In this document: positions 1 through 10,282 of the stretch, one piece after another
How the letters are laid out: each line of letters opens with the position of its first letter
How positions within the stretch are numbered: the stretch's first letter is position 1
IMG/VR virus record: IMGVR_UViG_2917865565_000003
Coordinates: 1-10,282 of that record
Source of the DNA: a virus
Lineage: Duplodnaviria > Heunggongvirae > Uroviricota > Caudoviricetes
Strand: one strand, 5' to 3'
DNA length: 10,282 nucleotides
Translations under genes and position numbers: made by a program
The notes under the pieces: generated by a model
Database searches by the model: none
Seen by the model: only the letters and a program-made list of their open reading frames with translations
What the model was told of the DNA's origin: nothing

Positions 1-159
1 AGCGAGCATCACCTTCAACTGCCGGACGGTTAAATCAGCCATCAGCAGACTGTCGGTAATCTCGTTAGCAACGCGCATGAAACCATCTTCGGTATCTGCC
101 ACGCGATGCTCCACGACCTCCAGTTGAGGCCTGTAATCAGCTAACTTAACGACGCCCAT
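1..159 (-). CDS. O: Replication initiator O-like protein, N-terminal 53 codons only; the gene continues beyond the window start
   Basis: ATG at 159..157 preceded by AGGAGTG. Translation MGVVKLADYRPQLEVVEHRVADTEDGFMRVANEITDSLLMADLTVRQLKVMLA resembles the lambda O N-terminus (…VADLDDGYARLSNML…ADLTKRQFKVLLA, from memory). Position downstream of cII on the same strand. Confidence 0.7.
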   Translation of the reverse strand, partial: MGVVKLADYRPQLEVVEHRVADTEDGFMRVANEITDSLLMADLTVRQLKVMLA

Positions 160-307
160 GTTTCACTCCTGCTTTGGCTAGTCTGTAAACACCAACAAGG
201 CGCTCTGCGAACGCCCTGTTATTTGCTGCGGCTACCACTAATCCCTCAGGTGAATCAGGGTGTCGAATCTCTTCTTTTTCCTGGTATTTCTTACGACGTT
301 TTGTCAT
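146..307 (-). CDS. Small basic hypothetical protein (53 aa) between cII and O
   Basis: Not in the ORF track (under 60 aa). ATG 307..305 with AGGAG at 317..313 and a 5-nt spacer; stop TAA at 148..146 overlaps the O start by 12 nt. Translation MTKRRKKYQEKEEIRHPDSPEGLVVAAANNRAFAERLVGVYRLAKAGVKHGRR. Lambda has no gene here as far as I recall. Confidence 0.4.
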   Translation of the reverse strand: MTKRRKKYQEKEEIRHPDSPEGLVVAAANNRAFAERLVGVYRLAKAGVKHGRR

Positions 308-341
308 AATTACTCCTGTGGATTGATCCAGTCTTTCTACA

Positions 342-623
342 TCAGGCCTCGAAGAATTCGCCGTTCTTCGGGGCTTTTTCTTTTGTCAGGTAATCGGCAA
401 GCCGCTTAGTCAGTTCAGCCATTTCATCGTCTTCGATTCCGTATTCCAGAACAGCCAGCATCATGCTTACCTGCGAGAAGAAACCATTCTTCCATCGGCT
501 TACCTGGTATTCCGGAACCCCCATCGCGCGAGCGAATGTCTTCTGCCCCATCAGTGCCAGTTTGTTCAGCAAGGCTGACTCGATGCGAGCCGCTTTCTTG
601 CTTTTAGTTGCAATAGTACCCAT
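342..623 (-). CDS. cII: CII-like transcriptional activator (93 aa)
   Basis: Translation contains RIESALLNKLALMG…SRWK…SMMLAVLEYGIEDDEMA, matching lambda CII (…ALRIESALLNKIAMLG…SRWKR…SMLLAVLEWGVVDDDMA, from memory). AAGGAA Shine-Dalgarno upstream; position between cro-like gene and O. Confidence 0.85.
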   Translation of the reverse strand: MGTIATKSKKAARIESALLNKLALMGQKTFARAMGVPEYQVSRWKNGFFSQVSMMLAVLEYGIEDDEMAELTKRLADYLTKEKAPKNGEFFEA

Positions 624-630
624 AGATAAT
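598..630 (+). promoter_or_regulatory. pRE-like CII-dependent promoter: TTGC-N6-TTGC (598-601, 608-611) with a -10-like GATAAT at 625-630, antisense to cII/cro and directed toward cI
   Basis: The motif lies in cII codons 5-9 on the opposite strand, which is where pRE sits in lambda. -10 spacing is similar to lambda pRE. Confidence 0.5.
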
Positions 631-699
631 TTCCTTAATGATTAGATAGAGTTGGCTTCGCAAAGAAACGCAAAACCATAGAGATTTGTTTCTGGTAAT

Positions 700-731
700 G
701 CCCTTTTTCAGGGCGGGGATGTGTAAGAGCG
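700..731 (-). promoter_or_regulatory. nutR (boxB GCCCTGAAAAAGGGC at 700-714; boxA CGCTCTTAC at 723-731, read on the minus strand)
   Basis: Minus strand reads CGCTCTTACACATCCCCGCCCTGAAAAAGGGCAT, close to lambda nutR as I recall it; immediately downstream of the cro-like stop. Confidence 0.7.
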
Positions 732-739
732 TTAATAAC

Positions 740-970
740 TTAAGCGGCCATTAATTCAGGCCAGATGCTTTCCCAATCAACCGGATGAAGGTCTTTGCGA
801 GTCACTTCACCATTGCTGAACTTCTCAATCAGAACACAAAGTGCTGCGCCCAATTCATGATTACGGCTAAGTGCTTTCCTCAAATAGCCGATAGAAGTTC
901 CGCACTTGGTGGCAAATTCTCTCTGCTCTTCCAGTGAAAGGGAGTTCAGATACAAGCGGAGTTCTTCCAT
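740..970 (-). CDS. Cro-like HTH regulator (76 aa), functional Cro assigned by position
   Basis: Divergent from cI across the operator region and followed by nutR then cII. AAGGAG 7 nt upstream of ATG 970..968. Putative HTH around EQREFATKCGTSIGYLRKAL. Not lambda Cro by sequence. Confidence 0.65.
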   Translation of the reverse strand: MEELRLYLNSLSLEEQREFATKCGTSIGYLRKALSRNHELGAALCVLIEKFSNGEVTRKDLHPVDWESIWPELMAA

Positions 971-1002
971 TTGCTATCTCCTTCCCGTTGTTGAATAAGG
1001 TG

Positions 1003-1031
1003 AGTTTACCTGTAGGTAAAAAGCAAATCAA
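1003..1031 (-). promoter_or_regulatory. pR-like promoter for cro/cII/O: -35 TTGATT (1031..1026), 17-bp spacer, -10 TAAACT (1008..1003)
   Basis: Hexamers read on the minus strand; the -10 overlaps operator 1005-1020 and the -35 overlaps the degenerate site. Confidence 0.55.
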
Positions 1032-1060
1032 TACCCATAGGTTATTTACCGGCAGGTAAT
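1005..1060. promoter_or_regulatory. OR operator cluster: TTTACCTGTAGGTAAA (1005-1020), degenerate AATACCCATAGGTTAT (1030-1045), TTTACCGGCAGGTAAT (1045-1060)
   Basis: Palindromic 16-bp sites between the divergent cro-like and cI starts. The same consensus recurs at OL (2172-2187, 2197-2212). Centre-to-centre spacing of the first two sites (25 bp) equals that of the two OL sites. Confidence 0.7.
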
Positions 1061-1081
1061 CAAAGATAGAATTAAATCATG
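1042..1081 (+). promoter_or_regulatory. pRM-like promoter with leaderless cI start: -10 TAGAAT (1067-1072), weak -35 near 1042-1049, cI ATG at 1079
   Basis: Only 6 nt separate the -10 from the cI ATG and there is no Shine-Dalgarno upstream (GAATTAAATCATG), implying a leaderless mRNA as in lambda pRM. Confidence 0.5.
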
Positions 1082-1765
1082 GATAAATACGAACAAAGAC
1101 GACTAAGGCTGATAGAGATAAGAGACCGATTCTGTAATGGAAAGGCCTCAGAGTTGGCTCGTCGAATAGAAAGGGAACCATCATACGTTTCCAGAATGCT
1201 GTATCCGGAAGGAAAAAGCGGAAAAAAACGCATTGCTGACGATATGATGGAACTAATTGAAAAATCTTTTAATCTCCCACGCGGATGGATGGACATGCTT
1301 GTAGATGGTAAAGCTGGAGCTACAGACCATCTTGAGTTTGCGGGTAACGTTCGTGCGGGTTTTGTTCCGGTAATTGGTGAAGCCGTTTTGGGAGTTGATG
1401 GCTCAGTGGATATGATTGAATTCAGATCCGGTTGGTTAAGCATCTACAGCGGCGATAAAGATGCTTACGGTCTGAAGGTTAAGGGTGACAGCATGTGGCC
1501 AAGGATTCAGTCAGGAGAATATGTTGTTATTGAACCAAATACGCCAGTACATCCAGGTGATGAAGTCTTTGTAAGGACCAAAGACGGTCACAACATGATA
1601 AAGATCATGAACAAAACAAGAGACGGTGATTATCAGTTTAGTAGCATAAACAGTGATCACCGCCCAATCACTCTTCCTGTTGAAGAAGTTGATAAAATGC
1701 ATTTTGTTTCAGCTATTGTGAAACACACCAGGTACGTAGACCAGGACGATCTGCCAAAAGTTTGA
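1079..1765 (+). CDS. cI: CI-type prophage repressor with C-terminal S24 (LexA-like) autopeptidase domain, 228 aa
   Basis: Divergent from the cro-like gene across the operators. C-terminal half contains GDSMWP (Ser nucleophile motif) and a downstream Lys region (NMIKIMNK), typical of LexA/CI self-cleaving repressors. N-terminal domain is unlike lambda CI. Confidence 0.85.
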   Translation: MDKYEQRRLRLIEIRDRFCNGKASELARRIEREPSYVSRMLYPEGKSGKKRIADDMMELIEKSFNLPRGWMDMLVDGKAGATDHLEFAGNVRAGFVPVIGEAVLGVDGSVDMIEFRSGWLSIYSGDKDAYGLKVKGDSMWPRIQSGEYVVIEPNTPVHPGDEVFVRTKDGHNMIKIMNKTRDGDYQFSSINSDHRPITLPVEEVDKMHFVSAIVKHTRYVDQDDLPKV

Positions 1766-1779
1766 GGATAAAGCAGCAA

Positions 1780-2076
1780 ATGTTTATACCCGGCATAGTA
1801 GTCGCTGTTGTAATCATCTGCTTCATATGGGCACAGTTATCTCCTGTAAGCTCTAAGCATACAGCTGAACTCATGAGGAAGAAGCACCTTATACATGAGG
1901 CAGAATCGATAATTAAAAAGTTCAAAGGCATGTCATACGACGACATGTCATCAGAGCAGATTGCTATGTATAAATGCGCCATTGAGCGCCTTGACTACTT
2001 AAACGGACTCAAACCCAAACACACCCCAGTAGAATCAAAATTGCCGCAATGGCCAAGCAATCCAAATAGCTTCTGA
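1780..2076 (+). CDS. Small single-pass membrane protein (98 aa from ATG 1780), hypothetical, in the rex position
   Basis: Same frame as track ORF 1762..2076, whose TTG start overlaps the cI stop. ATG at 1780 with GAGGA at 1764-1768. One hydrophobic helix FIPGIVVAVVIICFIWAQL, then a charged soluble tail. Followed by an intrinsic terminator. Confidence 0.6.
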   Translation: MFIPGIVVAVVIICFIWAQLSPVSSKHTAELMRKKHLIHEAESIIKKFKGMSYDDMSSEQIAMYKCAIERLDYLNGLKPKHTPVESKLPQWPSNPNSF

Positions 2077-2087
2077 CATCTCCTTTC

Positions 2088-2109
2088 AGCCCGCAAAGCG
2101 GGCTTTTTT
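2088..2109 (+). terminator. Rho-independent terminator ending the cI operon
   Basis: Stem AGCCCGC / GCGGGCT with AAA loop, followed by TTTTTT (2104-2109). Confidence 0.75.
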
Positions 2110-2129
2110 ATATCAATCCAAAAAATTAA

Positions 2130-2214
2130 TTACCTGAAAATTCAAGCAGGTAAACTCTCACATCAATTTTATTTACCTACAGGTATAGACAGCAGTTTTA
2201 CCTGTAGGTATATT
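2130..2214 (+). promoter_or_regulatory. OL/pL: operators TTTACCTACAGGTATA (2172-2187) and TTTACCTGTAGGTATA (2197-2212); pL -35 TAGACA (2186-2191), 17-bp spacer, -10 TATATT (2209-2214); extra half-site pair TTACCTG (2130-2136) / CAGGTAA (2147-2153)
   Basis: Same operator consensus as OR. Promoter hexamers overlap the operators and point toward nutL and N. Confidence 0.7.
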
Positions 2215-2254
2215 TTAAGCCATCAGCAGGACGCACTAACCACCATGAAGGTGA

Positions 2255-2285
2255 TGCTCTTAAAAATTAAGCCCTGAAGAAGGGC
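2255..2285 (+). promoter_or_regulatory. nutL (boxA-like TGCTCTTAA 2255-2263; boxB GCCCTGAAGAAGGGC 2271-2285)
   Basis: Near-identical to lambda nutL as I recall it (…GCTCTTAAAAATTAAGCCCTGAAGAAGGGCAGCATTCAAAGCAG…). About 35-65 nt downstream of the predicted pL start. Confidence 0.8.
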
Positions 2286-2302
2286 AGCATTCAAAGCAGA
2301 AG

Positions 2303-2422
2303 GCTTTGGTGTGTGTGATACGAAACGAAGCATTGGCCGGAAGTGCGAATCCGGATTAGCTGCCAATGTGCCATTGCGGGGTGTTTTCGTTCAGGACTAC
2401 GACTCACACACACAACCAAAGC
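2303..2422 (+). other. Long-range stem in the N leader (GCTTTGGTGTGTGTGA … TCACACACACAACCAAAGC), equivalent to the RNase III-processed leader structure of lambda N
   Basis: The two arms are complementary with one bulge and enclose about 85 nt with further internal pairing (CCGGA…TCCGG). Lies between nutL and the N Shine-Dalgarno. Confidence 0.5.
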
Positions 2423-2442
2423 TAACTGACAGGAGAATCCAG

Positions 2443-2769
2443 ATGGATGCACAAACACGCCGCCGCGAACGTCGCGCAGAGAAACAGGCTCAATGGAAAG
2501 CAGCAAATCCCCTGTTGGTTGGGGTAAGCGCAAAACCAGTTAACCGCCCTATTCTCTCGCTGAATCGCAAACCGAAATCACGAGTAGAAAGCGCACTGAA
2601 TCCGATAGACCTTACGGTGCTGGCTGAATACCACGAACAGATTGAAAGCAATCTGCAACGTATTGAGCGCAAGAATCAGCGCACATGGTACAGCAAGCCA
2701 CGGAGTGAAATGGGTGTGACTTGTGTTGGTCGCCAGAAAATGAAATTAGGCAGCAAACCACTTATTTGA
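2443..2769 (+). CDS. N: Antitermination protein N (108 aa)
   Basis: MDAQTRRRERRAEKQAQWKAANPLLVGVSAKPVNRPILSLNRKPKSRVESALNPIDLTVLAEYH… is essentially lambda N. AGGAG at 2431-2435. The track ORF starting at 2311 is an upstream in-frame extension through the leader. Confidence 0.9.
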   Translation: MDAQTRRRERRAEKQAQWKAANPLLVGVSAKPVNRPILSLNRKPKSRVESALNPIDLTVLAEYHEQIESNLQRIERKNQRTWYSKPRSEMGVTCVGRQKMKLGSKPLI

Positions 2770-2780
2770 GAGGAATTAAT

Positions 2781-3404
2781 ATGTCATCAATCCGCTTAAC
2801 AACGAGAATGAAAGAGGAAATCGCTCGTAACGCTTTAATTAAGTCTGGGGTTTTCACTGAACTTGAAGAAGTAACAAAGTTAAAGAACCAGCTTGCACTT
2901 GACGCCAGAGTTATTGCGTTTGGCGGTAAAAAGAAAACTGAGGAAGTGGATCAGTTATCATCCAAGTTGGTAGCTATAAGTGAAGAACTTGAAAAGATGG
3001 GATGTTCATTTTACTCATACGATGTTCGTTCTACTTCAATTTATCTGACTGTATCTGGCAGAAGGGTTGGATGGCATTCATATGGGAAAGACGGCAACGG
3101 CGAAGATATATTGCTCCCTACTCCAACCAAAGATAAATGCATGTTTGACGCAGAACACGAAATAACAAAAAGGTTTGATGAAATCTGCGCATTGCAACAA
3201 AACCTTGAAGCCTTGAAAAAGGATATCGAATCAAATGTATGGGCTGCTTTGAACTCAGTCACAACAGTTAAGCGACTTATTGAAGTTTGGCCTGAAAGCA
3301 AAGAATTGCTACCAAAAGAAGCAGATAAAGCAAGTACAGCACTTCCTGCTTTACGGGTAGAAGATTTGAATAAGATGATTGGACTTCCTTCCGAGGCCGC
3401 ATAG
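2781..3404 (+). CDS. Hypothetical protein (207 aa from ATG 2781), unknown function
   Basis: ATG 2781 with GAGAGGA upstream, 11 nt after the N stop. Same frame as track ORF 2721..3404. Predicted largely helical with charged stretches. No motif I recognise. Confidence 0.6.
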   Translation: MSSIRLTTRMKEEIARNALIKSGVFTELEEVTKLKNQLALDARVIAFGGKKKTEEVDQLSSKLVAISEELEKMGCSFYSYDVRSTSIYLTVSGRRVGWHSYGKDGNGEDILLPTPTKDKCMFDAEHEITKRFDEICALQQNLEALKKDIESNVWAALNSVTTVKRLIEVWPESKELLPKEADKASTALPALRVEDLNKMIGLPSEAA

Positions 3405-3419
3405 TCGGCCTTTATTTTT
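3394..3419 (+). terminator. Rho-independent terminator (tL1-like position)
   Basis: Stem AGGCCG / CGGCCT with 6-nt loop containing the stop codon, followed by TTTATTTTT. Confidence 0.6.
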
Positions 3420-3448
3420 GGCATAAACAACAGAATAAACACTGCACT

Positions 3449-3476
3449 GTGTATTCATTCCAACGATTGAATACAC
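3449..3476. repeat. Perfect 9-bp inverted repeat GTGTATTCA-N10-TGAATACAC upstream of the next gene
   Basis: Exact reverse complements at 3449-3457 and 3468-3476. Candidate protein-binding site or RNA hairpin. Confidence 0.4.
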
Positions 3477-3578
3477 GGAGCAATGTCGCTCGTAACTAAA
3501 CAGGAGCCGACTTGTTCTGATTATTGGAAATCTTCTTTGCCCTCCAGTGTGAGGGCGATTTTTTTTGACGGAGAAATT

Positions 3579-3995
3579 ATGAAAATTACAGATATTCTGG
3601 TTAATCCAGATAATTACGACCAATTCAATATCTCTACTAAATCGGTTGATTTGGGATGTGCAACTGTCAGCGCATGGCTACTTAATGGTAAACAGTTGGA
3701 TAAATGCCTTGATGCACATATGACGGTTAACAGCTTCCTTGCAGAAAAGACACGCTGGCAAGATGCTGGAGGGAAATATGCTGAATGGCTTGAAAGCATG
3801 GGATTTGAATATCAATCTGATGAAGGTTGGTGGAGCATTATAGCTGTAACGCCTGAGACAATAGAATGCTTCGTTAAATACTCAAACGACGATGACTATA
3901 AACACCAGGTAGATTCTGCGATAGAAAGATACAAAAGAAAATCGTTCAACCACGAAATATCATCAGTTCTTGATTTCATAGAAATCTTCAAATAA
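3579..3995 (+). CDS. Hypothetical protein (138 aa from ATG 3579), unknown function
   Basis: GGAG at 3570-3573 with a 5-nt spacer to ATG 3579. The track ORF start at 3483 has only a 2-nt spacer and a poly-T run in the extension. No motif I recognise. Confidence 0.55.
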   Translation: MKITDILVNPDNYDQFNISTKSVDLGCATVSAWLLNGKQLDKCLDAHMTVNSFLAEKTRWQDAGGKYAEWLESMGFEYQSDEGWWSIIAVTPETIECFVKYSNDDDYKHQVDSAIERYKRKSFNHEISSVLDFIEIFK

Positions 3996-4078
3996 GCCGC
4001 CAAGCGCGGCTTTACCGCATACCAATAATGCTTCACCAGAGGCATTTCCGTTATGTGTAAATAAATAAGGAGCACACC

Positions 4079-4219
4079 ATGCAATATGCCATTGCAGGGT
4101 GGCCTGTTGCTGGCTGCCCTTCCGAATCTTTACTTGAACGAATCACCCGTAAATTACGTGACGGATGGAAACGCCTTATCGACATACTTAATCAGCCAGG
4201 AGTTCCAAAAAATGGATAA
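4079..4219 (+). CDS. cIII: CIII (46 aa), C-terminally shortened relative to the 54-aa lambda CIII
   Basis: MQYAIAGWPVAGCPSESLLERITRKLRDGWKRLIDILNQPGVPKNG then TAA; matches lambda CIII residues 1-46. AAGGAG at 4067-4072. Not in the ORF track (under 60 aa). Confidence 0.85.
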   Translation: MQYAIAGWPVAGCPSESLLERITRKLRDGWKRLIDILNQPGVPKNG

Positions 4220-4325
4220 AACACTTATGGCTATCCAGACTAAATTCACTATCGCCACTTTTATTGGCGATGAAAAGATGTTTCGTGAGGCCGTCGAAGC
4301 CTACAGGAAATGGAGGTCAAAATGA
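4212..4325 (+). CDS. kil: Kil-like host-killing protein (37 aa)
   Basis: MDKTLMAIQTKFTIATFIGDEKMFREAVEAYRKW… matches the lambda Kil N-terminus (MDQTLMAIQTKFTIATFIGDEKMFREAV…, from memory). Start overlaps the cIII 3' end in another frame, as in lambda. Confidence 0.7.
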   Translation: MDKTLMAIQTKFTIATFIGDEKMFREAVEAYRKWRSK

Positions 4326-4511
4326 TTCCGGTAGAACTGGCGAAAACTCCAGAGTTAAGTCGATTAAAAAAGAGAATATCACATTGCTGAGGCTCGTTAC
4401 TGGCGTAAAGCGGGAGATAAATCAAAGAAACAACTTTGTTTATGGCAGGCACAAAGAGAGCGCATGAATGAGCGCGAGTTTCTTTCCTCTCCATCCGAAT
4501 TACCATTCTGA
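4322..4511 (+). pseudogene. Small ORF interrupted at an A6 run: 22 codons from ATG 4322 (stop 4388-4390), then a 48-codon open frame to 4511 in the +1 frame
   Basis: ATG 4322 overlaps the kil stop (ATGA) with GGAGG at 4312-4316. Removing one A from the run at 4366-4371 would give a 63-aa product MIPVELAKTPELSRLKKREYHIAEARYWRKAGDKSKKQLCLWQAQRERMNEREFLSSPSELPF. Confidence 0.3.
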
Positions 4512-4519
4512 GGTGAATT

Positions 4520-5200
4520 ATGGGAACTGCGACATTAATACTCGGTGAGTCTGGCACCGGAAAATCAACCAGCATGAGAAATATCAATCCAGATGAAGCA
4601 ATACTTATAAAACCAATAGGCAAGCCGCTACCATTTAAATCAAAAGACTGGCTTGCATGGGATGCCAGAGCAAAAAAAGGAACTGTAGTTACCACTGACA
4701 AATGGGACGTAATAGTTGCCGTAATTAAGCGTGCTCACGAATACGGGAAAAGAATCGTTATTGTTGATGACTTCCAGTATGTGATGAGCAATGAGTTTAT
4801 GCGCCGCTCAGAAGAAAAATCGTTTGATAAATTCACTGAGATAGGCCGTCACGCATGGGAGGTCATTAAGGCTGCACAGGATGCGCCTGATGACCTGAGA
4901 GTCTATTTTCTTGCCCATACCGAAGAAACCCCTATGGGGCGTGTGAAAATGAAGACTATCGGCAAAATGCTGGACGAGAAAATCACTGTCGAAGGCATGT
5001 TTACTATAGTTCTTCGCACTCTTACCCGCGATGACCAGTTCTTTTTCACCACGAAAAACAACGGTGCAGACACTGTTAAATCCCCAATGGGAATGTTTGA
5101 TTCCAATGAGATTGATAACGATCTCTCTTTCGTCGATGCCACTGTTTGTGATTACTACGGCATCAATAATGTTCATCAAATTAAGGAAAACGCCGCATGA
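4520..5200 (+). CDS. Sak4-like P-loop ATPase (RecA-fold single-strand annealing recombinase family), 226 aa
   Basis: Walker A GESGTGKST at residues 9-17 and Walker B-like RIVIVDD. Size and N-terminal P-loop fit phage Sak4 proteins. Occupies the slot of Red bet/exo. GAGGTG Shine-Dalgarno. Confidence 0.7.
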   Translation: MGTATLILGESGTGKSTSMRNINPDEAILIKPIGKPLPFKSKDWLAWDARAKKGTVVTTDKWDVIVAVIKRAHEYGKRIVIVDDFQYVMSNEFMRRSEEKSFDKFTEIGRHAWEVIKAAQDAPDDLRVYFLAHTEETPMGRVKMKTIGKMLDEKITVEGMFTIVLRTLTRDDQFFFTTKNNGADTVKSPMGMFDSNEIDNDLSFVDATVCDYYGINNVHQIKENAA

Positions 5201-5784
5201 GCAACGTGATTTTTACTTATAACGAAGAAGCAGCACTGACCGCAGGACAAGGTGGTTTTATTAATGAAACTGGCGCTCATGTCATTACCATTACTGAAGC
5301 AGAGCTAAAGCAATCAGAAAAAGGCGCAAAATTTATTGAGTTTTCTGGCGAATCCGACGACGGACGTAAAATCCAATATCTTAGCGTTTGTGTTCAGAAA
5401 AATGACGGAACGGAAAACAAATTTGGCGCAAATGTCGTTCACGCCATGATGGGGTGTGCCGGGATTGGACAATTAACGCAACATATGGTTTCCGCCAGTA
5501 AATTTGTTGCTCCTGAGTTTCACGGAAAGAAAATCGGGTTAGTGCTACAGAAAGTATTAACCACAAACAAAAAGACTGGCGCAGACAGTTACCAGATGGA
5601 AATACGCATCCCGTTTATTGCACAAACAGGTCAAACCCTTAAAGAAAAGGCGGAAGGCAAGCAACCAGAAACTATCGCCAACATGGTTGCCAGCCTCAAA
5701 GATAAAGACAATCGCTCTAAAAACGTAAGCCAGAATCATGCAGATGATTATGGTTACAGCCAGAACGATTACCCTCCTTTCTGA
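5197..5784 (+). CDS. Putative SSB-like partner protein (195 aa) with acidic C-terminal tail ending …NDYPPF
   Basis: Start ATG overlaps the Sak4 stop (ATGA), implying translational coupling. The C-terminal DDYGYSQNDYPPF resembles the acidic D-x-PF tip of SSBs. Sak4 genes are commonly paired with an SSB. OB-fold not verified. Confidence 0.5.
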   Translation: MSNVIFTYNEEAALTAGQGGFINETGAHVITITEAELKQSEKGAKFIEFSGESDDGRKIQYLSVCVQKNDGTENKFGANVVHAMMGCAGIGQLTQHMVSASKFVAPEFHGKKIGLVLQKVLTTNKKTGADSYQMEIRIPFIAQTGQTLKEKAEGKQPETIANMVASLKDKDNRSKNVSQNHADDYGYSQNDYPPF

Positions 5785-5807
5785 TTACTGAAAATAAGGC
5801 TCCCATT

Positions 5808-6104
5808 ATGCCAGCGCCTCTGTATGGTGCGGATGACCCGCGCCGCTGTTCCGGCAATTCCGTATCGGAGGTGCTGGATAAATTCAGAAAAAACTACGAC
5901 CTGATAATGTCGCTACCGCAGGAAACGAAAGAGGAAAAGGAATTTCGCCATTGTATATGGCTTGCAGAGAAAGAAGAACGCGAGCGAATTTACCAGACAT
6001 CAATCCGACCATTCCGCAAAGCCACATATACCCACTTCCCTGAATATATCGACCCGCGCCTGCGTAATTACCGCTCACGCTATGGCGCTATCAGTAATGA
6101 CTGA
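5808..6104 (+). CDS. Hypothetical protein (98 aa)
   Basis: ATG 5808 with AAGG 8 nt upstream. Charged, helical-looking product. Same strand and tight spacing within the early-left operon. Confidence 0.55.
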
Positions 6105-6114
6105 GGAATTCACC

Positions 6115-10282: not shown

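What the first reader, a model, noticed from the sequence alone, without database searches (positions are those of the whole stretch)
1780..2109. Unassigned membrane protein co-transcribed with cI in the rex position
Immediately after cI, overlapping or closely following its stop and before a strong intrinsic terminator and OL/pL, lies a 98-aa protein with one N-terminal transmembrane helix and a charged soluble domain. In lambda this slot holds rexA/rexB, an abortive-infection system expressed in lysogens from pRM, and in other lambdoid phages it carries unrelated exclusion genes. A gene here is expected to be expressed in the lysogen and is therefore a prime candidate for a prophage-encoded exclusion or abortive-infection factor. 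I do not recognise the protein.
Basis: partly seen in the sequence, partly recalled or inferred. Interest (0 to 1): 0.75.

Follow-up and report, generated by a model that had tools for sequence, protein, structure and literature searches.

The report
Unknown membrane protein gene behind cI
A real but uncharacterised 98-residue membrane protein gene sits right behind the prophage repressor gene cI, and its distant relatives sit in the slot where phage P22 keeps its superinfection-exclusion gene sieA, so it is a well-founded but untested candidate for a new phage-exclusion protein.

Summary
cI is at 1079-1765. A 98-codon ORF (1780-2076) starts 14 nt after the cI stop, preceded by GAGGA. A strong terminator follows at 2088-2110, then OL/pL and N. 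The module is that of phage mEp043 (98.8% identity).

The ORF is a real gene. All 35 copies examined are intact, pN/pS is 0.28, and homologues at 29-43% identity keep the length, the N-terminal transmembrane helix and 13 invariant residues. It matches only PHROG 10450 (function unknown). Pfam, NCBIfam, PADLOC, PDB and fold searches gave nothing. PGAP leaves it unannotated in most E. coli genomes.

New here: the family occurs in two settings. One clade lies directly after mEp043-type cI genes (cI 84% identical, the ORF only 36-43%). The other abuts ejection gene 16 of P22-like prophages, convergently, in the position and orientation of P22 sieA; none of those loci carries sieA. The family is not homologous to SieA.

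Best reading (about 0.5): a lysogen-expressed, single-pass inner-membrane protein that acts as a superinfection-exclusion factor, probably at DNA entry. No function has been tested. It would be a new variant of a known kind. Interest is moderate.

The parts
342..623 (-). cII gene (93 aa)
   Evidence: Pfam Phage_CII E=4e-30. Not part of the conserved module: it is swapped in several loci.
740..970 (-). cro-type repressor gene of the immunity module
   Evidence: phrog_35 E=7.5e-16. It is 99.6-100% identical in all 35 loci that carry the ORF.
1006..1059 (.). OR operators (three TTACCnnnnGGTA palindromes)
   Evidence: Pattern search: 14 matches in the window against 1.0 expected, clustered here and at OL.
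1045..1072 (+). pRM-like promoter (TTTACC-16-TAGAAT). Its -10 ends 6 nt before the cI ATG, which implies a leaderless cI mRNA as in lambda.
   Evidence: Consensus scan. The promoter assignment is inferred from position.
1079..1765 (+). cI repressor (228 aa, S24 autopeptidase C-terminal domain)
   Evidence: Peptidase_S24 E=1.4e-17 and phrog_4. 98.8% DNA identity to mEp043.
1765..1769 (+). Shine-Dalgarno GAGGA for the ORF, overlapping the cI stop codon
   Evidence: Read from the sequence. Homologues all have GGAG at a similar distance.
1780..2076 (+). ORF98: 98-aa single-pass membrane protein, PHROG 10450, function unknown
   Evidence: It is intact in 35/35 copies, with ATG in 27 and GTG in 8. 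pN/pS is 0.28.
1783..1839 (+). Codons for the N-terminal transmembrane helix (residues 2-20)
   Evidence: Mean KD 2.55. There are no charges on the N side and 4 K/R in the next 15 residues, which predicts N-out/C-in. AF2 places helix 5-47.
2088..2110 (+). Intrinsic terminator ending the cI-ORF98 transcript (the timm equivalent)
   Evidence: It is invariant in 35 copies. An equivalent terminator is present in L052.
2130..2214 (+). OL operators and the pL promoter (TAGACA-17-TATATT at 2186-2214)
2443..2769 (+). Antiterminator N (lambda type)
   Evidence: Pfam N36 E=1.5e-26.

Best explanation
ORF98 is a genuine prophage accessory gene. It is transcribed with cI in the lysogen and encodes a small single-pass inner-membrane protein. 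I consider it most likely a superinfection-exclusion factor that acts at the cytoplasmic membrane, at or just after DNA entry of incoming phages, without killing the cell.

Shown: the gene is real and conserved. It lies 14 nt after cI, with its own SD and no intervening signal, and is closed by a strong invariant terminator before OL/pL. It has one N-terminal transmembrane helix followed by a helical hairpin of about 75 residues with invariant S24, H27, K34, I38, E40, A41, M56, Q60, C66, A67, L71, W91 and P92. Homologues occur only in two prophage slots: after mEp043-type cI genes, and convergently abutting ejection gene 16 of P22-like prophages, where P22 has sieA.

Inferred: (1) Expression from pRM and pRE as a cI-ORF98 bicistronic message. 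(2) N-out/C-in topology from the positive-inside rule, so the conserved domain faces the cytoplasm. (3) An exclusion function, from occupying two independent slots that otherwise hold lysogen-expressed anti-phage genes (rexAB/bstA; sieA), from not co-occurring with sieA in the loci examined, and from diverging much faster than the linked cI. (4) Target: most plausibly the inner-membrane stage of DNA delivery, for example the gp16/gp20 conduit of P22-like podoviruses or a host inner-membrane factor that such phages need. In a lambda-like siphovirus such as mEp043 this would be exclusion of a different phage type.
For: Position and signals.

Identity of the module: mEp043 at 98.8%. It is present in 52 of 5426 E. 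coli genomes, always single copy and chromosomal. It always travels with the same cro/cI, while cII, O/P and the genes after N vary.

Coding evidence: 35/35 intact copies and pN/pS 0.28, against 0.10 for cI. The family alignment has 13 invariant columns.

cI-linked relatives: L049/L051 and L052 have cI 84% identical, but the downstream gene only 36-43% identical, with the same order cI-ORF-(terminator)-OL-pL.

Gene-16-linked relatives: L006, L008, L009, L012 (phage N7), L013-L019, L053 and L054 all end 4-76 bp from the stop of P22-type gene 16, convergent with it. P22 sieA has the same position and orientation. None of these loci contains a SieA homologue. Their gp16 proteins are of at least four types, only 28-35% identical to each other.

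[quoted passage not shown] The cI-N interval is a hotspot holding rexAB and bstA, and it shares the highly transcribed repressor promoter (PMC8585504).

Topology and fold.
Against: There is no functional, expression or localisation data for any member.

No similarity to any known exclusion or defence protein was found. hhalign against P22 SieA gives probability 0.3%. PADLOC, Pfam, NCBIfam, PHROG, PDB and Foldseek give nothing meaningful.

Guilt by position is weak evidence. The same slots also carry genes with other roles, and other lambda lysogenic-conversion genes such as bor and lom are not anti-phage (my own knowledge).

A cytoplasmic-facing domain is not the obvious geometry for blocking a periplasmic conduit.

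Consensus scans found no clear promoter upstream of the gene-16-linked members, so their expression in lysogens is assumed, not shown.

One member (L007) lies in an atypical context next to Hcp/Tlde1 genes.

mEp043 already carries Cor.
Confidence: 0.5

Rival explanations
1. It is a lysogenic-conversion or phage-housekeeping membrane protein with no anti-phage role. For example, it could modulate a host inner-membrane or membrane-associated factor (protease, transporter, stress or division machinery), or fine-tune lysogeny or induction. It would be carried behind cI simply because that is a well-expressed insertion point.
For: The function is unknown and no defence-family match exists. The conserved domain is predicted to be cytoplasmic, a geometry used by small phage regulators of host proteins. 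In several P22-like loci the gene lies downstream of, and co-oriented with, the lysogeny-maintenance repressor mnt, as it lies behind cI here. That is compatible with a lysogeny-linked role.
Against: In many gene-16-linked loci there is no mnt/arc nearby, and gene 16 is the only constant neighbour. The window already has cIII and Kil. Very fast divergence relative to cI (36-43% against 84%) fits conflict-driven evolution better than a housekeeping interaction with a conserved host protein. Both slots are best known for anti-phage cargo.
Confidence: 0.3
2. It is an abortive-infection effector. The single-pass protein would oligomerise into a membrane lesion or pore when triggered by an infecting phage, depolarising and killing the cell as RexB is thought to do.
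For: It is in the same slot as rexAB. It is a small membrane protein. One family member gave a weak hit to a PADLOC '2TM effector' model (E=0.01, 1 of 10 members).
Against: It is a single gene with no sensor partner in either context. It has only one transmembrane helix, followed by a soluble, conserved, charged domain. The PADLOC hit is non-significant and not shared by the family. The family sits where sieA sits, and SieA is an entry blocker, not an Abi system.
Confidence: 0.12
3. It is not a functional gene: a chance ORF or a decaying remnant in the cI 3' region. This would explain why PGAP leaves it unannotated in most genomes.
For: PGAP annotates nothing there in 38 of the 40 listed E. 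coli genomes.
Against: All 35 copies are intact, pN/pS is 0.28 and polymorphisms are enriched at third positions. SD and start are conserved across the family. Homologues at 29-43% identity keep the same length, transmembrane helix and motifs in unrelated genomic contexts.
Confidence: 0.03

Closest known systems
P22 SieA (superinfection exclusion protein A; types A, B and C; Leavitt et al. 2024, PMC10883804)
   Same: Both are small inner-membrane proteins encoded by a single gene in a prophage. The gene-16-linked clade of this family occupies the same position and orientation as sieA, convergent with and abutting ejection gene 16, and was never found together with sieA. Both are carried by Escherichia and Salmonella P22-like prophages.
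   Different: There is no sequence relationship (hhalign probability 0.3%). SieA has 162-164 aa or more, three to four predicted transmembrane segments and a FxRYPxEAxxFNK motif. This family has about 100 aa, one transmembrane helix and different invariant residues. The window's member is not in a P22-like virion gene cluster at all; it lies behind cI of a lambda-like phage.
Lambda RexA/RexB
   Same: Same slot: directly downstream of cI, co-transcribed from the repressor promoter and closed by a terminator before OL/pL. Both include a membrane-located component.
   Different: Rex is a two-gene sensor-effector system, and RexB is a polytopic membrane protein (my own knowledge). Here there is one gene with one transmembrane helix and no similarity. 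An Abi mechanism is not indicated.
BstA of Salmonella prophage BTP1 (PMC8585504)
   Same: A single gene downstream of the prophage repressor, highly expressed in lysogens. The locus is conserved while the flanks are mosaic.
   Different: BstA is a large soluble protein that localises to phage replication sites and causes abortive infection. There is no similarity, and ORF98 is a small membrane protein.
HK97 gp15, T4 Imm and lactococcal Sie2009-type entry blockers
   Same: They are small phage-encoded membrane proteins that block DNA entry at the cytoplasmic membrane. HK97 gp15 and the Tuc2009 and TP-J34 proteins are discussed in PMC10883804; T4 Imm is cited from my own knowledge.
   Different: No family match was found in Pfam or PHROG searches of 14 members. 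Genomic location and predicted topology differ. The resemblance is only at the level of protein class.
PHROG 10450
   Same: Full-length match, E=1.8e-54, residues 1-98 of 98. This is the family's existing catalogue entry.
   Different: The PHROG carries no functional annotation, so it adds no functional information.

Membership tests
P22 SieA family (types A-C) | Detectable sequence homology to SieA, including the conserved FxRYPxEAxxFNK motif | tested here: not met
   hhalign of family profile A1 against P22 SieA gives probability 0.3%, with 9 aligned columns inside a transmembrane segment. tblastn of SieA against all loci finds only P22 itself. The motif is absent from alignment A2.
P22 SieA family (types A-C) | Polytopic inner-membrane protein with three or four predicted transmembrane segments and about 160-200 aa | tested here: not met
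   One hydrophobic segment (residues 2-20) in 98 aa, and the same in all family members. SieA features are taken from PMC10883804.
P22 SieA family (types A-C) | Located between genes 16 and 9 of a P22-like prophage | tested here: inconclusive
   Met by the distant clade of the family. Not met by the window's gene, which lies behind cI.
P22 SieA family (types A-C) | Blocks DNA injection by P22-like phages; escape mutations map to gp16/gp20 | not testable with these tools
   Requires plating, K+ efflux and escape-mutant experiments.
Lambda RexAB abortive-infection system | Two adjacent genes (RexA sensor plus polytopic RexB) downstream of cI | tested here: not met
   Only one ORF lies between the cI stop (1765) and the terminator (2088). 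No Pfam or PADLOC match to Rex proteins at E<=1.
Lambda RexAB abortive-infection system | Position: co-transcribed with cI, ending at a terminator before OL/pL | tested here: met
   14-nt gap after cI, terminator at 2088-2110, OL/pL at 2130-2214. Co-transcription itself is inferred.
Known anti-phage defence proteins (PADLOC-DB v2) | Significant match to any defence-system HMM | tested here: not met
   No families match the window protein. One of 10 members gives E=0.01 to a generic 2TM effector model.
PHROG 10450 (function unknown) | Full-length HMM match | tested here: met
   E=1.8e-54, residues 1-98 on profile positions 1-98 of 98.
Prophage 'moron' / lysogen-expressed accessory gene (functional class) | Not needed for lytic growth; has its own or a repressor-shared promoter and a terminator; mosaic distribution independent of the flanking genes | tested here: inconclusive
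   The terminator and repressor linkage are shown. The family occurs in two unrelated phage contexts and next to at least four gp16 types. Dispensability and expression were not tested.

The most novel reading that the evidence does not exclude
The family is a fourth class of occupant of the sieA locus, structurally unrelated to SieA. It would be a single-pass, C-in inner-membrane protein that blocks the ejection-protein (gp16/gp20) DNA conduit of P22-like podoviruses from the cytoplasmic face. One clade would have been captured by a lambda-like siphovirus immunity module and placed under pRM, so that a siphovirus prophage specifically excludes podoviruses. The very fast divergence relative to cI would reflect an arms race with the hypervariable ejection proteins.
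Probability: 0.25. Interest if true: 0.65.

Novelty: new variant of a known kind. Interest (0 to 1): 0.5.

Why it matters
If ORF98 excludes phages, it adds a new, very small, single-gene exclusion family, and it has an unusually clean experimental handle. mEp043 is a cultivable K-12 phage, and the N7 homologue gives a second test case.

It would help explain what protects the roughly two-thirds of P22-like phages that lack sieA (22 of 66 carry it, PMC10883804).

It would also show that the same exclusion gene can move between the two classic lysogen-expressed slots of lambdoid phages: cI-downstream and gene-16-downstream.

A practical point: the gene is missed by PGAP in most E. coli genomes, so its roughly 1% prevalence is invisible in standard annotation and in defence-system surveys.

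If it is not anti-phage, it is still an unrecognised lysogen-expressed membrane protein in clinical and commensal E. coli.

Tried and rejected
- Pfam, NCBIfam, PADLOC and PHROG scans of the protein and of 10-14 family members gave only PHROG 10450 (unknown function). All other hits had E above 0.007 and were inconsistent across members.
- A PDB sequence-profile search gave no hits at E<=10.
- The AF2 model is a transmembrane helix continuing to residue 47 plus helix 58-76 (pLDDT 75-77). Foldseek against PDB and BFVD gave nothing below E=0.3, only generic helical hairpins. The afdb50 library was unavailable.
- The direct test of homology to P22 SieA was negative.
- A signal-peptide reading was rejected. 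There is no positively charged n-region, the hydrophobic stretch is 17-19 residues long, and no AXA-type site is conserved across homologues.
- An i-spanin-like reading (N-terminal transmembrane helix, helices, conserved Cys) was considered and rejected. The gene is not in a lysis cassette, the charge distribution predicts C-in, and it is transcribed with the repressor.
- A cIII-like FtsH-inhibitor role was considered. The window already encodes cIII, and the gene-16 context does not fit.
- The TTG-1762 start used in the GenBank mEp043 records was rejected in favour of ATG/GTG-1780.
- The search for related loci with the full alignment failed because no conserved stretch was long enough. The GTDB genome scan returned only one close Escherichia copy.
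- Literature searches for mEp043 and the mEp phages found no functional study of this gene.
- Consensus promoter scans upstream of the gene-16-linked homologues were uninformative.

Full report
**What is in the window.** On the + strand the window reads as the leftward early arm of a lambdoid prophage.
- cII lies at 342-623 (-) and cro at 740-970 (-).
- Three operator palindromes and a pRM-like promoter lie at 1006-1072.
- cI lies at 1079-1765, followed by the ORF in question at 1780-2076.
- An intrinsic terminator lies at 2088-2110, and OL/pL at 2130-2214.
- A lambda-type N gene lies at 2443-2769.
- Beyond N come Nmad5, cIII/kil, a Sak4-like ATPase, an SSB-like protein, Abc2, xis and int.

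These assignments rest. The immunity module (cro-cI-ORF-OL) is that of phage mEp043 at 98.8% identity. The rest of the window is mosaic, and no complete E. coli genome matches more than about half of it.

**The observation.**
- The cI stop is TGA at 1763-1765. GAGGA lies at 1765-1769 and the ATG at 1780, leaving a 14-nt gap with no room for a terminator or promoter.
- The product has 98 residues. Residues 2-20 form a single, strongly hydrophobic segment (mean Kyte-Doolittle 2.55). The remainder is charged, with 12 K/R and 9 D/E.
- The terminator has a 7-bp stem with 6 GC pairs and a T run. It folds at -12.6 kcal/mol, z=-3.5, and is identical in all 35 copies examined.
- The stated end, 2109, covers the terminator rather than the ORF.

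**Is it a gene?** Yes.
- I recovered 35 copies from E. coli genomes and IMG/VR contigs. All have an intact 98-codon frame. The start is ATG in 27 and GTG in 8.
- Of 21 polymorphic sites, 12 are third positions (p=0.02). pN/pS is 0.28, against 0.10 for the adjacent cI.
- An exhaustive HMMER search of 1.8 billion representatives found homologues at 33-43% identity (E from 8e-18 to 1e-5). They have about the same length and the same N-terminal hydrophobic helix.
- A 14-member alignment has 13 invariant residues: S24, H27, K34, I38, E40, A41, M56, Q60, C66, A67, L71, W91 and P92.
- Every homologue begins M/V-[YFW]-I-[PS] behind a GGAG. This fixes the start at 1780 rather than the TTG at 1762 used in the mEp043 GenBank records.
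- PGAP leaves the ORF unannotated in 38 of the 40 listed E. coli genomes.

**What it is not.**
- It matches PHROG 10450 (function unknown) over its full length, E=1.8e-54.
- No Pfam, NCBIfam, PADLOC or PDB sequence family matches it or its relatives.
- AlphaFold (pLDDT 75-77) gives one long helix, the transmembrane segment continuing to residue 47, then a turn, then a second helix at 58-76 and a less ordered Pro-rich tail.
- Foldseek against PDB and BFVD returns only non-significant helical hairpins.

**Comparative context, the main new result.** The family occurs in two settings, and its sequence clusters follow the setting.

(a) cI-linked clade.
- The window type is found in 52 of 5426 complete E. 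coli genomes. It is always a single chromosomal copy and always travels with the same cro/cI. cII, the replication genes and the genes downstream of N are swapped around it.
- Two further lineages, L049/L051 and L052, have the same cI-ORF-OL-pL architecture; L052 also has a terminator after the ORF, and none is evident in L049.
- In those lineages the cI proteins are 84% identical to the window's. The downstream protein is only 36-43% identical. The gene is therefore an old partner of this repressor family and diverges several-fold faster than the repressor.

(b) Gene-16-linked clade.
- In L006, L008, L009, phage N7 (L012), L013-L019, L053 and L054, the homologue lies convergent with the P22-type ejection-protein gene 16. 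It ends 4-76 bp from gene 16's stop, on the side toward mnt/arc/ant or the tailspike gene.
- That is the position and orientation of sieA in P22.
- None of these loci has a SieA homologue.
- Their gp16 proteins belong to at least four types that are 28-35% identical to each other. One is 74% identical to P22 gp16.
- One member (L007) sits in an atypical, probably degraded context next to gp7/gp20 fragments and Hcp/Tlde1 genes.
- Among 50,697 deposited phage genomes only mEp043, N7 and HZ41 carry the family.

**Relation to SieA.**
- P22 SieA is a lysogen-expressed, exclusively inner-membrane protein of 162-164 aa with three predicted transmembrane segments. It blocks DNA injection by P22-like phages. 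Escape mutations map to gp16 and gp20.
- Three SieA types (A-C) share a FxRYPxEAxxFNK motif. Only 22 of 66 P22-like phages carry sieA (PMC10883804).
- The present family is not homologous to SieA: hhalign probability 0.3%, one transmembrane helix, different motifs. It is a different protein occupying the same locus, so I do not file it as a SieA.

**Mechanism.**
- *Shown:* gene reality, membrane anchor, linkage to cI with a shared terminator, the two-slot distribution, no co-occurrence with sieA in the loci sampled, and fast divergence.
- *Inferred, expression:* transcription occurs from pRM in the lysogen, and from pRE during establishment, as in lambda's cI-rex operon. The -10 of the pRM-like promoter ends 6 nt before the cI ATG, which suggests a leaderless message.
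- *Inferred, topology:* there is no charged residue before the helix, and 1-6 K/R follow within the next 15 residues in almost all members. This predicts N-out/C-in, so the conserved helical domain would face the cytoplasm.
- *Inferred, function:* the cI-N interval is a recognised mosaic hotspot for lysogen-expressed anti-phage cargo, holding rexAB and bstA (PMC8585504). The gene-16-proximal slot is the home of sieA. A family found only in these two places is most economically explained as an exclusion gene.
- *Entry block versus Abi:* I favour an entry-stage block at the inner membrane. The gene stands alone without a sensor partner, its product has one transmembrane helix plus a conserved soluble domain rather than a pore-like architecture, and its positional counterpart SieA is an entry blocker.
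- *Consequence for mEp043:* mEp043 is a lambda-like siphovirus with a tape measure protein and Cor. The cI-linked clade would therefore most plausibly act against other phage types.
- *Confidence:* about 0.5 for an anti-phage exclusion role, and about 0.25 for the specific target being the DNA conduit of P22-like phages.

**Rivals.**
- A non-defence lysogenic-conversion or regulatory membrane protein (0.3) cannot be excluded. Position is the only functional evidence, and the domain is predicted to be cytoplasmic.
- An Abi pore (0.12) is less likely, for the reasons given above.
- A non-gene (0.03) is refuted by the comparative data.

**Novelty and interest.** The protein family is uncharacterised and unrelated to known exclusion or defence proteins. 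The kind of thing it most likely is, a small prophage-encoded membrane exclusion protein in a known hotspot, is familiar. I therefore rate it a new variant of a known kind with moderate interest (0.5). The value lies in a sharply testable hypothesis with cultivable phages (mEp043, N7). It also lies in the link between the two classic exclusion slots of lambdoid phages, and in showing that the gene is largely invisible in current annotation.

Noticed in passing
window 1780-2076; E. coli genomes: NCBI PGAP leaves this conserved 98-codon gene unannotated in 38 of the 40 listed complete E. coli genomes. In one genome with a GTG start (L005) it calls a truncated 67-aa product that lacks the transmembrane helix. 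The mEp043 GenBank records start it at TTG 1762 (104 aa).
   Followed up: yes
window 1780: The start codon is polymorphic: ATG in 27 copies and GTG in 8 of the 35 examined. GTG starts are also common in the distant gene-16-linked homologues.
   Followed up: yes
L049 4300-5294; L051; L052 1721-2713: Diverged versions of the same immunity module have cI 84% identical in protein, but the downstream gene only 36-43% identical. The accessory gene evolves several times faster than its repressor. L049 seems to lack the strong terminator seen in the window and in L052.
   Followed up: partly
L007 4001-4345: One family member (114 aa) lies next to fragments of P22-type gp7/gp20 genes and a T6SS Hcp-Tlde1 pair. 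This is an atypical and possibly degraded prophage context.
   Followed up: no
window 7203-7847: An isolated 214-aa ORF has an N-terminal Invasin_D4 (Ig-like) domain (E=3.5e-8) and no PHROG match. It is flanked by several hundred bases without long ORFs, in the int-proximal region. It may be a second accessory (moron) gene.
   Followed up: no
window 2781-3404: An Nmad5-family (nucleotide modification associated) gene lies immediately after N (E=3.5e-71). The same arrangement occurs in E. coli JNE131328 (L003).
   Followed up: no
window 4079-4325: A cIII homologue (46 aa, phrog_550 E=3e-29) overlaps a 79-aa ORF in another frame, whose C-terminal 31 residues are the Kil domain. The real kil start is probably internal.
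   Followed up: no
window 1045-1079: The -10 of the pRM-like promoter ends at 1072 and the cI ATG is at 1079, with no SD. This implies a leaderless cI mRNA, as in lambda. The cI N-terminal domain gives no Pfam HTH hit; only Peptidase_S24 is recognised.
   Followed up: partly
L008, L012, L013, L053, L054: In P22-like loci that have mnt/arc/ant, the family gene is the last gene of a co-oriented string starting with the mnt-like gene, with one or two unknown ORFs in between. In N7 no terminator-like site was found between the mnt-like gene and the family gene. This parallels its placement behind cI in the window.
   Followed up: partly

What the first reader, a model, noticed from the sequence alone, without database searches (positions are those of the whole stretch)
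2130..2212. Operator architecture: two canonical OL sites plus a stretched half-site pair upstream
OL contains two well-spaced 16-bp operators matching the OR consensus TTTACC-N4-GGTAAA. Upstream, the same half-site sequence occurs as TTACCTG (2130-2136) and CAGGTAA (2147-2153), but separated by 10 bp rather than forming a canonical site. This may be a non-canonical third operator, a site for long-range OL-OR looping, or a binding site for a different protein. Together with OR it defines an immunity specificity distinct from lambda.
Basis: seen in the sequence. Interest (0 to 1): 0.45.

Follow-up and report, generated by a model that had tools for sequence, protein, structure and literature searches.

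The report
Split third operator upstream of pL
Upstream of the two normal repressor-binding sites that shut off this prophage's leftward early promoter lies a conserved pair of repressor half-sites set one extra DNA turn apart. It is probably an unusual third operator, and binding has not been tested.

Summary
The window is the immunity region of a lambdoid prophage 98.6% identical to coliphage mEp043, drawn in reverse of the lambda map. OL1 (2197-2212) and OL2 (2172-2187) overlap the -10 and -35 of pL. TTACCTG (2130-2136) and CAGGTAA (2147-2153) are exact and 10 bp apart.

The pair is not chance. I scanned a viral collection with a probe anchored only on OL2 plus the pL -35. Of 29 diverged lineages with TTTACC-type operators, 22 (23 with an ATAACC variant) keep both half-sites at the same spacing (ATTACC-N14-GGTAAA) and the same distance from OL2. 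The sequence between them, the gap to OL2 and everything further upstream diverge.

The OL2-proximal half changes with immunity type: GGTAAA here, GCTAAA or GATAAx in sister groups. That points to CI or Cro as the binder. The distal half abuts an A-tract shared with all relatives and with lambda at the same distance from pL.

Best reading: a split OL3 equivalent, its halves two helical turns apart, bound by CI through its flexible linker. Binding, stoichiometry and function are inferred only.

Main rival: only the proximal half matters. An IHF-like core overlaps it.

The related 933W repressor system is reported to lack OL3.

The parts
2088..2110 (+). Intrinsic terminator ending the cI operon (cI plus ORF 1762-2076). 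It marks the upstream limit of the pL control region in this lineage.
   Evidence: Terminator scan: 7-bp stem with 6 GC pairs, followed by a T run. In diverged relatives the homology starts only downstream of this point.
2120..2128 (.). A-tract AAAAAATTA, starting at -102 from the pL start. It is a generic element shared by every immunity type examined and by lambda, where AAAAAATAAATT starts at -101.
   Evidence: 1.44 bits per column across 29 lineages. In lambda, a UP element next to OL is reported to act on pL and, through the CI loop, on pRM (statements in PMC3708714 and PMC8053113). Equating this A-tract with that UP element is my inference.
2129..2136 (+). Distal half-site ATTACCTG, in left-half orientation; centre at -90.5 from the pL start.
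   Evidence: Scores 11.1 bits on the operator half-site matrix and is identical to the right half of OR3. Present at -43/-44 from the OL2 start in 26 of 29 lineages; the ACC core is invariant in the 24 lineages aligned.
2137..2146 (.). 10-bp A/T-rich spacer AAAATTCAAG. Only W-TCA-A is conserved. The IHF-like core ATTCAAGCAGGTA (2140-2152) has 2 mismatches to WATCAANNNNTTR.
   Evidence: Spacer variants include AAAATTCAAG, ATTTTTCAGT, TAATTTCAAC and AAATATCAAT. An IHF-like match sits at the same position in 20 of 29 lineages, with 1 mismatch in 8 of them.
2147..2154 (-). Proximal half-site CAGGTAAA (TTTACCTG on the minus strand), in right-half orientation; centre at -70.5.
   Evidence: Scores 12.6 bits. 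Present at the same position in 23 of 29 lineages. The homologous position carries GCTAAA or GATAAx in sister immunity groups, matching their own operators, and GTACG in a CGTAC-type phage.
2155..2171 (.). 17-bp gap between the proximal half and OL2. The sequence is variable and the length is fixed.
   Evidence: 0.95 bits per column and no indel among the 23 lineages with the inverted pair. A 1-bp deletion in its T run occurs in strain W444; MSB1_9D shows the same 64-bp match but was not aligned.
2172..2187 (.). OL2, TTTACCTACAGGTATA, overlapping the pL -35.
2186..2214 (+). pL: -35 TAGACA, 17-nt spacer, -10 TATATT. The start is inferred at A2222, by homology to the lambda pL transcript ATCAGCAGGACGC.
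   Evidence: Promoter scan, 10 of 12 matches. mEp043 GenBank 'putative PL' annotation. Lambda sequence.
2197..2212 (.). OL1, TTTACCTGTAGGTATA, overlapping the pL spacer and -10.
1005..1060 (.). OR: OR1 1005-1020, OR2 1030-1045, OR3 1045-1060. This is the reference set that defines the half-site (T/A)(T/A)TACC.
   Evidence: The half-sites are conserved and the central 4 bp are free in five lineages whose CI is 78-100% identical.
1079..1765 (+). cI repressor, 228 aa. Helical N-terminal domain to about residue 72, hypervariable linker containing the Ala-Gly cleavage motif (LEFAG, about residues 85-89), and Peptidase_S24 domain at 104-204.
   Evidence: 99.6% identical to mEp043 cI.
740..970 (-). 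cro, 76 aa, YdaS-like HTH; the other protein expected to read these operators.

Best explanation
The stretched pair is a split OL3 equivalent. It consists of two full-strength CI half-sites whose centres are 20 bp apart (two helical turns, so they face the same side of the DNA) instead of the normal 10 bp. It sits at -92 to -69 from the pL start, between OL2 and a generic A-tract. In the sister immunity groups the homologous position holds an ordinary-geometry third operator, TTAATC-N5-G(C/A)TAAA, 33 bp from OL2. In the TTTACC group, the hexamer that should be the distal half of that operator (AATTCA, TTTTCA or ATATCA) lacks the ACC core that is invariant in all 50 operator halves examined, and it coincides with a conserved WATCAA (IHF-like) motif. 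A consensus half-site is found instead one helical turn further out.

I infer that a CI dimer occupies it, held together by its S24 C-terminal domains, with its two HTH domains reaching the separated halves through the 15-30-residue variable linker. The fixed 17-bp distance to OL2 suggests this is stabilised by contact with the dimer on OL2 or by an OL-OR loop. By analogy with lambda OL3, the likely roles are to add a third CI-bound position for long-range OL-OR interaction and pRM autoregulation, and to place CI next to the A-tract.

Shown here: the sequence, its conservation, its fixed geometry, and covariation of the proximal half with immunity type. Inferred: that CI rather than Cro is the binder, that one dimer spans both halves, and every functional consequence.
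For: 1. Half-site quality. The two halves score 11.1 and 12.6 bits on a matrix in which ACC is invariant in 50 of 50 operator halves; ATTACC is exactly the right half of OR3.

2. Unbiased comparative sample. I scanned the viral collection with TTTACCNNNNGGTATAGACA, which is OL2 plus the -35 and says nothing about the upstream DNA. Adding the cI-anchored loci and clustering at 92% gave 29 lineages. Of these, 26 have a half-site of at least 8 bits at -43/-44 from the OL2 start, and 23 have the inverted partner at -25. No lineage has a different inverted spacing.

3. Local enrichment. Half-sites of at least 8 bits occur at 39.5 per kb in this 45-bp target, against 1.5-1.9 per kb in 300-bp flanks of the same loci.

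4. Module boundary. In lineages with different upstream genes, homology begins about 9 bp upstream of the distal half. Column information is 0.29 bits upstream, against 1.52 bits for the distal half and 1.30 bits for the proximal half.

5. Covariation with specificity. The position homologous to the proximal half carries GCTAAA in 9 of 9 lineages whose OL1 is TTTAGC...GCTAAA. It carries GATAAA, GATAAT or GATATT in the 6 lineages whose OL1 is TTTATC...GATAAA (in L313, whose OL1 is TTTATC...GCTAAA, a GATAAT lies at -16 rather than -22). It carries GTACG in a CGTAC-type phage.

6. A second case. Two TTTATC-type lineages (L317, L387) carry ATTATC-N14-GATAAT, a stretched pair in their own specificity.

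7. Class-specific constraint on the distal half. It is not conserved at the homologous place in the sister class, so its conservation in the TTTACC class is not explained by the generic element alone.

8. Orientation variants. Four lineages carry the proximal half in direct orientation with the same centre, 23 bp from the centre of the OL2 left half. This fits flexibly tethered DNA-binding domains and does not fit a rigid symmetric dimer.

9. Linker. The region between the conserved LPRGWMD (about residue 72) and the S24 domain (from 104) is hypervariable among lineages.
Against: No binding data exist for this repressor. The distal half overlaps a generic element: other immunity types and lambda have AAATTCCT, AAATTC or AAATCACCT at that spot, one indel away from AATTACCT, so part of its resemblance to a half-site may be inherited rather than selected. 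The whole stretch of about 40 bp is fairly conserved, with the spacer at 1.18 bits, so conservation is not confined to the two halves. Most sister-class lineages manage with a proximal half plus a near-canonical partner and have no distal half. A conserved IHF-like core overlaps the proximal half. One natural prophage (E. coli K56-43-un) carries TTGCC in the distal half. The best-studied relative, the 933W repressor, is reported not to bind cooperatively and to have no OL3 (PMC3317979, PMC5977221). I found no solved structure or usable model of this repressor: PDB sequence search gave no match, and the single-sequence AlphaFold model had pLDDT 40.
Confidence: 0.55

Rival explanations
1. Only the proximal half is functional. 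It is the good half of a weak OL3 of normal geometry (AATTCA-AGCA-GGTAAA, 2139-2154, centre 33 bp from the OL2 centre), filled through cooperativity with OL2. The distal ATTACC belongs to the generic A-tract element and resembles a half-site largely by descent.
For: In the sister classes the homologous site is a normal-geometry operator at the same 33-bp distance (TTAATC-N5-GCTAAA, TTGAAC-N5-GATAAA) and there is no distal half. Other immunity types and lambda have AAATTCCT or AAATTC at the distal position. Operators with one consensus half and one poor half are normal in this family (OR2, OL2).
Against: The would-be partner hexamer (AATTCA, TTTTCA or ATATCA) lacks the ACC core that is invariant in 50 of 50 real halves. 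The distal ACC is invariant in the 24 aligned TTTACC-type lineages, whereas the same columns are unconstrained in the sister class. L317 and L387 repeat the N14 pair in another specificity.
Confidence: 0.25
2. The element is a host-factor site with no CI binding: an IHF site (A-tract, then about 10 bp, then WATCAANNNNTTR) and/or a distal UP element that stimulates pL, as described for lambda.
For: The A-tract lies at -102, as in lambda at -101. A WATCAA-like core is at a fixed position in 20 of 29 lineages, with 1 mismatch in 8, and AATCAA occurs in most sister-class lineages. [quoted passage not shown] 1998, cited in PMC3708714).
Against: IHF cannot explain why the proximal hexamer switches between GGTAAA, GCTAAA, GATAAx and GTACG in step with the phage's own operators. 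In the window the core has 2 mismatches, in an A/T-rich context where such matches are common. The two roles can coexist; this rival fails only as the sole explanation.
Confidence: 0.08
3. The element is the binding site of another phage-encoded protein, or of Cro only, that happens to share the half-site.
For: Cro is expected to read the same operators. Nothing here separates CI from Cro.
Against: The genes flanking the element differ between lineages that keep it; only cI, cro and the operators travel with it. A 76-aa Cro has no flexible linker with which to span 20 bp.
Confidence: 0.05
4. The element is a chance inverted repeat or an RNA/DNA hairpin with a 7-bp stem and 10-nt loop.
For: It folds at -7 kcal/mol, z = -3.55.
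Against: It lies downstream of the cI-operon terminator and upstream of the pL start. Five of the 7 pairs never or almost never vary, and the outer pair breaks in 3 lineages; 97% of cells are paired against 95% in shuffles. Four lineages have the halves in direct orientation, where no stem is possible. Conservation in 22-23 of 29 lineages excludes chance.
Confidence: 0.02

Closest known systems
Lambda OL3 (third left operator, next to the OL-proximal UP element)
   Same: It is the outermost CI position upstream of pL and abuts an A-tract that starts about 101-102 bp from the pL start. OL1 and OL2 are centred at about -17 and -42 in both phages. In lambda this position serves OL-OR looping and pRM control (PMC5977221, PMC8053113).
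   Different: Lambda OL3 is a normal 17-bp symmetric site 20 bp from OL2. Here there is no canonical site between the terminator and OL2 (none with 3 or fewer mismatches). The two halves are 20 bp apart instead of 10, and the element is centred 38 bp from OL2.
933W and H-19B repressor-operator systems (closest characterised CI relatives, about 50% identity)
   Same: CI has an S24 C-terminal domain of the same family. There are two strong OL operators 25 bp apart, and the pL upstream scaffold is shared (A-tract, W-TCA).
   Different: 933W operators are 15-bp CGTAC-type sites, and the phage is reported to have no OL3 and no cooperativity (PMC3317979, PMC5977221). I found no clean extra half-site in the 933W-like phi24B sequence. 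H-19B has only a GATATT at the proximal position. The window's family keeps two extra consensus halves.
HK022 OL (OL3 separated from OL2 by 53 bp, with loop-like DNase I pattern)
   Same: It is a lambdoid precedent for a third left operator placed well away from OL2 and thought to work by short-range DNA bending or looping (PMC8053113).
   Different: As far as the cited text says, HK022 OL3 is an operator of normal geometry. The repressor families and specificities differ. I did not compare the sequences.
Regulators that bind half-sites at variable spacing or orientation through flexible linkers (AraC; phage 16-3 C repressor, with 4-bp and 6-bp spacers). Cited from my own knowledge, not checked in the library.
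   Same: The proposed mode is the same: dimerisation domains are separate from the DNA-binding domains, and half-sites are tolerated an integral number of turns apart or flipped.
   Different: These are unrelated protein families. For an S24 lambdoid repressor, no such +10-bp site has been described to my knowledge. This is an analogy only.

Membership tests
Lambdoid OL/pL operator region | Two or more inverted-repeat sites matching the phage's OR operators | tested here: met
   OL1 and OL2 each have 1 mismatch to TTTACC-N4-GGTAAA. OR1 has 0 mismatches and OR3 has 1.
Lambdoid OL/pL operator region | Operators overlap the -35 and -10 of a sigma-70 promoter reading into nutL and N | tested here: met
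   TAGACA-17-TATATT at 2186-2214. boxB GCCCTGAAGAAGGGC at 2272-2286 and lambda-type N from 2443.
Lambdoid OL/pL operator region | Repressor (and Cro) occupancy of the sites | not testable with these tools
   No binding data found for mEp043 immunity.
Canonical third operator (lambda-type OL3) | A complete two-fold symmetric site with the same half-site spacing as OL1 and OL2 | tested here: not met
   No TTTACC-N4-GGTAAA match with 3 or fewer mismatches in 2111-2171. The hexamer 10 bp from either half is AATTCA, which lacks the invariant ACC.
Canonical third operator (lambda-type OL3) | Outermost CI site adjoining the A/T-rich element upstream of pL | tested here: met
   The A-tract at 2120-2128 abuts the distal half and lies at the same distance from the pL start as in lambda.
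Canonical third operator (lambda-type OL3) | Takes part in OL-OR looping and pRM repression | not testable with these tools
   Needs reporter or loop assays.
CI/Cro recognition element of this immunity group (any geometry) | Half-sites indistinguishable from operator halves | tested here: met
   11.1 and 12.6 bits, against a training range of 7.0-12.7.
CI/Cro recognition element of this immunity group (any geometry) | Sequence changes in step with operator specificity in related phages | tested here: met
   Met for the proximal half: GGTAAA, GCTAAA, GATAAx and GTACG each match the phage's own operators. Only partly met for the distal half: it is class-specific, and L317/L387 carry ATTATC.
CI/Cro recognition element of this immunity group (any geometry) | Conserved position and spacing across independent lineages | tested here: met
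   22-23 of 29 lineages have N14 and a 17-bp gap to OL2.
IHF binding site | WATCAANNNNTTR core with an A/T tract 5' of it | tested here: inconclusive
   2 mismatches in the window (2140-2152). 1 mismatch in 8 lineages, and the same position in 20 of 29 lineages. The context is A/T-rich, which makes such matches common.
Intrinsic terminator or structured RNA | Stem supported by compensatory changes, a T run, and a transcribed location | tested here: not met
   No T run follows the stem. No real covariation. Direct-repeat variants exist. The element lies between a terminator and the pL start.

The most novel reading that the evidence does not exclude
An S24 lambdoid repressor dimer binds two half-sites set one extra helical turn apart, and in some lineages flipped, by spreading its flexibly tethered HTH domains. 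This split operator arose because an overlapping host-factor (IHF-like WATCAA) motif stopped the canonical distal half of OL3 from co-evolving when the repressor's specificity changed from an ATC core to an ACC core. The split site would then serve as the OL3 partner for OL-OR looping and would place CI against the A-tract (UP-like) element.
Probability: 0.25. Interest if true: 0.65.

Novelty: new variant of a known kind. Interest (0 to 1): 0.5.

Why it matters
Lambdoid genetic switches are the textbook model for cooperative repression and DNA looping, and the presence, absence and placement of OL3 is one of the features that differs between them. The characterised relative, 933W, is reported to lack OL3, and this has been linked to how readily Shiga-toxin prophages induce.

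This family shows a conserved extra repressor-recognition element of non-standard geometry in a wide set of prophages: the same immunity region is in 52 of 5,426 complete E. coli genomes, and there are 29 diverged lineages in viral metagenomes. If CI binds it, that would show that repressors of this type can use half-sites separated by an extra turn. Operator searches that look only for canonical palindromes would then undercount sites.

It also gives a simple, testable case of operator-repressor co-evolution under an overlapping constraint.

Tried and rejected
- Chance was rejected by shuffle statistics and by conservation.
- The three other TTACCTG copies in cII (387, 466, 499) are Q-V-S codons, not shared by relatives, and irrelevant.
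- The hairpin or terminator reading has no covariation, and direct-repeat variants exist.
- The scan found no second promoter in 1950-2300 apart from pL.
- A canonical OL3 is not present.
- The literature search found no paper on mEp043 operators and no description of split or half operators in lambdoid OL regions. The two key 933W papers (PMC524894, PMC3133280) are not held, so I relied on statements in PMC3317979 and PMC5977221.
- The PDB sequence search with CI gave no match.
- Single-sequence AlphaFold of CI gave pLDDT 40 and was not used, beyond noting helices within residues 3-75 and no regular structure at 76-111.
- The IHF consensus matching is suggestive but weak in A/T-rich DNA.
- I could not locate the mapped lambda pL IHF site in the held literature.

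Full report
**What the window is.** The window is a lambdoid early-left region drawn in the opposite orientation to the lambda map.
- Genes and sites, in order: cII (342-623, minus strand), cro (740-970, minus strand), OR (1005-1060), cI (1079-1765), a 104-aa ORF (1762-2076), an intrinsic terminator (2088-2110), pL with OL (2172-2214), nutL boxB (2272-2286), lambda-type N (from 2443), then Nmad5, abc2 and int.
- Region 700-2500 is 98.6% identical to coliphage mEp043. That GenBank record annotates only a 'putative PL' and no operators.
- CI is 99.6% identical to mEp043 CI. It is only about 50% identical to the H-19B and 933W-type repressors.
- The same immunity region is in 52 of 5,426 complete E. 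coli genomes.

**Checking the observation.**
- OL2 (2172-2187) and OL1 (2197-2212) each differ from TTTACC-N4-GGTAAA only by GGTATA. They are 25 bp apart and overlap the -35 (TAGACA) and -10 (TATATT) of the only promoter-like site in the region.
- OR carries three sites of the same type.
- TTACCTG (2130-2136) and CAGGTAA (2147-2153) are exact with 10 bp between. On the 6-bp half-site this is ATTACC-N14-GGTAAA, against N4 in an operator, so the half-site centres are 20 bp apart instead of 10.
- Shuffles give 0.91 expected TTACCTG against 8 seen, and 0.15 expected N14 pairs (at most 1 mismatch) against 3 seen, with one exact.
- A weight matrix built from 50 operator halves of five lineages has ACC invariant. 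It scores the two halves at 11.1 and 12.6 bits, near the top of the operator range.

**Conservation.**
- Relatives found through CI already showed the pair 42 bp upstream of the OL2 start in lineages whose CI is only 78-85% identical. Their upstream genes are unrelated, and homology starts about 9 bp before the distal half.
- To avoid circularity I scanned the viral collection with a pattern that specifies only OL2 plus the pL -35. Clustering at 92% gave 29 lineages.
- Of these, 26 have a half-site of at least 8 bits at -43/-44 and 23 have the inverted partner at -25. In 22 (23 counting ATAACC, a variant also used in OR2) both are present with exactly N14.
- The spacer varies (AAAATTCAAG, ATTTTTCAGT, TAATTTCAAC, AAATATCAAT) except for W-TCA-A. 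The 17-bp gap to OL2 varies in sequence but not in length.
- Strong half-sites are about 20-fold denser in this 45-bp target than in 300-bp flanks.
- Column information is 0.29 bits upstream of the A-tract, 1.44 bits in the A-tract, 1.52 bits in the distal half, 1.18 bits in the spacer, 1.30 bits in the proximal half and 0.95 bits in the gap.
- The exceptions are informative. Four lineages have the proximal half in direct orientation with the same centre. One lineage (TTTACT-type) has a full canonical OL3 23 bp from OL2. One has a decayed proximal half.

**Who reads it.**
- The same pL scaffold (A-tract, W-TCA, two operators 25 bp apart, transcript start CATCAGCAGGA) is shared by phages of other immunity types.
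- At the position of the proximal half, those phages carry their own operator half. It is GCTAAA in 9 of 9 lineages whose OL1 is TTTAGC...GCTAAA. It is GATAAA, GATAAT or GATATT in the 6 lineages whose OL1 is TTTATC...GATAAA (one further lineage, L313, is offset). It is GTACG in a CGTAC-type phage.
- This covariation is what one expects of a site read by the immunity-specific repressor or Cro. A host protein would not produce it.
- In those sister classes the partner hexamer (TTAATC, TTGAAC) is a near-canonical left half. They therefore have an ordinary OL3 33 bp from OL2.
- In the TTTACC class the homologous hexamer (AATTCA, TTTTCA or ATATCA) lacks the invariant ACC, and a consensus half lies 10 bp further out.
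- The distal half is not conserved at the homologous place in the sister class, except in two TTTATC-type lineages that carry ATTATC-N14-GATAAT.

**What weakens the simple story.**
- The A-tract is generic. Lambda has AAAAAATAAATTC starting 101 bp before the pL start; here it starts at 102 bp.
- Other types read AAATTCCT or AAATCACCT where this family reads AATTACCT. The distal half is therefore one indel from a generic sequence.
- In lambda, a UP element beside OL is reported to act on pL with IHF, and on pRM through the CI loop (PMC3708714, PMC8053113).
- A WATCAANNNNTTR-like core sits at a fixed place overlapping the proximal half in 20 of 29 lineages. It has 1 mismatch in 8 of them and 2 in the window.
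- The element is therefore composite. Host-factor signals and repressor half-sites probably overlap.

**Rejected readings.**
- The hairpin (-7 kcal/mol) lies between a terminator and the pL start. It shows no real covariation and cannot form in the direct-repeat lineages.
- No second promoter was found.
- The cII copies of TTACCTG are codon coincidences.

**Mechanism.**
- I commit to a split OL3 equivalent bound by CI (confidence 0.55). The two halves lie on one face of the helix, two turns apart.
- CI has a conserved helical domain to about residue 72, a hypervariable stretch containing the LEFAG cleavage motif, and the S24 domain from residue 104. That tether is long enough in principle for one dimer to reach both halves. 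This is inference; no usable model or solved homologue was available.
- The invariant 17-bp gap to OL2 suggests contact with the OL2-bound dimer or a defined place in an OL-OR complex.
- The main rival (0.25) is that only the proximal half counts.
- That at least the proximal half is a CI/Cro contact I rate at about 0.8.

**Comparison and novelty.**
- The two-operator OL and the OR are ordinary for a lambdoid phage, and the phage is already sequenced.
- The conserved +10-bp pair is, as far as the held literature shows, undescribed.
- It differs from lambda OL3 (canonical, 20 bp from OL2), from 933W (reported to have no OL3) and from HK022 (distant OL3).
- I rate it a new variant of a known kind, of moderate interest. 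The comparative evidence is strong and the function is untested.

Noticed in passing
window 1030-1060: OR2 (AATACCCATAGGTTAT) and OR3 (TTTACCGGCAGGTAAT) share base T1045, so their centres are only 15 bp apart, while OR1-OR2 is 25 bp. This is kept in all lineages of this immunity type. H-19B has the analogous arrangement (16 bp between 17-bp sites). It suggests that OR2 and OR3 occupancy may interact sterically.
   Followed up: partly
window 1067-1081: A likely pRM -10 (TAGAAT, 1067-1072) places the transcript start at about the A of the cI ATG (1079). This would make cI mRNA leaderless, as in lambda. OR2 is centred about -41.5 from that start, as in lambda. This is inference from the sequence only.
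   Followed up: no
window 2291-2400 vs L001 (mEp043) 3090-3310: Between nutL and N the window is lambda/434-like and about 111 bp shorter than mEp043, which carries unrelated sequence there. This is a mosaic junction inside the N leader.
   Followed up: partly
window 1762-2076: A 104-aa ORF overlaps the cI stop codon, in the position of lambda rexAB, and is followed by the terminator. It has no Pfam family and matches only phrog_10450 (unknown function). It may be a lysogen-expressed accessory or exclusion gene.
   Followed up: partly
window 387-393, 466-473, 499-506: Three extra operator-like half-sites lie inside cII. They encode Q-V-S (twice) and are absent from relatives with the same immunity but a different cII, so they are chance.
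   Followed up: yes
L108, L136, L168, L172 (about 23 bp upstream of OL2); L134; L071; L232: Alternative third-site layouts occur in related phages. In four lineages the proximal half is flipped to direct orientation. L134 has a full canonical OL3 (TTTACTCATAAGTAGA). L071, of a different specificity, has a full OL3 (AATACCTTATGTATT) abutting the A-tract. L232 has TTTAGC-N7-GCTAAA, where its operators have N5.
   Followed up: partly
L083 2671-2694 (E. coli K56-43-un); L396 (E. coli W444): Natural variants exist. K56-43-un has TTGCCTG in the distal half. W444 has a 1-bp deletion in the T run between the proximal half and OL2 (MSB1_9D shows the same 64-bp match length but was not aligned). This could be a homopolymer sequencing error.
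   Followed up: partly
L090, L101, L112, L158, L166 (63-65 bp upstream of OL2): Five lineages have a further TTTACC- or TATACC-like half-site right after the upstream terminator's T run. It may be a by-product of the sequence TTTTTTATACCC.
   Followed up: no
window 2721-3404: The first gene after N encodes an Nmad5 (nucleotide modification associated domain 5) protein. abc2 (anti-RecBCD, 5808-6104) and a lambda-type integrase (from 9209) lie further along the pL operon.
   Followed up: no

What the first reader, a model, noticed from the sequence alone, without database searches (positions are those of the whole stretch)
2781..3995. Two unassigned genes between N and cIII (the ral/sieB/ea10 slot), separated by a terminator and a perfect palindrome
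The lambda-identical N and cIII-kil blocks flank a 1.2-kb segment encoding a 207-aa and a 138-aa protein with no motif I can recognise. In lambda this position carries the accessory genes ral, sieB and ea10, so unknown genes here are candidates for anti-restriction or exclusion functions. An intrinsic terminator (3394-3419) and a perfect 9-bp inverted repeat (3449-3476) lie between them, which hints at separate regulation of the second gene.
Basis: partly seen in the sequence, partly recalled or inferred. Interest (0 to 1): 0.6.

Follow-up and report, generated by a model that had tools for sequence, protein, structure and literature searches.

The report
Two swappable genes flanking lambda's PreS RNA
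The segment is an ordinary lambdoid-phage mosaic: two exchangeable accessory genes of untested function (one from the named family Nmad5, one from an unnamed acidic family) lie on either side of a lambda-identical stretch that encodes the known small RNA PreS and its terminator.

Summary
Both ORFs, the terminator and the palindrome are at the stated coordinates. Three parts of the description do not hold.

- **The segment is not uniformly non-lambda.** Window 3401-3564, which contains the palindrome, is 98% identical to lambda's ral-ea10 intergenic region. It encodes the published Hfq-dependent sRNA PreS/LPR1 (window 3478-~3566). The palindrome is the core of a hairpin that ends next to the PreS 5' end.
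- **The 207-aa gene is not unassigned.** It is a full-length member of Pfam Nmad5 (E 3.5e-71). The name comes only from gene neighbourhoods. The predicted fold is a helical bundle with no enzyme-like match. No modification genes accompany it in this window, or in the annotation of one complete phage genome that carries it (Kapi1). It sits before the first predicted terminator of the pL operon.
- **The two genes are independent cassettes.** They occur together in 2 of 8 Nmad5 loci.

The 138-aa gene belongs to an unnamed acidic family (phrog_8967). It occupies the ea10 slot behind two terminators and also occurs in virulent rV5-like phages.

Neither protein's function is established. The anti-restriction or exclusion idea is neither supported nor excluded. 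This is a new member of a known kind, of low to moderate interest.

The parts
2271..2285 (+). nutL boxB (GCCCTGAAGAAGGGC), the N-utilisation site on the pL transcript
   Evidence: Exact match to the boxB pattern I searched from memory, with 0 expected by chance. It lies inside the block that is 96.7% identical to lambda's pL leader and N.
2443..2769 (+). Antiterminator N (108 aa)
   Evidence: Pfam N36 at E 1.5e-26. Lambda-like up to 2699; the 3' end resembles phage 21 and HK542.
2781..3404 (+). Gene A: Nmad5-family protein (207 aa), a cassette in the sieB/ral slot, 12 nt after the N stop codon and with no predicted terminator upstream
   Evidence: PF18757 at E 3.5e-71, covering 1-206 of 206 profile positions. 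phrog_1965 at E 1.5e-83. NCBI's annotation pipeline names it 'Nmad5 family putative nucleotide modification protein'. AF2 model pLDDT 86.5. Non-lambda DNA spans 2771-3400.
3393..3419 (+). Terminator-like hairpin plus T-run; the stop codon of gene A lies in its loop
   Evidence: -11 kcal/mol. Its 3' arm and T-run are lambda sequence and its 5' arm is Nmad5 coding sequence. It is weaker in HK542 and Kapi1.
3439..3486 (+).
   Evidence: 22-nt arms, 82% complementary; -21.7 kcal/mol, z -6.5. The arms are identical to lambda. The lambda-type hairpin is present in 132 of 139 PreS loci.
3478..3566 (+). PreS (LPR1) Hfq-dependent sRNA gene, identical to lambda's up to the T-run
   Evidence: The 5' end is set by cloning primer P810 (GAGCAATGTCGCTCGTAACT = window 3478-3497). 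The unmutated form of primer P839 matches 3494-3542 exactly. The paper describes an sRNA of about 88 nt between ral and ea10 that ends at tL2a.
3537..3566 (+). Intrinsic terminator tL2a (8-bp stem, T8), the 3' end of PreS
   Evidence: -12.9 kcal/mol. The equivalent site is annotated tL2A in HK620 and as a terminator in phage 21.
3579..3995 (+). Gene B: 138-aa acidic protein of unknown function (phrog_8967), a cassette in the ea10 slot; ribosome-binding site GGAG at 3570-3573
   Evidence: phrog_8967 at E 1e-84, covering 1-138 of 138. No Pfam, PADLOC or NCBIfam hit. 62 representatives in 1.84 billion proteins. pI 4.7. 62-65% identical copies in 115 phage records, the ones listed being genomes of about 130-140 kb, Vequintavirinae/rV5-type where labelled.
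3996..4060 (+). Lambda-like linker with two hairpins (tL2b region) between the ea10 slot and cIII
   Evidence: Homology to lambda resumes at 3996. Folds at -23.7 kcal/mol, z -3.9. HK620 annotates tL2B here.
4066..4325 (+). cIII thermoregulator (4066-4124), cIII (4079-4219) and kil (4212-4325)
   Evidence: Rfam RF01804 at 88.5 bits. Translations. 92.8% identical to lambda.

Best explanation
The interval is a normal stretch of a lambdoid early-left (pL) operon. Conserved linker sequences alternate with exchangeable accessory-gene cassettes.

**Layout.** Transcription runs from pL through nutL and N. Gene A (Nmad5 family) follows N by 12 nt, with no predicted terminator in between. It should therefore be made with N at the very start of infection or induction.

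**The intergenic block.**
- A modest terminator closes the gene A cistron.
- Next comes lambda's own ral-ea10 intergenic region.
- Terminator tL2a forms the 3' end of PreS.
- In lambda, PreS binds Hfq, raises translation of host dnaN and boosts phage DNA replication. The sequence here is identical, so I infer the same role.
- I infer that the hairpin helps define or protect the RNA ends created when PreS is cut from the pL transcript.

**Gene B.** N-modified polymerase reads through both terminators into gene B, a delayed-early acidic protein in the ea10 slot, and then into cIII and kil.

**Gene A mechanism (inferred, roughly 30% confidence).** Nmad5 is not an enzyme. It is a helical adaptor that binds a conserved host or replication-associated partner through two invariant elements:
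- a TxK[K/R]LIxxWPE helix
- a conserved but disordered C-terminal LPAL..DLN..IGLP peptide

In Dhillonvirus, this helix is where mutants that escape the Tmn defence map.

**Gene B mechanism.** Unknown. The best guess is a small acidic binder or inhibitor of a host protein. The two genes are not a functional pair.
For: **Shown**
- Window 3401-3564 is 98.2% identical to lambda 34087-33925.
- PreS lies between ral and ea10, is about 88 nt long and ends at tL2a.
- The published primers place its 5' end at window 3478, and the triplet mutated in the paper's M1 base-pairing mutant is intact at 3517-3519.
- On the + strand of 2200-4400 the only predicted terminators are at 3393 and 3537, and no promoter-like site lies upstream of the gene B start.
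- nutL boxB and a lambda-type N are present.
- Cassette boundaries coincide with gene boundaries.
- Of 139 PreS loci, 132 have the lambda-type hairpin. Six have a sequence-unrelated 11-bp hairpin that ends 1 nt before PreS +1. One is cut by IS903.
- The slots flanking PreS hold 19 (upstream) and 12 (downstream) protein families. Nmad5 pairs with the 138-aa gene in 2 of 8 loci.

**Nmad5**
- Full-length Pfam match.
- All hits in the profile search are single-domain proteins of 185-254 aa.
- It is the first gene called after the repressor gene in Klebsiella and Serratia prophages, preceded by a strong promoter-like site.
- A 16-residue stretch, LNSVTTVKRLIEVWPE, is identical in Pseudomonas phage YuA gp15.
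- The conserved C-terminal tail has pLDDT 46-60.
- BF9 residues K215-K216 align with window K164-R165. Tmn-escape mutations are K216E and K296E.
- Kapi1 carries Nmad5 with no annotated nucleotide-modifying enzyme in its whole genome.
Against: - No expression or RNA-end data exist for this prophage. PreS function is carried over from lambda by sequence identity alone.
- The hairpin's role in processing is inferred. The preprint passages I read give no mechanism for making the 5' end. Sequences are too similar for a covariation test, and the alternative hairpin is seen in only 6 loci.
- Terminator 1 is poorly conserved in relatives, so it may matter little.
- The 'adaptor' model for Nmad5 rests on the absence of an enzyme-like fold and on conservation patterns. 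No partner is identified.
- In YuA, Nmad5 sits inside a thymidine-hypermodification cluster. In an N4-like phage it sits next to a thymidylate synthase. A DNA or nucleotide-linked role cannot be excluded.
- The K216 mapping assumes that phage SMA8 uses the same numbering as the 254-aa BF9 protein.
- The gene B model is poor (pLDDT 66.8; the four other models 39-46), so the lack of fold matches says little.
Confidence: 0.75

Rival explanations
1. Both genes are counter-defence or exclusion genes. Nmad5 or the 138-aa protein would relieve restriction or block a host immune system, or exclude superinfecting phage, like ral and sieB in lambda.
For: - They occupy hypervariable early-operon slots that hold ral in other phages.
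- Nmad5 should be expressed at the earliest time.
- The Dhillonvirus homologue interacts genetically with the Tmn defence.
- The 138-aa family is uniformly acidic, with median pI 4.69. It is shared between temperate lambdoid phages and virulent rV5-like phages, as mobile accessory genes often are.
Against: - No similarity to Ral, SieB, Ea10 or any PADLOC model.
- Nmad5 co-occurs with ral in E. coli D1.
- In Dhillonvirus, the wild-type Nmad5 goes with sensitivity to Tmn. Deleting it did not give escape. That behaviour is not that of an inhibitor.
- Acidity alone is weak evidence.
Confidence: 0.2
2. Nmad5 is a true accessory subunit of a DNA base-modification pathway, as its name suggests, and modifies or marks phage DNA here too.
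For: - In YuA and M6-like phages the gene lies within the thymidine-hypermodification cluster (PMC9476957).
- In an N4-like Shigella phage it follows a thymidylate synthase gene.
Against: - No kinase, hydroxymethylase, aGPT-Pplase, radical SAM or PLP enzyme is found in the window or annotated in the whole Kapi1 genome.
- The enzyme classes named in the abstract of the thymidine-hypermodification pathway paper do not include it.
- The fold is a helical bundle with no enzyme-like match.
- Few invariant polar residues.
- In Dhillonvirus it is a lone gene on the opposite strand within the head-gene module.
Confidence: 0.1
3. The palindrome is a DNA operator for a regulatory protein that controls the second gene.
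For: It is a perfect 9-bp inverted repeat with a 10-bp spacer.
Against: - It is lambda sequence from a well-studied region, and none of the lambda, phage 21 or HK620 annotations I retrieved marks an operator there.
- No predicted promoter is nearby.
- In lambda the stem extends to 14 bp with a 4-nt loop, which is typical of an RNA hairpin.
- Six loci replace it with a different hairpin at the same distance from PreS. That conserves structure and position, not a binding sequence.
Confidence: 0.05

Closest known systems
Phage lambda PreS/LPR1 sRNA with terminator tL2a (ral-ea10 intergenic region)
   Same: The sequence is identical from the 5' end set by the published primer to the T-run. Position between the ral slot and the ea10 slot is the same. 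The GC-rich stem plus U-tail, the intact M1 base-pairing triplet and the upstream hairpin all match.
   Different: The T-run is 8 T rather than 6. There is one G-to-T change in the upstream hairpin, at 3467. The flanking genes are Nmad5 and the 138-aa gene instead of ral and ea10. Expression was not tested here.
Pfam PF18757 Nmad5 (for example YuA gp15, Dhillonvirus Nmad5, Shigella phage B2 gp19)
   Same: Full-length profile match. The motifs RLT, TxK[K/R]LIxxWPE and LN..G.P are invariant. All members are single-domain and of similar size.
   Different: Here, and in Klebsiella and Serratia prophages, it is the first or second gene of the pL operon with no modification enzymes nearby. In YuA it sits inside a hypermodification cluster. 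In Dhillonvirus it is a lone gene among head genes.
Lambda accessory genes ral, sieB and ea10
   Same: Same operon positions relative to N, PreS/tL2a and cIII. Gene B shows the same predicted dependence on N antitermination as ea10.
   Different: No sequence or profile similarity. Ral can coexist with Nmad5.
Uncharacterised genes in a long same-strand array of small hypothetical genes in rV5-like (Vequintavirinae) phages, for example MaxTheCat bas57_0086
   Same: 62-65% identical to the 138-aa protein over its full length.
   Different: These are virulent phages of about 130-140 kb. There is no PreS or lambdoid linker context. Function is equally unknown.

Membership tests
Pfam Nmad5 (PF18757) | Profile score above the curated gathering threshold, covering the whole domain | tested here: met
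   239.9 bits against a cut-off of 27. Residues 4-203 match profile positions 1-206 of 206.
Pfam Nmad5 (PF18757) | Family-wide invariant motifs: N-terminal RLT, TxK[K/R]LIxxWPE, and C-terminal LN..G.P | tested here: met
   R5, L6, T162, L166, W170, P171, E172, L196, N197, G201 and P203 are invariant across 11 diverse members, including YuA, BF9 and Shigella B2.
Pfam Nmad5 (PF18757) | Neighbourhood association with nucleotide or DNA-modification genes (the basis of the name) | tested here: not met
   None in the 10-kb window. None annotated in the complete Kapi1 genome. Present in YuA.
PreS/LPR1 sRNA of lambda | Sequence identity to lambda lpr1 from its mapped 5' end through the site mutated in the M1 base-pairing mutant | tested here: met
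   Primer P810's 3' part equals window 3478-3497. The unmutated P839 sequence equals 3494-3542. Alignment to lambda.
PreS/LPR1 sRNA of lambda | Rho-independent terminator (tL2a) as the 3' end, with a GC-rich stem and poly-U | tested here: met
   Stem at 3537-3558 plus T8, -12.9 kcal/mol. Annotated tL2A in HK620.
PreS/LPR1 sRNA of lambda | Hfq binding, expression only in the lytic cycle, and up-regulation of dnaN | not testable with these tools
   Reported for lambda only.
Ral anti-restriction family | Sequence or profile similarity to Ral | tested here: not met
   No Ral hit for either protein in Pfam or PHROGs. A separate ral gene precedes Nmad5 in E. coli D1.
Ea10 (lambda early ssDNA-binding protein) | Profile similarity of the 138-aa family to Ea10 | tested here: not met
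   hhalign probability 0.6% over 5 columns.
Known anti-phage defence proteins (PADLOC-DB), including SieB-like exclusion | Profile match | tested here: not met
   No families at E up to 1 for either protein.
Acidic DNA-mimic anti-restriction proteins (Ocr/ArdA type) | Strong negative charge together with a DNA-mimic fold | tested here: inconclusive

The most novel reading that the evidence does not exclude
Nmad5 is misnamed. On this reading it is a widespread, non-enzymatic, immediate-early phage protein. It docks onto a conserved host or replication factor through its invariant TxK[K/R]LIxxWPE helix and its disordered C-terminal peptide, the same surface that the Tmn defence monitors. The acidic 138-aa protein, shared by lambdoid prophages and rV5-like virulent phages, would be a new inhibitor of a host function. 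The two hypervariable slots flanking PreS would then be a counter-defence and host-takeover hot spot. The hairpin abutting PreS would be the signal that releases the sRNA from the pL transcript.
Probability: 0.25. Interest if true: 0.6.

Novelty: new member of a known kind. Interest (0 to 1): 0.3.

Why it matters
- **Annotation.** The apparent regulatory signals between the two genes belong to lambda's ral-ea10 intergenic region and its published sRNA gene. That sRNA has no Rfam hit, so it is easy to overlook.
- **Where to look for accessory genes.** PreS/tL2a acts as a conserved linker flanked by two very variable gene slots, with 19 and 12 protein families in my sample. That makes it a practical anchor for harvesting candidate accessory genes from prophages.
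- **A testable doubt about the Nmad5 name.** In several enterobacterial prophages Nmad5 is the first or second pL gene, with no modification enzymes nearby and no enzyme-like fold.
- **A small lead on PreS biogenesis.** Two unrelated hairpins occupy the same position against the PreS 5' end.

None of this overturns current understanding.

Tried and rejected
- **PDB sequence searches** with profiles of both families gave only chance-level hits, E 0.3 or worse.
- **BFVD (viral structures) search** returned only other Nmad5 or unnamed phage proteins.
- **The afdb50 library** was not available.
- **PADLOC and NCBIfam** gave nothing for either protein.
- **Pfam scan of 57 members of the 138-aa family** gave only three single, spurious hits.
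- **HTH idea.** The Nmad5 motif SVTTVKRLIEVWPE might have been a helix-turn-helix like that of Xis. Pfam scans of the C-terminal fragment at E up to 10 returned no HTH family, so I dropped the idea.
- **Domain fusions.** I looked for fusions that could hint at Nmad5 function. All listed hits are single-domain.
- **Contexts of distant 138-aa homologues** were short contigs or arrays of unnamed small genes.
- **The search for related loci with the wide alignment** failed for lack of a conserved stretch.
- **Anti-Tmn.** I considered whether the 138-aa protein is the Dhillonvirus anti-Tmn protein. That family is reported only in Dhillonvirus, apart from a single Skarprettervirus occurrence.
- **Longer ORF 3483-3995 (170 aa).** Rejected. 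It would run through PreS and tL2a, and all homologues and the PHROG profile start at M33.
- **Rfam** has no hit at PreS.
- **Own promoter for PreS.** None predicted.
Full report
**1. The observation**

The window is a lambdoid prophage with early-left (pL) transcription on the + strand.
- ORF 2781-3404 encodes 207 aa and ORF 3579-3995 encodes 138 aa. Homologues share these lengths.
- The terminator-like hairpin at 3393-3412 with a T-run to 3419 is real. It folds at -11 kcal/mol, z -2.9.
- The perfect 9-bp inverted repeat at 3449-3457 and 3468-3476 is real.

- A second, stronger terminator lies at 3537-3558 plus T8 (-12.9 kcal/mol).
- The palindrome is the core of a longer hairpin at 3439-3486 (-21.7 kcal/mol, z -6.5).
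- The middle of the supposedly foreign 1.2 kb is itself lambda sequence.
- The 207-aa protein belongs to a named Pfam family.

**2. Mosaic structure**

BLAST against lambda gives three homologous blocks:

| Window | Content | Identity to lambda |
|---|---|---|
| 2221-2699 | pL leader, nutL, most of N | 96.7% |
| 3401-3564 | lambda 34087-33925: ral stop codon to the terminator before ea10 | 98.2% |
| 3996-4314 | end of ea10, cIII, kil | 92.8% |

- The non-lambda DNA is therefore two separate cassettes, 2771-3400 and 3565-3995. Each coincides with one gene.
- Lambda's order is N-sieB-ral-[intergenic]-ea10-cIII. Here it is N-Nmad5-[same intergenic]-138aa-cIII.
- E. coli D1 has N-like, ral, Nmad5, the same intergenic region and the 138-aa gene. 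Nmad5 therefore does not replace ral.

**3. The intergenic block is the PreS sRNA gene**

A bioRxiv paper (10.1101/2024.10.31.621285) describes LPR1/PreS:
- It is an Hfq-bound sRNA of about 88 nt, processed to about 68 nt, located between ral and ea10.
- Its 3' end is terminator tL2a.
- It is made only in the lytic cycle.
- It raises dnaN translation and supports lambda DNA replication.

The paper's primers let me place it in the window.
- The 3' part of cloning primer P810 (GAGCAATGTCGCTCGTAACT) is window 3478-3497.
- The unmutated sequence of mutagenesis primer P839 matches 3494-3542 exactly. The triplet mutated in the M1 base-pairing mutant is CTG at 3517-3519.
- PreS is therefore 3478 to about 3566, identical to lambda up to the T-run.
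- HK620's annotation labels the equivalent terminator tL2A, and phage 21's annotation marks a terminator there.
- Rfam has no hit there.

**4. The palindrome**

- Its arms are identical to lambda.
- In lambda, which has G where the window has T at 3467, the stem is 14 bp with a 4-nt loop.
- It ends at 3476, two bases before PreS +1.
- Among 139 PreS-bearing loci, 132 carry this hairpin and one (HK022) is cut by IS903.
- Six loci carry a sequence-unrelated 11-bp hairpin (ATAGCAGATT / TACG / AGTCTGCTAT) that ends one base before PreS +1.
- No promoter is predicted upstream of PreS.

Two unrelated hairpins at the same position point to an RNA-level role. I infer that the hairpin sets or protects the ends produced when PreS is released from the pL transcript. 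This is inference. The sequences are too similar for covariation analysis.

**5. Regulation**

- nutL boxB is at 2271-2285, and N is lambda-type.
- On the + strand between 2200 and 4400, the only predicted terminators are the two described above.
- Gene A starts 12 nt after the N stop codon, so it should be immediate-early and independent of N.
- Gene B lies behind both terminators. Its ribosome-binding site (GGAG, 3570-3573) comes just after the tL2a T-run. It should need antitermination, as ea10 does in lambda.
- Terminator 1 is weak in HK542 (-5.2 kcal/mol) and Kapi1 (-4.9), and lambda has no equivalent hairpin. It is not a conserved device.

**6. Gene A (Nmad5)**

*Family.*
- PF18757 at E 3.5e-71 over the full length, and phrog_1965.
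- NCBI's annotation pipeline names it 'Nmad5 family putative nucleotide modification protein'.

*Structure.*
- The AF2 model (pLDDT 86.5) is a three-helix bundle, a beta-hairpin, a long helix, short helices and a low-confidence tail.
- BFVD gives only other Nmad5 or unnamed phage proteins.

*Conservation.*
- Across very different phages the invariant residues are R5, L6, G93, T162, L166, W170, P171, E172, L196, N197, G201 and P203. This is not a recognisable catalytic set.
- LNSVTTVKRLIEVWPE is identical in Pseudomonas phage YuA gp15.
- All listed family members are single-domain.

*Genomic contexts differ widely.*
- In YuA it lies inside the thymidine-hypermodification cluster.
- In an N4-like Shigella phage it lies between a thymidylate synthase gene and replication genes.
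- In Dhillonvirus it is a lone opposite-strand gene among head genes.
- In Klebsiella and Serratia prophages it is the first gene called after the repressor gene, preceded by a strong promoter-like site.
- The whole Kapi1 genome has Nmad5 and no annotated modification enzyme.

*Link to the Tmn defence.*
- In Dhillonvirus, Tmn-escape mutants carry K216E or K296E in Nmad5.
- Deleting the gene does not give escape.
- The gene is toxic to clone.
- K215-K216 of the 254-aa Dhillonvirus protein align with K164-R165 here.

My reading, at about 30% confidence, is a non-enzymatic early adaptor that binds a conserved partner through this helix and the conserved flexible tail.

**7. Gene B (138 aa)**

- phrog_8967 over the full length. 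No Pfam, PADLOC or NCBIfam hit.
- Only 10 clusters appear in the word-indexed search. The exhaustive search finds 62 representatives.
- The family core is DWGGxYAxWLxxxGI...GWWS..A.
- The family is uniformly acidic, with median pI 4.69.
- Copies 62-65% identical occur in 115 phage records. The ones listed are genomes of about 130-140 kb, Vequintavirinae/rV5-type where labelled. In MaxTheCat the copy sits in a long same-strand array of small unnamed genes.
- It is unrelated to Ea10.
- The structure model is poor and gives no fold match.
- Function is unknown.

**8. The two genes are independent**

- Of 22 lambdoid loci found through the 138-aa gene, all have PreS just upstream and only four have Nmad5.
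- In the slot census, Nmad5 pairs with the 138-aa gene in 2 of 8 loci.
- The upstream slot holds 19 protein families: Ral 34, a 156-aa protein 14, Nmad5 10, and others. The downstream slot holds 12: Ea10 39, a 55-aa ORF 32, the 138-aa protein 15, and others.
- The sample over-represents the 138-aa gene, because 26 loci were fetched through it.

**9. Verdict**

The features are real, but they describe an ordinary lambdoid mosaic. A known sRNA gene and its terminator are flanked by two exchangeable accessory cassettes, one from a named but biochemically uncharacterised family and one from an unnamed family. The anti-restriction or exclusion idea is untested and has no positive support. I rate novelty as a new member of a known kind and interest as 0.3.

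Noticed in passing
L032 3870-3901 (also L070, L111, L152 and two more loci): Six PreS loci replace the lambda-type hairpin with an unrelated 11-bp hairpin (ATAGCAGATT / TACG / AGTCTGCTAT) that ends 1 nt before PreS +1. In these loci, homology to the window begins exactly at the PreS 5' nucleotide.
   Followed up: partly
window 1762-2076 (+): A 104-aa ORF overlaps the stop codon of the S24-type repressor gene. It has a hydrophobic N-terminus and matches phrog_10450 (unknown function). It sits where lambda has rex, so it may be a lysogen-expressed exclusion gene.
   Followed up: no
window 4520-6104 (+): The recombination module is a Sak4-like ATPase (phrog_2872), an SSB (phrog_743) and the P22-type anti-RecBCD protein Abc2 (PF11043), instead of lambda's gam/bet/exo.
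   Followed up: partly
window 7203-7847 (+): A 214-aa ORF has an Invasin_D4 Ig-like domain at its N-terminus (E 3.5e-8) and no PHROG match. It follows a gap of about 370 bp free of + strand ORFs. It may be a moron-like, surface-related gene, which is unusual for this arm.
   Followed up: no
window 2160-2215 (+) and 700-714 (-): Repeated TACCTGTAGGTA / TACCTACAGGTA palindromes lie just upstream of the pL leader. They look like OL operators of a non-lambda immunity type. A nutR boxB with one mismatch to the nutL boxB pattern (GCCCTGAAAAAGGGC) is at 700-714 on the - strand.
   Followed up: partly
window 4066-4124 (+): The lambda cIII thermoregulator RNA element (Rfam RF01804, 88.5 bits) overlaps the start of cIII.
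   Followed up: yes
window 3393-3419 compared with L002 3689-3721, L001 3689-3721 and lambda: The mosaic junction between the Nmad5 cassette and the lambda linker falls inside terminator 1. The 5' arm is Nmad5 coding sequence, and the 3' arm and T-run are lambda. Stem strength varies from -11 to about -5 kcal/mol among relatives, and lambda has no hairpin there.
   Followed up: yes
L009 5001-10621 (Providencia prophage): Here Nmad5 heads a module containing a DUF2800 protein, an Enc34-type ssDNA-binding protein and a family-A DNA polymerase. A 1.1-kb stretch with no called gene separates the repressor gene from Nmad5.
   Followed up: no

Follow-up and report, generated by a model that had tools for sequence, protein, structure and literature searches.

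What takes the place of gam, bet and exo in a lambda-like prophage in which none of them follows kil, and what, if anything, then acts on the RecBCD enzyme of the host? The question is raised by an E. coli prophage of which we analyzed a stretch of 10,282 nucleotides (hereafter the window; positions 2-10283 of PDIJ01000011.1, GCA_004745205.1). A first-pass annotation, made from the letters of the sequence, had described kil as being followed by a short ORF, a Walker-motif ATPase and a translationally coupled protein of 195 aa, had read the latter two as a Sak4-like ATPase and an SSB-like partner replacing the Red genes, and had implied that this arrangement was new and had no equivalent of Gam. 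Every one of these features is present at the position assigned to it, and the pair does replace the Red genes, as the module occupies the slot after kil and there is no gam, bet or exo. We are highly confident that the region is the HK620-type Rec module, hkaM-sak4-ssb-abc2, situated in the pL operon in place of gam-bet-exo in a mosaic lambda-like E. coli prophage.

What the window covers of this lambdoid prophage is its immunity region together with the early-left (pL) arm, the pL operon being read from the + strand. On the minus strand are cII (342-623) and, at 740-970, a cro-like gene. Also present are an S24-peptidase repressor gene (1079-1765), a lambda-type N gene within an ORF ending at 2769, a gene for an Nmad5 protein (2781-3404), cIII and kil, the block under study (4322-6279, + strand) and then several accessory ORFs, a theta-like ORF (6679-6837) in which both ends of the profile are missing, and lambda-type xis (9013-9231) and int (9209-10282). 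The source contig begins within the phage gene O, the assembly break falling inside the prophage, and beyond int it runs on into RND efflux genes of the host. Because the window spans O/cII through N to xis-int, with host genes beyond, the entire pL operon from N to int, including the slot expected for gam, could be inspected. The phage around the module is lambda-like in its N, xis and int genes. Among the records listed, none covers more than 51% of the 10-kb window, so that the mosaic combination is its own, as one commonly finds with lambdoid prophages. ORFs antisense to the block on the minus strand (e.g., 4261-4701 and 4808-5179) were taken as spurious, the genes on the + strand matching characterized proteins end to end. 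There are no Chi sites in the window, which is uninformative on any RecBCD-dependent strategy because only 0.17 would be expected.

The left edge of the module lies within kil. Immediately upstream, cIII (4079..4219, + strand) encodes a protein of 46 aa, compared with 54 aa in lambda, that is truncated as in HK620, whose record notes an internal stop, and is identical to HK620 cIII at 45 of 46 residues. The kil gene (4212..4325, + strand) encodes 37 aa that match PF06301 (Lambda_Kil; E 8.4e-22) and are identical to HK620 Kil at 36 positions, so that the short cIII and the short Kil are both normal HK620 alleles. Homology with lambda DNA extends over 3996-4314 of the window (92.8% by blastn) and stops at 4314, equivalent to lambda 33228 and only 4 nt from the annotated lambda gam start. 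The C-termini of the two Kil proteins differ accordingly, lambda Kil (47 aa) ending in YKKWILILKLRSSKSIH and that of the window in YRKWRSK, which bears out the earlier suspicion that kil departs from its lambda counterpart exactly at the module junction. This fits a recombination junction within the 3′ end of kil, in keeping with the known exchange of Rec modules among lambdoid phages. As the same short Kil is found in HK620, the cassette normally has its left boundary here, and the junction is not peculiar to the window.

HK620 is the best megablast match among phage records, with 97.5% DNA identity over 4200-6401 (query positions 1-2202 of the 4200-6700 segment searched), and kil, hkaM, hkaL, hkaK, hkaJ and hkaI follow one another in the same order in both. 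The likeness extends to the gene overlaps, the kil junction, the proteins (97-100% identical), the NDYPPF tail and the Walker motifs (Clark et al., 2001; PMC5928155). Where the two differ is in their surroundings and in one gene: HK620 is a P22-like phage with an intact hkaM, whereas the window is lambda-like and its hkaM is broken by an extra A. The last gene common to the block is hkaI (6115..6279, + strand), which encodes a DUF2737 protein (PF10930, E 2.6e-31) identical to HK620 HkaI at all 54 residues; homology ends near 6401, and downstream of about this point the sequences differ.

The novelty implied by the first-pass annotation therefore does not hold. The system is already known: the HK620 module was tested both genetically and biochemically (Hutinet et al., 2018; PMC5928155), and its combination of Sak4, “SSB-2” and Abc2 appears among the types into which lambdoid Rec modules are classified (PMC12315714). 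Because the Sak4 and SSB of the window each carry only two conservative substitutions relative to those of HK620, the experiments that had been suggested for this locus have in effect already been performed on nearly the same proteins. With a coverage of at least 80%, the module was found in 180 of 5426 complete E. coli genomes, and sak4, ssb and abc2 occur together in 45 related viral loci. The lambda-like phage HK629 also carries the module, as do JEP4 and dozens of phages that convert to Stx production. In HK629 and the Stx lambdoid phages, kil-hkaM-sak4-ssb-abc2 lies in lambda-like or lambdoid backbones at 94-97.5% DNA identity, HK629 differing in having an HNH endonuclease gene inserted in the module, so that its match falls into two pieces. 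As a near-identical copy of the characterized HK620 module in a lambda-like prophage, this stretch of the window is ordinary.

The ATPase gene, sak4 (hkaL; 4520..5200, + strand), encodes 226 aa predicted to form a core-only RecA/Rad51-like ATPase acting as a single-strand annealing protein. Walker A (GESGTGKS, residues 9-16) and Walker B (IVIVDD, residues 79-84) lie in the RecA-like core, which has no extra N- or C-terminal DNA-binding domain. The protein matches the phrog_2872 “Sak4-like ssDNA annealing protein” profile (E 2.6e-108 over residues 1-220) and, above the cut-off of 27 bits, Pfam AAA_24 (30.2 bits); there is no NCBIfam model for Sak4, SSB, HkaM or Abc2. Since neither Sak4 nor the SSB has relatives in the PDB detectable by sequence, we built homolog alignments for both proteins, predicted their structures and compared the folds. 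For Sak4, single-sequence and profile searches of the PDB both came back empty and only the fold comparison worked, the predicted fold matching best a solved Sak4, followed by RAD51 paralogs and RecA. Together with identity to HkaL at 224 of 226 residues (the differences, D25E and D43E, being conservative), this confirms the earlier assignment of the ATPase as Sak4-type with a RecA-like fold. A Sak4 of a staphylococcal phage (ORF016, PDB 8RC5) shares only 14% sequence identity with that of the window; it is also an inducer that binds Stl of SaPI2, a role for which the window offers no support.

HK620 Sak4 is an ssDNA-binding protein whose annealing of complementary strands depends on ATP, and it performs no strand exchange in vitro (Hutinet et al., 2018; PMC5928155), and by analogy with this 99%-identical protein the Sak4 of the window would be expected to show ATP-dependent ssDNA binding and annealing as well. 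Alone, HK620 Sak4 raises oligonucleotide recombineering 15-fold, and Sak4 together with SSB, or the whole module, raises it approximately 210-fold, although Sak4 recombineering is weak relative to that of Red-beta (PMC5928155).

The partner protein is encoded by ssb (hkaK; 5197..5784, + strand), the start of which overlaps the stop of sak4 (ATGA; 5197-5200). A cognate ssb adjoins about 80% of sak4 genes, and the window conforms. The 195-aa product ends in DDYGYSQNDYPPF, its tail (SQNDYPPF) being identical to that of HK620, and it is identical to HkaK at 193 of 195 residues with two conservative substitutions. It matches phrog_743 “single strand DNA binding protein” (E 4.5e-66) and is a phage SSB of the distant, DUF669-related type (“SSB-2”). 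How far does it resemble a conventional SSB? No Pfam family was matched at E≤0.1, neither DUF669 (PF05037) nor the canonical SSB family (PF00436), and no SSB in the PDB was found by single-sequence or profile search. Among its homologs, which NCBI names “DUF669 domain-containing”, 13 of 47 touched DUF669 weakly (best E 0.005). Its predicted fold appears OB-like with moderate support. The earlier description of the partner as SSB-like thus stands in view of the near-identity to HkaK, the NDYPPF tail and the predicted fold, but it does not extend to the canonical SSB family; given the absent or weak Pfam matches, “SSB-like” should be read as referring to function and general fold, not to family membership. 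The HK620 protein binds ssDNA, its elution is that of an apparent tetramer, and deletion of its last six residues, NDYPPF, reduced recombineering 10-fold and abolished the binding of Sak4 to SSB-coated ssDNA (PMC5928155).

What, then, of RecBCD? That the window holds no homolog of Gam was correctly stated: lambda Gam, Bet and Exo gave only chance-level tblastn matches to the window (the best of 27 bits, on the wrong strand and inside another ORF), no plausible ORF in the window matched the Gam, RecT or YqaJ Pfam families, and these scans across the pL operon revealed no canonical gam. In terms of function, though, the claim that Gam has no equivalent is wrong, and the answer was among the small neighboring ORFs that had been put forward as possible sources of anti-RecBCD activity. 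The gene at 5808..6104 (+ strand) is abc2 (hkaJ), whose 98-aa product is by its sequence anti-RecBCD protein 2, a probable RecC-binding modifier of RecBCD. Its residues 1-98 align with positions 1-97 of the 97 of PF11043, “Anti-RecBCD protein 2” (E 4.4e-63), and it matches phrog_656 “abc2 anti-RecBCD” (E 1.2e-56). The complex of P22 Abc2 with RecBCD is a solved structure, and the protein of the window matches the P22 Abc2 chain in PDB 8B1T end to end (E 1.8e-57, ~92% identical); it is identical to HK620 HkaJ at 95 of 98 residues.

P22 Abc2 binds RecC and modifies RecBCD (Murphy, 2000 and Wilkinson, 2022, as cited in PMC5928155 and PMC12315714), HK620 Abc2 is 94% identical to this RecC-binding, RecBCD-redirecting protein (PMC5928155), and Abc2 is one of four types of anti-RecBCD protein in lambdoid phages (PMC12315714). 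From the ~92% identity to P22 Abc2 we infer that the Abc2 of the window would likewise bind RecC and modify RecBCD. Abc2 is a functional counterpart of Gam and not a relative of it, as it modifies RecBCD and does not block it. In the oligonucleotide recombineering assay with HK620, abc2 adds nothing (PMC5928155).

The small gene heading the module, hkaM (4322..4511, + strand), begins at an ATG overlapped by the TGA of kil (ATGA) and is disrupted by one extra A. The ORF starting at 4322 is only 22 aa long (4322-4390) and represents the 5′ part of the gene: the alignment with HK620 shows a single-base gap in a run of adenines, A6 at 4366-4371 in the window against A5 in HK620, and the remainder continues in the +1 frame to a TGA at 4509-4511. 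The reconstructed HkaM (62/63 aa) matches phrog_1723 over its full length (E 1.4e-31). HkaM is an orphan of unknown function that has no added effect in oligonucleotide recombineering with the HK620 module (PMC5928155), and a literature search for hkaM returned irrelevant matches only.

Could the Sak4-SSB pair nevertheless lack any known means of countering RecBCD, and a new Gam-like inhibitor be encoded by the ORF at 4322, by 6115-6279 or by 6276-6686? We regard this as very improbable. It is true that the window has no gam homolog and that no function is known for HkaM, for the DUF2737 protein or for the 136-aa protein of phrog_614, but the gene that comes next after ssb (5808-6104) encodes Abc2, which is established as an anti-RecBCD protein, and because this role is filled neither the 4322 ORF nor any other small ORF has a gap to account for. 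The 4322 ORF, which had been offered as one such candidate, is a stub of frameshifted hkaM, a gene without effect on HK620 recombineering (PMC5928155), and nothing about it points to anti-RecBCD activity. Is the module instead a decaying remnant in a defective prophage, the hkaM frameshift being a sign of erosion? In support of this, the +1 frameshift is absent from all other sequences searched, cIII is shorter than that of lambda, and the theta-like ORF has lost both ends. Yet sak4, ssb, abc2 and hkaI are all intact, and their products share 97-100% identity with those of a viable phage; HK620 normally carries the short cIII and Kil alleles too, and recombineering does not require hkaM (PMC5928155). 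We consider erosion unlikely.

The extra A itself might be thought to have a purpose, namely programmed ribosomal frameshifting or transcriptional slippage giving two forms of HkaM. The sequence TTA AAA AAG does place A_AAA_AAG, a classic slippery heptamer, in the frame of the 4322 ORF, and variants in the length of the A-run exist among family members in databases (e.g., P0251 and P0257). A -1 slip, however, would lead into the wrong frame (4264-4467), the conserved C-terminus of HkaM requiring +1, and the slippery arrangement is not conserved, as the A6 allele stands alone (searches of 185,579 species-representative genomes and of IMG/VR gave no exact match) whereas HK620 and 66 viral contigs have A5, every one of the contigs with an intact, uninterrupted ORF of 62 aa. 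We therefore consider frameshifting or slippage to be extremely improbable. An independent Logan assembly (L070, from SRR8835204) agrees with the window throughout 1,895 nt but for this single A, and hkaM is intact there, which argues for a homopolymer error or a recent change and against decay. The extra A is probably a homopolymer error of sequencing or assembly, or else a very recent mutation.

If the HK620-type module works in this prophage as its relatives do, recombination might proceed as follows. Upon induction or infection, N-antiterminated transcription from pL would express the module. Abc2 would then bind RecC of the host RecBCD, reprogramming the enzyme rather than blocking it as Gam does; RecBCD would lose its response to Chi and favor degradation of the 5′ strand, thereby becoming the resection nuclease that the module itself lacks. 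Tetramers of the phage SSB would coat the resulting ssDNA and expose the NDYPPF tail, the tail would recruit Sak4, as an ATP-dependent RecA-core protein without a secondary DNA-binding domain, and Sak4 would anneal complementary single strands, the reaction being annealing and not strand exchange. In the window, the basis for this scheme consists of the gene identities, the near-identity to HK620, the predicted folds, the gene order and the translational overlap. For the 99%-identical proteins, ssDNA binding, ATP-dependent annealing, dependence on the SSB tail and recombineering in vivo are documented (PMC5928155). That the prophage copy in the window is expressed and active is something we infer.

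The slot directly after kil in the pL operon is occupied in lambda by gam-bet-exo, which serves the same task, phage-directed recombination together with the handling of RecBCD. Relative to lambda Red, the module of the window has no dedicated exonuclease and, by analogy, would have RecBCD reprogrammed by Abc2 instead of blocked, and annealing that is ATP-dependent and assisted by SSB. In P22, arf-erf-abc1-abc2 is found in the same position after kil and encodes the same Abc2. In both modules a small ORF lies upstream, accompanied by genes for an annealing protein, for an accessory protein and for Abc2. However, the annealing protein of P22 is Erf (Rad52-like) where the window has Sak4 (RecA-like fold), Abc1 stands where the window has SSB, and Arf is unrelated to HkaM (PMC5928155).

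These results have little importance beyond correct annotation, although they do illustrate that the Sak4-SSB-Abc2 cassette of HK620 is in circulation in lambda-like prophages. Three labels should change: “AAA family ATPase / ATP-binding protein” to Sak4, “DUF669/hypothetical” to phage SSB, and that of the 98-aa ORF to Abc2.

Two minor observations concern hkaM and its relatives. The full-length relatives of HkaM form a narrow enterobacterial family (60-98% identity), all of whose members have at the C-terminus an acidic stretch and then [L/I/M]-P-F, the tips being ELPF, DLPF, KIPF and RMPF. These resemble the tip of E. coli SSB, DDDIPF, and that of HK620 SSB, YPPF, and together with the gene arrangement described next they hint that HkaM may act through SSB-tail interactions. 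That HkaM is itself a mimic of the SSB tail, or an adapter, is a tentative idea drawn from both observations, and we would give it only a small chance of being correct; if true, HkaM could compete for, or redirect, host proteins that bind SSB tails during phage recombination. In addition, hkaM and abc2 bracket a pair other than Sak4 and the HkaK-type SSB in 11 related viral loci, and in the three of these whose ORFs were read out the pair consists of a 235-aa Rad52-type annealing protein and a canonical SSB. With two different pairs found between them, hkaM and abc2 frame a swappable unit of annealing protein plus SSB.

The gene at the head of the module, hkaM (4322-4511), has in the window an A-run of six (4366-4371) where HK620 has five, and this one A too many leaves only 22 aa of the 62-aa protein. 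No second copy of the A6 allele was found among all the sequences searched. Because a sister Logan assembly (L070, from SRR8835204) has the same sequence as the window across 1,895 nt, with the extra A of hkaM as the sole difference, it is likely either that this base is an artefact of sequencing or that it arose by mutation very recently.

The full-length members of the HkaM family (homologs P0241-P0258) keep an acidic-[L/I/M]-P-F tip at the C-terminus that is similar to SSB tails, and HkaM may mimic an SSB tail or serve as an adapter. At 11 viral loci the genes between hkaM and abc2 are a pair other than Sak4 and HkaK, the HK620-type SSB; in all three of these loci that were read out, the flanked pair is a Rad52-type annealing protein (SSAP) and a canonical SSB. 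In the canonical SSB ORFs of alternative Rec modules (loci L057, L013 and L047) the DDDIPF motif is internal and is followed by a 15-aa extension, APVTLPFP[RH]HAIHAI, and therefore the C-terminus of these SSBs is without the usual SSB tip.

Just after the module, a 136-aa protein (6276-6686; phrog_614) has its first ~38 aa in common with HkaH of HK620, after which the two sequences diverge. The DNA match to HK620 stops near 6401, and its end marks a mosaic junction within the same gene. Next is a short ORF (6679-6837, within ORF 6514-6837) with a DNA polymerase III theta domain, HolE/P1 Hot-like (PF06440, E 5.7e-22), which matches NF008207 with an E of 3.5e-21 and yet falls under that model's cut-off. 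It covers only profile positions 13-58 and has a possible TTG start that overlaps the stop of the preceding gene; the ORF looks truncated at both ends.

Elsewhere in the window, a 207-aa Nmad5 (nucleotide modification associated domain 5) protein (2781-3404; PF18757, E 3.5e-71) lies directly after N, where lambda has ral and sieB. The window's lowest-GC stretch (0.35-0.39) contains a 214-aa ORF (7203-7847) that resembles a moron in the equivalent of the b-region; its N-terminus is invasin domain-4-like (PF21764, E 3.5e-08), and the ORF matches no PHROG. Between it and xis are ORFs of 104 and 123 aa (8184-8498 and 8536-8907), neither with a significant match in Pfam or NCBIfam.

The xis-int segment (8982-10282) has a DNA identity to that of lambda of only 75%. 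The assembly splits the prophage, since the source contig (L069) begins within the phage O gene. Where the prophage abuts host DNA in this contig there is not the gal-bio site of lambda but host RND efflux genes, which encode a 415-aa membrane fusion protein and a 1040-aa ACR_tran protein (within L069 10627-14996).
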